IMG/VR virus record: IMGVR_UViG_3300037420_000470
Span: 1-64,000 of that record
Strand: one strand, 5' to 3'
Length of the DNA stretch: 64,000 nucleotides
From: a virus
Lineage: Duplodnaviria > Caudoviricetes
In this document: positions 1 to 64,000 of the stretch, piece by piece
Position numbering within the stretch: position 1 is the stretch's first letter
Layout of the letters: each line of letters begins with the position of its first letter
Program-made: the position numbers and the translations under genes
Notes under the pieces: model-generated
Database searches by the model: none
What the model saw: the letters and a program-made list of their open reading frames with translations, nothing else
What the model was told of the DNA's origin: nothing

Positions 1-29
1 ATACAAACAAATAACAAACTTAAAACCTT

Positions 30-128
30 TAGTATTCTTCTAGTATTCTTCTAGTATTCTTCTAGTATTCTTCTAGTATTCTTCTAGTATTCTTCTAGTA
101 TTCTTCTAGTATTCTTCTAGTATTCTTT
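30..128. repeat. Tandem array of 11-bp unit TAGTATTCTTC (8 perfect + 1 near-perfect copy)
   Basis: Counted directly: units start at 30,41,52,63,74,85,96,107,118. Non-coding on +, since TAG cycles through all three frames. Confidence 0.97.
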
Positions 129-209
129 AAGTAATTCTAATGCACTTAAAGAGTTTTTAAATACATAGTTTAGTCTGTTGTATTTGTGCAACGTTAAAAC
201 AACTTTAAG

Positions 210-238
210 TTGACTCTTATCAAAAATTCATGCATAAT
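210..238 (+). promoter_or_regulatory. sigma70-type promoter
   Basis: TTGACT-17 nt-CATAAT upstream of RBS AAGGAG and ATG 276. Confidence 0.75.
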
Positions 239-275
239 TATATTTACACAGTGCAAACATCAAAGGAGAGAACTA

Positions 276-491
276 ATGGCTATGCCAATTAAAGCTGAAG
301 CAGGAGAATCAATCTATACTGTGATTCGTCGTGCCATCAACATGGCTGATGCATACAAGATGGAATATGACATTCTACACAATGAGATTGTTGTACGTGT
401 TTATCCAAGTAGCAATGAACGGGATGTGTTTGAGAAGTGGTTGCTGATGGGACAAATTGAGACACTGAAGAGGGGAATGGTATGCAAGTGA
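276..491 (+). CDS. Hypothetical early protein
   Basis: ORF track 210..491; ATG 276 chosen because of RBS AAGGAG. Confidence 0.75.
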   Translation: MAMPIKAEAGESIYTVIRRAINMADAYKMEYDILHNEIVVRVYPSSNERDVFEKWLLMGQIETLKRGMVCK

Positions 492-691
492 TAGTTACTG
501 AGGAATTGCTTAAAGCAATTGGAAGGGCAGTTGGAGACTTGAGAAGTGAAGCATCTAGGGTAAAGTGTTCAGAAAGTTATGAAAAGTTGGAAGAAGGTAG
601 CCCTGTAAAAATCGTTGTCGATAAGGCTATTGAACAACGGTATCAAGATGCAGATTTGATTGTTGGGTGGCTTGAAAGAATTCAAAAATAA
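482..691 (+). CDS. Hypothetical protein
   Basis: 69 aa ORF, GAGG RBS, overlaps upstream stop. Confidence 0.75.
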   Translation: MQVIVTEELLKAIGRAVGDLRSEASRVKCSESYEKLEEGSPVKIVVDKAIEQRYQDADLIVGWLERIQK

Positions 692-712
692 ACCAAGGAA
701 TAACGAATAAAA

Positions 713-952
713 ATGATTAGCGATGAGACTAAAAGAGCACTTAAAAAGTGCTTGCAATTGAATGGATTTGATGCTAGTATTGTAGATGAGCTAGTTATTG
801 AGAGGAAGACACTCAGGGATGACTTTGCTAAAGAGGCTATGGCATCGTTGATTAGGGTGTATGAATACCCTACAGTGGATGTGCAAAGGATTGCTAAAGC
901 AGCCTACCAGCAAGCAGATAGGATGTTGATTGAGAGGGAGATTAGACATTAA
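713..952 (+). CDS. Hypothetical protein
   Basis: 79 aa ORF in operon, AAGGA upstream. Confidence 0.75.
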   Translation: MISDETKRALKKCLQLNGFDASIVDELVIERKTLRDDFAKEAMASLIRVYEYPTVDVQRIAKAAYQQADRMLIEREIRH

Positions 953-961
953 GGAGGGATC

Positions 962-1546
962 ATGACATTATACGAAATCATCAAGGCACTACAATCTACT
1001 GCTGGTTCTAAAGCCAAGAAAGCTATCCTAGAAGCTAACAAGGATAATACCTTGTTGAAAGAGTATTTGCAGGCTGTGTATGATCCTTCAATTAATTATT
1101 ACATGACGAAGATTCCATCTTCAAAGAGTGGGGCAGGATACTGTGAACTAACTCGTGCATTGATTGATACGATTATCAAGCAAGTTGCAGAGCGCAAGAT
1201 TACAGGTAAATATGCAAAAGATTTCATACTGGAACTTGTTGACTCGCTTTCTGCTGAAGGTCAAGAACTGTTAGGTTACATCATAGCTCGTGATATTCGG
1301 GCTAGCATTGCAGAGAAAACCCTTCTGTCTGTATGGCCTGATTTGTTCTTCATCCCGCCATACCAGCGGTGTGCAACGATGAAGCCAGATATCAAGGCTA
1401 AGTTTGCTGTATTGCCTTACTTCTTTGTGCAGAAGAAGGCAGACGGAAGTTTTGCATATGTCATAAAGCTGGCTGATGGCTCTCCTATGGCGATGACAAG
1501 GGCAGGTAGTGTCTACCCTACATGGGTAGCTAAAAACTCGCTGTAG
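962..1546 (+). CDS. ATP-dependent DNA ligase, N-terminal part (frameshifted near 1532-1536)
   Basis: Motif I KxDG (QKKADGSF); N-terminus resembles T4-type ligases; ends at TAG 1544-1546 out of frame with the C-terminal part. Confidence 0.85.
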   Translation: MTLYEIIKALQSTAGSKAKKAILEANKDNTLLKEYLQAVYDPSINYYMTKIPSSKSGAGYCELTRALIDTIIKQVAERKITGKYAKDFILELVDSLSAEGQELLGYIIARDIRASIAEKTLLSVWPDLFFIPPYQRCATMKPDIKAKFAVLPYFFVQKKADGSFAYVIKLADGSPMAMTRAGSVYPTWVAKNSL

Positions 1547-2328
1547 GACTTCCTAGTGCGTCTGTGCTGATACAGGAAATGCTCGTCTACCGTGATGGTA
1601 AGTTGCTCTCTCGCAAGGAAGGGAATGGAATACTGAATTCCATCCTGCAGGGTGAAGAAGATGCACCAGCACCAGAAGATATTGAACTATTGCCGCAGGC
1701 ATGGGATTTGCTTACGTTAGATGAGTTCATGGCAGGAAAATCACATGTTGAGTATGAGTTGCGTTGGGATGGTTTGTTGAATGCTGTAAAACGAGCTAAT
1801 GAATTTGGTAACAGAGTGCAAGCGATTGAGCATACTGTAGTACATTCTCTTAAAGAAGCTTATGCTGTTTGCCAAAAGTACACTTCCAATAACGAAGAGG
1901 GTGCTATCTTTAAGAACCCTAGAGCAACATGGCGAGACAATAGCTCAGGTTCGAGTGATGAGGTAAAGGTGAAGGTTGTGTTTGAAGCTGACTACAAGAT
2001 TACCGGCATCTATGAGGGTGAAGGTAAAGCTAGAGGGATGCTTGGTGGTGTTAGCATAGCTTCTTGTGACGACTTGATTCAATCTAATTGTGGTATAGGG
2101 TTTGATGATGCTACCCGTAAGAAGCTGTGGAGTCTTGGAGCAGATTATTTAGTTGGAAAAGTTGTTACTGTCTCAGCTAATGATATTATCAAGCGTGAAG
2201 GTAGAGAGACAGAATCTTTGTTCTTGCCAGTGTATTGTGAATTAAGGCTTGACAAGCATGTTGCTGACAGTTATGCTAGGTGTGTTGAGCAATTTAATGC
2301 TGCAAAGGAAGGTTTGAATGACTGCTGA
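1534..2328 (+). CDS. ATP-dependent DNA ligase, C-terminal part (motifs III-VI, OB fold)
   Basis: EGAIFKNP (motif IV), VKVK (motif V), SLFLPVYCELRLDK (motif VI). Frame is open from 1534 (KLAVGLPSASVLIQEM); one extra A in the 1532-1536 run fuses it to the N-terminal part. Confidence 0.85.
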   Translation, partial: KLAVGLPSASVLIQEMLVYRDGKLLSRKEGNGILNSILQGEEDAPAPEDIELLPQAWDLLTLDEFMAGKSHVEYELRWDGLLNAVKRANEFGNRVQAIEHTVVHSLKEAYAVCQKYTSNNEEGAIFKNPRATWRDNSSGSSDEVKVKVVFEADYKITGIYEGEGKARGMLGGVSIASCDDLIQSNCGIGFDDATRKKLWSLGADYLVGKVVTVSANDIIKREGRETESLFLPVYCELRLDKHVADSYARCVEQFNAAKEGLNDC

Positions 2329-2419
2329 TGAAATAGTTATTGTATGGTATCTTGTTTCTGTTATAATCTGTTTTGCAATAGCTTCTATTGAAACTAGAAA
2401 GGAGGAAACAAATGGATGA
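2318..2419 (+). CDS. Small membrane protein (33 aa, MTADEIVIVWYLVSVIICFAIASIETRKEETNG)
   Basis: Translated by hand; overlaps ligase stop and next start; one hydrophobic stretch. Confidence 0.5.
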   Translation: MTADEIVIVWYLVSVIICFAIASIETRKEETNG

Positions 2420-2657
2420 GTACATTACTGTAAAAGTGAAGTGCTTAGATGGTCATCTGTTCAAGGTGAGTAATCCTTATACGGCAGGAATCGAATTCTT
2501 CGAGAAGTTGATACAGGAGAACAATGAATCATCTGACTATAAATCTCTTGGCTTTTTTCCGAATGTAGTTGATATTGAAGCTAGGGACAACTATAATGAA
2601 GCATGTTTGAAAGCGATTGATGCTTTGAATAAAGCATACCAAGAGTCGCAGCATTGA
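2412..2657 (+). CDS. Hypothetical protein
   Basis: ORF track 2388..2657; ATG 2412 follows AAGGAGG. Confidence 0.7.
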   Translation: MDEYITVKVKCLDGHLFKVSNPYTAGIEFFEKLIQENNESSDYKSLGFFPNVVDIEARDNYNEACLKAIDALNKAYQESQH

Positions 2658-2816
2658 CTACAGATGACATCAAGAAGCTTGAAAAGTTCCGCACTAAACA
2701 TTGATTGAAATCAAAGCGGAATGCTGTAGAAGGTGTATAGTGGGAGGCATGGCATCACAGAAACATGGTGTCTAAGGGGAACTGGACTTATTAACCATTT
2801 ACTAAGGAGAATGACT

Positions 2817-4094
2817 ATGGCTACTAACACTGGAAACAAAGGCAACGGAAACAACGATGATCCGAAACAAGCTATCAATCCTCATGTGCTGGAAGCAATT
2901 CAAGCTCGTCTAGCGAAGGGTGAAGAGCCTCCTGCTGTTCCTAAAGAGGAAGAGCCAAAAGCTGAAGAGAAGCCTGAAGGGGCTACCGCTGAAGGTGAAG
3001 TTCCTGGTGCGGAAGAGCCTATTCCTGAGGAAACCAAAGGTGAAGCTGCTCCTAAGCGTAAAGGAGAGAAGAAGGAAGATGAACGCTTCCTTAAACTGTC
3101 CATGCAAACTTATGTAGATGCATTGGAGAAGGCTATGGGCTTCACCAAAGCTAGTATCACATTGGAGATGGCTGTTTGCATGTCAGTGTATGCTTCTTAC
3201 GGTGAAGCTAGTTTAGCAGCGAAGAAAGAAGTAATGTTGGTGTATCAAAATGCTGGCTATGCCACTGCTACGCACAAGGATGCCGACTATAAAACTGTAT
3301 CTCGTCGCCTGAATGCTGCAGCAGCGCTGTTTGATAAGATTGGTGTGGAACAGATTCAGGATATTACGGAAGGCACCAAGGAAGAAGAGCACATTCAAGC
3401 TATCGTCAACTTCCTTTCTACGGAATTTGATTTGAAGAGTTTGAATGCTGTATGGGCTGCAGCAGGTAGGCCAATCGTAGCTACATATGATTCGGACTAT
3501 GATGAGCTTCCTGCTCGTCCTAAAAGGGGTGCAAGAGGTAGTGGTGTTCGTGTAGCTACATCTCTCTCTACTAGTGAACGTACAGCAAGTGGTGCTGTTC
3601 CACCCGGAACTCCTGGGACTGGTGGAGTGGATGAGCAAGGCAGGCCACTCACTAAGGAAGGGACAGTGGATCAGCGTATTAAGCCAGAAGGTGGTGAATC
3701 TCTTGCTACGCAAGTTGCTAAAGGTGAAATCAGCAAAGAAGAAGCTGATAAGATTGCTGGTAAGCAACCTGAAGAGAAGCCTGAAGAACAGCCATCCGAA
3801 GCTGACAAGCGTATGATGGAGCGTGTAGGTGGTGCTGTAGAAGCTGGCAGGGAAGAGCGTAAAGCTGAAGAGCCAGTGAAGCATAATAGGCGCAAGACTG
3901 ATGCACCTGATGTTACGGTTATTGAGGTCGGTATGATACATGTTGCCATTCCTCATAATGCTCCTTATGAGGACATCATTGGTGTCATTACAGAGTTGAT
4001 GGCGATTGCAAGCACAATGGAGCAAGCAGGGTTGGCAGAGAAGAAACCTGCTAAGAAAGGTGCTGGTAAGCGTGAGCCTGCATTGACTCATTAA
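2817..4094 (+). CDS. Large charged protein of unknown function with low-complexity E/K/P/A flanks
   Basis: ORF track 2733..4094; AAGGAG at 2804-2809 favours ATG 2817; strongly biased codons. Confidence 0.85.
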   Translation: MATNTGNKGNGNNDDPKQAINPHVLEAIQARLAKGEEPPAVPKEEEPKAEEKPEGATAEGEVPGAEEPIPEETKGEAAPKRKGEKKEDERFLKLSMQTYVDALEKAMGFTKASITLEMAVCMSVYASYGEASLAAKKEVMLVYQNAGYATATHKDADYKTVSRRLNAAAALFDKIGVEQIQDITEGTKEEEHIQAIVNFLSTEFDLKSLNAVWAAAGRPIVATYDSDYDELPARPKRGARGSGVRVATSLSTSERTASGAVPPGTPGTGGVDEQGRPLTKEGTVDQRIKPEGGESLATQVAKGEISKEEADKIAGKQPEEKPEEQPSEADKRMMERVGGAVEAGREERKAEEPVKHNRRKTDAPDVTVIEVGMIHVAIPHNAPYEDIIGVITELMAIASTMEQAGLAEKKPAKKGAGKREPALTH

Positions 4095-4192
4095 GAGTCA
4101 AACACACTAAGAGGTTGTTGTTGGCTGTTGTTTGTTGGGGAGCAATCCTTTAGGATGAATCCTTTAGGGTGAATCTAGAGGTTGCTTTTTGG

Positions 4193-4238
4193 GGCTGTAG
4201 GAAAGACGTTGAACGTTAATTCTACAGCCTCTTTTTTC
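4193..4238 (+). terminator. Probable intrinsic terminator
   Basis: GGCTGTAG (4193-4200) / CTACAGCC (4222-4229) stem followed by a T tract. Confidence 0.6.
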
Positions 4239-4252
4239 TTTGGAGAACTGGT

Positions 4253-4486
4253 ATGCCGGATAAGAGAATCGTTGGTGGGGTCACTATTGCTGACTTTCTA
4301 ACAGAGGATGAAATTATCAAAGCTCAACAGTTGTACAAGACTGACAGAGCCAACTTCCATGAGCGTTGCAGAGAAGAGATAATCAAACCTAACATGGATA
4401 GAATCGACAAAGCATTGGGGCAAAAGAATGATGCAGGGTATTTGGCCTATGCTGTTGAATATGTTATGAGTCAGCTTATTAAATAA
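4253..4486 (+). CDS. Hypothetical protein
   Basis: 77 aa ORF, GGAG RBS. Confidence 0.75.
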   Translation: MPDKRIVGGVTIADFLTEDEIIKAQQLYKTDRANFHERCREEIIKPNMDRIDKALGQKNDAGYLAYAVEYVMSQLIK

Positions 4487-4495
4487 GGAGGAATC

Positions 4496-4735
4496 ATGAT
4501 GAAGAAAACTATCGCACTTATTATTGCTATCACTGTTGTAGCTTGGGGTTTGTCTGGTTGTGGTGGAGGATCAGGAGAAGATCAGCAGGAAACACAAGCC
4601 ACAACACAAGCGGCTATGACAGATCAGCAACAGAGAGATGTTAGTACAGCATTGGGGAATATTGCTACCCAATACCAGCAACAAGCTGATACGCTTAAGC
4701 GTAATTCTGCTGATAATCAGTTGTTGTTACATTAA
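4496..4735 (+). CDS. Predicted lipoprotein
   Basis: MKK + hydrophobic core + lipobox LSGC, then Q/T-rich polar tail; AAGGAGG RBS. Confidence 0.75.
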   Translation: MMKKTIALIIAITVVAWGLSGCGGGSGEDQQETQATTQAAMTDQQQRDVSTALGNIATQYQQQADTLKRNSADNQLLLH

Positions 4736-4755
4736 TCACTTCTTTAAAGGATGGT

Positions 4756-4947
4756 ATGATGGGTACAGTGTATATCTTTGATGACTGCAAAGATGGTGTC
4801 TCTGTCTCTGCATTTCCTACGACTTCTGAAGAATATGAAACCAATCATATGACTATCAGAGTGAATGGCACTAACTCTGTGTCAGTGATGCTGAATGTTG
4901 TCCGAAATGTTCTACAGCAAACAGGTGTGGAAGTTGTGATGGAATAG
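4756..4947 (+). CDS. Hypothetical protein
   Basis: 63 aa ORF, AAGGA RBS. Confidence 0.65.
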   Translation: MMGTVYIFDDCKDGVSVSAFPTTSEEYETNHMTIRVNGTNSVSVMLNVVRNVLQQTGVEVVME

Positions 4948-4970
4948 TAGCAAACAATCTAAATTACTTA

Positions 4971-5006
4971 TTGACAAGGGCTATTGTGCGAAAGTACAAT
5001 AGCCCT
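4971..5006 (+). promoter_or_regulatory. sigma70-type promoter overlapped by a perfect 11-bp inverted repeat
   Basis: TTGACA(4971)-18-TACAAT(4995); AGGGCTATTGT 4977-4987 / ACAATAGCCCT 4996-5006. Confidence 0.7.
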
Positions 5007-5028
5007 ATTGTTTTATAAGGAGGGAAAC

Positions 5029-5211
5029 ATGAACATCAGCGAGACTATCAAAGCCTTGGAAGGTTTGAAAGCCAAACATGGGGATGTAGAAGTTACGATT
5101 TGGCAGTATGCAGGAGGAACGGATAACCTATGCAACATCTCTCCTGTATTTGATGAAGAAATGAAATGTGTTATTCTTGATACTACTTACATTGAAGGAG
5201 TGTGGCGATGA
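5029..5211 (+). CDS. Hypothetical protein
   Basis: ORF track 4984..5211; ATG 5029 follows AAGGAGG. Confidence 0.7.
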   Translation: MNISETIKALEGLKAKHGDVEVTIWQYAGGTDNLCNISPVFDEEMKCVILDTTYIEGVWR

Positions 5212-5399
5212 GAGTGTATGTTTTTAAGAGTGAGATGTACGGTTCAATAGCTGTAGCAGATAAATCGTTTGAAGCAGCTATGAATAAAGTCAAAGCGGAT
5301 TGGTACAGCGACTTCTTTGAATATGATTTCACTGTACAAATGGTGGATTCTACGTCTGGAATTTATACGAAGCCTATCAAGGAGGAAAATCATGTCTAA
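5208..5399 (+). CDS. Hypothetical protein
   Basis: ATGA overlap with upstream stop. Confidence 0.65.
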   Translation: MRVYVFKSEMYGSIAVADKSFEAAMNKVKADWYSDFFEYDFTVQMVDSTSGIYTKPIKEENHV

Positions 5400-5832
5400 A
5401 ACACTAAACACAAGCATAACGATTTCCAGACCGCAGAACTACAACGGTGATAAATACATCGAGATTACTTTGAATGATAAAGTATCAGGTATTCAATTCG
5501 CGTCTACTAAACTGAGTCTTGAAGACTTTGCAGAAGCCCTTACAGGTTTGGCGTATGTTGAATGCACTACTAAAGTGATGGGTTTGGAGCATGTTGGAAA
5601 GAGAAAGGAAAGGGAGAGTGCATCTATCTTCATGTCTAATGAAGAATATGAAAAGGTTGTTGAAGGGTTGCCGTTTATTCGACATAAAGAAGCTTTAGCA
5701 GCATGGTTGCTTGCTAATCATAGCAGGGAAGGTTGGCATATGAATACCTATCTTGGCTCTCAGGGCAGCATTCAATACGTTGGTGGTGGTAAGAAGTTGA
5801 AGTTGAATATCGATTACTACCGTTATGTTTGA
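5392..5832 (+). CDS. Hypothetical protein
   Basis: ORF track 5317..5832; ATG 5392 follows AAGGAGG. Confidence 0.75.
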   Translation: MSKTLNTSITISRPQNYNGDKYIEITLNDKVSGIQFASTKLSLEDFAEALTGLAYVECTTKVMGLEHVGKRKERESASIFMSNEEYEKVVEGLPFIRHKEALAAWLLANHSREGWHMNTYLGSQGSIQYVGGGKKLKLNIDYYRYV

Positions 5833-5834
5833 AT

Positions 5835-5850
5835 TTCTCATTTATGAGAA
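5835..5850. repeat. Palindrome TTCTCATWWATGAGAA, copy 1
   Basis: TTCTCATTTATGAGAA immediately after stop at 5832. Confidence 0.95.
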
Positions 5851-5871
5851 AAATTATTTAAGGAAATTTAG

Positions 5872-6222
5872 TTGAAGAAATTTGTAGTTGCGGCTATAAT
5901 TGCTGCTATGTTTGTAGCACAACCTGTAGAAGCAGCAGCAAGCCGTAGTGCTGCTGTTATCAAAGAGTTTAAAGAACAGAGTGTATGCCCTTCAACGGGT
6001 TTTAAAGCTGTTAAGGGGAAATCTTCCAGTTATCGTTGCCCTGGGTATGTAGTTGATCATATGATACCTAGATGTGCTGGTGGTCCTGATGAATTGTACA
6101 ATTTGGTCTACCAGAAATACGACAAGGAGAATTCCTTGAAGAAAGATACAGCAGAGAAACGGTTATGCAGTATGATGAAGAAAGCGGGAATTCAGTTTCA
6201 AGAATTAGATGAAGAAGATTAA
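5872..6222 (+). CDS. HNH-fold protein with N-terminal signal peptide
   Basis: MKKFVVAAIIAAMFVAQPVEA signal-like; CPSTG...CPGYVVDHMIPRCAGGPDELYNL HNH motif. Confidence 0.7.
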   Translation: MKKFVVAAIIAAMFVAQPVEAAASRSAAVIKEFKEQSVCPSTGFKAVKGKSSSYRCPGYVVDHMIPRCAGGPDELYNLVYQKYDKENSLKKDTAEKRLCSMMKKAGIQFQELDEED

Positions 6223-6236
6223 CCATAAGGAGAAAT

Positions 6237-6614
6237 ATGAATACAATGCAACAAGAGTTTGATGCTGTATGTGAACATTTGGTGAAGCAGGGACAGAAAG
6301 CATCTGATGGAAGTATTTGCCGTTACCGAGATGATAATGGGTTGATGTGTGCTGTTGGTTGTCGCATTCCTGAACATATTTACAAACTAGAAATGGAAGG
6401 TAGGGATGTGTATAATCTGAATGAACAATTTGGTAGAATTCTACCAAAAGAGATTGCAGAATACGAGCGCATGTTTGGTGCTCTTCAATCTGTGCATGAT
6501 ATGGATAAGACATGGGAGAGCAAGGCAAACTTGAAATCAGGATTAACTCGTGTTGCTAACACTTTTAAATTGTCTATTCCAGAGTGTGTTCAATCATTGC
6601 CGGATGTAGAATGA
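6237..6614 (+). CDS. Hypothetical phage protein (CRYRxxxGLMCAVG type)
   Basis: 125 aa ORF, AAGGAG RBS. Confidence 0.75.
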   Translation: MNTMQQEFDAVCEHLVKQGQKASDGSICRYRDDNGLMCAVGCRIPEHIYKLEMEGRDVYNLNEQFGRILPKEIAEYERMFGALQSVHDMDKTWESKANLKSGLTRVANTFKLSIPECVQSLPDVE

Positions 6615-6802
6615 ATAATCTAACAGAACGTGAAGAACGTATTATTAGGTTCGCTGTATGGCGTTTCATGAACGATGCTTTTTCGCAAGCAATGTTCTAT
6701 TCGCAGAAAGGTAGACACAGCGATGCTGAAGCTGCTAATTCCTTCGCTAAGGATGCAAAAGATGCGGAGGAATTACTTGCAAAGTTGGTGATCAAGACAT
6801 GA
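6611..6802 (+). CDS. Hypothetical protein
   Basis: ATGA overlap with upstream stop; ORF track 6584..6802. Confidence 0.65.
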   Translation: MNNLTEREERIIRFAVWRFMNDAFSQAMFYSQKGRHSDAEAANSFAKDAKDAEELLAKLVIKT

Positions 6803-7044
6803 GCGATCGGTGCAGGAATGAATACAAGCCCTACATCACCGACAAGGCAGAGTGGATTTATCCACATGAGAAGGCTCCACCAAAGGGTGTAAAACTAAAC
6901 ATCTTAACGGAAGGTGGAGTAGCTATCACTGGTGATTGGGCAGAGGGAGTAGGGTTTCTAGGTTGGCAATATCTTTTCAAACGTAACATGGAAAAGGAAG
7001 AAGTATACATTGCGTACATGAAGGAGCAAGGAAAGAGAATATGA
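6799..7044 (+). CDS. Hypothetical phage protein (PPKGVKLNILTEGGVAITGDW)
   Basis: 81 aa ORF, ATGA overlap. Confidence 0.7.
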   Translation: MSDRCRNEYKPYITDKAEWIYPHEKAPPKGVKLNILTEGGVAITGDWAEGVGFLGWQYLFKRNMEKEEVYIAYMKEQGKRI

Positions 7045-7102
7045 AGTTCAGTTTTCAAGTATTTAAAGGAGTCCAAGCACACATGGTTCCTAGACAGGCT
7101 GA

Positions 7103-7519
7103 GTGAGGGCAATATTATTAGCTTGTGCATTGTTATTCACACCAATATCAACAGCATCTACACATACAGATGAGCAATGTTTAAGTTCCGCAATTTATTG
7201 GGAGGCAAGAGGGGAGTCTATAGCAGGTAAGAAAGCTGTAGCAGAAGTGGTTCTAAATCGTTCTAAAGCTGCTGGCTCATCAGTGTGTGCAGTGGTGAAA
7301 GCCAGTGGCCAATTCTCGTTTTGGCCCTGGAAGCGTATTAGAAAATTTGATAAAGAGATGCAAGAATTGTTGACAGAAGTGGATGAAAGCCCTACAATCT
7401 TGAACGATGAAAATTATTTATATTTCTACAGCAAATATCTAAAACCGTATTGGTCTAGGAAAATGAGTTGTAGGAGAATTGGCAACCATTTATTTTGTAA
7501 ATCTAAGGAGAAGAAATGA
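7103..7519 (+). CDS. Cell wall hydrolase, SleB/Hydrolase_2-like
   Basis: Signal-like N-terminus; CLSSAIYWEARGESIAGKKAVAEVVLNR, GQFSF, IGNHLF motifs. Confidence 0.85.
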   Translation: MRAILLACALLFTPISTASTHTDEQCLSSAIYWEARGESIAGKKAVAEVVLNRSKAAGSSVCAVVKASGQFSFWPWKRIRKFDKEMQELLTEVDESPTILNDENYLYFYSKYLKPYWSRKMSCRRIGNHLFCKSKEKK

Positions 7520-7728
7520 AAGTTTTTATTTGGTATGTAGATAAGTGTTCTGACAACTATCATTCAGACGGTGGCGTTATCGTGTTTGCTAATACTGAGG
7601 AACGTGCAAGAGAGATTGCTAACGATAAAGATGGTTGCGAGATTCGTGATGACGAAATGCCGGAGGATGTTCGTGAGGCATCAGGTGAAGAGCGAGTTTT
7701 TATTTTCCCAAATGCAGGTTGCTGTTAA
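7516..7728 (+). CDS. Hypothetical phage protein (C-terminal FPNAGCC)
   Basis: 70 aa ORF, AAGGAG RBS, ATGA overlap. Confidence 0.7.
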   Translation: MKVFIWYVDKCSDNYHSDGGVIVFANTEERAREIANDKDGCEIRDDEMPEDVREASGEERVFIFPNAGCC

Positions 7729-7738
7729 GGAGAATTAA

Positions 7739-8044
7739 ATGAATTTTAAAGCAGGGCAGAAAGTGAGGTGTATTGATGCTGCAGATTATCCAAGGGATGA
7801 TACGCTCACTGAAGGTAAGGTGTATGAGGTTATTAAACTTGTCGGTGGATTCGACATACAAATCATTGGTGATCATGGAAAGGAGGCTTGCTGCTTGGTG
7901 AATAGGTTTGAAGCTGTTGAAGAAGATTCTGTTGCACCACTCAAAGTAGATATTGAACGAGTGGGGAGTGTAGCAAAGGTGACTATCTGTGGTAATCTGA
8001 CTAAAACACAGATTAATTCTATTCTAGAAGTTCTGTACGCATAA
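7739..8044 (+). CDS. Hypothetical protein with SH3-like N-terminus (FKAGQKVRCID)
   Basis: 101 aa ORF, AAGGAG RBS. Confidence 0.7.
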   Translation: MNFKAGQKVRCIDAADYPRDDTLTEGKVYEVIKLVGGFDIQIIGDHGKEACCLVNRFEAVEEDSVAPLKVDIERVGSVAKVTICGNLTKTQINSILEVLYA

Positions 8045-8052
8045 GGAAGTAA

Positions 8053-8199
8053 ATGAAATTTCTTAAAAACCTATTGTTGAATATCCGAATCATTCTATCT
8101 CCTAACCAATGGATACAGATTTATCCACAAAGCAAACCTTGGGATAAGGAGTTGAATGAGTTTTGGCAAATTATTCCAAGGAGAGTAAGTGAGCAGTAA
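8053..8199 (+). CDS. Small hypothetical protein (48 aa, MKFLKNLLLNIRII...)
   Basis: Translated by hand; AAGGA RBS; fills the gap before thyX. Confidence 0.5.
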   Translation: MKFLKNLLLNIRIILSPNQWIQIYPQSKPWDKELNEFWQIIPRRVSEQ

Positions 8200-9169
8200 A
8201 GTAACAGTAATTGGTAAGCATGGAGTTAGTGCAACAATTCTAGCAGACTCCATTTCCCCGCAAGGGATTCGTCTGACAACGATGGAGATTGAATACCCAA
8301 GGATTATTCTAGCCGAGTTGAACACTCATGGGATGCTTTGTAAGAACTCTGCTAGTTCTCGTGCTATTCCCTTTGCTAAGATGGCAGAGCAGCTTAAGGG
8401 TAGACCGATTCGTTTTGGACAAGCGAATAAGGGTATGCAAGATAAAGGTGAAGATTTTGATGCTACTGTACTTAACAGTTACACACCTGAAGAGGCATGG
8501 GAAGCTGTGAAGAAAGATGCAATATTCTGGTCTAAAGCGTTCTTTAACGCAGGGTATCACAAACAAATTGGTAATCGCCTCACTGAACCGTTCCAGATGA
8601 TGAAGACTGTTATTTCAGCTACAGAGTGGAATAACTTCTTTTGGCTACGTGATCATGAAGCTGCTGATCCGTCAATAGCGGAGTTGGCAAGCTGTATGAG
8701 AGTTGCTAGGGAAGAGTCTGAGCCACAACTGTTGTTTCCTGGTGAATATCATCTTCCGTACATTCAATTTTTCCGTGATGATTCTGGTGGAGCAATGTAT
8801 GCCATCACTGATGACAATGGAAATCTTGAATGGCTTACAGCAGACCGAGCAAGGAAAGTGTCTGCTGCTCGTTGTGCTGCTGTTTCCTTTAGGAATACGG
8901 ATTACACGCTTGAAAAGAGTTTGGAAGTGTATGAGAGACTTGTAGGAGATGAACGGAAACATGCATCAGCATTCCAGCATCAAGCTACACCGATGAAGGC
9001 AAGTGATTGGGATATCGACACTGACAATCCAATAAACCATGCGATGTTCCCTTGGTCTTGGGAAGACGGCATTAGTCATGTAGACCGTGAAGGGCAGTTA
9101 TGGAGCGCACAATTCCGTGGCTGGATTATGTTTAGAAAATTGATTGCTGGTGAAAATATTTCTGGCTAA
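8189..9169 (+). CDS. thyX: Flavin-dependent thymidylate synthase, phage type
   Basis: YPRIILAELNTH...NSASSRAIP, NRLTEPF, NFFWLRDH, SAARCAAVSF, HASAFQHQA. Confidence 0.88.
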   Translation: MSSKVTVIGKHGVSATILADSISPQGIRLTTMEIEYPRIILAELNTHGMLCKNSASSRAIPFAKMAEQLKGRPIRFGQANKGMQDKGEDFDATVLNSYTPEEAWEAVKKDAIFWSKAFFNAGYHKQIGNRLTEPFQMMKTVISATEWNNFFWLRDHEAADPSIAELASCMRVAREESEPQLLFPGEYHLPYIQFFRDDSGGAMYAITDDNGNLEWLTADRARKVSAARCAAVSFRNTDYTLEKSLEVYERLVGDERKHASAFQHQATPMKASDWDIDTDNPINHAMFPWSWEDGISHVDREGQLWSAQFRGWIMFRKLIAGENISG

Positions 9170-9172
9170 TTG

Positions 9173-9209
9173 TTGACATAAAGCAAAAGCAGCGTTTATA
9201 ATGCTGCTT
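9173..9209 (+). promoter_or_regulatory. sigma70-type promoter with -10 box in an inverted repeat
   Basis: TTGACA(9173)-18-TATAAT(9197); AAGCAGCGTT 9187-9196 / AATGCTGCTT 9200-9209 (one mismatch). Confidence 0.75.
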
Positions 9210-9228
9210 AATTCACAAGGAGAAATAA

Positions 9229-9627
9229 ATGAAAATTACTAAAGAAGCTGTAGATGTTTTGAAAGGTGCTCGTGACATCCTTTCTGGTTTTAATGCTTGG
9301 ACTCGTGGCACGTATGCACGTAACAACAAAGGTGAAGATGTGTCATTGAATGATCCGCAAGCATGTCGTTTCTGCGCTGATGGTGCATTACGGAAAGCGG
9401 CAGGAGTGAATGAATATACTATGTATCCATATTTGTCACCAGCATATAGGCAAGCTAGGGAAATCTTGGAAGGTGTAATGGCAGATGGGTTTTGTGAGGA
9501 AATTCCTGATGTAAATGATAAGTCTACTACGAAGCATCAGCATGTATTGATGAGTTATGATCTTGCTATCCTGCAAGCAGAAGATATGTTGAAAGCACAA
9601 CAGCGGAAAGCTAAAGCAAAGAAGTGA
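9229..9627 (+). CDS. Hypothetical phage protein (WTRGTYARN...CRFCADGAL)
   Basis: 132 aa ORF, AAGGAG RBS. Confidence 0.75.
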   Translation: MKITKEAVDVLKGARDILSGFNAWTRGTYARNNKGEDVSLNDPQACRFCADGALRKAAGVNEYTMYPYLSPAYRQAREILEGVMADGFCEEIPDVNDKSTTKHQHVLMSYDLAILQAEDMLKAQQRKAKAKK

Positions 9628-9833
9628 AACGCTATAAAGACATTTTCGTAGCCAAGGGCAGTATGTTGTTCTCTGCCCTAGAGAAGCGCGACAGTTCTTC
9701 AGGCAAGGTGAGAGAGGGTTATGAAAAGGAAGTAGCTAAAATTTATGCTGAAACCACTAAGAATTTCATAGCTCTCTACCCGTTAGAAGATAGAATTTAT
9801 TTTGCAACAAAACACAAGGAGAATTCGGAATGA
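9624..9833 (+). CDS. Hypothetical protein
   Basis: GTGA overlap, 69 aa. Confidence 0.65.
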   Translation: MKRYKDIFVAKGSMLFSALEKRDSSSGKVREGYEKEVAKIYAETTKNFIALYPLEDRIYFATKHKENSE

Positions 9834-10162
9834 AAACATTGCAACAACAGCTTCAAAGCAGGATAAGTTTGCGTAGAAACAAAATCAGGCATTTTGAAGC
9901 AAGCATTGAAATGTTTAAATACTGTGGTTGCTATAATGAAGCTAAGTTATTTCGTGACATGGTTAAAAACTTAGCTAAAGAGCAAGTGTTGGACAAGAAG
10001 CTATACGCCTTCATACTTGAAGCTGAATACGATATTAAAACATTAGATTTGATGCTTGATACTATGTTTTGTTCTGCAGAAATTATTGAAACCCCAAGAG
10101 TGAATGCAACCACTATCACTGAGTTTCCAATTTTCTTTGGTGATGCCGATGAACGTAATTGA
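9830..10162 (+). CDS. Hypothetical protein
   Basis: 110 aa ORF, AAGGAG RBS. Confidence 0.7.
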   Translation: MKTLQQQLQSRISLRRNKIRHFEASIEMFKYCGCYNEAKLFRDMVKNLAKEQVLDKKLYAFILEAEYDIKTLDLMLDTMFCSAEIIETPRVNATTITEFPIFFGDADERN

Positions 10163-10325
10163 TCACTTTGTAGTGGAAGTGCTTAGTGAGCCACGATTGA
10201 TGAATGGCATGTGGTGGGTTAATGTCAAATCAGATGCTTGGGGCAGAGTTGGGGAAGACCTTCTCATGTTTTCTTCATACGAAGCAGCAAAACTAGTTGA
10301 TGTAGGGTATAAGTACGAAGCATAA
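10149..10325 (+). CDS. Hypothetical protein
   Basis: ORF track 10104..10325; ATG 10149 probable. Confidence 0.55.
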   Translation: MNVIDHFVVEVLSEPRLMNGMWWVNVKSDAWGRVGEDLLMFSSYEAAKLVDVGYKYEA

Positions 10326-10341
10326 CTAACAGGGAGAGACA

Positions 10342-10551
10342 ATGAAGAATAATTATGATGGTGAGACAAAGAACTGCATAGGTCACGAAGTACAGGAGTT
10401 CATTCCCGGCAAAGGATGGACAAGAGTAAGTGAGCCAGGATTGACACGCTATAGGGCAGAAGCAGAGCTTGTATGCTTCAGGGCTGCAGACGATGGCAGT
10501 AGCGAGTATCGTGTTTATGAATCGTTGATATTTCATGGAGAGTTGGTGTAA
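10342..10551 (+). CDS. Hypothetical protein
   Basis: 69 aa ORF, GGAG RBS. Confidence 0.65.
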   Translation: MKNNYDGETKNCIGHEVQEFIPGKGWTRVSEPGLTRYRAEAELVCFRAADDGSSEYRVYESLIFHGELV

Positions 10552-10559
10552 AGGGTAAA

Positions 10560-12338
10560 ATGGATGTAGCTGAAAGATATGGCATAGACCTATCCTACGA
10601 GCATAAAACTCAATGCCCCCGATGTGCTAGGAATGGCAGAGACACAGCAGGAAACAACCTGCATGTGTATGGACAAGATAGTGGAGCCTTTTGTTGGAGT
10701 TGTGACTACACAATTCCTTCTAAAGCACATAGGGAAGCGATGGGATGGGATGAACAAGATTTTGAAGAGGATGAGGTAGTGACCAGGGAAAGAATAACTG
10801 ACGAACAAAACGAGCAAATCAAAAGTTATACCAGCTTCAAAGGGAAAGGCTATAGAGGTATTCGGGATGAAACTAATAAGTTTTTCGGTATCCGCTACGA
10901 GTACAGCGATGAAACTGGTGAACCAATTAAGCAATATGTACCAACAACGATTGACGGTAAATTAGCTGGCTATCGAACTAGAGTATTTCCTAAAGATTTC
11001 AGCAATCCCATTGGACAAGTTGGTAAAGAAACTGACATGATTGGAGAATTCCGATTCAAAAATCATAGTCGCACTGTCATCATCACTGGTGGTGAAACTA
11101 AGATGCTCAATACCTACCAAATGCTCAAGGATGATCTTGAGAGGCGTGGTAAAGGGGATTATGAAACTGTAGCAGTAGTGTGTTCTACGTTAGGTGAGAG
11201 TGGAGCATATAAGCAGGTACAATCACGGTATGAATTCTTCAATCAGTTCCAAAAGATTGTAATATGCATGGATGCTGATAAAGCTGGTGAAGAAGCTGCT
11301 GAGAAGATTGCTAGGGTATTGCCTAAAGGTCGTGTCTACATTATGAAGATGCGATACAAGGATGCTGATGACTTTGTGGAAGCAGGAAAAGAGAAAGAGT
11401 TTATTCAAGACTTTTGGAATGCAACAGCATACGTTCCAGCAGGGATTGTAGGTAGTGGTGAATTGCCTTCAAAGATTCGTGAAGAAGCGAACAGTGAGAA
11501 GATTTCGTTTCCTCCGTTCATGGCAAAGATTAACGAGATGACTGCTGGTGGTTTGAGTTTGGGTAAGATTTGTAATATCGGTGCTGCATCTGGAATCGGC
11601 AAGACAGTGTATGTCGATACGATAATCTACCATCTGGTTTTCAATTCTCCGCACCAAGTAGGTGTAGTATCGATGGAATTGAATGCTGGTCAGTACGGTT
11701 TGTCTATGTTGTCTAGACACATTGGCAGGAAGATTTCTAACATAGAAGATCGTCAAGAACGGCTTGAATTCTTGAACTCTGATTATGTGCGAGAGAAAGA
11801 GCAGGAACTATTCTACCGAGAAGATGGTAGTCATCGTTGGCATTTGGTTGATGATCGGGATGGCAGTATTGAAGATTTAAAATCTGTAGTTGAACAACTT
11901 GTGATTGGGTGTGGTTGTAAGGTGATTGTCCTTGATCCACTGCAGGACATATTGGACGGTCTTACGAATGAAGAACAAGCCATCTTCTTGAAGTGGCAGA
12001 AAGGGTTGATCAAATCTCACAACATCTCGTTTATTAACATCAACCACGTCCGTAAGAGTGGGGGTGGTGGGCAGCAGAACTCAAATGGTGGTATGATTTC
12101 GGAGGAAGATTTTGCTGGTTCTTCTACGATATTCAAATCAGCAGCTTTGAACATCTTATTGGTTAGAAACAAGATGGCTGAAGATCCTATTGAAAGAAAC
12201 ACCACTAGGGCATTCATCAGTAAGAATCGTGACAATGGTGTGACAGGACCAGCAGGAGAGTTCTTTTATGACAACGAAGATCATACGTTGTATGAAAAAG
12301 AAGAGTGGTTGGCAAAACAGCCGACAACTGAATTTTAA
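10560..12338 (+). CDS. Primase-helicase (Zn finger, TOPRIM, SF4 helicase)
   Basis: CPRC...CWSC Zn ribbon, MDADKAG DxD, Walker A GAASGIGKT, VIVLDPLQ Walker B, SKNRDNG. Confidence 0.95.
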   Translation: MDVAERYGIDLSYEHKTQCPRCARNGRDTAGNNLHVYGQDSGAFCWSCDYTIPSKAHREAMGWDEQDFEEDEVVTRERITDEQNEQIKSYTSFKGKGYRGIRDETNKFFGIRYEYSDETGEPIKQYVPTTIDGKLAGYRTRVFPKDFSNPIGQVGKETDMIGEFRFKNHSRTVIITGGETKMLNTYQMLKDDLERRGKGDYETVAVVCSTLGESGAYKQVQSRYEFFNQFQKIVICMDADKAGEEAAEKIARVLPKGRVYIMKMRYKDADDFVEAGKEKEFIQDFWNATAYVPAGIVGSGELPSKIREEANSEKISFPPFMAKINEMTAGGLSLGKICNIGAASGIGKTVYVDTIIYHLVFNSPHQVGVVSMELNAGQYGLSMLSRHIGRKISNIEDRQERLEFLNSDYVREKEQELFYREDGSHRWHLVDDRDGSIEDLKSVVEQLVIGCGCKVIVLDPLQDILDGLTNEEQAIFLKWQKGLIKSHNISFININHVRKSGGGGQQNSNGGMISEEDFAGSSTIFKSAALNILLVRNKMAEDPIERNTTRAFISKNRDNGVTGPAGEFFYDNEDHTLYEKEEWLAKQPTTEF

Positions 12339-12353
12339 TTAAGGAGAATAAGT

Positions 12354-12503
12354 ATGACAGCATTAGAGTATTTGGATTACATCATTACAACTCATGGGAT
12401 GTTCTTGATGGGTGAAACTGAGATTCCTATTCAAGTATCAGAACTACACTTTCTTAAACAATTGATTGAACGTGGTGTGTTGGCAAAAGGCGATGAAGCA
12501 TGA
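12354..12503 (+). CDS. Small hypothetical protein (49 aa)
   Basis: Translated by hand; AAGGAG RBS; ATGA overlap with next gene. Confidence 0.6.
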   Translation: MTALEYLDYIITTHGMFLMGETEIPIQVSELHFLKQLIERGVLAKGDEA

Positions 12504-12679
12504 CAACTAAAGTGATAATTGAATACGCAAACCATCCTGTACGAATTGGCACTTATGACCCTGACACTGGAATGCAGGTTAATCCTCCGGTTATATTAAC
12601 TGAGGGAAGATATGAAGTGTATGTTCATGCACATCATGCAGTGAATGTGGAAGAAATTCACACTGATGGTGAAGCATGA
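12500..12679 (+). CDS. Small hypothetical protein (59 aa)
   Basis: Translated by hand; ATGA overlaps at both ends. Confidence 0.6.
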   Translation: MTTKVIIEYANHPVRIGTYDPDTGMQVNPPVILTEGRYEVYVHAHHAVNVEEIHTDGEA

Positions 12680-12930
12680 CCCAACAAGAATCTTATGAAC
12701 TTATTTCAAAGAAGTTGGAACAAGCAAAGAATCTGATTAATGAAGCTGTATCTATTTCAGAGCAACATGGTGTGGTATTCACTCTCCCTTGGGGTGGTGA
12801 AGGAACAAGTGAAGCAGGATTAGGAGCTACGTATGTACCAACTACAGCAAGTGAAAAAGATAAAGAATGGAATTCCAATTGGAATAGTTGGCGTAATTAT
12901 GGTTGGATGCCATCTGCAGGTTCATGCTAA
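12676..12930 (+). CDS. Small protein with C-terminal WxxSxxxC motif, member 1
   Basis: Ends WMPSAGSC*. Confidence 0.75.
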   Translation: MTQQESYELISKKLEQAKNLINEAVSISEQHGVVFTLPWGGEGTSEAGLGATYVPTTASEKDKEWNSNWNSWRNYGWMPSAGSC

Positions 12931-12948
12931 AAATTAGCATGTTAATAA

Positions 12949-12964
12949 TTCTCATAAATGAGAA
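12949..12964. repeat. Palindrome TTCTCATWWATGAGAA, copy 2
   Basis: TTCTCATAAATGAGAA, intergenic. Confidence 0.95.
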
Positions 12965-12982
12965 ATTCTAAAGGAGAAAGAA

Positions 12983-13231
12983 GTGGTAAAGAAAACTGAA
13001 ATTGGTGGTATTAATCTGTCTGAATTTCGTCGCCAGAGAGAGGCAGTGACACAAGCAGCTTTGGCTGAAGTTGCAAGCAGAGTTGAACAGATTCAAGAAT
13101 TGCTGAAAGAGATTCAAGAGATTTCAGAGGCAACGGGAGTGTCTGTTAGTTTGTATGGATTGAAGAGTTCAATTAACGATATTGGAAGCGAGATTGACGA
13201 AGATTGGTATTCATCCTCTTACTCTTGTTGA
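12983..13231 (+). CDS. Small protein with C-terminal WxxSxxxC motif, member 2
   Basis: Ends WYSSSYSC*; AAGGAG RBS. Confidence 0.75.
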   Translation: MVKKTEIGGINLSEFRRQREAVTQAALAEVASRVEQIQELLKEIQEISEATGVSVSLYGLKSSINDIGSEIDEDWYSSSYSC

Positions 13232-13256
13232 GTAAGAGTCTGATTAAGGAGAAATA

Positions 13257-13676
13257 ATGGAAGATATAGTTATAAATGGTGTAAGCATTAATGGGTTGAA
13301 GGCTCAACGTGAAGCAATCAAACAGGGAGCAGCACAATCCATTTCTGATGGAATTGAGAATGTGAAAGTGATTGTCAATAAGATTGTCGAATCGGATGAA
13401 GAAAATCCTATAGATGTTGATGCACTTGCTGTAGAAGCTTTTGATATTCTTGATCGTGTTGACCTTGTTAGTAGCGTTTCTGGTGTTGAGTATTATTTGC
13501 CGTACAATGAACCTTACGGATATAATGACGATGATACGCTCACTACGCAACTAGAAGAATGGTCAGATGAGAGTGATGTAAATATTTACAAAGGTAAGAT
13601 TGGCAGGCTGTATGACCAATTAGGTGGGATGGAAACACAGTCTCGTTTGTGGAATTCTTCTTCGGTGCATTGTTAA
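13257..13676 (+). CDS. Acidic protein with C-terminal WxxSxxxC motif, member 3
   Basis: Ends WNSSSVHC*; N-terminus resembles member 2; AAGGAG RBS. Confidence 0.75.
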   Translation: MEDIVINGVSINGLKAQREAIKQGAAQSISDGIENVKVIVNKIVESDEENPIDVDALAVEAFDILDRVDLVSSVSGVEYYLPYNEPYGYNDDDTLTTQLEEWSDESDVNIYKGKIGRLYDQLGGMETQSRLWNSSSVHC

Positions 13677-13924
13677 TGCGTACACTATTCGCAGCACTAC
13701 TTGTAGCAACCGTGTTGTGCGGTTGCACTAAGAAAGCAGAATCAGTCAGCTATGTAAACAAAGAATTCGAAGTTGAGAAATTGTTTGAACATGATGGCTG
13801 TAAAGTGTATCGATTCTACGATGGTGGTTGGCAAAGGTATTACACCAATTGTAGCGGTTCAACACAATGGACTCAAAGTTGTGGGAAATCTTGCACTAGT
13901 CAAGAAGGTGTAACAGGAACTTAA
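13676..13924 (+). CDS. Predicted lipoprotein
   Basis: MRTLFAALLVATVLCGC lipobox; VEKLFEHDGCKVYRFYDGG; ATG overlaps upstream TAA. Confidence 0.75.
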   Translation: MRTLFAALLVATVLCGCTKKAESVSYVNKEFEVEKLFEHDGCKVYRFYDGGWQRYYTNCSGSTQWTQSCGKSCTSQEGVTGT

Positions 13925-13940
13925 TTTAAAGGAGGTAGCT

Positions 13941-14897
13941 TTGGTAGTGATTGGAAGTGCAGCTTTGGCATATCATGTAATGGGAATTAAACCAAATGAT
14001 TTAGACCTTATAGGCACGTATGAGGAAGCTGTTGAATTCCGTAAGCGATTCAAGGCTGTCTCTTTTTACCCTATCAACTCAGGTAAGTCCATCTTCATGC
14101 GGGATGCTGAAGGGAATATTTGTGAAATAGAGATTGCATGGCCTGGAAGCAGAGCAGAGAAGTTTGTTAAGTTTTTCTTTGAACATGACTTCAAACAAGA
14201 GGTTCCTGGTAATTTATACGATGCAGCATATTGGGTTGGCAGGGATTGGTATGTTCCATCGCTGGATGTTTTGTATTTGCTGAAATGCTCGCACAAATAC
14301 CTTAAAGATAGCATCCATTTCAAGAAGACGATGGATGACATTATCTACATGCGGGATACGCTAGGTTGTAAGATTCGAGATGAGCATAAAGCATTTTATG
14401 AAGAAAGGATGAAGGATACTTACACAAATAAACTGCCTAAGTTGAATGTCAGTAAGAATGAGTTCTTTGATGCAGAGGCTACAGGTGTTCGCTATGAGTA
14501 TATACACGATACTATCCATCTTGCAGTGAAACACTTGTCTAAACCGGCTTACGAGTTCTTTAAACCGGATACAAACGAAGTGTACTGCAGCAAGGAAATG
14601 TTCTTTGCTTGTGATGAATATATTCAGTTGCTATCAGGGTTAGAAGAAGCAATGGTGTTGGCGATTGAGAGAAGCCTTGTCCCGTTTCCGAACGGGAAAA
14701 CCCCGAAACAGGCGTTCGACCTAGCATTGCAAAAGCTTGCATCGTCAATTAGCTCCGGTTGGTACAGAGAATTTGTGTGGGAAAACTACGATAGGATTCA
14801 ATCGCTATACCATGATGACTACTTTGGGTGGTTCTTGGAAGGGGTTGAAAAAGGTGTTGTAAAGAAAGTAGTTGACAACAAGGAACAGAACCACTAA
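13941..14897 (+). CDS. Nucleotidyltransferase-like protein (Pol beta-type GS...DxD) with helical C-terminal domain
   Basis: VVIGSAAL...PNDLDLIG; HDTIH in C-terminal domain; AAGGAGG RBS. Confidence 0.65.
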   Translation: MVVIGSAALAYHVMGIKPNDLDLIGTYEEAVEFRKRFKAVSFYPINSGKSIFMRDAEGNICEIEIAWPGSRAEKFVKFFFEHDFKQEVPGNLYDAAYWVGRDWYVPSLDVLYLLKCSHKYLKDSIHFKKTMDDIIYMRDTLGCKIRDEHKAFYEERMKDTYTNKLPKLNVSKNEFFDAEATGVRYEYIHDTIHLAVKHLSKPAYEFFKPDTNEVYCSKEMFFACDEYIQLLSGLEEAMVLAIERSLVPFPNGKTPKQAFDLALQKLASSISSGWYREFVWENYDRIQSLYHDDYFGWFLEGVEKGVVKKVVDNKEQNH

Positions 14898-14911
14898 CAT
14901 TACATCTGTTC
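14872..14911 (+). promoter_or_regulatory. sigma70-type promoter with inverted repeat around -10
   Basis: TTGACA(14872)-17-TAACAT(14895); GAACAGA 14883-14889 / TCTGTTC 14905-14911. Confidence 0.5.
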
Positions 14912-14931
14912 TAATTAACAAGGAGAATAAC

Positions 14932-15108
14932 ATGTCTAAACCACCTTTAGGCTTGCGTCCACGTTTCATTGTAGCTAAACTCCGTATTCAAGAGATTCTT
15001 GAAGCAATGCAACGTTATGTTGAAGCAGACAAAGCCATCCCTGATGAGTGGCGAACAGAGCTAATTGAATTGCATGATTGGTTGAATGATTTCTATGCTA
15101 AGGCATAA
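14932..15108 (+). CDS. Hypothetical phage protein (KPPLGLRPRFI)
   Basis: AAGGAG RBS before ATG 14932. Confidence 0.7.
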   Translation: MSKPPLGLRPRFIVAKLRIQEILEAMQRYVEADKAIPDEWRTELIELHDWLNDFYAKA

Positions 15109-15124
15109 TTCTCATAAATGAGAA
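15109..15124. repeat. Palindrome TTCTCATWWATGAGAA, copy 3
   Basis: Directly after stop 15108, 16 bp upstream of a -35 box. Confidence 0.95.
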
Positions 15125-15140
15125 ATTCTTGGTGAAGCTG

Positions 15141-15169
15141 TTGACAGAAATAATAGACATCTATACAAT
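15141..15169 (+). promoter_or_regulatory. sigma70-type promoter
   Basis: TTGACA-17-TACAAT. Confidence 0.8.
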
Positions 15170-15201
15170 GGCTTCATCGTCAACAAACAACGGAGAATGA
15201 T

Positions 15202-15420
15202 ATGCTTCAAAAGACTGCTTGGGAGTTGAGTTCTGATTGGTGGTGGGTTGGTACGTATGAGGCTGTCTTGAAGAATAAGGCATATGAGGATGCAACAGCA
15301 CTGCGTAATTCTAAAAATCAAGATGTTGTTATGTTACGGAGAGTTGATGGTTTGGTTACTAGGGTGCGTTATGTATCACCAGATACGGTTATGGTACTGA
15401 AGCCAATCAAGCATGTTTAA
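15202..15420 (+). CDS. Hypothetical protein
   Basis: 72 aa ORF, GGAG RBS, downstream of promoter. Confidence 0.65.
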   Translation: MLQKTAWELSSDWWWVGTYEAVLKNKAYEDATALRNSKNQDVVMLRRVDGLVTRVRYVSPDTVMVLKPIKHV

Positions 15421-15481
15421 TTTATAAAATTTTGAAGCATAAACGAGAGGGCTTCTGCCCTCTTTTCATTAAGGAGAAAAC

Positions 15482-15841
15482 GTGACGAAAATGAATCCAG
15501 AAGTAAAAGCAAAATGGCTTCAAGCATTGCGTAGTGGAGAGTACAAACAATGTGAAGGGAAACTCAAATCACAGTACGAAGATGGTACGTGTGCTTACTG
15601 TTGCTTGGGAGTATTGTCAGACATCCATGCTAAAGAGACAGAACAAGGAGATTGGGTTGACGGTGCTATATACAGAGATAGCACAGGAGACACAGAAATG
15701 GGTGTTTTGACTAAAGGTGTTCGTGTATGGGCAGGACTGTCAAAGTCGAACCCTGACGCACGTTCTTCATCTGTGGCTGAGTTAAACGATGGTGGTGTTT
15801 CGTTCGCACATTTGGCAGATATTATTGAAGAGCAATTCTAA
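15482..15841 (+). CDS. Hypothetical phage protein (KWLQALRSGEYKQ...YCCLGV)
   Basis: 119 aa ORF, AAGGAG RBS; preceded by hairpin GAGGGC-TTCT-GCCCTC and T tract. Confidence 0.75.
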   Translation: MTKMNPEVKAKWLQALRSGEYKQCEGKLKSQYEDGTCAYCCLGVLSDIHAKETEQGDWVDGAIYRDSTGDTEMGVLTKGVRVWAGLSKSNPDARSSSVAELNDGGVSFAHLADIIEEQF

Positions 15842-15849
15842 GGAGAAAC

Positions 15850-16011
15850 ATGACTGACTATTATTTTGAAGGAAGGGATGCGTTTTATCGTGTAATGGAT
15901 AAATGCCCTTACGAGCGTGGTACAGAAGCCTATTATGAGTGGTATAGAGGCTATGATGATGCGAATGAAGCGTATTCAGTAGATAATTTTATTCCTGAGT
16001 GGTATGGCTGA
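15850..16011 (+). CDS. Small Rmf/CrpP-fold-like protein (53 aa)
   Basis: Hand translation MTDYYFEGRDAFYRVMDKCPYERGTEAYYEWYRGYDDANE...; EG-x-x-A...CPY...W-x-x-G pattern; AAGGAG RBS. Confidence 0.55.
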   Translation: MTDYYFEGRDAFYRVMDKCPYERGTEAYYEWYRGYDDANEAYSVDNFIPEWYG

Positions 16012-16020
16012 AAGGTGAAT

Positions 16021-16107
16021 ATGGATAATCCGTATTGGGAAGGTAGACATGCATTCTATGAAGCAGAGGAATGGAGTAGTGGTTGGCCTGATGAGGTATA
16101 TGGATAA
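16021..16107 (+). CDS. Short paralog of the preceding gene (28 aa)
   Basis: MDNPYWEGRHAFYEAEEWSSGWPDEVYG; YWEGRHAFY matches YFEGRDAFY. Confidence 0.45.
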   Translation: MDNPYWEGRHAFYEAEEWSSGWPDEVYG

Positions 16108-16116
16108 GGGAGATGT

Positions 16117-18516
16117 ATGAGGTTAGTTTGGGATATTGAAAGTAGCGGATTGTTAGACCATACTTCAATCGACTATACTGCAAGCCCATATCAACTTCTT
16201 CCAAGCTTCAGAATTCACTGTATCGTAGCAAAGGATATTGACAGCAAGCAGAAGTACAAGTTTGTAGGGGATGAAGTGAAAACTAAGTTCCCTAGCTTGT
16301 TGGAGAAAGCCTCTGTATTGATTGCACATAACCAAATCAACTTTGACTTGCTGGCAATCAAACTTTACCTTGGCATTGATTACGAGATTGGTGAGACATG
16401 CACAGTCAGTGGCAGAGATGTAAATATCATTGATACGCTTGTTCTGTCTAAAGTGCTGAATCCCGATAGGTATGGTGGGCATAGTATTGATGCCTGGGGT
16501 GAACGTCTGAAGTTGGAAAAGATTGATTGGCGTAGTAAGGCAGTTGAGTTAGGTTTGATTGAACGTAATGCTCCAAAAGGGGCAGAGTTCTTGCAGTATC
16601 ATCCTGAAATGTTAGTGTATAACGAGCGAGATGTTGATGTTAATGAACTCGTTTATAAGGCACTCGTTGAAGAGATGGGTGATTGGGATTGGGCAGGACC
16701 ATTTACACTGGAGCAGCGAGTACAAGACATCATTACTAGGCAACAACATCGTGGTTTCAAATTCAACAAGGAGTTGGCAGAAGCTAACATACGTGATTTG
16801 GATACCAAGATGGAGGAAATACGGCAGATTGTAGAGCCGCTATTGCCACCTAAGCCAATGGGCGTAACAAAGTTAAAGCAGTACATCCCTGGTAAGGAAC
16901 AGTTTAAAAAGAACAGTGAACCTAATGCCAATATTATCAAGTGGTGTGCGAAGCATGGTGGTACTGTAGATGAAAGAGAGGATGGCTATTACACAAAACT
17001 TTATGGTAAAGAGTACAAACTTCCGCTTCCACAAGAGCCAATCCAGACTCACGAAGCTGCAACTGTTAAAGATACAACGCATATAAAAGGATGGTTGGTT
17101 GAGTTGGGGTGGAAACCAACGCAGTATAAGGAACGAGATTTAACTTGTGACAGTAAGAAGAAAAAGCTCTCACGAGAGAAGTTTGTAGAAGCTGTTGAAA
17201 GGTATGTTGAACAAACGCTGAATAGTCCGTTTTGTAAAGACCGTTGTGCAGAGTTGGATGTAAGCCCTAAGAAACTGCGAGAAAAACTGTTAAAGCACGA
17301 TTTAAAGCGACCTCTGAAGGTTTATACCAATCCGACTATCACGGTTGGAATGGAGAAAGAGATTGACCCTGCATTGCTGGAATTGGCTGATCAGTTTCCG
17401 CATGCCAAGTTGGTTTCTGAATATCTGACGTATGCGCACAGGCGAAACTCTATCCTTGGTGGTGGTGTTGATCCTGATGAGATAGATGACGATGACGAAT
17501 GGGCAGGAAAGGGGTTTTTAGCCGCTGAGAGGATTTCTTTTGATGGAAGGATACCAACACCAGCAGACACTTGCGGAGCAGCTACAAGTCGTTTTAAGCA
17601 CAGACTTTGCGCCAACATTCCAAGGGTTACAAGCCTTTATGGTCACAACATGAGGTCTATGTTTGGTGTTGATGTTGATGATGGGTTTTACCAGCTTGGC
17701 TATGACTTTGACTCACTTGAAGCTAAGATTGAGTCTCATTACGTTTATAGGTATGAGGGTGGTCCTGAGTATGGCGTATCACTGACAGCAGAGAAGCCGA
17801 ACGACTGTCACAGCGTTTTAGCTAGAAAGATTACGGGAATTCTTGGAAGGGATTTCCCTAGATCAACTGCTAAAAATGTTAAGTACGGTTGCTCATATAA
17901 TGCACAACCCGCACGAGTGGCTAAGACCGTTGGTTGTGATTTAGAGACAGGACAGATTATCTTTGATGCATTTTGGGAGCAAGCATTCCCATTAAAGCAA
18001 CTCAAAGAGAATATGCAAAAGTATTGGGAGACTAGAGGCGAGAAGAAATTCTTGCTTGGAATTGATGGTAGGAAGTTACCTATCAGAGCGAAAGGCAATG
18101 TAATCAATACAGCATTCCAATCAGCAGGGGTTATTTGTGCTAAACGAGCTATGGTGATCCATGAACAGAAATTGAAAGATGTTGGATTGTATGTGGATTT
18201 CTTCAGGGATGACTGGTGTAATAAAGAGTTTTGCCAGCAACTCATAGCGTACCACGATGAGGCACAGTTGGAGGTTCGTAAGAGCATGGTGAAGTGGAAA
18301 AAGTTTGAATCTGAAGAAGAGTGTAAAGCGTTCAAATCTGACGATGGAAAGGTTTGGAGTGATCCAGTTCACACTGACAAGGGTTGGTTCAGGGGTTACT
18401 GTAAGGCAGGAGAACTAGCCACTGAAGCAGTTAGAGAAGCAGGGCAATACTACAAATTGAATGTAGAGTTATCTGCTGGTTATATGTTGGGAACAGATTG
18501 GGCTACTTGCCACTAA
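16117..18516 (+). CDS. Family A DNA polymerase with 3'-5' exonuclease
   Basis: ExoI WDIES, ExoII AHNQINFD, ExoIII YNERDV; motif A DFDSLE, motif B RSTAKNVKYG, motif C YHDE. Confidence 0.95.
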   Translation: MRLVWDIESSGLLDHTSIDYTASPYQLLPSFRIHCIVAKDIDSKQKYKFVGDEVKTKFPSLLEKASVLIAHNQINFDLLAIKLYLGIDYEIGETCTVSGRDVNIIDTLVLSKVLNPDRYGGHSIDAWGERLKLEKIDWRSKAVELGLIERNAPKGAEFLQYHPEMLVYNERDVDVNELVYKALVEEMGDWDWAGPFTLEQRVQDIITRQQHRGFKFNKELAEANIRDLDTKMEEIRQIVEPLLPPKPMGVTKLKQYIPGKEQFKKNSEPNANIIKWCAKHGGTVDEREDGYYTKLYGKEYKLPLPQEPIQTHEAATVKDTTHIKGWLVELGWKPTQYKERDLTCDSKKKKLSREKFVEAVERYVEQTLNSPFCKDRCAELDVSPKKLREKLLKHDLKRPLKVYTNPTITVGMEKEIDPALLELADQFPHAKLVSEYLTYAHRRNSILGGGVDPDEIDDDDEWAGKGFLAAERISFDGRIPTPADTCGAATSRFKHRLCANIPRVTSLYGHNMRSMFGVDVDDGFYQLGYDFDSLEAKIESHYVYRYEGGPEYGVSLTAEKPNDCHSVLARKITGILGRDFPRSTAKNVKYGCSYNAQPARVAKTVGCDLETGQIIFDAFWEQAFPLKQLKENMQKYWETRGEKKFLLGIDGRKLPIRAKGNVINTAFQSAGVICAKRAMVIHEQKLKDVGLYVDFFRDDWCNKEFCQQLIAYHDEAQLEVRKSMVKWKKFESEEECKAFKSDDGKVWSDPVHTDKGWFRGYCKAGELATEAVREAGQYYKLNVELSAGYMLGTDWATCH

Positions 18517-18527
18517 CGAAAGGAATT

Positions 18528-18788
18528 ATGTTTACATTTTTAACTAGACTATTTAAACAACCTTCTGGCTATAAAATACAACTAACTCATGGGTTCTTTG
18601 CAAGACGCCTTGCTAATGGTAAGTGGGTTCTAGAACGTACTGGTAAGTCGGGCAAAGCTGTTGACTTAGTTTCCAATGAGTTGTTCTATTGGGAGTATGG
18701 AAATCAATTTTACAAAGACTGTCTAGCTGACAGTTATGAAGAGGTTGAGCGTAAGTTTCTTGACATTCTAGCAAAACATGGAATCTGA
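18528..18788 (+). CDS. Hypothetical protein
   Basis: AAGGA RBS before ATG 18528. Confidence 0.65.
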   Translation: MFTFLTRLFKQPSGYKIQLTHGFFARRLANGKWVLERTGKSGKAVDLVSNELFYWEYGNQFYKDCLADSYEEVERKFLDILAKHGI

Positions 18789-19201
18789 TGCTATCACCAA
18801 GACACGGTAAACCAAGAAATGACTATCTCAACTCATTAAAAAAGCCTAAGAGGGCAGATTACGAAAAGCTAGTACATGCTTGTGTAGATGCAATTGTGCA
18901 GGGTGAGAAAGATATTATTGTAGCCTTTGCATACACTCTGAAGTTCCCAAAGGATTTCCCCAAGGGGATTTTAGAGCGCAAGGAAGGGAACAATAATATC
19001 CATCGAATCAAGGCTAGGAAGCTTCTCATGTGGTTACATTCTAAGGGTTATACACCCATCACTGTTGCTGGCTTGAAGTATCAAGCAATGGAGCTAGGAA
19101 AAGTAACGAGTTTTCTAAATAAATTTGATCAAGATTTTGTTGACATAGAACAAGAGTTGATTGATAATGACGTTATTGAAACTGACGAAGGAGAAAACTG
19201 A
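18788..19201 (+). CDS. Hypothetical protein
   Basis: 137 aa ORF, stop/start overlap. Confidence 0.75.
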   Translation: MLSPRHGKPRNDYLNSLKKPKRADYEKLVHACVDAIVQGEKDIIVAFAYTLKFPKDFPKGILERKEGNNNIHRIKARKLLMWLHSKGYTPITVAGLKYQAMELGKVTSFLNKFDQDFVDIEQELIDNDVIETDEGEN

Positions 19202-19398
19202 TGCACGTAGTCACTAAAGATGCAAACGAGAGCAGACTTGAATATCTTCTAAGAGTTGCAATAGAGTACATTAACGATAATCCATACTCTTTGATTTACT
19301 ACGATGAAGCTGTTTGTGATGTTGGTTGTTTGGTAGATGAACTTAGATTGGAACTAGACACACTTAAGGGGTGTAATGGCACAATCAAAAACTCGTAG
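19201..19398 (+). CDS. Hypothetical protein
   Basis: 65 aa ORF, AAGGAG RBS. Confidence 0.65.
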   Translation: MHVVTKDANESRLEYLLRVAIEYINDNPYSLIYYDEAVCDVGCLVDELRLELDTLKGCNGTIKNS

Positions 19399-19585
19399 TT
19401 GGGCTGAAGCATGGATAAATATTGGAATAGGCTATTGCATCAACTTTGTAATGAATCTTGTTGTCTTTAGATCATTTGGTTATAACGTTAGTGTTGCAGA
19501 TAACATTATGATTGGGCTTATCTTTACATTCGTAAGTGTGATTAGGCAGTATGCTATTCGTAGATGGTTTACAAAAGGAGATTGA
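19376..19585 (+). CDS. Small two-TM membrane protein (SWAEAWINIGIGY...RRWF)
   Basis: Two hydrophobic segments; common phage protein pattern. Confidence 0.75.
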   Translation: MAQSKTRSWAEAWINIGIGYCINFVMNLVVFRSFGYNVSVADNIMIGLIFTFVSVIRQYAIRRWFTKGD

Positions 19586-20170
19586 ATGGAACGTAAATGG
19601 TTTAGAAATGTAAGTGGTGAGTGTCCTGTACCTGCAGGTACGTTGATTGATGTTGAGTTTCGTGATCCTGTTGTGTTTCCTGCTGAGTATGGGTTGCCAG
19701 CTTTAAATGAATTCCAGCGCACAACTGCAGCGTATTGGGAACTGGAAGGGGCTAGTAATGATATTATTCGTTGGCGACATTCTGTAGGGGAAGATGGTTG
19801 GATTGTAAATGGTGGGGAGATTGAGTCTGCACCGCTGTACGATCAGACAACTACAGTTGAACTTAAACTAAGAAACGGAGAAACACGTATTGGAGAGGCA
19901 TGTGTTTTTTATTGGGATCATAGGGATGATGACGATTATGATATTGTCAAATACCGTGAATACGTTGAGCCTGTAGTTGAAAACTTTGATATATGCTCTG
20001 ATGAAATTTGTGCAGATGGGATACATCGCTGTAATGACAATGAAGATATTCATACCCTCATCATGAAAGTGAAAGTAGAGTGGGATGACGATGTTACTAA
20101 GTTGGTTGATCTAATCAAAGCACAAAGCACCGTGATTGAAATGTTGATGGAGAAGTTGGAGAATCAATGA
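19586..20170 (+). CDS. Hypothetical protein with two tandem copies of a 'DVEFRDG...W...DDII.WR' module
   Basis: Internal repeat visible in translation (DVEFRD..YWELEGASNDIIRWR / ELKLRNG..YWDHRDDDDYDIVKYR). Confidence 0.75.
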   Translation: MERKWFRNVSGECPVPAGTLIDVEFRDPVVFPAEYGLPALNEFQRTTAAYWELEGASNDIIRWRHSVGEDGWIVNGGEIESAPLYDQTTTVELKLRNGETRIGEACVFYWDHRDDDDYDIVKYREYVEPVVENFDICSDEICADGIHRCNDNEDIHTLIMKVKVEWDDDVTKLVDLIKAQSTVIEMLMEKLENQ

Positions 20171-20706
20171 GTAATATTATAGGTCTAGCTGGAAAAGCAA
20201 AATCAGGTAAAGATACTATAGCAAACTACCTGAAGCTACATTATCCATTTCAGTCAGTGGCATTTGCAGACCCTATTCGAGAAGGCATGAGGGCAATTCT
20301 AGGCTTGGAAGATCGTCATTTTGCTCATCCCGATAAGGAAGTGGTTATTCCTGAGTTTGGTAAGTCTCCAAGACAAATGATGCAAACTCTTGGAACAGAG
20401 TGGGGTAGGAATTGTGTCAATGATGATTTGTGGCTCATCCTGGCAAAGAAGAAGATTGATGCTTACCACAAATTAGGCTTCAATGTTGTCATCACTGATG
20501 TTCGCTTTGAGAATGAAGCAGACATGATCCGTAAAGCTGGTGGGGTGATTTGGCATATTGAACGGGGTGTAGCTGGAACACCACATGGACATGCAAGCGA
20601 AGCAGGGGTTCAGAAAGGGGCATTCGATTGGATCATCTCTAATAATGGTACGTTAGCCAGCTTGTACGGAACTGTTGACAGCATTTTGGAAAGGATGCAT
20701 GGATGA
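20167..20706 (+). CDS. Deoxynucleoside monophosphate kinase
   Basis: IIGLAGKAKSGKDT P-loop, FADPIR, PRQMMQTLGTEWGR, VITDVRFENE. Confidence 0.93.
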   Translation: MSNIIGLAGKAKSGKDTIANYLKLHYPFQSVAFADPIREGMRAILGLEDRHFAHPDKEVVIPEFGKSPRQMMQTLGTEWGRNCVNDDLWLILAKKKIDAYHKLGFNVVITDVRFENEADMIRKAGGVIWHIERGVAGTPHGHASEAGVQKGAFDWIISNNGTLASLYGTVDSILERMHG

Positions 20707-20834
20707 GACAAAGCGATTTCACACAATTTTTAATTATGTTCTACATGTTTGAGGGATGGGCTAATGAAAACAGTACAAAACTTTTTACGTTGGAAGCGTT
20801 GGGTTTCAATCAGTCTAGAAAGGATGAGGGTTAA
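20703..20834 (+). CDS. Small hypothetical protein (43 aa)
   Basis: Hand translation MRQSDFTQFLIMFYMFEGW...; ATGA overlap. Confidence 0.45.
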   Translation: MRQSDFTQFLIMFYMFEGWANENSTKLFTLEALGFNQSRKDEG

Positions 20835-20840
20835 GGGACG

Positions 20841-21143
20841 ATGACATCAAACAAGCAGATGTTAAACATGTCAATGTTTGCTAGTAAGGTGGATTATGAT
20901 GCAGCAATGAGAAAACAACTACAGGAAGAAATGAATATGCAGAAACCAGTTGTACATTATTCTGAAGTAGGTTCTGTGAGTGTTGGCTTCAGAACGTTAG
21001 TAAAACCGATTGATCATTTTCATGGGTATGCAACAAATGGTGATTGGAATCTTACTTCTGAAGTTATCTCTTACGATGAGAAGACAGGGGAGTTGGAAAC
21101 TCGCAACACTATTTACGTAAAACATGTTGACAGCAATCAATAA
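20841..21143 (+). CDS. Hypothetical protein
   Basis: 100 aa ORF. Confidence 0.65.
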   Translation: MTSNKQMLNMSMFASKVDYDAAMRKQLQEEMNMQKPVVHYSEVGSVSVGFRTLVKPIDHFHGYATNGDWNLTSEVISYDEKTGELETRNTIYVKHVDSNQ

Positions 21144-21155
21144 TTAATTTACAAT
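21127..21155 (+). promoter_or_regulatory. sigma70-type promoter
   Basis: TTGACA-17-TACAAT. Confidence 0.8.
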
Positions 21156-21182
21156 AACGTTTCACAACTAATAAGGAGAAGT

Positions 21183-21464
21183 ATGACGGAAGCTGGCATA
21201 AATGACAAACAGAAAGCAATTTTGAAGTTTGCTGAAGAAGTAACTGCTATTGCAATTGAAAAAGAACTAGATTTTGATGTTATTTTCAACGGAATCACTA
21301 TTGTTCTAACAGCATTTCTACTTGATTATTCCATTGATGAAGAAGGTCTAAATCTAGACGTAGTGGAAGAGTCACGAGATTTCTTTGTAAATGGCTTGGA
21401 TAAATATATTCTGCAAGCTATAGAGAATGTTAAGGCTCTAGCTGAGAAAGCTAAAGAGGAATAA
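21183..21464 (+). CDS. Hypothetical acidic protein
   Basis: 93 aa ORF, AAGGAG RBS. Confidence 0.75.
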   Translation: MTEAGINDKQKAILKFAEEVTAIAIEKELDFDVIFNGITIVLTAFLLDYSIDEEGLNLDVVEESRDFFVNGLDKYILQAIENVKALAEKAKEE

Positions 21465-21468
21465 GAAT

Positions 21469-21484
21469 TTCTCATAAATGAGAA
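21469..21484. repeat. Palindrome TTCTCATWWATGAGAA, copy 4
   Basis: GAATTTCTCATAAATGAGAAAAATTC after stop 21464. Confidence 0.95.
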
Positions 21485-21489
21485 AAATT

Positions 21490-21655
21490 CGTAAAGAATA
21501 ACCTTCAACTTACGTTGAAGCTAACGGTGGGTTAATTCCAAGGAATTCCACCTTCGGTGGTGCAGCATCGTAAGCCAAATGGTCTGCCACAACTCCTAGC
21601 CGTGGCACTTGCTGCCACAAAACACAAATGCCCTTGAGGGTGTATTTAATAGAAA
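21490..21655 (+). ncRNA. Structured leader or candidate ncRNA upstream of the SSB-like gene
   Basis: Hairpins at 21503-21520, 21534-21547, 21548-21560, 21602-21618; alternative pairing with 21585-21590. Confidence 0.4.
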
Positions 21656-21667
21656 GGTAGTAATACA

Positions 21668-22324
21668 ATGGCTGTACTTAATAATGTCGTTTTCTTTTAC
21701 ACTAAGATTCAGAGTCCTGTTCCTGCTTTCGTGAAAACGAATAGTGAGTTTGTAGTGGATTGTGTTGTTGATAAAGCCACTGCTAAGGCTTACTCAAAAC
21801 AGTTCCAAAAGCAGAAAGCGAAAGAACTTGATAACGAAGAGTTCAAAGAGAAGTATAAGGTAGAGGAAGTGCCATTTCCTAAGCAAGATGAGCAATATAT
21901 CATTAAGCTGAAGAAGAATCACATCAAAGACGGTAAGCAAACTCCTGACAAATACCGTCCACGAGTGCTTCAAGCAACTGAAGATGGGAATGTTGACATT
22001 ACGTTTGAAAAACTTGTTGGTAATGGTTCTAAGGGTAGAGCTTCTTATCGTGTAACGGAAAATGACTTCGGTACTTTCGCGGAGTTGCAAGCAATCTTGG
22101 TTGAAGACCTTGTTGAATACGGTGGTGGTAGTGTCACTAGTGACTTTGGTGATGTGAAGCTGAAAGATGTTCCTGCTAATCAGAAAGTGGTGAACAAGCA
22201 AGGTGAATCTGAAGAAGCAGAGGAAGAAGAGAAGCCTGCTAAAGCTGCCCCTAAGAAGCCGAATAAAGCTAAGGCTCCTGCGGTGGAAGACGAGGATGAA
22301 TCGGAAGACTTGCCTTTTAACTGA
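21668..22324 (+). CDS. Probable single-stranded DNA-binding protein
   Basis: Acidic tail ending EDEDESEDLPFN; VGNGSKG motif; position in replication cluster. Confidence 0.7.
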   Translation: MAVLNNVVFFYTKIQSPVPAFVKTNSEFVVDCVVDKATAKAYSKQFQKQKAKELDNEEFKEKYKVEEVPFPKQDEQYIIKLKKNHIKDGKQTPDKYRPRVLQATEDGNVDITFEKLVGNGSKGRASYRVTENDFGTFAELQAILVEDLVEYGGGSVTSDFGDVKLKDVPANQKVVNKQGESEEAEEEEKPAKAAPKKPNKAKAPAVEDEDESEDLPFN

Positions 22325-22384
22325 GTGGTAAGGCGAACCACTTAAAAAACCTTGGAGGGTGAAAGCCCTCCTAAAGATTACCAT

Positions 22385-22843
22385 ATGAAGAAATGTTTTA
22401 AATGTAATGAAGTAAAACCACTAGCAGAGTTCTACAAACATCCTCAAATGCTGGATGGTCATGTCAACAAGTGTAAAGAGTGCAACAAGAAGGATGTTAG
22501 AGAGAATAGGGTTGATAAGTTACAGTATTACCGAGAGTATGATAAAGCAAGACGCACTAAGGCTTTCGTAAGCGAAGAAGAATGGAAAGAGTTGAGTGCA
22601 GCGCAGTATCTTAAGACCAAGGAATACAGAAGAACTAATCCTAAGAAGTACAAAGCACATCAAGCTGTTGGAAGGGCTATTTCAAAAGGTTTACTGATTC
22701 CAAGACCTTGTGAAGTTTGCGGCAATGATCAAGTACACGGCCATCATTGCGACTACAACAAACCACTAGAAGTTGTGTGGTTGTGTTCTGAGCACCATGT
22801 AGCTTGGCACAAAGAACACGGTGAAGGTGCTAACGCACATTAA
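22385..22843 (+). CDS. Free-standing HNH/Zn-finger endonuclease
   Basis: KKCFKC...CKEC; CEVCGNDQVHGHHCDYNKPLEVVWLCSEHH. Confidence 0.8.
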   Translation: MKKCFKCNEVKPLAEFYKHPQMLDGHVNKCKECNKKDVRENRVDKLQYYREYDKARRTKAFVSEEEWKELSAAQYLKTKEYRRTNPKKYKAHQAVGRAISKGLLIPRPCEVCGNDQVHGHHCDYNKPLEVVWLCSEHHVAWHKEHGEGANAH

Positions 22844-22898
22844 AATTTAATGTACCCATTTAAGGTACGATTGTACCAATAATAAGTACGTAACATAT

Positions 22899-22930
22899 GC
22901 CCTGCTCCGAAAGGGGCTAGGGCATTTTGC
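22899..22930 (+). terminator. Probable intrinsic terminator
   Basis: GCCCTGCTCC-GAAA-GGGGCTAGGGC stem followed by ATTTT. Confidence 0.55.
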
Positions 22931-22944
22931 ATTTAAGGAAAAGA

Positions 22945-23208
22945 ATGAAACCTACGTGGTATCCTTGGGGAGTGCATATAACATCTGAGGAAGTGAGTAA
23001 GGGTAGGCTTAAAGTAGTGATTGAAGGTGGGAGTCAATCCATAGAAGATGACAGAATGCTGTGCTGGTTCTACCTATTCACTCGTAAGATAAGGATTCAA
23101 CAAGAATTGTTTGACACCATATGGATGGGAGCAAAACGTAATGGTGTAGATTATGGTGTATTTAGTTATTCTGGATGGAAACCAAAGGAGAAAAAGAATG
23201 CTGAGTAA
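22945..23208 (+). CDS. Hypothetical protein
   Basis: ORF track 22927..23208; ATG 22945 after AAGGA. Confidence 0.6.
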   Translation: MKPTWYPWGVHITSEEVSKGRLKVVIEGGSQSIEDDRMLCWFYLFTRKIRIQQELFDTIWMGAKRNGVDYGVFSYSGWKPKEKKNAE

Positions 23209-23344
23209 TGCTTGTATGTTTGTTGCTGGTGCATGTTTTATAACAGCACTATATGATTTGTTTGTACATGACAGGTATGTGAATGGGGTATGCGGTATTA
23301 CGCTGTGTGTTGCTAATGTAGCTATAGGACTCATGGTGAAATAA
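23198..23344 (+). CDS. Small two-TM membrane protein
   Basis: AAGGAG RBS before ATG 23198; hydrophobic. Confidence 0.55.
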   Translation: MLSNACMFVAGACFITALYDLFVHDRYVNGVCGITLCVANVAIGLMVK

Positions 23345-24345
23345 TGGCAGGATTAGCAGTAATTGACGGAGATATAGTATCGTATAGGTGTGCAGCAGCT
23401 AATGAGAAGAGAAGCGTAATAGCAACACACAAAGATACACTTTCAGAACTTGAATTTGACACAGCTACACAATTCAAAGAGTGGGTTAGTGGTAAAGGGT
23501 ACGAGTATGATTGGTTCACTCTCACACCTAAACAAACACCAGCACCAATTGAACATGCTTTGAACTCTGTGAAAACGGTGATTCACAACATCACAGAGAA
23601 AGCTAAGTGTGATTCTTATCATATTGTTGTGTCTGGAAAAGATAATTTTAGGTTAGATTTACCGTTGCCTACACGGTACAAAGGAAACAGAGCAGAAAGC
23701 ACTAGACCGCTACAGTTAGATGAATGCAGGGAATACTTGCTCAAATATCATGATGCTGAAGTGAGTGAAGGTGTTGAAGCAGATGATGTTCTCGTAGGCT
23801 ACATGTACCAAGGCCACAAGGATGGTGATTATGTAGTGCAATGTAGCTTAGATAAAGACGCAAAATGTGGTCCTGGGTGGTTGTTTGATTGGACAACGAT
23901 GAGTGAACCTGAATTGATTGAAGGCTATGGAGAACTTACCTGTACGCTTCGAGAGACAGGAAGAAAGACTGCTAAAGGTGCTCCAGTGTATGACAAGATA
24001 ATCAAAGGTAAGGGGAGAGCATGGCTTTGGTATCAACTAGTGTACGGGGATGCTGTTGATGGATTTAAGCCTTGTGAATTGGCTAAAGCTAAGTTTGGTG
24101 AAGTTGGAGCATACGACTTGCTTAAACATGCGACTAGCGACAAAGAGGCATTAGAAGCAATCGTAACGAAGTATAAACTTTGGTATCCTGAACCAATAAC
24201 CTATCGTGCCTGGGATGATAGTTTGCATACGAAAGATTGGTTAGAAATTATGCAGATGTACGCTGACTGCTGTTTCATGAGGCGTTGGGAAGGTGATAGG
24301 TTGGATGTGAAGAAATTACTTACAAAACTTAAGGTGAATCATTAA
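23344..24345 (+). CDS. 5'-3' exonuclease (phage FEN/RNase H type)
   Basis: VIDGDIVSYR, YKGNR, EADDV, SLDKD, GDAVDG. Confidence 0.92.
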   Translation: MAGLAVIDGDIVSYRCAAANEKRSVIATHKDTLSELEFDTATQFKEWVSGKGYEYDWFTLTPKQTPAPIEHALNSVKTVIHNITEKAKCDSYHIVVSGKDNFRLDLPLPTRYKGNRAESTRPLQLDECREYLLKYHDAEVSEGVEADDVLVGYMYQGHKDGDYVVQCSLDKDAKCGPGWLFDWTTMSEPELIEGYGELTCTLRETGRKTAKGAPVYDKIIKGKGRAWLWYQLVYGDAVDGFKPCELAKAKFGEVGAYDLLKHATSDKEALEAIVTKYKLWYPEPITYRAWDDSLHTKDWLEIMQMYADCCFMRRWEGDRLDVKKLLTKLKVNH

Positions 24346-24731
24346 TGAAACAATTTAAATTTAAGCACTGCAACGACGATGGTGTTATCTACACTGCAAC
24401 GCAAGATGGAAGCGGTTATGCAATCACTTGGGTATATAACGATGGTAGATTGGGAGAAGAGTTTTATGGTGAAGAATCTGTTGAACGGATTCTCAATAAG
24501 GGTATTTGGACTGTTGTAGAAGACATCACTTGCTCTGCGGAGGAACCTAAGCAAGAGGTTCCTACGTTGCTTGAAAAGGTTAAACAATTTGCTAAAGACA
24601 CTGGCAACGAAGTGTATATCAACAAGAATGGCTATTTGATTGGGACTGACAACAGGACGTATGCTGCTAAGGATGACGAAGAATTAGAGCGTAAGATGGA
24701 GGCAATTCGTACTTTGTATGGCGAAGAGTAA
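24345..24731 (+). CDS. Hypothetical protein
   Basis: 128 aa ORF, stop/start overlap. Confidence 0.75.
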   Translation: MKQFKFKHCNDDGVIYTATQDGSGYAITWVYNDGRLGEEFYGEESVERILNKGIWTVVEDITCSAEEPKQEVPTLLEKVKQFAKDTGNEVYINKNGYLIGTDNRTYAAKDDEELERKMEAIRTLYGEE

Positions 24732-25263
24732 AAATACTGTGCTAACTAGATGTAGCGGTACAATGACGGAATCTCAGTGGCTTGCCTGGGTACGTTCTGC
24801 TCTTAGGTCTAAATGGTTGAGATGGAAACCGAGAGCAGATGCACTACGTGCTGCACAAGAGCCATACAAGGGTGAAAATAAACGACAAAAGTTTGCATAT
24901 CGTTGTGCTATGTGTAATAATCTTTTCTCACAGAAAGATGTCGAAGTTGATCATTTTCCCAGAGATGCTGGCAGTATTTTGAGTGTTGATGATATTGGGG
25001 AGTTCTGCAACAACCTCTTCTGTGAAACTGACAATCTCCGCGTAGTTTGTAAAATTTGTCACTCTATATACACACTAAGTCAGCGTAACGGCATAAGTTT
25101 GGAAGAGGCAAGATTGCAAAAACAAGTGATTGAAATTTGTAAAGACAAACAAAAAACTCTTGCTTTTCTTGCTGCGAATCAATATAATGTTAAAACATTA
25201 ACGAATGCAGCAAAACGTAGAGAAGCAGTCGAATCAATACTAAGGGAGAAAATGAGTGCGTAA
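24718..25263 (+). CDS. HNH-type endonuclease, possible Holliday junction resolvase
   Basis: YRCAMC...VEVDH...NLRVVCKICH; follows the exonuclease. Confidence 0.8.
   Translation: MAKSKNTVLTRCSGTMTESQWLAWVRSALRSKWLRWKPRADALRAAQEPYKGENKRQKFAYRCAMCNNLFSQKDVEVDHFPRDAGSILSVDDIGEFCNNLFCETDNLRVVCKICHSIYTLSQRNGISLEEARLQKQVIEICKDKQKTLAFLAANQYNVKTLTNAAKRREAVESILREKMSA
25160..25188 (+). promoter_or_regulatory. Intragenic sigma70-type promoter
   Basis: TTGCTT-17-TATAAT about 70 bp upstream of 25256. Confidence 0.5.
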
Positions 25264-25561
25264 ATGGGTATGTAACGGTGTGGAATTCCGTGAAGGTGAT
25301 CGTGTCAAGGTTGTACGTTTTGAAGAAAACTTAGCACCGAACGGGATGGGTGAAGGAATCGAATGGGATAACACATGGGTCAACGCAAGGTACGAAGATA
25401 ATGGCACGATAAATCTTAACATGGATGGTTATTTCGGAATTGAGTTTGTCATCAACCATATTGACCAAAGCGGAGTCGAATTTGAGAATGATCTTGGCTA
25501 TGCATTCCCGTTGTCTAGCCTAGAAAAAGTAGTTCAATCGCAGTTGAAGGAGGTTGCATGA
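25256..25561 (+). CDS. Hypothetical protein with SH3-like start (FREGDRVKVV)
   Basis: 101 aa ORF. Confidence 0.7.
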   Translation: MRKWVCNGVEFREGDRVKVVRFEENLAPNGMGEGIEWDNTWVNARYEDNGTINLNMDGYFGIEFVINHIDQSGVEFENDLGYAFPLSSLEKVVQSQLKEVA

Positions 25562-26412
25562 GTGATATTGAAGTTGGGGATGTTGTACGAGTTGTAGATA
25601 CTGGCAAGCAATTCAGTCTATACACAGAATGGGCAAGCAAACATGGTCTGGATCACTTCAGTACAAAGCGTGATGTTGAGAAAGGAAAAGAATACTCTGT
25701 TGTTGTGATAGCTCCGCATAGTAGGTATGGTGTGTACGGAACCCTATACGGCTTGCGTGATGAAACCACTGGTTATGAACACATCATTGGACGAGGGGGA
25801 ATTGAGTTAGTGTCTAAGAAGTTTGAACTTCAAGATGATTTTGATTTCACTTATGCAGATGCGCGATACAACTTCAAGAAGAAATCAGATGGTGTGTACA
25901 CTTGCACTAAGTATGGTGATGATTGGCAGTATGACTATGTTTCTGGTGAATTGAGTCAAGCAATTAATCTGTTCGAAAACGGTGTTTGGAAAATTGTTGA
26001 AAAGGAGACTGAATTGGTGGAACAACAAGTAGCGAACGGTGTAGATGCTAATAACAAACCTTTGAATTTCACTATTGATGATCTTCAACCGTTTGATCGT
26101 GTAATCACTGATTCAGGTACATATATTGTTGTGTTGGACGGTGATAGGTGTGTTCTAGTAGGTGTTGGTGGTTGGCTTGATGAAGATGTATTCTTATACG
26201 ATACATGCCATTATTTCTCACCACTGGAAGTGTATAGCAAGCCAACTTACTACGTTGATTACTTCGATTACAACCTTCAAGGTAGGCTTCGCTGGAAGCG
26301 TGTTGATCCTGAGTTTGTTAAACGGATTTCTTACTTGGAAGAGAAGATCAAAGCTGTAGCTGATGAATTGCACACTCTGCAAAACGAGTATTACGAACTG
26401 AAAGTAGCATAG
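25558..26412 (+). CDS. Hypothetical protein (IEVGDVVRVVD start, C-terminal coiled coil)
   Basis: 284 aa ORF, AAGGAGG RBS, ATGA overlap. Confidence 0.8.
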   Translation: MSDIEVGDVVRVVDTGKQFSLYTEWASKHGLDHFSTKRDVEKGKEYSVVVIAPHSRYGVYGTLYGLRDETTGYEHIIGRGGIELVSKKFELQDDFDFTYADARYNFKKKSDGVYTCTKYGDDWQYDYVSGELSQAINLFENGVWKIVEKETELVEQQVANGVDANNKPLNFTIDDLQPFDRVITDSGTYIVVLDGDRCVLVGVGGWLDEDVFLYDTCHYFSPLEVYSKPTYYVDYFDYNLQGRLRWKRVDPEFVKRISYLEEKIKAVADELHTLQNEYYELKVA

Positions 26413-26421
26413 GAGAATAAT

Positions 26422-27294
26422 TTGAGTGGTATAGTAAAAGATTGGCAAGAAGATGCAATTACGCTAGATAGAACAGGTATTTTCTCTAGAAGAGAAATAG
26501 CAAAACTACTAGGTGTCCCACGTAGTACAGTATTAGATTTTCTTAGGAAGTATTTTGAAGTGAAGAATGAACCGAAAGAGATTGATTACAATGCTGAAGT
26601 GTTGACTGATCCAGTAAGACAATACAACAATAGCCGCATTTTATTCATTAGTGACATGCATATCCCTTACCACCATCAAGGGCTTCTGCCCTTTTTGGAA
26701 GGATTGAAGAAACGTTATGAACCTACACGGGTGATTTGTTTAGGGGATGAACTCGATAAGCATGCAATGTCTTTTCATGATTCTGATCCTGATCTGCCAA
26801 GTGCAGGGGATGAGTTGAACAAGGCTTTACCAGTGATTAAGGAATTGGAAAAGTTGTTCCCTGAAATGGATTTGATTGACTCGAATCATGGATCAATGGT
26901 GTATCGCAAAGCCAAGCATCACGGTATACCGCGCAGGTACATTCGTGGTTATAACGATGTGCTTGGAGTTGGTGATGGTTGGAAGTGGCACATGGATTTA
27001 ACCATTGAGCTACCTGATGGTCAAAAGGTTTATATCCATCATGGCAAGACTGCTGATGCATTGAGGACGAGTCAAGGAATGGGCATGAGTCATGTGGCAG
27101 GACACTACCATGAGCGGTTTAACGTGCAATATTGGGCTAACCCTGTCGGTTTGTATTTCGCAATGAACTGTGGATGCTTGGTTGACGATAATGCTTTAGC
27201 GTTCAGTTATAACAATGTGAATCTGAAAAGACCAATAGTAGGTACTGGTTTGATTATTGATGGGTATCCGGTTCTTGAACCGATGCCACTATAA
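26422..27294 (+). CDS. Calcineurin-like metallophosphoesterase with N-terminal HTH
   Basis: SRREIAKLLGVPRSTV HTH; ISDMH, LGDELD, SNH, HHG, GHYH. Confidence 0.9.
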   Translation: MSGIVKDWQEDAITLDRTGIFSRREIAKLLGVPRSTVLDFLRKYFEVKNEPKEIDYNAEVLTDPVRQYNNSRILFISDMHIPYHHQGLLPFLEGLKKRYEPTRVICLGDELDKHAMSFHDSDPDLPSAGDELNKALPVIKELEKLFPEMDLIDSNHGSMVYRKAKHHGIPRRYIRGYNDVLGVGDGWKWHMDLTIELPDGQKVYIHHGKTADALRTSQGMGMSHVAGHYHERFNVQYWANPVGLYFAMNCGCLVDDNALAFSYNNVNLKRPIVGTGLIIDGYPVLEPMPL

Positions 27295-27298
27295 GGAG

Positions 27299-27760
27299 AT
27301 GAGAGTGGAACACAATAATTTGTTTAATGTTGGTGATCAAGTAGTGTGGAAGCGTTTTGTAGAGACTGGTGAAATTCCATGCGAACATTGTGATAATGGT
27401 TCTCATGAAGTTGGTACATTGTTTGAAACTGTACATGAAATCATTGATGTTGAAGCAACGTTTTACCCTGGTCGGGTAGTTTATTCATATGTGCTAGATA
27501 CGTCTTGGAAAGACTCTGAAACGGGCGAGATGAACGAATGTTGGAAAACTGTTTCTGAGAATGCTTTAACGTTGCCAAAGAAAGTAATCAAAACTACTGA
27601 AGAACAACTTGAAAAAGCTTTTGCAGAATACTATCGTCGTGCAGCAGAGCATCCTGAAGATTTTCTTCAAGACGCAGTTATAGCTAACTTTGAAGAAGCT
27701 GGAAAAAATTCTGCTGCGTACCTTGTAGGAATCTTGAAAGAGTTGAACGGGGAAGAATGA
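27299..27760 (+). CDS. Hypothetical protein
   Basis: ORF track 27257..27760; start 27299 or 27305 after AAGGAG. Confidence 0.7.
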   Translation: MRVEHNNLFNVGDQVVWKRFVETGEIPCEHCDNGSHEVGTLFETVHEIIDVEATFYPGRVVYSYVLDTSWKDSETGEMNECWKTVSENALTLPKKVIKTTEEQLEKAFAEYYRRAAEHPEDFLQDAVIANFEEAGKNSAAYLVGILKELNGEE

Positions 27761-28089
27761 TAATGCAGTTGCAAGTTCCTATTGCTGGTATGCCAGTGCA
27801 TTTGATCTGTTGCTTAGTACCAGGGACAACAGTTGTGAATGGAATTACTTACAACGTTGAAGGTAAGGTAGCATTTGTAAAGGTTGCTCAATTTGATACT
27901 GTATTCGACCAACCACAAAACAGGGGAGATATTGGAGCAATCTTTTACGAAGACAGTTTTATATTGATTGATGAAGATTGGATGGAGACATTTAATTACA
28001 GCACTATCTATGACTACAAAAACATACCAAGAATGCTTAAATGGCTACAGCAGCAGAATTTGCAACTGCCTGAAGTGATAATGATGTAG
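27757..28089 (+). CDS. Hypothetical protein
   Basis: 110 aa ORF, ATGA overlap. Confidence 0.7.
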   Translation: MIMQLQVPIAGMPVHLICCLVPGTTVVNGITYNVEGKVAFVKVAQFDTVFDQPQNRGDIGAIFYEDSFILIDEDWMETFNYSTIYDYKNIPRMLKWLQQQNLQLPEVIMM

Positions 28090-28096
28090 GAGGGAT

Positions 28097-28285
28097 ATGA
28101 GTAAGAAGAAGCGTGAGAAAACGATACGCTGTCAAGTATGCGGAGTAGTTGCTACGCAACATAAGTTGTCTTTTGCATTATGTGACAACATTGTTTGTGA
28201 TGTAGTCAGACAGGAGATTATTAATGAAGAAATTAAGCAGCACAAGGAGGTTGAATGTCAAGAGTCTTGTCTTTCAGAGATTTAA
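28097..28285 (+). CDS. Small Zn-finger-like protein (CQVC...CDNIVC)
   Basis: 62 aa ORF, GGAGG RBS. Confidence 0.6.
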   Translation: MSKKKREKTIRCQVCGVVATQHKLSFALCDNIVCDVVRQEIINEEIKQHKEVECQESCLSEI

Positions 28286-28788
28286 AGCTAATCACTGAAT
28301 TAGCACCATATACAGAAATATCTTTGCTTGATCCATCGATGGATGAACGAGTTAATTATTACTTGGACAAACTAGGCTTTGATGTGGAGTATGGCATATG
28401 TTATGAACCATCTCTCCACAGGGATATGCGGAATAAAGTTGCTGTAGGTTTTAGAGTAGTAGGGGAATTGAATGTTAATCGTAACATCATCAATAGCGAT
28501 CTTTGTACGCTAGAAGATAGGTTGATTGCAGCAGCATATCTTGACCCTACGTTAGTACGAGAATTAAGCCCATTGATGGGAACTAGACTTGATTACAGAG
28601 CATTTCATGCAGAAGACGCTGAAAGTGAAGATAATGAAGATTTCCTATCTGACGATATTGAGCCTGATTATGAAATGATTAAGAGTCAGATCGAAGCATT
28701 GACAGCGATTAGGGATAGTCTGAGGGGAAGTGTATACAATGAAGCAGGCAGTATTAAAAGCCCTGCTGAGAATTTTTCTCATAAATGA
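28255..28788 (+). CDS. Hypothetical acidic protein upstream of RNR
   Basis: 177 aa ORF, AAGGAGG RBS. Confidence 0.8.
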   Translation: MSRVLSFRDLKLITELAPYTEISLLDPSMDERVNYYLDKLGFDVEYGICYEPSLHRDMRNKVAVGFRVVGELNVNRNIINSDLCTLEDRLIAAAYLDPTLVRELSPLMGTRLDYRAFHAEDAESEDNEDFLSDDIEPDYEMIKSQIEALTAIRDSLRGSVYNEAGSIKSPAENFSHK

Positions 28789-28791
28789 GAA
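28776..28791. repeat. Palindrome TTCTCATWWATGAGAA, copy 5
   Basis: Overlaps and supplies the TGA stop of 28255..28788, just upstream of nrdB. Confidence 0.95.
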
Positions 28792-28806
28792 ATTATAGGG
28801 AGTTGA

Positions 28807-29787
28807 ATGAAAGAAGCGAATATTAAGAAGTGGAGAGATGGGTATATTGATTTGTACCCTGAGTTTGGTAAACTAGCAGACGATCAGATTAAAATCTTCT
28901 GGCCTTGGAATGAAATCAATGTCAAGAAAGATAAGCAGGATTTGTTAGTTGGTATGACTGATGCAGAACATCATGGAACTGTTTTCACTCTTAAGCTGTT
29001 TACTAAATACGAATTATTTGTTGGTAATGAGCATTGGGGCAATAAGATTGCTAAAGCATATCCGCAAGTTGGTATTCAACGGATGGCAGCAGCTTTTGCG
29101 CATGTAGAATTGAATAGTCATGCTCCGTTCTACAACGAGATTAATAAGGAACTTGGACTAGCTAATTATGAATTCTACACTTCATATTTGAATGATCCTG
29201 TATTAGCTGCTAGGATGAAATTCATTGAAGATGTGATCGCAAGTGATGATGATGAGTTGTCTACAGCAGTGTTTAGTTTAGTTGAAGGTGCTGTGCTGTA
29301 TAGTGCTTTTGCTTTCTTGAAGCATTTCCAAAGCCAGGGGAAGAACAAGGTACAAAATATTAATCGTGGTATTAATATGTCAGCACGAGATGAGAATCTT
29401 CATGCTATTGGTGGAAGTGGAATTGTACGTGTAGCATTGAAAGAGCAAGATCGTACTGAGTACGAGATACGGGAGTTCAAAGAAGCAGTTAAGGAAGCGG
29501 CAGATCAAATTTACTTACATGAATGCCAAATCGTTGATAAGATTTTTGAACTTGGCAAGATGGATGGAATCACAGATTTGCAATTGAAACGCTTCGTGCA
29601 GAGTCGTATCAACTTGTGCCTTGATTATCTTGGTGTTGAACGTAATTATGTTGTCGAGTACAACCCAATTGCTGAGTGGTTTTATAAAGGGATTAATGAC
29701 TACCAAATGAATGATTTCTTTCAAGGAGTTGGTAGGGAGTACACCCGCGATTGGGATAAAACTAGGTTTATTTGGAAGAAAGGTTGA
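28807..29787 (+). CDS. nrdB: Ribonucleotide reductase class I beta subunit
   Basis: FWPWNE, ELNSHAPFY, VEGAVLYSAF, SARDENLH, DFF. Confidence 0.95.
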   Translation: MKEANIKKWRDGYIDLYPEFGKLADDQIKIFWPWNEINVKKDKQDLLVGMTDAEHHGTVFTLKLFTKYELFVGNEHWGNKIAKAYPQVGIQRMAAAFAHVELNSHAPFYNEINKELGLANYEFYTSYLNDPVLAARMKFIEDVIASDDDELSTAVFSLVEGAVLYSAFAFLKHFQSQGKNKVQNINRGINMSARDENLHAIGGSGIVRVALKEQDRTEYEIREFKEAVKEAADQIYLHECQIVDKIFELGKMDGITDLQLKRFVQSRINLCLDYLGVERNYVVEYNPIAEWFYKGINDYQMNDFFQGVGREYTRDWDKTRFIWKKG

Positions 29788-31509
29788 ATGGATAGTTTAT
29801 ACGAGAAGCTAAGTAAAGAGCGAAAAGAACTACAAGCTAAGGGATTAATGCAGGATTGGTGGTCAACTGGTAGTTGGCAATTATTCAAAGCTAAGTATTT
29901 GTATCAAGCTGAAAATCCTAGAGAGCAGTATGAACGTATTGCAGAAACGTTAGCGCAGTATATTGAGGGTCATTACCCTGAGTGGTGGGAATCTGAGTTT
30001 GGACAAGGTTATACTTGGAAGCAAGCTTTCTTTGATCAAATGTGGATTGGTAATCTATCTGGCTCCACCCCTGTCATTGGGAACACTGGTACGAATCGTG
30101 GCTTTTCTGTCTCTTGTTCTGGCAATGTAATGCCTAACAGTATTAACGACATATACGACACGAAGCGTGAAATTGCAGTTTTGACGAAGAACAGTTTTGG
30201 TACTGCATCTTATCTTGGAGATATTCAACCAAGGGGAACTGTTACCAGCAAGGGACAAAAGGCTGTAGGTATTTTGCCAGTGATTAAAGGTGTTGTGCAT
30301 GACATGGAATATGTTGCTCAAGGTGGTAGACGCGGAGCATGGGCTGGTTATATTCCAATTGATCACGGAGACTTCAAGGAAGTGGTTAGTTATCTTGAAG
30401 AAGCACCTGATGGATTGAATATTGGCTGGAATATTCCAAATAGTTTTAATGATCGGATGGAAAATGATGATCATGAAGCTATTGACCGTTGGCAGACATT
30501 CATGGTTGCAAAGATGAAGACTGGAAAAGGTTACTTTGCTTTCATGGATAAGATCAATGCTCGCAGACCAAAAATGTATGTTGACCGTGGCTTATTTGTT
30601 GTAGCACCACAACTATGCAATGAAATACATCTACATAGTTCTGAGACTTTGACATATACTTGCGTTCTTTCAAGTCAAAACGCAGCACGTTGGGATGAGT
30701 GGAAGAACACAAAGTCGGCATTTATTGGGCAAGTGTTTTTGGATTGTGTATGTGAAGATTTCATTACGAAGGCAGCAGGAATATCAGGATTAGAAAAAGC
30801 TGTTGAGTTCACTCGTTTAGGTAGACCAACGGGATTGGGGATTTGTGGTTTCCATACGTACTTGCAAAAGAGGCGTATTCCTTTTGAAAGCTTTGAGGCT
30901 TACCAGTTCAACAACGAATTGTTTAAGCATTTGCACGATGAAACATTGGAAGCATCGCAGTGGCTTGCTAAAGAGTTTGGTGAACCTGAATGGTGTAAAG
31001 GGTACGGTGTACGTAACACGCATAGGACAGCAATAGCACCTACTAAGAGTAGCGCATTACTGATGGCAGGGGTGAGTGAAGGGATTAATCCTGATCCTGC
31101 TATGACGTTTACACAGCTTACTCCTGCTGGTGAAGTAGATAGGGCTAACCCTGTGTTGCTTGAGTTGATGAAAGAACGTGGTGTGTATGACAAACGGCAT
31201 ATGGATGAACTGACTGCTGCTCAAGGTTCTGTTCAAGGTGTGAGTTGGCTTACTGATGAAGAGAAGAAAGTGTTTAAAACTGCTTTTGAAATAGACCAGA
31301 AAGTAATTATTAAATTGGCAGCAGCAAGACAGCGGTATCTTTGCCAGGGTCAATCGTTGAACCTGTTCTTTAGCGCAGAAGAGGATGAAGAATATATTGC
31401 AGAGGTTCATTCTGAAGCATTTAAGAATCCTTTGATTCTAGGTTTGTATTATTGTTACTCAAAGGCTGGTGTAACAGCATCGAAAGGGGAGTGTGACACT
31501 TGCATGTGA
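29788..31509 (+). CDS. nrdA: Ribonucleotide reductase class I alpha subunit
   Basis: STPV, VSCSG, RRGA, QLCNEI, CVLSS, AIAPTKSSA, QGQSLNLF, C-terminal CDTC. Confidence 0.95.
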   Translation: MDSLYEKLSKERKELQAKGLMQDWWSTGSWQLFKAKYLYQAENPREQYERIAETLAQYIEGHYPEWWESEFGQGYTWKQAFFDQMWIGNLSGSTPVIGNTGTNRGFSVSCSGNVMPNSINDIYDTKREIAVLTKNSFGTASYLGDIQPRGTVTSKGQKAVGILPVIKGVVHDMEYVAQGGRRGAWAGYIPIDHGDFKEVVSYLEEAPDGLNIGWNIPNSFNDRMENDDHEAIDRWQTFMVAKMKTGKGYFAFMDKINARRPKMYVDRGLFVVAPQLCNEIHLHSSETLTYTCVLSSQNAARWDEWKNTKSAFIGQVFLDCVCEDFITKAAGISGLEKAVEFTRLGRPTGLGICGFHTYLQKRRIPFESFEAYQFNNELFKHLHDETLEASQWLAKEFGEPEWCKGYGVRNTHRTAIAPTKSSALLMAGVSEGINPDPAMTFTQLTPAGEVDRANPVLLELMKERGVYDKRHMDELTAAQGSVQGVSWLTDEEKKVFKTAFEIDQKVIIKLAAARQRYLCQGQSLNLFFSAEEDEEYIAEVHSEAFKNPLILGLYYCYSKAGVTASKGECDTCM

Positions 31510-32077
31510 TTTTGACGAGCACTTAGGACTTCCTATAATAGAAATAGACTTATCCTGTTGTGTCTACGTTGTAACATGCAATATCAATAACAAACGCTAT
31601 GTTGGAATTTCCAACGACCCTGAAAGGCGTTGGAAAGAACATACCAGAAGGGCAAACAACCCTTCTGACCCATCATACAATTTAAAGTTATATAGAGCTA
31701 TACGTAAATACGGGTGGGAGGCATTTAGCGTAGAGGAAGTATTAAGAGGAAGCAGGGAGTTTTGCGGTTTGTTGGAGGTAAGTTTTATCTCAATTTACGA
31801 CAGTTTTGAAAACGGGTACAATTCGTCGCAAGGTGGTGAAGGTACATCATACGTTGAACCTTGGAACAAAAGTACCAAAGGTGTTTGTAAACCTAATAAA
31901 ACATCCTTTGTCAAAGGTGGGAAATCATTGCGGCAAGTTCTCACGGAAGATGAAATAAAAAGGATTCTTCAGGAGTACGACGATGGAATCCCGCCTACTA
32001 AAATGACGTGGCTCCCTGTTCATTGGTCCCAAGCTTATAGGGTTATTAATAAACACAAATTGGAAAAGGTTGGATGA
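31493..32077 (+). CDS. GIY-YIG family homing endonuclease
   Basis: CVYVVTCNINNKRYVGISNDPERRWKEH; ENGYN; C-terminal HTH-like segment. Confidence 0.85.
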   Translation: MTLACDFDEHLGLPIIEIDLSCCVYVVTCNINNKRYVGISNDPERRWKEHTRRANNPSDPSYNLKLYRAIRKYGWEAFSVEEVLRGSREFCGLLEVSFISIYDSFENGYNSSQGGEGTSYVEPWNKSTKGVCKPNKTSFVKGGKSLRQVLTEDEIKRILQEYDDGIPPTKMTWLPVHWSQAYRVINKHKLEKVG

Positions 32078-32292
32078 GAATTGTAATTTATTCAAAAAAT
32101 AATTGCCCTGCATGTGAAAGGGCGAAGAGTCAGTTAGTTCTTAAAGGTGTTGAATTCTACGTACTCAACATCGACACAGATATGGATGCGATGGATTTTA
32201 TAGCTGCTCAAGGGCATAGGTCAGTTCCACAAGTCTATGCAGATGGTGTACACGTATCAGACCTTAGCACATTAACTAGCGAAATTATTTGA
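32074..32292 (+). CDS. Glutaredoxin (NrdH/NrdC-like)
   Basis: YSKNNCPAC, RSVPQVY. Confidence 0.92.
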   Translation: MRIVIYSKNNCPACERAKSQLVLKGVEFYVLNIDTDMDAMDFIAAQGHRSVPQVYADGVHVSDLSTLTSEII

Positions 32293-32326
32293 TTAATATC
32301 AAGGAAGCAGTTATAATACTGCTTCC
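32289..32326 (+). promoter_or_regulatory. sigma70-type promoter with TATAAT as the loop of a perfect 9-bp hairpin
   Basis: TTGATT(32289)-17-TATAAT(32312); GGAAGCAGT / ACTGCTTCC. Confidence 0.7.
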
Positions 32327-32344
32327 ACATTTAAAGGAGATGAA

Positions 32345-32446
32345 ATGTTGAGATTTATTTTGAGTGCTTTGATAGGGCTTGCCCTTGAGTTTATTCCATT
32401 CGGGTGGGCTATTGGTGCAGTATTATCCTATAAAGGATATATGTAA
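32345..32446 (+). CDS. Small membrane protein (33 aa)
   Basis: Hand translation MLRFILSALIGLALEFIPFGWAIGAVLSYKGYM; AAGGAG RBS. Confidence 0.55.
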   Translation: MLRFILSALIGLALEFIPFGWAIGAVLSYKGYM

Positions 32447-32650
32447 ATGAGAAATCGCTATAACGATATGAGTTTAGGGTATGCAGCATTTATACTGCTA
32501 AGTACATTCCTTGTTGTATGTTTAGGTTTGTACGGATGGGTATCGAATATTGTATCGCTATTCCATGCTACAGGGTTTAGTGGTGCAGTTGTTTTACGTA
32601 TTATTGGTGTGTTCATGGTCCCATTAGGGATTGTATTAGGGTATGTTTAA
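32447..32650 (+). CDS. Small two-TM membrane protein
   Basis: GLYGWVSNIV...LRIIGVFMVPLGIVLGY. Confidence 0.7.
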   Translation: MRNRYNDMSLGYAAFILLSTFLVVCLGLYGWVSNIVSLFHATGFSGAVVLRIIGVFMVPLGIVLGYV

Positions 32651-32659
32651 GGAGAATTT

Positions 32660-32950
32660 ATGAAGAAAATCACGATTGAAACTGGCGAAGGCAATATTAC
32701 TATTGATGCAGAACTGCTCAAAGAATACCGTCAACGAGCATTTGAGACATTGAAGGCTCAAGATGAAGCTAAACTTGAGTTCAAAGAGGAAGTAGATGCT
32801 GCAGCAGATGGTGCAGAGAGTACCACTGTAGAGAAGAAAGTGCTGGTCAAGATTCTTGGTAAGTATTTCAAAGCAGCATATAAAGACTCCACGAAAGAAG
32901 CTAAAGAACTTGGTGAAGTGTTTGCAGCACTAGATGAAGCAGTAGCGTAA
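32660..32950 (+). CDS. Small helical protein, possibly a DsbA-like dsDNA-binding protein
   Basis: 96 aa ORF, AAGGAG RBS; resemblance to T4 DsbA is by pattern only. Confidence 0.55.
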   Translation: MKKITIETGEGNITIDAELLKEYRQRAFETLKAQDEAKLEFKEEVDAAADGAESTTVEKKVLVKILGKYFKAAYKDSTKEAKELGEVFAALDEAVA

Positions 32951-32964
32951 TTGAAAGGAAATAA

Positions 32965-33180
32965 ATGAATATTCTTACAGCAATTCCTGTAGTATTTGAA
33001 GTAGTACGTTCGATTGAACAACTCCTGCCTGAAGGCAAAGGTAAAGAAAAATTTGATGCAGCATTTGCAATGTTCCAACAACTGTACAACGACATTAGTG
33101 TAGCTGTTCCAGTAGTCACTGCCCTGATCAATACGGCAGTAGCATTGTTGAATCTCAAAGGCGAATTCAAGAAGTCGTAA
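32965..33180 (+). CDS. Small amphipathic protein (EQLLPEGKGKEK), holin-associated type
   Basis: 71 aa ORF, AAGGA RBS. Confidence 0.65.
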   Translation: MNILTAIPVVFEVVRSIEQLLPEGKGKEKFDAAFAMFQQLYNDISVAVPVVTALINTAVALLNLKGEFKKS

Positions 33181-33181
33181 A

Positions 33182-33220
33182 AGCAAAAAGCCTTGACGCA
33201 ATTAAGCATCAAGGCATAAA
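33182..33220 (-). terminator. Terminator between the convergent arms
   Basis: GCCTTGA(33190)/TCAAGGC(33215) stem with a T tract on the - strand. Confidence 0.7.
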
Positions 33221-33271
33221 ATTGCCCTACCAGAAGGACAGTAACCTAGCGGTTCGTTAGAAACGTAACTT

Positions 33272-33385
33272 TTAATAATTGCAATATAGCGTAATCGTAC
33301 CTCCATCAATTTCGCCAGCCTCCAACACTAGATATAAATTGTCAGGTAGAGTATTGAAATTCTTGGAAAGGATTACGCTTTGCAT
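33272..33385 (-). CDS. Possible small protein (37 aa) after the holin
   Basis: ATG one base after the holin TGA; C-terminal part of track ORF 33272..33625. Confidence 0.3.
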   Translation of the reverse strand: MQSVILSKNFNTLPDNLYLVLEAGEIDGGTITLYCNY

Positions 33386-33386
33386 T

Positions 33387-33764
33387 TCAGCCAAAATAGA
33401 TTGATTTATTCTGATCGTCGGTTTTAGGCTCAGACTGCACAGACTTTTCTGCTGGCACTCTATCGCTGATTTCTGAATTGCTTGGGCTATCGGGCTTGTC
33501 TGCTTTCTCAGGCAATATTCCTGCTCTCTTGCTTGTGACGTTGTGAATGACAAACTGTACAAGAGCAACAATACCAAAAGCAATGCTTGTAGCTTCTTCA
33601 GTAGATAGTTGAACACCATAGCCATAATCCCCTGCCACCTTAACTAACAGCATAATAAATGGGACTAGTAAGGTAGTGGCATTACCTCTATCCTTCCAAA
33701 CCTCACTGTTAGATAGTTCACTACCCTTCCTAAACAAATTAAACAAGTCAATCAGTTTATTCAT
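33387..33764 (-). CDS. Probable holin
   Basis: Two TM segments and a charged C-tail; directly after the endolysin. Confidence 0.6.
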   Translation of the reverse strand: MNKLIDLFNLFRKGSELSNSEVWKDRGNATTLLVPFIMLLVKVAGDYGYGVQLSTEEATSIAFGIVALVQFVIHNVTSKRAGILPEKADKPDSPSNSEISDRVPAEKSVQSEPKTDDQNKSIYFG

Positions 33765-33765
33765 T

Positions 33766-34287
33766 TTAAACTCCTAATACTTTCTTAGCTGTTATATACA
33801 ATGCAGACCTATCTGCAAAACCGTTATAACCACCATTAATAATCCTTGTGATTCGCCTAAAGTCTCCTACATCAGCGAGTTCATTTAGTCCATGCACCTT
33901 CCACCACCAAGCACTCACTCTACAAGCACTTATAGGTTCTTCTAGCAATTCTGGATGCTCTACACAATCAATGTCCAAGGCAAGCATAACAGACACGTAA
34001 TTAGATCGTCCTGTAACCTGTATAAGCCCTCTTCCCTTGAACCTAGTACCATCCCCTTGCATAACGTTTCCGAGGTCTTTACGGCCCTCATACGCGCTTC
34101 CAGAGGCTATTTCCTTGACATACCTAAGCTGCGCTGACTCATGCCCTATCTGAGCTAAGAAAGCCGCTTGTCTTACCGGCGTACTGATATCGAATTCAGT
34201 CATCGCAGCGTTGATATGCGCAAGAAACAAGTCTACCCTTTTAGCCGCTAAAGGCATAATGACTAGTAATTGTTCCTTTGTGACCAT
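33766..34287 (-). CDS. Endolysin, glycoside hydrolase family 19
   Basis: AAFLAQIGHES, DGTRFKGRGLIQVTGRSNY, ITRIINGGYNG. Confidence 0.95.
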   Translation of the reverse strand: MVTKEQLLVIMPLAAKRVDLFLAHINAAMTEFDISTPVRQAAFLAQIGHESAQLRYVKEIASGSAYEGRKDLGNVMQGDGTRFKGRGLIQVTGRSNYVSVMLALDIDCVEHPELLEEPISACRVSAWWWKVHGLNELADVGDFRRITRIINGGYNGFADRSALYITAKKVLGV

Positions 34288-34571
34288 TACTTATCCTGTT
34301 TGTTATCCAACTTGACTTCAATCCTATCAAGTTTAATCTCAAGTTTCGAAGAAAACGCTTCAAATGATTTATTAAATGCTTCAATAGCCGCTTGCAATTC
34401 TCGCCTTGTAGCATGATTCTCCGCTACGTGAACTTTATAGTCTGCGAACTCTTGTGCCAACCTATCAGCCTTGGTTTTTAAGTCTCTAAAACTTACCCAT
34501 AATACTGAGCAAAACCCTGCCCCAATTGCTTGTAACAACCACAAGAGCATTTGCCGTGTTTCAGCATCCAT
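34287..34571 (-). CDS. Single-TM coiled-coil lysis-cassette protein (holin/antiholin-like)
   Basis: One TM followed by coiled coil; GAGG RBS before ATG 34571. Confidence 0.6.
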   Translation of the reverse strand: MDAETRQMLLWLLQAIGAGFCSVLWVSFRDLKTKADRLAQEFADYKVHVAENHATRRELQAAIEAFNKSFEAFSSKLEIKLDRIEVKLDNKQDK

Positions 34572-34605
34572 ACATTCCTCTAATAAATTCTTCCTAACGG
34601 GATTG

Positions 34606-35025
34606 TTAAGAAGCTGGTACAAAGCTACGGAGAGCAGACGCTAATGTGTTAGGCCCATATCGCCATGCTTCTTTAATTCCTAATGCATCAGCACAAGCAC
34701 GAGAACAAAACCATTTATCCCTGCTTGCTGAAAGAAAATCAAAAATGAAGCGAATATCACCTAAATAGTCGTATGCTTTCCCTTCGTGTTCTGTAAACCA
34801 TTGTCTTGCTCTAATCTCTAGATGAGCAGGTAATTCAATGAAGTCCCAATCATTTTCATGCATCACCCTGCGAGTGATACGCACACCATTCTTCACTGTT
34901 GATGAAGCTGTTGCACCATCACTGAATACTAACTCGCAATGACTGTATGGACCTCTCTCCCACCACCTAATCAGATTATCAAAGAGTCTTCCCTTACCTT
35001 TATAAAACGCAATTCTAAATGTCAT
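34606..35025 (-). CDS. Permuted papain-like (YaeF/YiiX/C92-type) amidase
   Basis: YSHCEL...GKAYDY...KWFCS, His before Cys. Confidence 0.75.
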   Translation of the reverse strand: MTFRIAFYKGKGRLFDNLIRWWERGPYSHCELVFSDGATASSTVKNGVRITRRVMHENDWDFIELPAHLEIRARQWFTEHEGKAYDYLGDIRFIFDFLSASRDKWFCSRACADALGIKEAWRYGPNTLASALRSFVPAS

Positions 35026-35040
35026 TCTTATTAGCCTTAT

Positions 35041-35068
35041 AAAGAGAAAGCTAGGAGCAATCCTAGCT
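35041..35068 (-). terminator. Intrinsic terminator after the tail fibre genes
   Basis: AGCTAGGA-GCAA-TCCTAGCT stem with a T-rich tail on -. Confidence 0.65.
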
Positions 35069-35073
35069 TGTTA

Positions 35074-35589
35074 TTACAATTGCGAAGCTATTAGATTTAC
35101 TTGAGAGATGATGTTGTCATGCTCTTGTTGTGCTGAAGGAGTATCTACAGTAGCATCAATCAAGTACTTATCCATCCTCAAGGCTCCTAGTTGTTGCAAT
35201 GCTCCGCGCAACTGAGAAGCCTGGGCTAAGATAATGTCAGCAGCTTGTTGATAGGGGATGCCTTTGTTATCAGCGAACCTACTCACCCAAACAGTTGGAT
35301 CACCTGTATAGCCAGCATCTTTAAATGCTTGTGCTGCTACTTCTCTATTCGTATATTCCATTTGAAACCTTTGGAATTTTTCATAGATGGAAGCAATTTG
35401 AGCATCAACATCAGCTTTTAAATCAGCTTTAACATCTGCCAGAGGCAGTGTATCCACTGGATCAGGGGTGTTACCTTCAGCTACCCATGCAAGATAGGTT
35501 TGGTAGTCTGAATTAGCTTCATCCATTGGGATGAAAGCCCCATCATCTAAGCGTAATATACTTTCGTACTTCGTTAATTTGTACATCAT
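35074..35589 (-). CDS. Tail fibre assembly chaperone-like protein
   Basis: [26 protein letters not shown]; ATGA overlap with upstream fibre gene. Confidence 0.7.
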
Positions 35590-36422
35590 AGCTCCGCGTT
35601 CAATGTAAGACCCCAATCGGCAAAGTACCCACTACCAGTCGTGGTGATAGTAGCGGCGATACGTCCTTTGGTAGAAGTCGCATTAGCTACACTAATACCA
35701 CTCATATTGTTGTAACTACCACCAGCAAAAGTGCAAGTAGGTGTAGCTCGCATAGGAACAGGCCACGTGATCCCATAAGCTAAAGCCCCACCCGTGTTGT
35801 TATAACCATATAGATCACACTCAACGATCTGGTAATACCGTTGACACATGGTAAATTCAACACCATAAAGTCGCCGTTCAAATGGGGTAGCCACTGTGCC
35901 GGTTTCAAATTGCACCTTGCCCACTGTCCCAGTGTTGAACTCAATAGTTTGATTAGAACCGCCTGTCAACCCTGTAGCCAATACACCTGTAGCACCATAG
36001 GAGCCGCTATTCACCCTTCCTTGTGCTGTGCCTGTCCAACTCAACACATAGCTACCTCCTTCGATATTCACCCCTTCAATCACCTGTTGAAGCGATCCTG
36101 CAGTGATAGTGATGGTGGTGTCTGTACCCGATGTAGAGAATGTATAAGTGCAACCAGATGCACCAGCTTTCCAACGATCATGCCCATACGCACCAGCAGA
36201 GAGTGACACTGTTCCTGATACGGCTCTTTGGTTGATAGCGAAGTTGCCATTGATGATTTTGTTACGATGGCCTGCCAGTTGCCCACCATTCAACGATGTC
36301 GCTGTTACGTCGCTCATGGTAGTCAGCAGTTGCCAACCTGTTCCGTTGTACTGCCAAGTTCTGCCATTGAACGTATAAGTAGCATTGAGGGCAGGACTGG
36401 AAGGGAAGTTTATGTTTGCCAT
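35586..36422 (-). CDS. Tail fibre / receptor-binding protein 3
   Basis: [40 protein letters not shown] fibre motifs. Confidence 0.85.
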
Positions 36423-36431
36423 TTGTTATCC

Positions 36432-37148
36432 TTATGCGCCCAAGTATTGCGCTTCCATGAAGTTGGCGAACTCTCGATTGGTAGCAATGGCATAGCCCGA
36501 ATTCAATGCGCCGCCAGAGTTTTGAAGCACGAATAGTTCGATATAGTCACCGGCCACCAGATCGGCAGTGGATGTCCCGTGAAAGTGACTATCCCCACCA
36601 TTGGTGGGGATCGTGGCCAACTGCACCACGGAACCAATAACGTTCGTGGTGCCGTTCTTCTTCAGGTGCCCGTACCGGACGCCTGTAGAGTTGTTGGCGA
36701 AGTCCACACCCCAACTAAAACGCCATTTGCCGGCCATACCCGATGGCACTGTGAACCGGCTTGGATTAACGCTGGTGTCGTGAATGTCGTTTGTATCCCA
36801 TTCCTCAGTATTAAACGTGAGTGCGGTAGGGGTATTATTCGGAATCGATTGCGTCCCATCGTTATAGGCGCGGCATCCGATATATTTTGTATTTGTACTC
36901 CCATTCCCTGCCACTTCCACCCATGCATAACTATCCCCATCACCTAGCCATGTGTACTCAATGCCGGATGTGATGTCGAACCATTGATCCCCTTCCGTGG
37001 GGTTCGATGGCGCGGTGCCAGAGCGAGTGTAGACATTGGAGCGTACTGTTTGTAAATCCCATGCAGTGCCGTTGAAGACCCATGTGCGGGTGCCGAAACT
37101 GTAGGGTTGCCCTGTAGAGGGACTTGAAGGAAAATTTATATTTGGCAT
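36432..37148 (-). CDS. Tail fibre / receptor-binding protein 2 with C1q-like C-terminus
   Basis: NINFPSSP start, SGTAPSNPTEGDQWFD module, beta-sandwich ending AGDYIELFV. Confidence 0.75.
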   Translation of the reverse strand: MPNINFPSSPSTGQPYSFGTRTWVFNGTAWDLQTVRSNVYTRSGTAPSNPTEGDQWFDITSGIEYTWLGDGDSYAWVEVAGNGSTNTKYIGCRAYNDGTQSIPNNTPTALTFNTEEWDTNDIHDTSVNPSRFTVPSGMAGKWRFSWGVDFANNSTGVRYGHLKKNGTTNVIGSVVQLATIPTNGGDSHFHGTSTADLVAGDYIELFVLQNSGGALNSGYAIATNREFANFMEAQYLGA

Positions 37149-37150
37149 TG

Positions 37151-39109
37151 TTATACTCCTACCCTATAGCCACTGAAATAATTACCAGAAAGGCTTGCAT
37201 AGAGCGTATTTGCTGTGCTGGTGTAGTAATACGGCTTTACGGTATCCCCGGCATTAAGTCGGACGACTGGAAATGTAGTTATAGCCTGCATTGATACTGC
37301 GGTACTCAGATTAGGAGGCCAAGGAATATCCCTAAATTTTTCAACACCATTCACATAAAGGAGATTGATCCTAAGTGCCGATGTTGCATTCGTTTCCACG
37401 ACACCCATCGTAAACACATAATCGCCCGCATTCTTGGCAGTGAACGTACCATCCGATCCGGTTTCGGATAGCATGTCGTGCGCAATCGTATCCATCACGA
37501 CTTGCGTATATGTTGCCGCTGAAATAGATTGCGATGTTGAGCGCCCTACTCTAAAGCTGGTCTTGACTCCACCATTTGATTGCCACTTTCCCCGGTACAG
37601 GCGCATGATGGTGCCGACACCGATGCCATTAGTAGCACTAGCAGTGAGTGTCAATGAGGTAATATTGGATATCGTAAAGGTACTACCACCACCTTGCTTT
37701 TGAATGTAAGGGGTAGTGGTGTTTATGCCCTCAGTGAATTCAGAAGAGAATCCGAAATATCCGCTAGGCAGTTTTGAGCAATACAACTTGCCAAGCATAT
37801 CTCTATTAGCTCCGTGATATAGAGCATTGTTATTGTTTGCTCTCCCTGAAGTGATAGTGGTACCACTGCTGGAGTTATATTCAGTCCAGTAATTTGTGGT
37901 TGTGGTATTACCGTTTATGCCAATTTGAATATCTGCCGCAACCGCTCCAGTAAGTTCAATTTCCAGTTCGTACCAACCATCAACACTGCTATCCAACCCG
38001 CCGAACGTATAGCTGGTCGCTGCTGAAGTGATCACCACTTCCTGCACTAAGTTACCCTGCCCTGCTTGCGAACCATTGATGACATTGCCGGTTTCAACCC
38101 ATTGAGATGAATCTCCATCGGAGAAGTATGTGTACTGTCTCCCTGTAGTCGTATCTAACCAACGATCACCAGCAGTAGGAGAGGATGGAGCCGTACCGGA
38201 AGCTGTGAATGTCCCACTACCTCCACCTGTAGCTGCTGCCCAAGCAGGATTGCCACTAACAACTGTAAGCACTTGCCCATCAGTTCCTTTAGCAAGCCTT
38301 TGTGGAGTGCCTGAAGTACCTCCGATGATGATATCACCAGCGGCAGTCATCGGGTTGGTCATACCACCAGCATCAACTTGCCAAGAAGCGTCATAATCGC
38401 TGTTGCTGTTCTTCTTCAGCACTTGACCTGTTGTACCACCAGTAGGTACACCACCTTGATTTGCTGCTAGGTTGCCAGTGATGTTCGATGCGTTACCTTC
38501 AAGGTTGGCTACAATCGTTCCTGCTGTGCCTGTAAATACTTCTGATGTGTTAGTAGCATCAGGGATGAATGTAAGTTTCTGAGTGCTTCTATCAAAGCCA
38601 AAGAAACCTACTTTAGCAGTGCTGCCGTTATGCCAACGGAACTCAACACCACGATCTTTATTGTCGTCAACTGTAGGGGCAGTATCACCACCGAGCGTGA
38701 TGATCGGATCATCTACTGTGACTGTTGTAGAATTAACTGTAGTGGTTGTACCATTAATCGTTAAGTTTCCAGTGACAGTGAGGTTCCCACCAACAGTTGC
38801 ATTACCACTTGTAGATAACCCAACAGCGGATAAGATACCTGTGGATGGGTTGAATGTGAGTTTTGTGCTAGAAACTTTCTCTGCTTGATTGCCTGATGCA
38901 CCACCAACCCAAGTAAGATACACTGATGCGTTGGTTGCTGTGTCATCAGTGATGGCTATATTATTTGCATTTGTTGCCGTACCAATAAAACCATCAGCAG
39001 TGACAGTTGTGCCTTCGAACGAGCCAGCAGCGATGAGTGCAAGAACATCATCCATCTCGTTCAATTGAATGACGTAATCTTTTTGTCCGGTATAAAACCT
39101 TGTTGACAT
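37151..39109 (-). CDS. Long tail fibre protein 1
   Basis: G/T-rich fibre; GNLTVTGNLTINGTTTTVNSTTVTVDDPII; C1q-like C-terminus. Confidence 0.85.
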   Translation of the reverse strand: MSTRFYTGQKDYVIQLNEMDDVLALIAAGSFEGTTVTADGFIGTATNANNIAITDDTATNASVYLTWVGGASGNQAEKVSSTKLTFNPSTGILSAVGLSTSGNATVGGNLTVTGNLTINGTTTTVNSTTVTVDDPIITLGGDTAPTVDDNKDRGVEFRWHNGSTAKVGFFGFDRSTQKLTFIPDATNTSEVFTGTAGTIVANLEGNASNITGNLAANQGGVPTGGTTGQVLKKNSNSDYDASWQVDAGGMTNPMTAAGDIIIGGTSGTPQRLAKGTDGQVLTVVSGNPAWAAATGGGSGTFTASGTAPSSPTAGDRWLDTTTGRQYTYFSDGDSSQWVETGNVINGSQAGQGNLVQEVVITSAATSYTFGGLDSSVDGWYELEIELTGAVAADIQIGINGNTTTTNYWTEYNSSSGTTITSGRANNNNALYHGANRDMLGKLYCSKLPSGYFGFSSEFTEGINTTTPYIQKQGGGSTFTISNITSLTLTASATNGIGVGTIMRLYRGKWQSNGGVKTSFRVGRSTSQSISAATYTQVVMDTIAHDMLSETGSDGTFTAKNAGDYVFTMGVVETNATSALRINLLYVNGVEKFRDIPWPPNLSTAVSMQAITTFPVVRLNAGDTVKPYYYTSTANTLYASLSGNYFSGYRVGV

Positions 39110-39936
39110 TATAGTTCCTCTATCTCAATCGTTGAACTGAATTGATTTATGAATTGGTATTTGATAGAGCCTTGCCTAGACATCTTTCCGTATATCTGGA
39201 ACACTTGCTCTTCTGTAGGGTCATCTGCTTCAGGAGTGAGGCTAACGTAAATAGGTCTAAATAAACCGTTCCCTCTTAGGATGTTGTACACCTTGTTCCT
39301 ATCCTGGGAAGTGAGGAAACTAACATCAAAACTTAATGTCTTAGCAATCGTTCCACGGTCTGTTCTCAAATCCCCTGCATCAGTGCGCTCTTGTTTACTG
39401 TTGTCAGTGATACCGACTTGCACACCGTACTCAGCGTTGTATGTCGGACTCCAATAACTCCCGCATATCACCCTAGATGCTTCGATATAACCGAGAGTGT
39501 TAGTATTATCAACGATATCAATTACTAGTTTTTCATAAGCATCTTGAGTAAACCAAAGTACACCATAAGTTCCACCACCATATGAATAAGCATTGACTCC
39601 TAATGGCTCACTACCCCAATTAAAGCTAGTTAAATCACTTCCTTCACAAGCATATCCAGTAACATCAATTAAAGGGGTTGTGTCAGCAGCATGGGCATAC
39701 CCTCTTACTCTGAATGTGGCAAGCGGCGATAAACTACAAAATGCTAGAGCTACCATACCAATGATTTCAGCAGTAGCCCATGTGATTGTTAATGTTGCTG
39801 TGGTTGATGTACTTCTCCACACTTCCGATTTGAAATCTGTGAGTAAGTTATTTACAACAAGACCACCAGCAGTTGAAGATGCAGACAATGTAGCTCTGTC
39901 AGCGGCATTGTCATATACTACTCTCAAGTTGTTCAT
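39109..39936 (-). CDS. Minor tail protein
   Basis: Position in tail cluster; GYIEASRV...YWSP pattern. Confidence 0.75.
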   Translation of the reverse strand: MNNLRVVYDNAADRATLSASSTAGGLVVNNLLTDFKSEVWRSTSTTATLTITWATAEIIGMVALAFCSLSPLATFRVRGYAHAADTTPLIDVTGYACEGSDLTSFNWGSEPLGVNAYSYGGGTYGVLWFTQDAYEKLVIDIVDNTNTLGYIEASRVICGSYWSPTYNAEYGVQVGITDNSKQERTDAGDLRTDRGTIAKTLSFDVSFLTSQDRNKVYNILRGNGLFRPIYVSLTPEADDPTEEQVFQIYGKMSRQGSIKYQFINQFSSTIEIEEL

Positions 39937-39938
39937 TT

Positions 39939-40541
39939 TTATTCCCAATCAATTGCATCAAGTGCTGCTATGCTAGTTTGTGCTGCGATTTGATTACGGT
40001 AAGTGCGTCCCTTTTGGAAGGTCGTATCAAGATGTACACCAAGGGCTTGCCCAACAGCTATCATCCCTTGTGCATCAAGCGTAACTACGCTATTGTCAGC
40101 AACAGTCCAATTAATACTGAATGGTTGATTAGCAAGTTGGGCAAGCAGTGCTAACTGTGCTGCTCCTGCGATTCTTTGCACTGAAACAGGGTCAGAGTCA
40201 TACAAGATGTTGTTATAAATAAATCCAGCATTTTCTTGCTTAGTCCTTGCACGTTTGATTCGTTCCCATGCTTGATCTTTAGCAGCATCTAAGTTACGAA
40301 CATCTACCCAATCACGAGTAGTCACTGACCAAACAAACCCTTGCTTTGGCTGTGCTTTACGTTGCAATTCTTCAGCAGTGTATTGAACAAATTCACCATC
40401 AGCAACGTAGCCAGTGTTAAAATCTCCAACAGCTTCAATGACAAACTCGCCCTCTTGTGCTTGCAACTGAAGATCACCATCTTGGCAAACACCGCACCGA
40501 ATGATTTCTCCAACGGTGTTGTGAACAATAAAATTCTTCAT
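39939..40541 (-). CDS. Tail fibre assembly-type protein (DUF4376-like C-terminus)
   Basis: YDSDPVS...WTVADNSVVTLDAQGMIAVG. Confidence 0.7.
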   Translation of the reverse strand: MKNFIVHNTVGEIIRCGVCQDGDLQLQAQEGEFVIEAVGDFNTGYVADGEFVQYTAEELQRKAQPKQGFVWSVTTRDWVDVRNLDAAKDQAWERIKRARTKQENAGFIYNNILYDSDPVSVQRIAGAAQLALLAQLANQPFSINWTVADNSVVTLDAQGMIAVGQALGVHLDTTFQKGRTYRNQIAAQTSIAALDAIDWE

Positions 40542-42454
40542 CGTTTCGCTTCCTGAATATAAATGCGAGTCTCTGAAGCAGAGATACCACCACTAAGTTC
40601 CGCAGTGTATGTTACTGACACACCCGCTGGCGGAGTGTCAATATAAAAATCCAAAATATGCGCCAAGCCAGAACCCGTTCCATCCACCGTGGATTGATCA
40701 ACCACTGAACCATTCTTCTTAATATTTAAGAAAGCAGTTGAACCACTCAGTGTTCCCTTCCCAATGGCAAATATAGCCAGTGTCCCGCCAGATGGTGTAA
40801 TAGTGAGAGAGGCTGTTCCACTAGCGGAACTTGCTACAGAGGGAACGGTTACAGCATTACCAGCAAGGTTGATCGTATTGACTGCATTAATAGCCCCTGC
40901 CGTGAGTGTTCCAGCGAACGTGCCAGAAGCCGCTGACAATGCACCACTGAATGTTGCATTGCCAGCCGATGTGACATTGAATTGTGGAGAAGCTATCGCG
41001 CCGCTGCTTTCAATCTGTAGGAAGCCGATGGACCCATTTGCTGCCCATTGGTTATAGTTGCCTAGCAAGAGTCCAGAACTGCTTAAATGGAATCCACCGC
41101 CAGCACCGTTTGCAGGCCATGCATAGGCAGATGTATAAGAACCGCCATACACAGCACCAGCAAAATTACCTGAAGCAGCAGATAACGTACCAGAGAATGT
41201 AGCTGTACCATTAACGATGCTAAATGCAGGAGCGTAGACATTCCCACTAGCCTCAACTTGGAAATACTTGCCACTGTTGGCATTGCCAATAAGCAAGCCT
41301 GCTGCACTTAAATGGAAACCACCATTAACACTTCCTGTAGGCCATGCGTATGCACCTGTAGGATAACCAGCGCCACCATGTAAAGTAACACTGTAAATAT
41401 CACCAGATGTAATGTTACCAATGTTTGCGCTAATCGCTGACAAACTGGTTACACTAATCTTCGATGCACCAACCGTTCCACTGACAAGCAAATTACCATC
41501 AACTACCGCATTAACTACAACCCATTCGTCACCATTCCAGAATTTAGTTTGAGAGAAGTTTTGTGAGTTATTGTATTGTGTGACTGTGTCATTTAATACA
41601 GGACCACCATTAATACTAGCTGTAGTGGTTGCTAACGTGTCAGAATAAGTATTTGTTGTTCCAGTAAGGGCAACATAGAATGTCATGGAACCCCGCGCAC
41701 CAGCTAAACCTGAAAGGGTTTTCACCAGTGTTAGTGTCTTATCTAGCGTTGTTGCACCAAAGGTTGCCCTTATGGTGAGCGTTACAGTAGTCTCGCCAGT
41801 ATCAAACCCTTTAGTGACAGAGTACGCTCCAGTAGTGGAGTTTAATGTATAAACCAATCCATCAGGATTGCCACCAACAGGGATAGAGAATGTGCATGTA
41901 TTCGTAATATCATACGAACCTTGATACACTTTAAACGTCCCTGATGCGCCGCTATAATTAATTACATTCCCTAAATTGTCGCAGGGTAGATGATGGTACT
42001 CGTTAGTCAGAAAACCTTTAACAGTGGTAGTTGCACTCTCCCTTGCTTTGATAATACTGACTTCATCAGAGTAGGTAGTGCCATCTTGCGTAACAGATAC
42101 TTTAATCGTGGCATCATCAGTTGTCATATCCCCGTTAGCGATAGTGATTACACCATCTACTATCGTAGGGGCAGGAGAGATTGTGCCACTAGTTACAGTA
42201 ACCGTAGGAGTTGCTGTGAGGCTCTTAAGAGTTACAGCAATTACAATTGATGTAGGGTAAACAGAACCAGAGTTAGGAACTACGAATACTTGAGAACTAG
42301 CACTGAGCGATACTGATCTTAACCCTTGAACAATTAAACCAAGACCTTCAACTTGATCCTGGCTCACAACAATATTAGACGATGCTGTAACAGTTGCTAC
42401 TCGTGGTGAAGTAGCCTGCAACAGTATGTCACGAGCATTAACTATTGTAGCCAT
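40538..42454 (-). CDS. Tail tip / host-specificity-like protein with internal duplication
   Basis: ITSLSAISANIG-type motif; two YAWP...GGFHLS...ATFSGxLSAASG repeats. Confidence 0.75.
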   Translation of the reverse strand: MATIVNARDILLQATSPRVATVTASSNIVVSQDQVEGLGLIVQGLRSVSLSASSQVFVVPNSGSVYPTSIVIAVTLKSLTATPTVTVTSGTISPAPTIVDGVITIANGDMTTDDATIKVSVTQDGTTYSDEVSIIKARESATTTVKGFLTNEYHHLPCDNLGNVINYSGASGTFKVYQGSYDITNTCTFSIPVGGNPDGLVYTLNSTTGAYSVTKGFDTGETTVTLTIRATFGATTLDKTLTLVKTLSGLAGARGSMTFYVALTGTTNTYSDTLATTTASINGGPVLNDTVTQYNNSQNFSQTKFWNGDEWVVVNAVVDGNLLVSGTVGASKISVTSLSAISANIGNITSGDIYSVTLHGGAGYPTGAYAWPTGSVNGGFHLSAAGLLIGNANSGKYFQVEASGNVYAPAFSIVNGTATFSGTLSAASGNFAGAVYGGSYTSAYAWPANGAGGGFHLSSSGLLLGNYNQWAANGSIGFLQIESSGAIASPQFNVTSAGNATFSGALSAASGTFAGTLTAGAINAVNTINLAGNAVTVPSVASSASGTASLTITPSGGTLAIFAIGKGTLSGSTAFLNIKKNGSVVDQSTVDGTGSGLAHILDFYIDTPPAGVSVTYTAELSGGISASETRIYIQEAKR

Positions 42455-43923
42455 TACACCAATACCTCAACTGTGATGTGCGGATTCAACCAATCTGTTG
42501 CTAACGAAATGATTTGCCCTGTCACTCCATCAGATAAACCAAACCTACTGTGCTTTATTGTTTGACTAGCACCTAGTTGTTCAAGCATCAAATGTGGCAT
42601 GCCCGTATATTTATAGGCTTTGCGCTGCACCTTATACATATCCAACCTACGAAGTGTTTCATCTGTAGCATCCGAAGCTGTTAGCAACAAGGTTTCTTGC
42701 ATAGCAGGTTCTACAAATGTTTTGTAGTCGCTTTGTGTCAATGTGTCAGAGCGAGTGACTGTCAACCACTCTTGAGCAAACAGATCAATATGATCTGCAG
42801 GGATACCTGTTTGTAGGTTGGTTTGTACAGTCCAATTCTTGCAGTAACCAATTTGAACACCAGCTACAACAGCGGGAAGCTGAGATACAGCTAGTGTTTG
42901 AGCAACCATGTCCTTTGCTTCAACAATGGTTCCACTCTCGCTACGTGGTAAGGTTAGCTTAATCAGAGTTAGCTTACCGCTACGATTAATCAACACCCTT
43001 CCACCAACGCTAGTTGCTAATTGATTGCAACATTCAACAACGTTTGCCCTATCCTTTAAATACAACCCTACAGGCTGTGTGTTAGAAGCTGCAAAATCAT
43101 CGAATGCAGCCGTTTCTAACTCGTCTAGGGTGAAACGCTTATCTACATCTCCAAAACCCGTTACAAGCCGTTTTATGAGGTTTGCAACGTCATTTACATA
43201 TGTATCCGGTTTATCACCTTGCACACTTGCTGTAATCTGTCCTGCTGGTTGTGCAGCAAGCCTAAACTTGCCAAGGGTGAGCAATGGAGTGAAATCAACC
43301 GGAACACCGTTGTCTCTTACTTCAATAATCCCTTCAATTGGTCCATCATGAACTTGATACTCATTAACAGATGGATCAACTAGTAAGGGTTCAACATTGT
43401 GGCACTCTCCAAAGCAAAGCGGGATTAGCCTATCTTTATTTGTTGTTGAGCCACCTAGTTTATTCTCAGTGGCAGGAGTATTTAATCGTTGCATCTTATC
43501 TGCAACTTTTAGATTCAACCTGCCCCTAGATTTTGTATCAATACTGACAACTAAGCCATCGAAAATCTGACGGAAGTCAGCCCTAACCCAACGTACATCT
43601 CCAATGAACACTTTGATAGCACGATTATTCCAGATATCATCTAACCATGAATCTCTGTCTCCTGATAGATTATCAATCTCAATATCACCGAAGGATAAAC
43701 TTGCATTACCCTCTAAACTGAGAGTTTCTGTAAATTTAATTCCTCCAACGATATAGGGAGCGTAAAGTGTATTAGCAGGAGTGTCACTAGGGCTAGTGAC
43801 GTATCCTTTGTTAGACAAAAGGCGTGTCGTTTCCACGCCTCCTGTTTTAACATCTACTTCTATCAGAACACAACGAATAGCTGTAGTATCTTTCAACCAT
43901 GCTATAAATTGTTCATCAGTCAT
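42454..43923 (-). CDS. Tail hub/baseplate-like protein
   Basis: 489 aa directly after the tape measure; IPLCFGECHNVEP. Confidence 0.75.
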   Translation of the reverse strand: MTDEQFIAWLKDTTAIRCVLIEVDVKTGGVETTRLLSNKGYVTSPSDTPANTLYAPYIVGGIKFTETLSLEGNASLSFGDIEIDNLSGDRDSWLDDIWNNRAIKVFIGDVRWVRADFRQIFDGLVVSIDTKSRGRLNLKVADKMQRLNTPATENKLGGSTTNKDRLIPLCFGECHNVEPLLVDPSVNEYQVHDGPIEGIIEVRDNGVPVDFTPLLTLGKFRLAAQPAGQITASVQGDKPDTYVNDVANLIKRLVTGFGDVDKRFTLDELETAAFDDFAASNTQPVGLYLKDRANVVECCNQLATSVGGRVLINRSGKLTLIKLTLPRSESGTIVEAKDMVAQTLAVSQLPAVVAGVQIGYCKNWTVQTNLQTGIPADHIDLFAQEWLTVTRSDTLTQSDYKTFVEPAMQETLLLTASDATDETLRRLDMYKVQRKAYKYTGMPHLMLEQLGASQTIKHSRFGLSDGVTGQIISLATDWLNPHITVEVLV

Positions 43924-43926
43924 ACG

Positions 43927-46900
43927 TTAATTAAGTCCTATCTTCGTTCTTTCCAAATAAGCAGCATCAACAGCAGCCTCTTTAGTACCTTCAACGATAG
44001 TGTTAGCATTACGCTCACTTGCGTCATAATTGCTTGCGATGAGGCTAGACGTTTGCTGTGCTTGATCTGCACGTAGTTGCTTCACTTCTTCACGCAGAGA
44101 TTTAATCTCGCTAACCAAAGCCACCGTGTTAGCAGTACCATAGTTGGAGTAGTTCATCTGATACTCTTTGTTCTCTTGTGCTGTCAATACAGCTTCACCC
44201 TTATGGAGTTCAGCAATATAGCCATCAAAAGGAACGTAAGACAAACCACCAGCATGAGAGCCATCAACACTAGCTGTTGTAGGCATGCCATTCATCACAG
44301 CTTGTAGATCAAGGATTGCTTGAGCCACCGTCTTAACGCTATCGTCAATGTCAATCAACTTACCAACTTGTTGCTTCAGAAGATCAAGTTGTTGAGTTGC
44401 ATTATCTGCTTGGCTTTGAGCATTTTGCTGTACAGCAGCAGTTTCGTTCAATACCCGTTCAAAATCCTGCATGTATGTAGCACCAGAAGCGTACACATCA
44501 CGCGAGTATTTCAACAAGTCATTAGCTGCGGCCTGGAACTGACTAATTGCATCAGCATCACCAGCTTGTGCTCTCAAAGAGATATCATTGTACTTGGCTA
44601 ATGCCGTAGCGTACTTCTCAGATGTAGACAACGGAGACATGTCGCCCATGATTAGAGAGTTCTTGAACTCTTTCAAAGAATCACTGAAGCCTTGCATCTT
44701 CTCTTGCAGGTTTTGCAAAGAGTCAGCTTCTTTGCCATATGCATCTCTCAAAGCACTTCTAGCATCGTCAATGCTATCTTCCATCCCTTGAGTTGCATCA
44801 GCAAATGCACCAGACAGCACCATTACCCTGCCAGCTAGCTCTTGACTCTGATCATTGCCAAGCATTAATTGAGCAACTAAAGATTTGAAACCATCCCTAG
44901 TTGTTGGCATTGCTACACCGAGAGCATTGAACTGTTGACGTAGTTTATACATCGCAATCGCTTGCTTCTCTGCATCACTGTAGAACTGACCCATGAACTC
45001 ATTCAAGTTAGATTGCAATTCATCCAACCCGCCAGAGCCGCGAATCATGCTGCGTGTAACATCACCACCTAAACCCATACCTTGCAAACTACTACGAACA
45101 TCGATCAGTTTCTTGTAAGCATCGATCAAGTCTTGTGCGCTACCATTCATTTCATTGATAAAGTTAGCAACTTGAGAACCAGCTTCTTTCAATACTAAAC
45201 TTTGACGGATAATTTCAGTGGCAATATCACCATGTTTGTTGACGATATCATTGTAGTTGATCATCGTCACGCCAAGGTTATCAAGAGAATTCTTGGCAAC
45301 TTCAACACCATTAGCTAAACGAACTAATGTCTCAAAACCACCTTCACCTATCTTTTGGAATTGAGCGAAGCCTGGAGAAATAGCTTCTGCCATTTGATCC
45401 CCTAACTTACCAAATGCTGCTTGCAGTTCTTTTTCTAGGTCATCACCAGACAAACCTTTCAAGCTGATTGTACCGATGTCAACACCGAAGTTTTCTAGTT
45501 TAGATTTCAGTTCTGCAGAACCTAATCCAAGAGCATCGGCAGCAGCCATAGCACCATCTGCAATATTTGTAACTGTAAGGGCTATCTGACGCTTCAATCC
45601 ATCATTCAATTCAGACAGAATACGTTCATCAGAAGAACTCTTGGACAATCCCCAAAAGCTGCTCTTCTCTTTGTGAATGTCTTGATATCCATGCACACCA
45701 ACACCCATGTCACGAATAGACGCGATAGTTTGCCCATTATCAAACACCAAACCTGAATCACGAAGTTCTGTAGAAGACGAACTAAACCCAAGGAAACTCT
45801 TTGAGCTACCAACACCAGCAGCCAACTCATCAGCTTTAGTGCCACGCAAACCTGATGTTTGAGCTACATAAGCAGCCATTCCAGTGATACCATCGTTAAT
45901 ACTACGCAACACCATCAACATTCTGCTAGAATATTCTAGACCCATGTTGTAGCTATCTTTCAAGCCATCTAAAGCTTTAGACAAAGATTCTGACTTAGAA
46001 GATTCATTTCCAAGAACAGTGCCAGTGCCTTGTACCTTTTGACGCTCTTCGTGAATAGGAACAGACGTACCACTACCACCACCAGAATGAACACCCATAG
46101 ATGCCATGAAAGCTATGATTGCAGCAGCACCAACGAAGCCCCAAACACCTAATTGCTCAAAAGCCTTAGCTACACCAGCCATCACAGAAGCACCTGCTTT
46201 TGTCATGGAGTTGCCAACTTGTACACCTGTAGTTGTAGTGTCAATGGTAGCATTCTTAACGGACGCAGCACCCTCTAAGTTTTTAGCTTGTGCAGCAACC
46301 GTAGATGCATTCACTTTCGCTTGCATCTCTTGGTAAGTCAGTACAATCTGAGCTAAACGCAAACCAGTTTCAAAAGCATCAAACACCTTATAAGCAACCG
46401 TCTTCTCTTTGAAGAAACCTTTAGCAGCAGATGCCATGTCAGCATACATATCTACTTCATTCTTCAACGTCGCAGCACTTAATGCAGCTTCACGAGCAGT
46501 ACGCTCTTTGGAGTCCATCTTGGTTGCTTTTTCCATCTCCTTACGTGCCTTGTCGATGGATTTCTGCTTTCTACCAAACTGATCCATGCTCTTAGCAGCT
46601 TTATCAATTGCTTGACCAATACCACCAAAAGCCTTCGACATACCATCACCAAACTCAACCAGTTTACCAGGGTCAAGAGCTTTATCAAAAGCATCACGAG
46701 CCTTATCAGTTTGCTCTAGACCACCAAGGTTTTTCTTGGCTTCGACATACCGCTTGTACTGAACAATCAACTCATCCAACTTCTTAACTTGTTCGCTCAT
46801 GAAGTCTAGTTGAGCAAGCCCATCCCGTTGTTCGATTAGTTGTTGCAACTGAAGTTCTTCTGCAGCACCTTTCAACTGACCATAAGCAGCAACCTTTGCT

Positions 46901-49557
46901 TCCATTGCATCAGCCTCTTCTTTCATTTTGCTGATACGGGTTTCCATCTTACGGTTGTTGTCTTGCTCTGCTTCTATACCTTGCTTAATGCGGTTGTTAT
47001 ATTCTTCAATGGCTTTCAGTTCTCTTGCTTTGACAACTTCCAACAACAGATGCTTTTCCAAGGCAGCATCAGTAGCTTTCGCTTCACCATTCTTACGACG
47101 CTCTTGAATTTGAGCTAATTCATATTCAATGGCAATTTCTTCACGCGCACCTTTAGTTAGCTTGTCGTAATTAGGTCCATACTCCCTCATACTCATTTGA
47201 AGCTGTTTTTGTTCTGTAATAGCAGTGCTTAAGTCTTCCATCTTACTTACGTAAGCATCCAACTCTTTCTTAGCTTCAGAGATTCCATGCTTGTCAACCT
47301 TCATAGCGAAAGGATCATCACCAGTTTCTCTTGGTTTACCTTTCGCTTGATCGGCAGCAATCTTTGCTTGTTCTTTTGCTAATGCAGTTACTTCTTGTTG
47401 CTGCTGGATAGTAGTAGCATACTTCTCCTTAACACCAGCAAGAACTTTATCACGCTCTTTCTCTGCTGCTAAGACTTGGTTGACCCTAGTGTTAAGCACA
47501 CCCGCAATTTGATCCAACCCCTGAGCCTTAGCTTGCTCATATGCACGTTGTTGTGCAGGGGTTAGAGAATTCCTTAAGTCATCAACCTTCTTAGTAGCAG
47601 CATCAACAGCAGATTGCCCTTGCGAGAACACCATCGCTAGTTGCCTTTGCCGTAATGCTTCTGTTTCAGCTTCAGCAGCAGTTTTGCCCTGCTTCATCAA
47701 GTCAATCTGAGTACGCAGACGCTTTGCCTCTTCATCTAGCTTACCATTGAAATCATCAATGTAATTGGTAGCAGATTTGGTAGTATCATTAGCATCATCT
47801 TTAGCTAGTTTGTATTTGACAAATGCAGCACCAGCAATGGCGAGTGCAATACCAACAACACCAAGAGATACTTGAAAGGCTATAGCTGCTGCTCTAGATG
47901 CTAACATAGCGTTTCTAAGAATTAAGAATGCTTCAGCAGCACCAGTAACCAACCCAACAACGAACGATACTGCTTTAAAGCCAAGGAACAACTCAATAGT
48001 AGTCTTAATCAAGCCAATGTTATTAGCCAACCCTAAACCAAAATTAGCTAAAGCAACTGCAATATTCTCAATTCCTTTTTGGAACTCAGGAGAGTTAAAA
48101 ACTGCTTTGAGTTGAGTTGCTATTAACGAGATTTGAGGTTGAATGTTTTGGAATGCACCTAGAAATTGTGTTTCAAGAGTATTCTTGACAGACTTAAGTT
48201 GTCCCTCAATAGTTAAAGCCATTGCTGCAGCACCAGTAGCTGTAAAACCCCAGGATTCGTCAATCTTCTTTGCGTATGCTTCCCAAGCATTGCCACCATC
48301 TTCTGTCTTCTTACGAATTAGGTCAAGACCCTCAACCATCACCTTAGCACCACGCTCATTTGACAACATAGAGATGGCTAATTTTTGGTTCTTCTCGCTA
48401 AGGGTATCTAAGTGAGATGATAGAATTTGGAATACATCAGTCAGAGATTTAAAGTTGCCCTGCTTGTCTTTTAGATCGTCAATTGATAGACCAATTTGTT
48501 TCAAGGCAAGAGTAACTTTATCGCTTCCACTTGCTAATTGCGAATAAAAGTTTTTCAACGCAGTACCAGCAGCAGAACCTTTAATACCAAGGTTAGACAG
48601 TGCAGCGAATGCCGTACCAATGTCAACAATAGTAGCACCGTACAGCTTACCAACTACTGAACCAGCCTTGAACGATTCAGATACACTCTCAACCGACGAC
48701 ATAGAAGCAGCAGCAGTCATCGCAATTACATCTGCTATACGCCCATATGCTGCTGCATCATAGTTCAAGGCTGTACCAACCTGCACAAGTGTTTCAGCAG
48801 CTTTCTCAATTGTCGTTCCACCAACCGTAGCTAAGTTGAGGGCATCTTTAATAGCAGCCATAGCTTGATTTGCATTCAAGCCAGCTAACACCAATACTTC
48901 AAATGCTTTAGCTACTTCTCTAGGTCCATAAACACCCTTACCTAACTCCATGATGGAGTCACGCATTGCATTAATGGATTCTACAGTTTCAATACCACGT
49001 ACACGAATACCTTCAAGTGTGTGCTCTACATCAGCACCTACAGAAACAATACCTTTAAAAGCTGTACCAATAGCAGCACCAACTGCTAGAGGAACCATAT
49101 TACCGTAGGTCATCCACAACACACCTAAGCTGCCTGTCAAGCCACGAGCCATTGCATGAGCATCTTTCATGGCGTTGGTGTTAGTTCTGATGGCTTGGGT
49201 ATTGTTGTTGATTCTACTATTACTGTTTGAGAAGGAATTAGCCATCTTCTCAATGTCAGTTGCCATCTTAGATGTAACACCAAGCAACTGTGCCATAACG
49301 GTTTGCAGTGCAGATGTGTTTCCACTTGTTACACCACTTGCATTAGACACATTACGCAAGGCATTCACTAGATTATTAGCAGATGCAGTAGCAGAGTTAG
49401 AGCTACCGATTAATTTATTAATAGAGTCAGTAAGTTTTGTTACTCGTTTTTCTGCATTGTTTGCAGATGTGCTAAGGCCGCTAAGAGCCGTAGAAGCATC
49501 TTTTATACCATCAGATACAACTTTAATCTGTAGGGTAGAAACATCAACACCTGCCAT
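43927..49557 (-). CDS. Tail tape measure protein
   Basis: 1876 aa, Ala/Gly-rich helical, TM-like segments, SHAGGLSYVPFDGYIAELHKGEAVL near C-terminus. Confidence 0.93.
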   Translation of the reverse strand: MAGVDVSTLQIKVVSDGIKDASTALSGLSTSANNAEKRVTKLTDSINKLIGSSNSATASANNLVNALRNVSNASGVTSGNTSALQTVMAQLLGVTSKMATDIEKMANSFSNSNSRINNNTQAIRTNTNAMKDAHAMARGLTGSLGVLWMTYGNMVPLAVGAAIGTAFKGIVSVGADVEHTLEGIRVRGIETVESINAMRDSIMELGKGVYGPREVAKAFEVLVLAGLNANQAMAAIKDALNLATVGGTTIEKAAETLVQVGTALNYDAAAYGRIADVIAMTAAASMSSVESVSESFKAGSVVGKLYGATIVDIGTAFAALSNLGIKGSAAGTALKNFYSQLASGSDKVTLALKQIGLSIDDLKDKQGNFKSLTDVFQILSSHLDTLSEKNQKLAISMLSNERGAKVMVEGLDLIRKKTEDGGNAWEAYAKKIDESWGFTATGAAAMALTIEGQLKSVKNTLETQFLGAFQNIQPQISLIATQLKAVFNSPEFQKGIENIAVALANFGLGLANNIGLIKTTIELFLGFKAVSFVVGLVTGAAEAFLILRNAMLASRAAAIAFQVSLGVVGIALAIAGAAFVKYKLAKDDANDTTKSATNYIDDFNGKLDEEAKRLRTQIDLMKQGKTAAEAETEALRQRQLAMVFSQGQSAVDAATKKVDDLRNSLTPAQQRAYEQAKAQGLDQIAGVLNTRVNQVLAAEKERDKVLAGVKEKYATTIQQQQEVTALAKEQAKIAADQAKGKPRETGDDPFAMKVDKHGISEAKKELDAYVSKMEDLSTAITEQKQLQMSMREYGPNYDKLTKGAREEIAIEYELAQIQERRKNGEAKATDAALEKHLLLEVVKARELKAIEEYNNRIKQGIEAEQDNNRKMETRISKMKEEADAMEAKVAAYGQLKGAAEELQLQQLIEQRDGLAQLDFMSEQVKKLDELIVQYKRYVEAKKNLGGLEQTDKARDAFDKALDPGKLVEFGDGMSKAFGGIGQAIDKAAKSMDQFGRKQKSIDKARKEMEKATKMDSKERTAREAALSAATLKNEVDMYADMASAAKGFFKEKTVAYKVFDAFETGLRLAQIVLTYQEMQAKVNASTVAAQAKNLEGAASVKNATIDTTTTGVQVGNSMTKAGASVMAGVAKAFEQLGVWGFVGAAAIIAFMASMGVHSGGGSGTSVPIHEERQKVQGTGTVLGNESSKSESLSKALDGLKDSYNMGLEYSSRMLMVLRSINDGITGMAAYVAQTSGLRGTKADELAAGVGSSKSFLGFSSSSTELRDSGLVFDNGQTIASIRDMGVGVHGYQDIHKEKSSFWGLSKSSSDERILSELNDGLKRQIALTVTNIADGAMAAADALGLGSAELKSKLENFGVDIGTISLKGLSGDDLEKELQAAFGKLGDQMAEAISPGFAQFQKIGEGGFETLVRLANGVEVAKNSLDNLGVTMINYNDIVNKHGDIATEIIRQSLVLKEAGSQVANFINEMNGSAQDLIDAYKKLIDVRSSLQGMGLGGDVTRSMIRGSGGLDELQSNLNEFMGQFYSDAEKQAIAMYKLRQQFNALGVAMPTTRDGFKSLVAQLMLGNDQSQELAGRVMVLSGAFADATQGMEDSIDDARSALRDAYGKEADSLQNLQEKMQGFSDSLKEFKNSLIMGDMSPLSTSEKYATALAKYNDISLRAQAGDADAISQFQAAANDLLKYSRDVYASGATYMQDFERVLNETAAVQQNAQSQADNATQQLDLLKQQVGKLIDIDDSVKTVAQAILDLQAVMNGMPTTASVDGSHAGGLSYVPFDGYIAELHKGEAVLTAQENKEYQMNYSNYGTANTVALVSEIKSLREEVKQLRADQAQQTSSLIASNYDASERNANTIVEGTKEAAVDAAYLERTKIGLN

Positions 49558-49574
49558 ATTCAGTCCTTATTTTC

Positions 49575-50003
49575 TCATTCGTCTTTAGGTTCCTTCTTCC
49601 TCTTCATTGAACGGAACACAGATTTCAGTTTGTTAGCTACAGCTTCACGATCAATCGTTTCTTCCACATACGTATATGGAGCAGGACGATCTTTTGCTGA
49701 CGCTTGATTGTATTCTCCTACATAGGCTTCACTCATCTCTTTAATCATGAGTTTTTCCCAAGTAGATAATTCTAGTCCAGTGACTTCAAGCCAGCTTTCA
49801 ATCTCTTGCCAAGGGAGAGGGAATATTCCCATCCCTGTAGCAGAACATAAACCGGCCTCATGTAGCAGAGATACTAAGTATTCTGCACCTTCAATTTTGG
49901 GGAGTTTTAGAAATGATGAGTTCTCGTCTAAAGCCTTGTAAGATTTTAGACGAGACACTTTAGAACCTTCAGGAGTGGCATGCAGCCATCCTAAGTGACG
50001 CAT
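49575..50003 (-). CDS. Tail assembly chaperone GT part (-1 frame)
   Basis: Between chaperone and tape measure; frame open upstream to the slippery site. Confidence 0.8.
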   Translation of the reverse strand: MRHLGWLHATPEGSKVSRLKSYKALDENSSFLKLPKIEGAEYLVSLLHEAGLCSATGMGIFPLPWQEIESWLEVTGLELSTWEKLMIKEMSEAYVGEYNQASAKDRPAPYTYVEETIDREAVANKLKSVFRSMKRKKEPKDE

Positions 50004-50023
50004 ATGGAGAAATAGAGACTCCT

Positions 50024-50422
50024 TTATGCCTTCAAAAAATTAGAAGTGTCTCCTAATCCTTGATCAACTTGGTCTTTCAGCCAACCAAATGCGGGGTCAC
50101 TGTATAGTTCACGGAAGGAAGCATCGTTATCAACTGGCTTACCTTTGTAGGAGAGATTGATAGCTTTCTCACTGCAAGCAACAAGCAGGTCAATACCCTC
50201 TTCACGCATCACTTCTGCACTCACTTGTTTCTTGCCACGTTTAAGCTGGCGGTTTTGCATAGCCGTAACAGCGTTACGGTATTGTGCTGAACTCGTGCCA
50301 TACAACACGATAGCAACCTGCTCTTTCTTTTCTTCGTCAGCGAACAAGAGTTCATCAGTGACAGGATGGCGCAGTTGCAGTTCAACAGTGTCCTTCAGGG
50401 ACAGGGAATCGAGATTAAACAT
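50024..50422 (-). CDS. Tail assembly chaperone (gpG-like)
   Basis: After the tail tube gene; LQLRHPVT, ends SNFLKA. Confidence 0.85.
   Translation of the reverse strand: MFNLDSLSLKDTVELQLRHPVTDELLFADEEKKEQVAIVLYGTSSAQYRNAVTAMQNRQLKRGKKQVSAEVMREEGIDLLVACSEKAINLSYKGKPVDNDASFRELYSDPAFGWLKDQVDQGLGDTSNFLKA
50033..50039 (-). promoter_or_regulatory. Programmed -1 frameshift heptamer T TTT TTG
   Basis: In-frame codons aaT TTT TTG; -1 frame reads FEGIKESLFLH into MRHLGW without a stop. Confidence 0.8.
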
Positions 50423-50483
50423 AATTTTGTTACCTTTCTGGTAGATTAAATAGTTGCTCTCTTTGGAGCATTAAATAATTAAA

Positions 50484-50512
50484 TATAAGGCGACTCAAAG
50501 AGCCACCTTATA
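50484..50512 (-). terminator. Hairpin after the tail tube gene
   Basis: TATAAGGCGACTC-AAA-GAGCCACCTTATA. Confidence 0.55.
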
Positions 50513-50514
50513 AT

Positions 50515-50530
50515 TTCTCATTAATGAGAA
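50515..50530. repeat. Palindrome TTCTCATWWATGAGAA, copy 6
   Basis: TTCTCATTAATGAGAA, 9 bp past the tail tube stop. Confidence 0.95.
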
Positions 50531-50539
50531 AACTAGTTA

Positions 50540-50983
50540 TTAAATTTCAACGATGTCCGAATCCACTTCAATCGTAGTGGTAGCACCAGTGATTTGATCA
50601 ACAGAGCCAACCGAAGTCTTATAGCTCATTACTTTGCCAGTGAAGTAGTTCTTCGTACCGTCTTGCAGAGTAACCTTGAACGAGAACGAAGCATCCGAAT
50701 CCAATGCATTGATCAGAGCAGTTTGACCAGTGTTGTCAGTGTCACGGCCCATTTGCAGTTGCAGAGAACCGTTGTTATAAGAACCTTTGAACTTCTTAAC
50801 TTGACGTTGACCAAGTGCGGTATGATTCACTACCGAATACTCAGTACCGAATTCACCCAAGTCAGTGATTTCACCAACTTCAACGTATGTCAGACCAACA
50901 GCTTCAAAGCCAGCTTGATCGTAAGTAGTAGGTACGCCGGTAGCGATGTACAGTTTAGAACCGGCAGATGTCATAACAGCCAT
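50540..50983 (-). CDS. Major tail tube protein
   Basis: VGEITDLGEFG, KFKGSYNNGSL; strongly biased codons. Confidence 0.9.
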   Translation of the reverse strand: MAVMTSAGSKLYIATGVPTTYDQAGFEAVGLTYVEVGEITDLGEFGTEYSVVNHTALGQRQVKKFKGSYNNGSLQLQMGRDTDNTGQTALINALDSDASFSFKVTLQDGTKNYFTGKVMSYKTSVGSVDQITGATTTIEVDSDIVEI

Positions 50984-51011
50984 GTGTATTTCCTTTAATT
51001 AAAGTTTATAA

Positions 51012-51428
51012 TTACGATACTCTCTCGTATCGATATTTAATTGTTACAGGTACAACAACCCACCCTGATTCATCAAGTAATGATGGTTCAGCAGTTGGAG
51101 TGCCTTCGATAGATACATCACCTGTTTTTGGGAGCATGGGGAAGATATCAATTACAGACTGAGCAAGTGTCTCTGCAGCCTTCATACCTTTTCCTTGTTG
51201 CACCCAACAGTTGACTTGAAAAATTCCATACAACGTACTACGCTGACCACTTAATTCAATGTTCATTGTTACGTTGGGAATAAGAAAACATTCTAAAAAT
51301 ACGCTTCCAGATGTTGTAGGCTTTGTGAAAGGTACGTTCTGAAATGCAATTGGTATTTTTGGTGATTGAGCATCAGCCCAAGTTTTAAGCCGTGTTTCCA
51401 ATTCGGCTCTGATTATTGAATTACTCAT
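51012..51428 (-). CDS. Tail terminator protein
   Basis: IAFQNVPFTKP, GIFQVN, VPVTIKYR; synteny. Confidence 0.8.
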   Translation of the reverse strand: MSNSIIRAELETRLKTWADAQSPKIPIAFQNVPFTKPTTSGSVFLECFLIPNVTMNIELSGQRSTLYGIFQVNCWVQQGKGMKAAETLAQSVIDIFPMLPKTGDVSIEGTPTAEPSLLDESGWVVVPVTIKYRYERVS

Positions 51429-51838
51429 CTGTATTTAGCCGCCACTGCTTGAAGTGAAAGTGCTACCATTCGATAAGGTGGTGTACCCTTCCATTGTGGT
51501 GGATTCCAGCCAGTTACTTCCGCAAGATACGAATACGGTATGTTGTTAGATAGTGTGTAGGAAATCTCACTTTTAAAATTAGAATTCCCAACCTTAACAA
51601 CTGAATTAATACGGGCAAGACTCCCACCACCAGCCTTATCTGCACTGCTCGTAGTATTTGAAGAAAAGCTAGAACCAACTTCAGGAAACCAATTATTGAT
51701 CAACAGCCCTTTATCAATTGGTGTGGTCTTTACGATTGCTACAAACAATTCATGAGCTATAATTTGGATACGATGCTCTGCCTTCTCTAACAACTTCTGA
51801 CTATTCTTAGCAACCGATGCACCAAAACCCGTAGCCAT
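51425..51838 (-). CDS. Neck / tail completion protein (HK97 gp10-like)
   Basis: TPIDKGLLINNW, SNNIPY; synteny. Confidence 0.8.
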   Translation of the reverse strand: MATGFGASVAKNSQKLLEKAEHRIQIIAHELFVAIVKTTPIDKGLLINNWFPEVGSSFSSNTTSSADKAGGGSLARINSVVKVGNSNFKSEISYTLSNNIPYSYLAEVTGWNPPQWKGTPPYRMVALSLQAVAAKYR

Positions 51839-52278
51839 TATCGCCTCAAGTAAAATTCGTAGAGAATCGCACCTGTGCCTGTTGGATCAAGTGCCTTGAC
51901 ATTGAAAATCTTATAATCAACAGCACCAACTTTCACTCTGTCTGCTGCAACATTCTCTGTGTACAATCCAGCAGGAGTAGTGGTTTCAAGCATGTCAGCA
52001 GAAGGAACAAGATAAAGAACCTTATCCCCTTCTTGTATCATTGTTCCGCTTTGAACACCCATGCCGTTCTGCTTCAGTTGTAAATCCATCAGAATACCTT
52101 TAACGGAGAACTGATTTACGTCAGCAGTGAAAGTACCTGTAGTTGGATCATATGTACCCATAGACGTATCTGAAGCATCGTAAGGGTTGTTCCCTTTTTG
52201 GTGATAGTAGGTAACGGTGTCTCCGAAATCTGCTATCATTTCAGCTATAGCTTTTTGAAAATCTGAGAGGTCAGCCAT
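51838..52278 (-). CDS. Head closure protein
   Basis: IQEGDKVLY; synteny. Confidence 0.75.
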   Translation of the reverse strand: MADLSDFQKAIAEMIADFGDTVTYYHQKGNNPYDASDTSMGTYDPTTGTFTADVNQFSVKGILMDLQLKQNGMGVQSGTMIQEGDKVLYLVPSADMLETTTPAGLYTENVAADRVKVGAVDYKIFNVKALDPTGTGAILYEFYLRR

Positions 52279-52286
52279 AGAACCTC

Positions 52287-52670
52287 TTAAAATTCAAATG
52301 TTGTACAAGAGTATTCTTCGTTCCACTCATCCATGAATGCAATCAATGGATGATCTTCTGTAGTATTCACGTAGGGAACCGGAGATACAGACATAAGATG
52401 TGGATTGAGAATTGTTAGCTTAATGAATTGTACGTAGTTATCAAATTGTTCATTTGACCACGTTTCAATCTGTGCTAATTTCCTATGCGTCTTAGCTGTC
52501 AAAGTAGCTAAGATGTATTGAGCGCATAGTGCTGCTGCTCTTGGAACATTATCACTGCAATCTTCAAGAGCAGAGTTAATTACAGAGTCAGGCAGGATTG
52601 GCAAGTCACTCCAATCACCTATACGAAGCCTAATCTTGCCAATTGATGTTGTTGGGTCTATTACTGTCAT
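52287..52670 (-). CDS. Head-tail adaptor protein
   Basis: IGKIRLRIGD...ILPD; synteny. Confidence 0.8.
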   Translation of the reverse strand: MTVIDPTTSIGKIRLRIGDWSDLPILPDSVINSALEDCSDNVPRAAALCAQYILATLTAKTHRKLAQIETWSNEQFDNYVQFIKLTILNPHLMSVSPVPYVNTTEDHPLIAFMDEWNEEYSCTTFEF

Positions 52671-52764
52671 AGGTTCCTTTAAGTTTCATTTAATGGTGAG
52701 AGATTGCTCAGGCGGGCTGGTGATTTCGGTCTGCTTATCCGTTGATGCTTGACGATCAGCGCGG

Positions 52765-54318
52765 TCAAGCAACAGCGACTTCGTACATCATTTTCTTGAC
52801 GCGATAGGTCAGCTTCCCGGTTGTGGCCTTCATCTTCACATTCCAGTACGGCGTGACCGAAGTAAGCGTTCCCGCGTAGACGGTAGTATTTGCCACCAAT
52901 GGCGGCGAGCGGAATGTGAGTACATCACCATTAAGGAAATCCGGGTCAGGCTCTGCAGAGGTTGGGTTCAAATAGGCTAAAAACGGATTCCCCGTAGCTC
53001 CGATCAAGCGCAAAAACGGGATGATCATCCTCATGTTTTCCGCACCACTGACCAACTCGAACTGCATCACGGAACTGAACAGAGTATTAGCACCATTGGT
53101 CTGTGTGGAGGTAGCAATCGATACGTACTGGAATTCCTGATTTGCTACTGCGGCGAGCGGTGTAATGGATAGCAGTGCGCCGGGGGTTTCCGCAACGGCG
53201 GTATAGTTTGCAAGTGTGGTGCCCGTGATCGATAAGCCAGTCGGCACCGTGCCGGTTACATTTATTCCGCTCGCTGCCGCCGATCCCAGTAAAAATTTAT
53301 TCGCGCTGACCTGCGCAAGTGTCGAATAGAAACTATTTGCGATCCGGTTGATTGTCGCTGCCAGTCGGCGCGCATTGAGGACTGCGCCCTTGAAGTTGGG
53401 ATGCGGTCCAGCGTCGGTATAGATCGGCGCAGCCGTCGTTCCGAGCGGCATTCCTGGAAGGCTCTGATTTTCATACGCATCCTGGCGCGTGACAAAAATA
53501 TTCACGCTATCATCCAGGCTCAGCACAAAATCACGGATTGCAATGTAGTTGGCAATGTAATTCCCCGTGCCGTTTCCGCCGTTCTGATTGGTGTAGCCGA
53601 ATGAGGGGTGCGGCGTCCCGATCAGGATCTTCACGCCCGGCCACGTCGTCTGCAATTTGTCGATCAGCGTCAGCAGATCGCCTTTCATAGTCGAGACAGA
53701 ATGGCCTTGCGTGATCGAGTTCTCAAGGAGGGCGTGCATGAACACGAGTTTTGGAGTAACGCCGGCCGTAGCGAGGCGGCTTAGGAAGTTGGTTCCGCCG
53801 AGGTTAATATTGCCAGCGCCGAATACATCGGTGTTTATGTCTGTCAGTGTTTTCCCGGATGCGCCAAACACACCATAGTTATCGACGGTCTGCGTCGTCT
53901 GCGCGGGGCTTTGGTAGTTGGCATACGTGAAGGTCAGCGGCGCGTCCTTTGCAAAGGTATTCGCCCAATGCATTTCAGAGTTGGTAGCCCACCTGCTGCC
54001 TGCCGCGCCCGTAAAGTCGCTCACACGACACTGCGCGGCAATGGAGTTGCCAATGCAGATTGTGGTAAGCAGAGGCATGCTGACACCTGCAGCGATGGGC
54101 GTGATAGCGCCATCCGGCCCAACCAACCCCGTGACATTGCCGGCTGCATCCTTAGCATATTTAGGAACATTTGCTAATGCCAACCTGCCATTATCATCAA
54201 CAGGAATATTATCCCCAACTAGATAAGATGTTACATTATCTGTACCAGAACCAACAGCGGTAACAATTTCACTATTCTCGTTGAGTCCCCAAACACTTGT
54301 CACTTTCTTGTTTGTCAT
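52765..54318 (-). CDS. SGNH/GDSL esterase-domain protein, probably virion-associated
   Basis: CIGNSIA (block I), FGASG (block II), DAGPHPN (block V); visibly GC-rich relative to neighbours. Confidence 0.7.
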   Translation of the reverse strand: MTNKKVTSVWGLNENSEIVTAVGSGTDNVTSYLVGDNIPVDDNGRLALANVPKYAKDAAGNVTGLVGPDGAITPIAAGVSMPLLTTICIGNSIAAQCRVSDFTGAAGSRWATNSEMHWANTFAKDAPLTFTYANYQSPAQTTQTVDNYGVFGASGKTLTDINTDVFGAGNINLGGTNFLSRLATAGVTPKLVFMHALLENSITQGHSVSTMKGDLLTLIDKLQTTWPGVKILIGTPHPSFGYTNQNGGNGTGNYIANYIAIRDFVLSLDDSVNIFVTRQDAYENQSLPGMPLGTTAAPIYTDAGPHPNFKGAVLNARRLAATINRIANSFYSTLAQVSANKFLLGSAAASGINVTGTVPTGLSITGTTLANYTAVAETPGALLSITPLAAVANQEFQYVSIATSTQTNGANTLFSSVMQFELVSGAENMRMIIPFLRLIGATGNPFLAYLNPTSAEPDPDFLNGDVLTFRSPPLVANTTVYAGTLTSVTPYWNVKMKATTGKLTYRVKKMMYEVAVA

Positions 54319-54467
54319 TTAGTTCCTTAATATTATTTGTTGTATGTTGTCCACCAGTACTTGCGCTGCAAGATAAGTTTTAGTGTCAAATCCAAGATGT
54401 CACTACAACGTGAGCGCAATTTACCTATGCTAATGGTTGGATCAATTACTATCATCAATTTCTTCCA

Positions 54468-54522
54468 TGTTCTTTCTACATCCTAACCTAAGATGTAGAA
54501 AGAACAGCCCTCCGAAGAGGGC
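54468..54522 (-). terminator. UUCG terminator after the capsid gene, abutting a 15-bp perfect hairpin
   Basis: GCCCTC-TTCG-GAGGGC (54522-54507); TGTTCTTTCTACATC / GATGTAGAAAGAACA (54468-54482 / 54492-54506). Confidence 0.7.
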
Positions 54523-54534
54523 ATGGATACAAGA

Positions 54535-55551
54535 TTAGTTAGAACTTGTAAACTCTACAACCATCGCTGGACGCAACAGAGCATTCACGAAGTTCGATTC
54601 AGATTCAATTTCAATCTTCGTACCTTTGCTGTCAGCCGATTCAAACATGTAAACTTGCTCACCGAGCGTATTCACAAAACCGAAGCGGTTAGCGGGGGAG
54701 AAGTACGTTTTGAAAGCGTTCTGAGTGCCGGTAGGGATCATGTAAGCTTTGCCTGTAGGGACCAGACGATTACCAGCATACGTGTCGCGCATTTCGACAA
54801 AACGCGTACCACCGTAAACGAATTCACGATGCAAAGCCATCGCACCACCCAGACGTTGACGCAGAGGTTCTTGTGTCGAAGCGTAGTATTGATACGCGGT
54901 TTTCACAGAAGCGTGAGCGATCAGTTTAGCGAAGAATTCAGGCGAAGTCAGAACAACAGTACCAGTGAAAGTTTCACCGTTGGCATTGTCTTGAATCTGA
55001 GCGATACCAGCTTCAATCTTAGCAAGAACTTCAGTAGTCGAAGTACCGAGAGTGAAGTCAACCGACAAACGGGTAACACCGAACTCTGTATTCCAATCTT
55101 GAGTTACAGTGCCGTTAGGTGCGTACACTGTACCAGCAGTGATAGCTTGAGCACGAGCGTATTCCAACGTCCAAGCGTGATTTTGACGAATGCGCTCCAT
55201 TTTACGTGCGCGAACAGCTTCCAGTGTCTCAGCTTCCGAAGCAGAACCATAGGCACGTTTGCCTTGGATATCTTGCGGAGAGATTGCGTCATCATACGGG
55301 AAATGAGGAACAGCAAAGGTATGCAGCTTGCGCGAGCTATCTTTACCAACGGTAGCACGATCACCACGAACGCGGTCAACGATCAATGCACCATCCCTTG
55401 TGATTTCTTCAAACACAACAACGTGTTCGGGTACAGACTCTTCATTGAAGATACCGAGTTGACCAATTGTACCCCATTGATTCGGGATTACATTGATTTC
55501 TTGGGTCCAATCCTGTACTTCAAAATTATTTCCAAAACTTCTGATAATCAT
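54535..55551 (-). CDS. Major capsid protein (lambda E-like family)
   Basis: IPNQWGTIGQLGIF, VPHFPYDDAI, ESESNFVNALLRP; optimal codons. Confidence 0.93.
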   Translation of the reverse strand: MIIRSFGNNFEVQDWTQEINVIPNQWGTIGQLGIFNEESVPEHVVVFEEITRDGALIVDRVRGDRATVGKDSSRKLHTFAVPHFPYDDAISPQDIQGKRAYGSASEAETLEAVRARKMERIRQNHAWTLEYARAQAITAGTVYAPNGTVTQDWNTEFGVTRLSVDFTLGTSTTEVLAKIEAGIAQIQDNANGETFTGTVVLTSPEFFAKLIAHASVKTAYQYYASTQEPLRQRLGGAMALHREFVYGGTRFVEMRDTYAGNRLVPTGKAYMIPTGTQNAFKTYFSPANRFGFVNTLGEQVYMFESADSKGTKIEIESESNFVNALLRPAMVVEFTSSN

Positions 55552-55581
55552 TTTACTTATTTCCTATTCTTTCAATTTCAA

Positions 55582-55986
55582 TTAAGCGGCAGTTTCAACC
55601 AGAATGCCAACAGGAGCCAGCGCCGATTTAACAGCAGAAGCGGTTGTACCAGTACCGAGTTGAAGAGCAGAGTCAGCAACGATCACAGGACCACGTACCA
55701 ATACCAACACTTTGGTATCGGTAGCATTGGCAAGAGCGATGTCACCAGAATTGCCAGCACCATCAGCGATGACGATAGCAGCAGGAGTTTGCGAACCATC
55801 ACCAGCAGCAGATGCGCAGAGTTTGTACTTGCCAGTGCCAGTCACTTTACCGAGGACTGCACCAACTTTCAGGGTTTGAGCAGAGTCATTTACCGTGACA
55901 ACTTCACGGCAGTACGACAGTGAAGGCTCGTATTCATGTTTTACCAGAGCCGAAAAGCGTGTGGAGCTTGTAGCGAGAACAGCCAT
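55582..55986 (-). CDS. Head decoration protein
   Basis: GAVLGKVTGTGKY...DGSQTPAAI; upstream of the capsid gene. Confidence 0.88.
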   Translation of the reverse strand: MAVLATSSTRFSALVKHEYEPSLSYCREVVTVNDSAQTLKVGAVLGKVTGTGKYKLCASAAGDGSQTPAAIVIADGAGNSGDIALANATDTKVLVLVRGPVIVADSALQLGTGTTASAVKSALAPVGILVETAA

Positions 55987-56020
55987 TTAAAATTTCCTTT
56001 ATGTATATTAAGTTTGATGA

Positions 56021-56815
56021 TTAACTTATTTCCAGAATGTCTGGTGTAAGCTTGTTTCTGAAATTAAGCCAGTCATCGTCCGTAGTCGGATTCCAACCAG
56101 TCTTAATCTTTTTGACTATTGCTATAATCTGGTGCTTGACAACATTAAAGTGTCGGGCAACATCTGCGTAGCTACAGTCGCTATGATTACTAATAAATGT
56201 ATGAATATCGTCAGCAATCATCCAATTACCTATAACAGCCCTTGAATGCTCCCAAGGCTTCAGTGCAAGACAAGCTTCTCTCATGGCCTTGACACCTTTC
56301 TCACGAGTGTTAAGAACACCTTCAGTCACTCGTCTTGTTTTGGCAGCACTGCTAATATTGGCTCTAGCCTCATCTGACCTGATTTTTCCAGTAAGGGCTT
56401 TGCGAATCTTTTTAACAGTTTCAGGTGAACTCTTACGACCTCTGCGCGTTGCAGACATTTCAGATTTAGTCTCTTCTGTATGTTGAATACCTAAACGGGT
56501 AACTTCTCCACCAACACAAACGTTATAGCCGATGTTCGCTAGAGGTCTTAGGCACTTCTCTTTTTCAAGGCACTCACTAAACGTTCCCTCAAACACGGTG
56601 TCAATAACTAGGTCATCACCGTATTTCCTGATTGCCCTGTGTATGGGCAAATTACTTCCGCGTTTGGAACAGTATTTATGTTCCTTAAACCTTTTATCGG
56701 CACTCTTTACTGTCACACCAACATAACCTTCGCAGCAAATGTCGGTGTGTTCAGGAAGATGTATCCAATAAGTTATGCCGTGTCTTTCGAGAATATCTTC
56801 AGAAGGTGAAACCAT
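56021..56815 (-). CDS. GIY-YIG family homing endonuclease with NUMOD3 repeats
   Basis: GITYWI...GYVGVT...RFKEH; HTEETKSEMS / SSPETVKKI / RSDEARANIS repeats. Confidence 0.85.
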   Translation of the reverse strand: MVSPSEDILERHGITYWIHLPEHTDICCEGYVGVTVKSADKRFKEHKYCSKRGSNLPIHRAIRKYGDDLVIDTVFEGTFSECLEKEKCLRPLANIGYNVCVGGEVTRLGIQHTEETKSEMSATRRGRKSSPETVKKIRKALTGKIRSDEARANISSAAKTRRVTEGVLNTREKGVKAMREACLALKPWEHSRAVIGNWMIADDIHTFISNHSDCSYADVARHFNVVKHQIIAIVKKIKTGWNPTTDDDWLNFRNKLTPDILEIS

Positions 56816-57354
56816 TACTTCTTGCCATATTTCGCAAGAAGAATTTTCATTTCTGCTGATTCCTCATTAACTTTTGTAGCGTCTGCTTGCGCAGCAACAC
56901 CGACTTCCTTGAAAAGATTCGATTTCGCTTCTACTTCCACCGAACCAACCAATGCAGACACAACAGCTTCAAACGCTGCATCGTCCAAACCTTCCGTGGC
57001 AAGCAACAGACTGTCAGCTTTTTCAGTGCCGATTGCAGCAACAACTTTCTCTTTACGCGAAGCAGCTTTAGCAGCAGCAGCTTGAGCAATCATTTCAGCT
57101 TTCTCAGCTTCAATTGCAGCCAATGCAGCAGTGGCAGCTTCATATTTACTATTCAGTTCAGCGAGAGCCACCGTAGCAGCATCAAGCGATGTAGTAGCTT
57201 CTTTCAATTGTGCTTGCAGATCAGACACCACTGTATCGAACTCTGCGATAGCATTGTCTAGTTCTGCTTGAGGAACAACAGCTTGTTCCCGTGTTTCAAC
57301 TACTTCCGCTTGTGCAGGTTGCACATTCAGAAGCTTCTTAAATTTATCCAGCAT
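56815..57354 (-). CDS. Scaffold protein
   Basis: Ala/Glu coiled coil between protease and capsid genes. Confidence 0.75.
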   Translation of the reverse strand: MLDKFKKLLNVQPAQAEVVETREQAVVPQAELDNAIAEFDTVVSDLQAQLKEATTSLDAATVALAELNSKYEAATAALAAIEAEKAEMIAQAAAAKAASRKEKVVAAIGTEKADSLLLATEGLDDAAFEAVVSALVGSVEVEAKSNLFKEVGVAAQADATKVNEESAEMKILLAKYGKK

Positions 57355-58214
57355 TACGCTGCTCCTTTGTGTAGAGATGCTACATACGTAGCAAATTCAC
57401 GATTAGTCATAACTTTATTTGCCAATCCACGTTTAACAGCTTCTTCAGCGTTAAACACTTTGGCTTCAAAACTAGTGATTGTTTTAATATCCAAACCAGT
57501 ATATTTACTAACGTGTTCTGCAAATTCCATGTTCAAGCGATCTACTTCAGCTTGTAGCTCATCCAAGAACTCTTGCTTGAATGAACCATCTTCTGCGAAT
57601 GGAACTTTAGATTTTCCGCTAGTGATGAAGATGCGTTTGAAACCAGCTTGCTCCATTGCTTTGCTTGTGTCCAACAGCGCAACAACACAACCTATGGAGC
57701 CAAGAGATGCTGAAGGATTGGCAACCACTTCATCACAAATGGAAATCAGAGCATAAGCAGCAGAAGCAGCGAGTGTGTCTGCATAACCAATCAGTTGAAT
57801 GTTGCTATCATCACAGATGGCACGAATCTCGTTAGCTGTTTCAAAAACATGCGAAGCCTCACCACCCCCGCTAGAAACTTCCATGACGATAGTTTTAACT
57901 CCAGCTTCAGCCATCTCTTCAACTTGGTCTACCAAGGATTGATAGCTTGTGCCAGCAGCACCGCATAGAGTCATTACAGGTTTGTAAGTGAGAGAGCCAT
58001 CAACCTTGAGAACACCTAAACCGTCGGCATAAGGTTTTTCTTTAGGTTGTCTAGTGTACGGGTCATCTTCATACTCATCGTATGCTTTGACTACACCGAC
58101 ATCGTTACGGGACTCTAGGTAGTCTAGAATGACGCTGAAAGCACTTGGGGTTATCAAGTGCGGCTTATTGTGAATACTTTCGTACAGCCTAAAGAGGCTG
58201 TGTGCTATTGGCAT
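57354..58214 (-). CDS. Prohead protease, S49 family
   Basis: SSGGGEAS, AASAAYAL, LGSIGCV. Confidence 0.9.
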   Translation of the reverse strand: MPIAHSLFRLYESIHNKPHLITPSAFSVILDYLESRNDVGVVKAYDEYEDDPYTRQPKEKPYADGLGVLKVDGSLTYKPVMTLCGAAGTSYQSLVDQVEEMAEAGVKTIVMEVSSGGGEASHVFETANEIRAICDDSNIQLIGYADTLAASAAYALISICDEVVANPSASLGSIGCVVALLDTSKAMEQAGFKRIFITSGKSKVPFAEDGSFKQEFLDELQAEVDRLNMEFAEHVSKYTGLDIKTITSFEAKVFNAEEAVKRGLANKVMTNREFATYVASLHKGAA

Positions 58215-58223
58215 AATGCCTCC

Positions 58224-59729
58224 TTATGCTGTGTTATCACTGTTATTGGATGATCTATCTTTACCTGTTGCAGACTTTGCAGTTCCATCACCAACTGTAC
58301 CAACTTCCATGCCTGCACCAGACTTGCTAGATTGGCCTGTCAATGTGGCAGGTAAAGCCTCTTTATCTATCGGCTCGTCATCAGGTTTAGCAGGTACACC
58401 AAGCAACTCCCTAACACGATTGAGAACCGGGCGGTCAACTTCAATTGCACTTGTGGAGAACACTCGTTGTACAGCTTTAGAGAATGTCTCAAGGTCAATC
58501 TCTTCAACATCTGAATAAAAGAAGTGAGCTATGTTTTCTGTAGACCAGCCATTCTGCTCGTATATGATACGCATCAGATGGCTATTCAACACTTCCGCTA
58601 TCTCTTTCAAACGATAATCAATAGCGAGAGCAAGAACAGAACTCTTACTTTCTGCTAGTGAGAATGATCCAGAGCCTTCTGCACCTAGTTTGAGAATATC
58701 AACAGATAGGGCAGAAAGAATGTCACCTTGCAAGCGACGTATGATTGATTCTGTATCGTACTTCGCACCACCCTTTGACTCCATCAACTCATAAGTGAAA
58801 AGTGGGAGTTTGCTTTCAGGGTCAACCATATTTGGTACGAGCAAACCTCTCTGTGTACCTGCATTGTAGTTGTCGATGATTTGCTGAAATGCTGCGACAG
58901 CCGCTTTATCTTCAGCAGAAGCGTTAGGGTCAAGGTAGCGCGGAGGAATAGCGATCTTGAGAATGCCTTGAACGTCTTTTGCAACACCAATCAACTCTTG
59001 ATCTTGCAACAACTCCATTCTTTTGAATGCGAGATAGATGTTCTTATAAATACTGTTTCCTTCAGGGTTGCCCTTATTGGCACTGGCAGAAAACAGCAGG
59101 AATTTTTCACGATCAATTTGCAGCTTACCTTGATCGTTTAAACGATTCTGAAAACGGTAAGCGTTTTGAATATTATTTAGTGATTGCTCTACAGCGAGAA
59201 GATCAGAACCATCTTCAGAGAAAATCCAACCCGTAATTGTGTCTTGACTACGTACAGGTAGCTTCTTAAGCCCTACCAATCCGTCATTGTACTTACTGCC
59301 ATTGCGTAACAACCTGCGACGTAGTACAATCTCATTAATACCAAAACCATATTCAAGGTAAGGGATAACGGACTCAATAAATGCTGACCAAGAGTGCTCC
59401 ATATCATGCATCATTGTTCTAATAACATCTGCACGAGATTTAGCTTTATCGTCAGCACCTTTAGGGGCTTGCACATCCCATCTAACCCTACTTATCATCA
59501 TACGGTAAACATTCATTGCGCTCCCAACTGTAGGGTTGTTGCGCATCTCATTTACGGTTTGAATGAATTGTGGATAGCGGAATGCTTTTTGAGTTTCTTC
59601 TGTGATTTGGCGATTCCTAACTTTCAAGCCTAGAATACCTTGCTCTCCAAGTTGGATACGTGGTATAACTATGCCATCATCAGGCTTCAAATCTTCTTCG
59701 GAGCTTTTTGCCTTTTTAGCTTTTGGCAT
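58224..59729 (-). CDS. Portal protein
   Basis: 501 aa after terminase; YLEYGF, GNPEGNSI, GSFSLAESK. Confidence 0.9.
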   Translation of the reverse strand: MPKAKKAKSSEEDLKPDDGIVIPRIQLGEQGILGLKVRNRQITEETQKAFRYPQFIQTVNEMRNNPTVGSAMNVYRMMISRVRWDVQAPKGADDKAKSRADVIRTMMHDMEHSWSAFIESVIPYLEYGFGINEIVLRRRLLRNGSKYNDGLVGLKKLPVRSQDTITGWIFSEDGSDLLAVEQSLNNIQNAYRFQNRLNDQGKLQIDREKFLLFSASANKGNPEGNSIYKNIYLAFKRMELLQDQELIGVAKDVQGILKIAIPPRYLDPNASAEDKAAVAAFQQIIDNYNAGTQRGLLVPNMVDPESKLPLFTYELMESKGGAKYDTESIIRRLQGDILSALSVDILKLGAEGSGSFSLAESKSSVLALAIDYRLKEIAEVLNSHLMRIIYEQNGWSTENIAHFFYSDVEEIDLETFSKAVQRVFSTSAIEVDRPVLNRVRELLGVPAKPDDEPIDKEALPATLTGQSSKSGAGMEVGTVGDGTAKSATGKDRSSNNSDNTA

Positions 59730-59746
59730 TAAGCACTCCTTTAGGA

Positions 59747-61153
59747 TTAATTAATTTTTGGTATTGGTGATTTTTGTTCTAGCGTAGGGACAGCGAAAGT
59801 GGGGAGTTGAATTTGCTTTGCCAGTGTTGAGAAACAGTCAGACACCGCATCAACCTGATCATTTTTCTCCGTTCTGCTTCCACTAAACTGTTCAAGCTCT
59901 AGAAAGAATGCTTCGTTCCAATCACCTTTAACCACCCTAACACTACCGCTTTCACAAAGCGCAGCAAAAGGTTGGAATTTTGTAACTTTACTGTTATGCC
60001 CTGAAATCGTACATGACCTAGCAACAATACCATTCTCTGCTAATGTACGAATGTAAAACGAGTTGGCTGTACTTCCTGCCGCTCCAGGGTCTTTAGGAAT
60101 AGTGACAGAACACTCATCCACACCATCTGCAATAGCGGTATCAATCACAGCTTTAAGAACTTTATCTGTCCTATCTCTGAGTCTTACAACATCTTCAACA
60201 TAGTAGATACCATATTTATCACGACTCATCTTCACACCAGCAGTCCAGTCCGGGTTAGGAACAGCAACAGAGGGCAAAGTTGAGGCAAAGTCCCATGACC
60301 TTACTCGTGCAATAGGGTTTATTGGTGATCGATCAACTATTGGTGTCCATTCACGCTTGAAATAACCACTACCGCTTTCCTTAGCAGTCCATGAACCATG
60401 CAAATACTTTAATTGGTTGACGTATGGTTGTGCTAATAGGTTAGCAAGATAACTTGTGTTTCTTGGAGGTAGAAGGTAAGGGTTGTCAAACACACCTGTA
60501 GGAAGAAAACGAAACGATTTAGGCATACACAACCTAAGACGTTCTTCACCAGACATTTTTAACATGTCATCTTCAGTCATGCCGTGAGCATAAATCATAT
60601 CTCTTGGCTTACCGTACAACTCATAGCACTCTTCAGGACTATCTGCCCAATGCGCTTTGTTATCGATAACGATAAACCACCTAATCCTGTTCTCAGTACC
60701 TTCTACTGGTACACCAGTTTCAGGGTCAAGACTGAAATCAACCCAATTTTTAAGAAAAGAATTGATGTCAGGATTGCACGTCAGGATCAGTTGAGGATGA
60801 ATCTTTGAGTGCGCAGAACGCAAACGAGACAACAAGAATAACACTTGCTTCTCAGTCCATTTATCTGCTGCTTCGTCAATCAGAGCACGTACAAGCTGAG
60901 AACCCTGCCATGAACCTAAATCGTCGTCTGTAGCAATTGCAGAGAACGATACTTGCGCACCTGATGGGAACACCCATTGCATTGCTTGGGATTTGTACAC
61001 ACCACCAAAATCACGATACACAGGTTTCGATTCATCGATTAATCCACCCTGCCTTTTGAGTTCAGGGTATGTGCGACGAAAGATTGTGCATCTAAAATGA
61101 GGATCATCCAATCCATCTAAATTCTTTGTGAGGCAGGTAAAGGACTTACCACC
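59747..61153 (-). CDS. terL: Terminase large subunit, exon 2
   Basis: Begins GGT GGT AAG TCC (GGKS); Walker B LIDEAA, LTCNP, nuclease RSWDFA and DQVDA. Confidence 0.93.
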   Translation of the reverse strand, partial: GGKSFTCLTKNLDGLDDPHFRCTIFRRTYPELKRQGGLIDESKPVYRDFGGVYKSQAMQWVFPSGAQVSFSAIATDDDLGSWQGSQLVRALIDEAADKWTEKQVLFLLSRLRSAHSKIHPQLILTCNPDINSFLKNWVDFSLDPETGVPVEGTENRIRWFIVIDNKAHWADSPEECYELYGKPRDMIYAHGMTEDDMLKMSGEERLRLCMPKSFRFLPTGVFDNPYLLPPRNTSYLANLLAQPYVNQLKYLHGSWTAKESGSGYFKREWTPIVDRSPINPIARVRSWDFASTLPSVAVPNPDWTAGVKMSRDKYGIYYVEDVVRLRDRTDKVLKAVIDTAIADGVDECSVTIPKDPGAAGSTANSFYIRTLAENGIVARSCTISGHNSKVTKFQPFAALCESGSVRVVKGDWNEAFFLELEQFSGSRTEKNDQVDAVSDCFSTLAKQIQLPTFAVPTLEQKSPIPKIN

Positions 61154-61412
61154 CAATATCTTCAAGTAAGTTCGTTACGCTTACCCCGCTGTTAAGCTGC
61201 TCCTATTCGCATAGGACGTTGAGACTATATCACCTACCCTTATAGGGTAGCCTTCCGTTTCGGATCACTTGATCCTACTCCCTTGCGGGATAGTCGTTGA
61301 ACGTCTTTCTCATTTATGAGAAATTTCGCTGCTGATTGTCTCGCAAAGAGAGTTTCCAGCAATTAGAAAGGTTTGCTACGTAAGATTACTCTTACGAGGG
61401 GCAGTGTTATTT
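61154..61412 (-). ncRNA. Group I self-splicing intron (259 nt, no internal ORF) in terL
   Basis: P AAUUGCUGGAAA, Q AAUCAGCAG, R GUUCAACGACUA, S GAUAUAGUCU; 5' exon ends in U pairing with IGS GCCC; intron ends in G; splicing restores Walker A GGGAGGGKS. Confidence 0.93.
61307..61322. repeat. Palindrome TTCTCATWWATGAGAA, copy 7 (inside the intron)
   Basis: Lies between Q and R elements, i.e. the P6 region. Confidence 0.95.
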
Positions 61413-61511
61413 ACCCGCGCCTCCACCGAGTAAAATCACATCTGTATGATTATCGGTGAGAAAAAGCCTCTGCTTCTCTGAGCAGGGGCCGTAAACTTTG
61501 GTTTCACTCAA
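61413..61511 (-). CDS. terL: Terminase large subunit, exon 1
   Basis: TTG start with GGAG RBS, overlapping the HNH stop; MSETKVYGPCSEKQRLFLTDNHTDVILLGGGAG (33 codons). Confidence 0.9.
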
Positions 61512-62317
61512 TCTGTTATCTCCACTTCATATTTATACAAAGCATCGTAACAACGAGGATCAATCACATCTTTGTATTTGTCTGCTAAAACTTTTAAATA
61601 CTTCTCTTTCGCTTTCTTATAAGCTTTGAAAGCTTCAGTAGGGCAGTTGAAATAACCTAAATGCCTAGTCTTATTATTCTCTCTAAGGCAAGCCATGAAC
61701 TTGTTGTGCTGAGAGTGCCAACTTACACCGATGGGATAATCACCCCGCTTTGAATTAGCTTTAGTCAATTGAGAATTAATTTCCGCAGGGACAAACACAC
61801 AATACTCAGGGCAATAGAGTTTATTGCCTTTTTTCAAAATGTCCTTATCAAGATGAAAACCTTGCTCTTTATATCCTATCTGCTTTTGACACCAATCAGA
61901 GAAGTTATCAGCATACAACCATTCATCACAAACTTCTACACCAGTATATGTTGGTTTTCCAGAATGATATTTGGAATTATAAGCCCGTGTCATCATCCCA
62001 TACCAAGTGTTGTATTCCTTTGTAATCACACCGTTATCGTCGTGTGTTTTACTTTTAAAAGGTTTATACCCAACACCATACACTGTAGGGATGTTTGGAT
62101 CATAGACACGTTTAGGAATTTTATCAGCACACTTCTTGCAACCTTGACCCCGCTTATGGGAGTTATATACTTGAGAGAACACCCCATGCTCTTTGCAAAT
62201 AATATCTATCTTCTCTTTTGTTGCTGTGTACTTAACCAACGAATAATCGTAAGTATTACCATGCACGTCAATTAACTCTTTAACTGCTACTTCTTGCGTC
62301 AATACTCTCTTTGCCAC
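61508..62317 (-). CDS. Free-standing HNH homing endonuclease
   Basis: YDYSLVKY...IICKEHG...GCKKC N-domain; HLDKDIL...YCPEYCVFVPAEIN; AP2-like C-terminus HLGYF. Confidence 0.88.
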   Translation of the reverse strand: MAKRVLTQEVAVKELIDVHGNTYDYSLVKYTATKEKIDIICKEHGVFSQVYNSHKRGQGCKKCADKIPKRVYDPNIPTVYGVGYKPFKSKTHDDNGVITKEYNTWYGMMTRAYNSKYHSGKPTYTGVEVCDEWLYADNFSDWCQKQIGYKEQGFHLDKDILKKGNKLYCPEYCVFVPAEINSQLTKANSKRGDYPIGVSWHSQHNKFMACLRENNKTRHLGYFNCPTEAFKAYKKAKEKYLKVLADKYKDVIDPRCYDALYKYEVEITD

Positions 62318-62725
62318 TACTCAACCTCCCCAGGTCATTGTTATTGAATAATCTTTAATCAGCACACCAAGCGCCTAGGGAGGGACACACAAGATGCACT
62401 GATTGAAAACTATTCAGTTGACGACAAAATCCCTCAAGGCTTTCACCATGAGGGACGTTATATTAGTTCTGTGCTGCCACTCTGTCCATGCAAACACAGT
62501 TTGGTGTTGCAAAAAATCAACACCTTCTCCACAACATTTTAAAATGCACCCTCCACAACCAAGGAGAAAGGATTTGTGCAAAGGGTACATTTTAAAATGC
62601 ACAGTTTTCGTCTAAGGTACTGTGTAAACCTTATCAAGCCCTTTAAAGGAACTCTGAATGCTGCAACCTTTACAAACCCTTTGGGCCGACCTTTGCAGGG
62701 AAGGAATTAACGCAGCTAAAATTGC

Positions 62726-62801
62726 TGGTGCTGATCGCAGGACTCGAACCCACCACCCTCTGATTACAAATCAGACGCTCTACCAGATGAGCTAGACCAG
62801 C
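62726..62801 (-). tRNA. trnT: tRNA-Thr(UGU) with encoded CCA
   Basis: 76 nt cloverleaf folded by hand: acceptor GCTGGTC/GATCAGC, anticodon stem TCTGA/TCAGA with loop TTTGTAA, TTCGAGT T loop. Confidence 0.95.
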
Positions 62802-62809
62802 ATTATCTC

Positions 62810-63223
62810 TCACCAAGGAGTTGGTGCGGGAACCGGATAACCAGGATCAGGCTGCTCTACACTACCAAAATCGCCAGGAGAGCAAATCTCCATATACATC
62901 ATGTCTTGCGAATAATTGAACAAGTAATGCAACAAACCGGGATTCTGACTAACCATATCTCCTGCTTCTACTCGCACAACCTTATCTTCATACATAAATT
63001 CTGCCCATCCCTGGAGCATATAGACCATTTGAAAATCTAGAACATGTATGTGCCAACCTGTACCCTTGTCAGGAGGACACTCAGGGTTAGCCTTAACAAG
63101 ATGAGCAATCACCTTACCATCTGAAGCATTCTTGATACCTAAATCTTTGTAGAGAAAGAATGGACGTAAGCCTTCGCTTCTCCACTCTGTATCTGCAGGT
63201 TTAACATGTGAGAATTTCATCAC
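62810..63223 (-). CDS. Cupin-domain protein (host-like)
   Basis: GTGWHIH...FQMVYMLQGW...AGDMVSQNPGLLH cupin metal-binding motifs. Confidence 0.85.
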   Translation of the reverse strand: MMKFSHVKPADTEWRSEGLRPFFLYKDLGIKNASDGKVIAHLVKANPECPPDKGTGWHIHVLDFQMVYMLQGWAEFMYEDKVVRVEAGDMVSQNPGLLHYLFNYSQDMMYMEICSPGDFGSVEQPDPGYPVPAPTPW

Positions 63224-63425
63224 TCACCCTCTTATCTGGTAGTACCTTATTGATATAACCTAGTGCTAACATAAAGTCAAAGTAGCGTTGGTCTAGTACA
63301 GTCAAACCAAGGTTGACAGTTTTTACTGAAAACCACTCTGAAGACGTTACGTTGAAAATTTCACCAGCACGTAGAAATGTCTTAGGTACATCACGTAATA
63401 TTACGTACTTCCCTAAAGTGCTCAT
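63201..63425 (-). CDS. Hypothetical protein
   Basis: 74 aa ORF, stop/start overlap. Confidence 0.6.
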   Translation of the reverse strand: MSTLGKYVILRDVPKTFLRAGEIFNVTSSEWFSVKTVNLGLTVLDQRYFDFMLALGYINKVLPDKRVSDEILTC

Positions 63426-63802
63426 TAGGCTATGCTACGGATGGTCGTAAAATCGACAACTGGCCTATTTTTACGTTGTTCTTCCTCTTCATCTTGTGAG
63501 AGGGGAACTAGTTTCGTCTGCGGTTGACGATTTAATTTAATCTCTGCTATCATCCGTTGCATCTGGTCATTAGACATGGCTTTCTTAACGTCAATGTCAA
63601 ATTCCAGTAGTTTTGATGCAGCTTGCATCCTAACTTTTTCGTCTGAACTGGCAAGGAGGGTAACAAGAACATCAATAGCCTCTTTTGAGACTTTGGAAAG
63701 TTCTTTAGAGAGTTTGTCTAACTTTACTTTGTCGTTGAGGAAACTAGGATTTTCCTCTTTCGTAACTACGGAAACTGACACAGAGCCGTTATTTTGAGTC
63801 AT
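63425..63802 (-). CDS. Helical protein, candidate terminase small subunit
   Basis: GGAG RBS before ATG 63802; EAIDVLVTLLASSDEKVRMQAA; first gene of the packaging arm. Function inferred from position only. Confidence 0.45.
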   Translation of the reverse strand: MTQNNGSVSVSVVTKEENPSFLNDKVKLDKLSKELSKVSKEAIDVLVTLLASSDEKVRMQAASKLLEFDIDVKKAMSNDQMQRMIAEIKLNRQPQTKLVPLSQDEEEEQRKNRPVVDFTTIRSIA

Positions 63803-63881
63803 TTTTGGCTCCTTTTCTAATATGTGTATATTATCATACTTTCCTAGATTTGTCAATACCCCAATTATCAAACTAACAATT

Positions 63882-63897
63882 TTCTCATAAATGAGAA
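63882..63897. repeat. Palindrome TTCTCATWWATGAGAA, copy 8
   Basis: Upstream of the late arm, next to TTGACA...TGTCAA at 63905-63930. Confidence 0.95.
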
Positions 63898-64000
63898 ATT
63901 CTTCTTGACAAGATGCTTGATAATTGTCAACATACGCTCATCTCAACACACCGTTGAGACATTAACCAAGGAGAACTTTTGAATACTAATGCTGTAACCA

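Follow-up and report, generated by a model that had tools for sequence, protein, structure and literature searches.

What is the role of three small, diverged proteins that share a carboxy-terminal ending and are encoded just ahead of a nucleotidyltransferase gene in a phage genome? The question arises from the window analyzed here, the whole 64,000-nucleotide stretch of viral DNA taken from the IMG/VR record IMGVR_UViG_3300037420_000470. Both parts of this gene cluster, the small proteins (hereafter the tailed proteins) and the nucleotidyltransferase (NTase), carry no annotation beyond hypothetical protein or DUF, and a literature search found no paper on a module combining them. As described below, the two parts look, judging from sequence comparison, like an undescribed two-part phage system.

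All three genes lie on the + strand. Tailed protein 1 (12676..12930; 84 aa, pI 4.8) ends in WMPSAGSC (tail GWMPSAGSC), tailed protein 2 (12983..13231; 82 aa, pI 4.5) in WYSSSYSC (tail DWYSSSYSC), and tailed protein 3 (13257..13676; 139 aa, pI 4.1) in WNSSSVHC (tail LWNSSSVHC). The preliminary description had reported open reading frames (ORFs) of these lengths with Trp at position −8, Ser at −5, and Cys as the last residue, together with an N-terminal segment common to members 2 and 3; the ORFs and all three residues were recovered, and the segment aligns as claimed. In each protein the terminal Cys is also the only one. Protein 1 belongs to a subfamily with the layout "helix, A.E.G..F strand, Gly-rich loop", its closest relative being encoded at L012:9021-9239 (46% identity), while protein 2 falls in a subfamily of the form "...SG.TV.L...SDWNSSSYNC", with orthologues in loci L006, L008, L010-L012, L015, and L020. 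The orthologues of protein 3, found in L008, L010-L015, L020, and L023, align over the full length at 31–43% identity and mostly carry a shorter tail, W-x-x-S-x-C. Strong Shine-Dalgarno sites precede tailed genes 2 and 3 and the NTase gene, the start of tailed gene 1 overlaps the upstream ORF via ATGA, and no terminator-like sites were found between the cassette genes on the + strand.

Regarding database matches of the small proteins, the C-terminal part of the profile phrog_899, of unknown function, matches protein 1 (E 3.9e-6, profile positions 144-221 of 221, thus up to its last position) and protein 2 (E 1.1e-3, profile positions 137-221, again to the end), and does not match protein 3; the two matches were confirmed by a further search. 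A third match to this profile in the genome (61589-62005, minus strand, E 0.003) was taken as spurious; it lies in a 269-aa ORF that has no tail. Searches of the small proteins against Pfam, NCBIfam, and PADLOC gave sub-threshold noise only, blastn of the 2.9-kb region against phages gave no match, a word-based homologue search with the 84-aa protein returned only itself, and a protein atlas gave no usable match to the small protein. Finding homologues took tblastn and profile searches.

The second part of the cluster is a protein of 318 aa with a TTG start (13941..14897, + strand), built of an N-terminal DUF7277 NTase domain and a DUF7275 helical domain and matching phrog_2141 (E 2.8e-88). 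Its Pfam scores are 201 bits for DUF7275 and 49.8 bits for DUF7277, against a cut-off of 27 in both cases, and these were the only two families found at E ≤ 1, with neither DUF1814/AbiEii nor RlaP among them; PADLOC and NCBIfam gave no match, nor did a profile search against PDB sequences at E ≤ 10. The NTase-like assignment made from the sequence alone is supported: the stretch VVIGSAAL...NDLDLIG corresponds to the hG[GS]...DxD motif of Pol-beta-type enzymes, with IGS at residues 5-6 and DLD at 20-22, and a confident model has NTase-fold neighbors. Across 55 homologues, S6, D20, and D22 never vary and at least 90% conservation is seen at G5, and homologues that seemed to lack the motif contain it once the start codon is corrected. 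All homologues examined retain the motif, either unchanged or with conservative substitutions, and therefore catalysis is under selection. The consensus also has E-x-E on strand 60-65, outside the invariant columns, as a candidate third carboxylate.

The AlphaFold2 (AF2) model of the NTase has a pLDDT of 91.3 and shows the alpha-beta-alpha-beta-alpha-beta core of the superfamily. Its top Foldseek matches are MenT1, CCA-adding enzymes, TM1012, ANT(2''), and LnuA, with MenT1, TglT/MenT3, and MenT4 matched at E 4e-3 and prob 1.00, and in VIA-align the best nine rows are all NTase-fold proteins (Z 7.0-5.4). Taken together, the fold neighbors include MenT1/3/4, JHP933, ANT(2''), LnuA, and TM1012, the nearest solved folds being the MenT tRNA-nucleotidyltransferase toxins (Z 7.0-6.5 over ∼155 residues); the best of these alignments, at Z 7.0 and an rmsd of 3.9 Å for 153 residues spanning 1-283, is middling by the calibration of the tool. 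A reading of DUF7275 as an HD or HEPN domain, from conserved H/D and R-x6-H-like strings, was rejected, as some of the residues vary (an R of most homologues is replaced by K in the window) and the fold searches gave no support.

Between the tailed genes and the NTase gene lies a lipoprotein gene (13649..13924, + strand; lipobox L-C-G-C; Pfam DUF4884, E 3.8e-10), which had been described as a link in the cluster. The ORF and its lipobox are indeed there, but close relatives lack it, as in L012, where ∼24 nt separate the end of the last small gene from the start of the NTase gene. The lipoprotein gene is an insertion specific to the phage of the window and stands outside the conserved module.

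The tailed proteins form, as far as sequence comparison goes, a very large phage family that has no name, with 1755 cluster representatives at 50% identity. The W..S...C terminus is present in 144 of the best 150 family representatives, and a six-frame survey of 83 NTase-bearing loci (26,901 ORFs) gave 128 ORFs with this ending, against 1.2 expected from composition. Every tail has Ser at W+3, and 101 of 111 unique sequences (91%) also have Ser at W+4, i.e., position −4, although −4 was not part of the search pattern. One BLAST single-linkage cluster holds 130 of the 147 unique tailed proteins, including the three of the window, and hence their homology extends beyond the tail into the body. 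The proteins are acidic (median pI 4.4), each phage encodes an array of one to five diverged members, and several orthologous subfamilies coexist in a single phage with the tail as their sole common part. Moreover, in some members the motif occurs once more inside the protein (W-x-S-S-x-C-Y-G-[DE]-D).

The linkage of the two parts was followed from both sides. Starting from the NTase, all 128 motif ORFs of the 83 loci are on the NTase strand and 123 of them lie 0-3 kb upstream; of 70 loci, 39 have their nearest family member no farther than 120 nt from the NTase start, and 66 have it no farther than 1 kb away. With the small proteins as the starting point, the NTase gene is found just downstream in all 15 informative loci retrieved with small-protein patterns, in five of six informative contigs of randomly chosen family members, and in all seven loci from MAGs. 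A DNA pattern for W-x-x-S-S-Q-S-C-stop gave 10 matches, of which 7 were due to chance, and the NTase gene followed in 3/3 loci found with it. The adjacency is kept in T4-like, rV5-like, T5-sized, jumbo, and 87-kb phages as well as in MAGs of several phyla. In RB69 a single insertion between e.2 and e.3 comprises the NTase and three members, T4 has neither part, and JS98 has a cassette with five members. The enzyme itself occurs in 721 of 50,697 deposited phage genomes, among them RB69, JS98, and rV5-like, Acinetobacter, Aeromonas, Pseudomonas, and jumbo phages. The proposal that the tailed proteins and the NTase make up one system is thus strongly supported by synteny conserved in both directions across very different phages, and independent occurrence of the motif family and the NTase across genomes, which would have spoken against it, was not seen.

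As for further components, a conserved third partner downstream of the NTase was considered and rejected, with no Pfam family appearing in more than two of 119 products from 63 non-redundant loci, and no other conserved neighbor genes were found around the cassette. A search for fused forms of the NTase and a small protein, a weak one confined to proteins of 278-2000 aa, found none. Some NTase loci adjoin RNA-repair genes such as Rnl1, RtcB, RlaP, and PNK.

The AF2 model of tailed protein 1 (pLDDT 80) consists of a long N-terminal helix (residues 3-31) and a three-stranded sheet. W77 is buried within the last strand (76-79), while residues 80-84 have low pLDDT and leave S-S-x-x-C exposed. A PDB fold search with this model gave no match above Z 3.5, a BFVD fold search retrieved uncharacterized phage proteins only, and a profile search of the small proteins against PDB sequences gave only spurious helix matches, without MenA1 among them.

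How might the two parts work together? Pol-beta NTases transfer NMP to hydroxyls, including those of protein side chains, as MntA does on a Tyr of HepT and GlnE and GlnD do on Tyr. We tentatively favor, at somewhat less than an even chance, a conserved module in which the tail enters the NTase active site, most likely to accept a nucleotide. One part is a Pol-beta-type nucleotidyltransferase (DUF7277/DUF7275), taken to be active, and the other comprises between one and five small acidic proteins that have diverged from each other, each folded, as modeled, into a long helix on a three-stranded sheet with the invariant Trp in the last strand, so as to leave a flexible S-S-x-x-Cys tail, or the shorter S-x-Cys, exposed. 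Once the tail is in the active site, the enzyme would transfer a nucleotide or a short nucleotide chain to the hydroxyl of the invariant Ser, the Cys thiol being a less likely acceptor. The outcome would be a common post-translational mark on the members of a diversifying group of early phage effectors or decoys. The analysis shows directly the family, its motif, the two-way synteny, the NTase fold with its invariant catalytic motif, and, in the model, the exposed tail; that the two parts touch, that a nucleotide is transferred, which residue accepts it, and what the module does for the phage are what we infer here. The substrate or reactive handle that the preliminary description saw in the tail, and the counter-defense or decoy role it raised, are conjectural as well. 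The narrower claim of a dedicated phage protein-nucleotidylation system, in which the Ser (or Cys) of W-x-x-S-S-x-x-C receives a nucleotide or short oligonucleotide and the fast-diversifying small acidic proteins become nucleic-acid-like decoys or inhibitors of host factors, is a doubtful one, also when a more exotic variant is counted in, in which Ser-NMP would serve as a leaving group and the terminal Cys would close a thioether ring.

Several points weigh against nucleotidylation. The protein-directed Pol-beta NTases that are known have Tyr as their target, and neither Ser nor Cys; a simple model of Ser nucleotidylation leaves the invariant terminal Cys without a role; MenT1, MenT3, and MenT4, which are the best structural neighbors, use the 3' ends of tRNA as substrate; and the small protein encoded upstream of MenT1 inhibits that enzyme rather than serving it (PMC10435456). 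In addition, the single exception contig has three family members and no NTase within 5 kb, and five of the 83 NTase loci have no tailed ORF. A complex prediction for the NTase with small protein 1 scored 0.02 against a mark of 0.32, a value that carries no weight for or against binding.

The main rival is an arrangement that we regard as rather unlikely, in which a MenT/AbiEii-like NTase acts on the 3' end of tRNA or another RNA and the small acidic proteins bind it to inhibit or regulate it, with the tail in the active site, as MenA1 does on MenT1. The top fold neighbors of the NTase point this way, as do the acidity of the small proteins and the gene order, which is very tightly spaced here and the same as in menA1-menT1, in which the 68-aa MenA1 is encoded upstream and blocks the active site (PMC10435456). 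Phage NTases can also be toxic on expression, as seen with Gad2 of SPbetaL7 (10.1101/2023.05.01.538930) and Emajogi gp22 (10.64898/2026.09.15.751885), and RNA-repair genes lie next to some of the loci. However, one inhibitor should suffice, whereas up to five diverged paralogues are kept in conserved orthologous sets; the logic of toxin-antitoxin addiction is not applicable to the strictly virulent phages that carry the module; the MenT fold matches reach only middling Z scores; and PDB fold and profile searches found no likeness to MenA1 in sequence or fold.

Much less probable is that the small proteins are adaptors or complex subunits, neither modified nor inhibitory, which would attach to the NTase by non-covalent contacts of the tail and guide it to different host targets, or form a hetero-oligomer through their long helices. 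A shared tail on bodies that have diverged is in keeping with interchangeable specificity subunits, the modeled helix of residues 3-31 could oligomerize, and the tight gene spacing fits co-translated subunits, but an invariant Ser-Ser and terminal Cys are not obviously needed by a docking peptide, and the lack of fusions in the weak search noted above is slight evidence in the same direction. That the tailed proteins act alone, as acidic nucleic-acid mimics or as oligomers metal-bridged through the terminal Cys, and are merely co-regulated with the NTase in an early cassette is likewise improbable: phage early regions do carry conserved gene blocks, the exception contig has its three members without an NTase nearby, and no tailed partner accompanies the short, distant homologues of the NTase (nt-1, Bachita, Blueeyedbeauty, DSS3_VP1), yet the adjacency survives across very different phages and MAGs in which the surrounding genes are not conserved, and RB69 and T4 differ by the whole cassette.

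The module is common in phages, and the tie between an invariant, reactive-looking tail and a hydroxyl-modifying fold makes a sharp and cheap hypothesis. Either outcome would be a new kind of phage early function, namely a type of protein modification not described before or a MenT-like enzyme that phages carry along with dedicated inhibitors, and solving the module would give a function to hundreds of "hypothetical" genes in the genomes of therapeutic phages.

To place the module among known systems, we begin with RiPPs of the AviCys and lanthionine type, in which a C-terminal S-x-x-C forms a thioether ring after Ser activation and elimination. The resemblance lies in the spacing, with a Ser that precedes the terminal Cys by three to four residues. 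Unlike these leader-core peptides, the phage proteins are folded and of 60-150 aa; no linked LanB, LanM, LanD, or kinase-lyase gene was seen, Lan-type families being absent from the 25 most frequent of the 31 Pfam families among the 119 downstream products; and the short-tail variant S-x-C does not fit.

Two further comparisons concern phage enzymes. RlaP (PF10127) is an RNA-ligase-associated Pol-beta NTase of phage RNA-repair loci (PMC7824862), and some DUF7275 loci likewise adjoin an RNA ligase, RtcB, or PNK; however, the NTase of the window has no RlaP Pfam match, a separate RlaP gene coexists with a DUF7275 gene in locus L110, and the link of DUF7275 to RNA-repair genes is occasional, whereas that to the tailed proteins is near-universal. 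Gad2, a phage nucleotidyltransferase that counters Gabija (10.1101/2023.05.01.538930), is also an NTase-domain protein, with an anti-defense role and some toxic versions, but it has ∼400 aa and no partner array has been described for it. No homologue of the NTase of the window is named Gad2 in any source consulted, and NCBIfam gave no match.

The MenAT1 and MenT/AbiEii DUF1814 systems are the best structural neighbors, with a Pol-beta NTase whose helical C-terminal lobe seems, at middling fold-match scores, to be shared and, in MenAT1, a small protein encoded immediately upstream. In contrast to them, the phage enzyme matched neither DUF1814 in Pfam nor any PDB sequence, PDB fold and profile searches brought up no likeness of its small proteins to MenA1, the partners number one to five paralogues with an invariant W-x-x-S-S-x-x-C terminus, and the module is carried by virulent phages instead of forming toxin-antitoxin loci on chromosomes.

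Finally, in the HEPN-MNT (HepT-MntA) type VII systems a Pol-beta NTase gene again adjoins a small-protein gene, and there the NTase (poly)adenylylates its small partner on a conserved side-chain hydroxyl. The phage counterparts differ in several respects: the three small proteins have neither the Rx4-6H motif nor a HEPN Pfam match, the modeled fold is a helix with a three-stranded sheet and not a four-helix bundle, the candidate acceptor is a Ser or Cys in the C-terminal tail and not a Tyr, and the NTase, at ∼300 aa with its own helical domain, is not a minimal MNT. By analogy, HEPN-MNT is nevertheless the best mechanistic precedent for reading the NTase of the window and its tailed neighbors as an enzyme and its substrates.

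The three short ORFs of the preliminary description are present at 12676-12930, 12983-13231 and 13257-13676 (all +; 84, 82 and 139 aa), with the ends WMPSAGSC, WYSSSYSC and WNSSSVHC, and the N-terminal likeness that had been proposed for the second and third members holds on alignment and recurs among their orthologues. Each of the three proteins has only one cysteine, which is its last residue, and all are acidic, with pI values of 4.8, 4.5 and 4.1, respectively. An ATGA overlap joins the start of the first gene to the preceding ORF, strong ribosome-binding sites lie ahead of genes 2 and 3 and of the gene for the 318-aa Pol-beta-type nucleotidyltransferase (NTase; 13941-14897, +), and no terminator-like site was found between these genes on the + strand.

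The source record has 87,297 bases and is judged complete, the window being its first 64 kb. Within it, the tailed ORFs and the enzyme belong to an early/replication block on the + strand, which runs from a ThyX-like ORF (8189-9169, +) through a T7-type primase-helicase (10560-12338, +; phrog_239, E 7e-172), several short ORFs, the three tailed ORFs, a lipoprotein ORF and the 318-aa ORF, to a family A DNA polymerase (16117-18516, +) that is nearest to those of Aeromonas phages (~120 kb) and Pseudomonas phages (~88 kb), at 50-59% identity. As for the other features of the window, the likeness of the 326-aa ThyX-like ORF to ThyX-type flavin-dependent thymidylate synthases was judged by eye, and its motif region is unusual (…THGMLCKNSASSRAIP…). 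Between the NTase and the polymerase, a 119-aa ORF (15482-15841, +) matches phrog_18067 (E 2.9e-22, function unknown) and has a segment with C-x-x-C. The GC skew is positive to ~32 kb and then negative, with the change of sign at ~32000-34000 coinciding with the switch of coding strand. The lipoprotein gene (13649-13924, +), located between the last tailed gene, whose 3' end it overlaps, and the NTase gene, has the lipobox L-C-G-C, DUF4884, and weak Cor/EexN-like matches; the corresponding position is empty of genes in close relatives such as locus L012. The gene resembles a moron insertion and may serve superinfection exclusion.

The tail defines a large family. Members 1 and 2 both align with the C terminus of phrog_899 (function unknown). 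Weak tblastn matches of member 1 in vB_PpS_SYP (Pseudomonas phage) and Kaldavass (jumbo Erwinia phage) end GLWRSSSQMC, GGWVASSQTC and GRWMGSSDFC. A profile of 123 members searched against 1.84 billion proteins returned 1755 cluster representatives at E<=1e-3; among the best 150 of these, 144 have the exact W..S...C end, four carry the motif plus one extra residue, one has the short tail W-x-x-S-x-C-stop, and one is without the motif. Serine occupies position -4 in 101 of the 111 unique strict tails, though this position was absent from the search pattern; S, P or A fills position -6, and Gly is frequent at -9. Orthologues of member 3 typically have the short tail, and some family proteins have an additional internal copy of the motif, W-x-S-S-x-C-Y-G-[DE]-D, ahead of the terminal one. 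The family medians are 82 aa and pI 4.4, and most members have a single cysteine.

The association of these genes with the enzyme was assessed on 83 loci, namely 80 IMG/VR loci gathered by means of the 318-aa protein aligned with its homologues from vB_PpS_SYP and Kaldavass, the two phage loci and the window, all translated in six frames (ORFs of at least 30 aa). W..S...C ends occur in 128 of 26,901 ORFs versus 1.2 expected from composition; all 128 lie on the strand of the enzyme, with 123 of them ending in the 3 kb that precede its start. Strict copies, from one to five each, are found in 63 of the 83 loci, and most of the others have the short tail or a tail lengthened by a few residues, with no tailed ORF of any form in about five. 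With strict and short tails both counted, 39 of 70 loci have a member no more than 120 nt from the enzyme start, and in 66 the closest one lies within 1 kb. The reciprocal approach gave the enzyme just downstream in 15 of 15 informative loci from small-protein peptide patterns, in 5 of 6 informative contigs of arbitrarily chosen family members, in 3 of 3 family members from a DNA pattern, and in 7 of 7 MAG loci (Flavobacteriaceae, Chitinophagales, Bacteriovoracales, Saccharibacteria). The sole exception among informative contigs is L087:2941-5219, where three members occur without an NTase within 5 kb and genes of NAD salvage (PRPP synthetase-like, NAPRTase) lie downstream.

In RB69 the block comprises ORF136c, ORF137c, a split copy (ORF139c/138c) and the enzyme ORF134c, inserted between the T4-homologous e.2 and e.3; neither part of the cassette is in T4, and JS98 has five copies of the tailed gene. 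The split RB69 member (L125:4235-4541, -) consists of ORF139c, 71 aa without a tail, and ORF138c, 33 aa ending WVSSPALC; its intact orthologue is JS98 orf129. The alternatives for the RB69 copy are a frameshifted pseudogene and a programmed shift. Conservation does not extend to the two genes that follow the enzyme: across 63 non-redundant loci, no Pfam family recurs in more than 2 of 119 products. Some metagenomic phages carry the module among RNA-repair genes: its neighbors are PTH2, HAD, RlaP and RtcB at L110:4484-11506, and at L111:6405-9590 a T4 Rnl1-type ligase is directly downstream, with DUF7020 and an AAA_33 kinase-like gene coming next.

The 318-aa protein matches DUF7277, DUF7275 and phrog_2141, and is present in 721 of 50,697 phage records by tblastn. 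It has no sequence relatives in the PDB, and its named homologues in a large protein collection are all labeled hypothetical protein. The AlphaFold2 model, built with 55 homologues (pLDDT 91.3, pTM 0.88), has as top Foldseek matches MenT1 (E 4e-3, probability 1.00), CCA-adding enzymes, TM1012, ANT(2'')-Ia and LnuA. Exhaustive structural comparison was led by MenT1 (Z 7.0, rmsd 3.9 Å over 153 residues), TglT/MenT3 (Z 6.9) and MenT4 (Z 6.5), followed by JHP933, viral poly(A) polymerase, ANT(2''), TM1012 and LnuA; these scores are middling, yet the top of the list is all of the NTase fold. S6, D20 and D22 are invariant in the 55 homologues, as are the helical-lobe polar residues K115, H118, K129, T130, R156, H189, D190, H193, E235, E236, E243, R244, W274, R276 and E277, and correction of the start codon revealed the G-S motif in five loci first thought to lack it. 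Distant homologues of 250-300 aa, from Vibrio phage nt-1, Gordonia phage Bachita, Streptomyces phage Blueeyedbeauty and DSS3_VP1, retain G-S...D-x-D and the DUF7275 lobe; all except that of DSS3_VP1 miss the central part of the NTase domain (profile positions ~30-91). For all four, no tailed partner lies within 4 kb, and RNA ligase, metallophosphoesterase or tRNA gene clusters are near several of them.

The model of member 1 (150 sequences; pLDDT 80, pTM 0.67) consists of one helix (3-31) and three strands (35-37, 51-54, 76-79). Since W77 is in the last strand and the last five residues are of low confidence, the tail Trp looks structural (buried) and the S-x-x-x-C tail looks exposed in the model. 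No solved structure resembles it (best Z 3.5), and its matches in a viral model library are uncharacterized phage proteins only, RB69 ORF139c among them.

These data reveal a two-part module whose sole constant elements are an apparently active NTase and an exposed hydroxyl-/thiol-bearing tail. Full-text literature searches by DUF name, RB69 ORF name and descriptive term yielded no paper about it. We favor the view that the tail engages the active site of the NTase and, within it, that the tail would act as acceptor in the reaction. The main rival is that the small proteins plug a MenT-like RNA enzyme as MenA1, the small upstream inhibitor, does with MenT1; the fold neighbors of the enzyme, the gene order, the acidic partners, the toxicity reported for other phage NTases and the occasional RNA-repair neighbors all speak for such a plug. 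Neither the plug nor the acceptor model accounts for the invariant Cys. The acceptor role is favored because several diverged paralogues are kept as orthologous sets with the tail alone in common, because the motif can occur twice within one protein, because the catalytic motif is kept universally, and because modification of protein hydroxyls by Pol-beta NTases is established for pairs encoded by neighboring genes, as in HepT-MntA.
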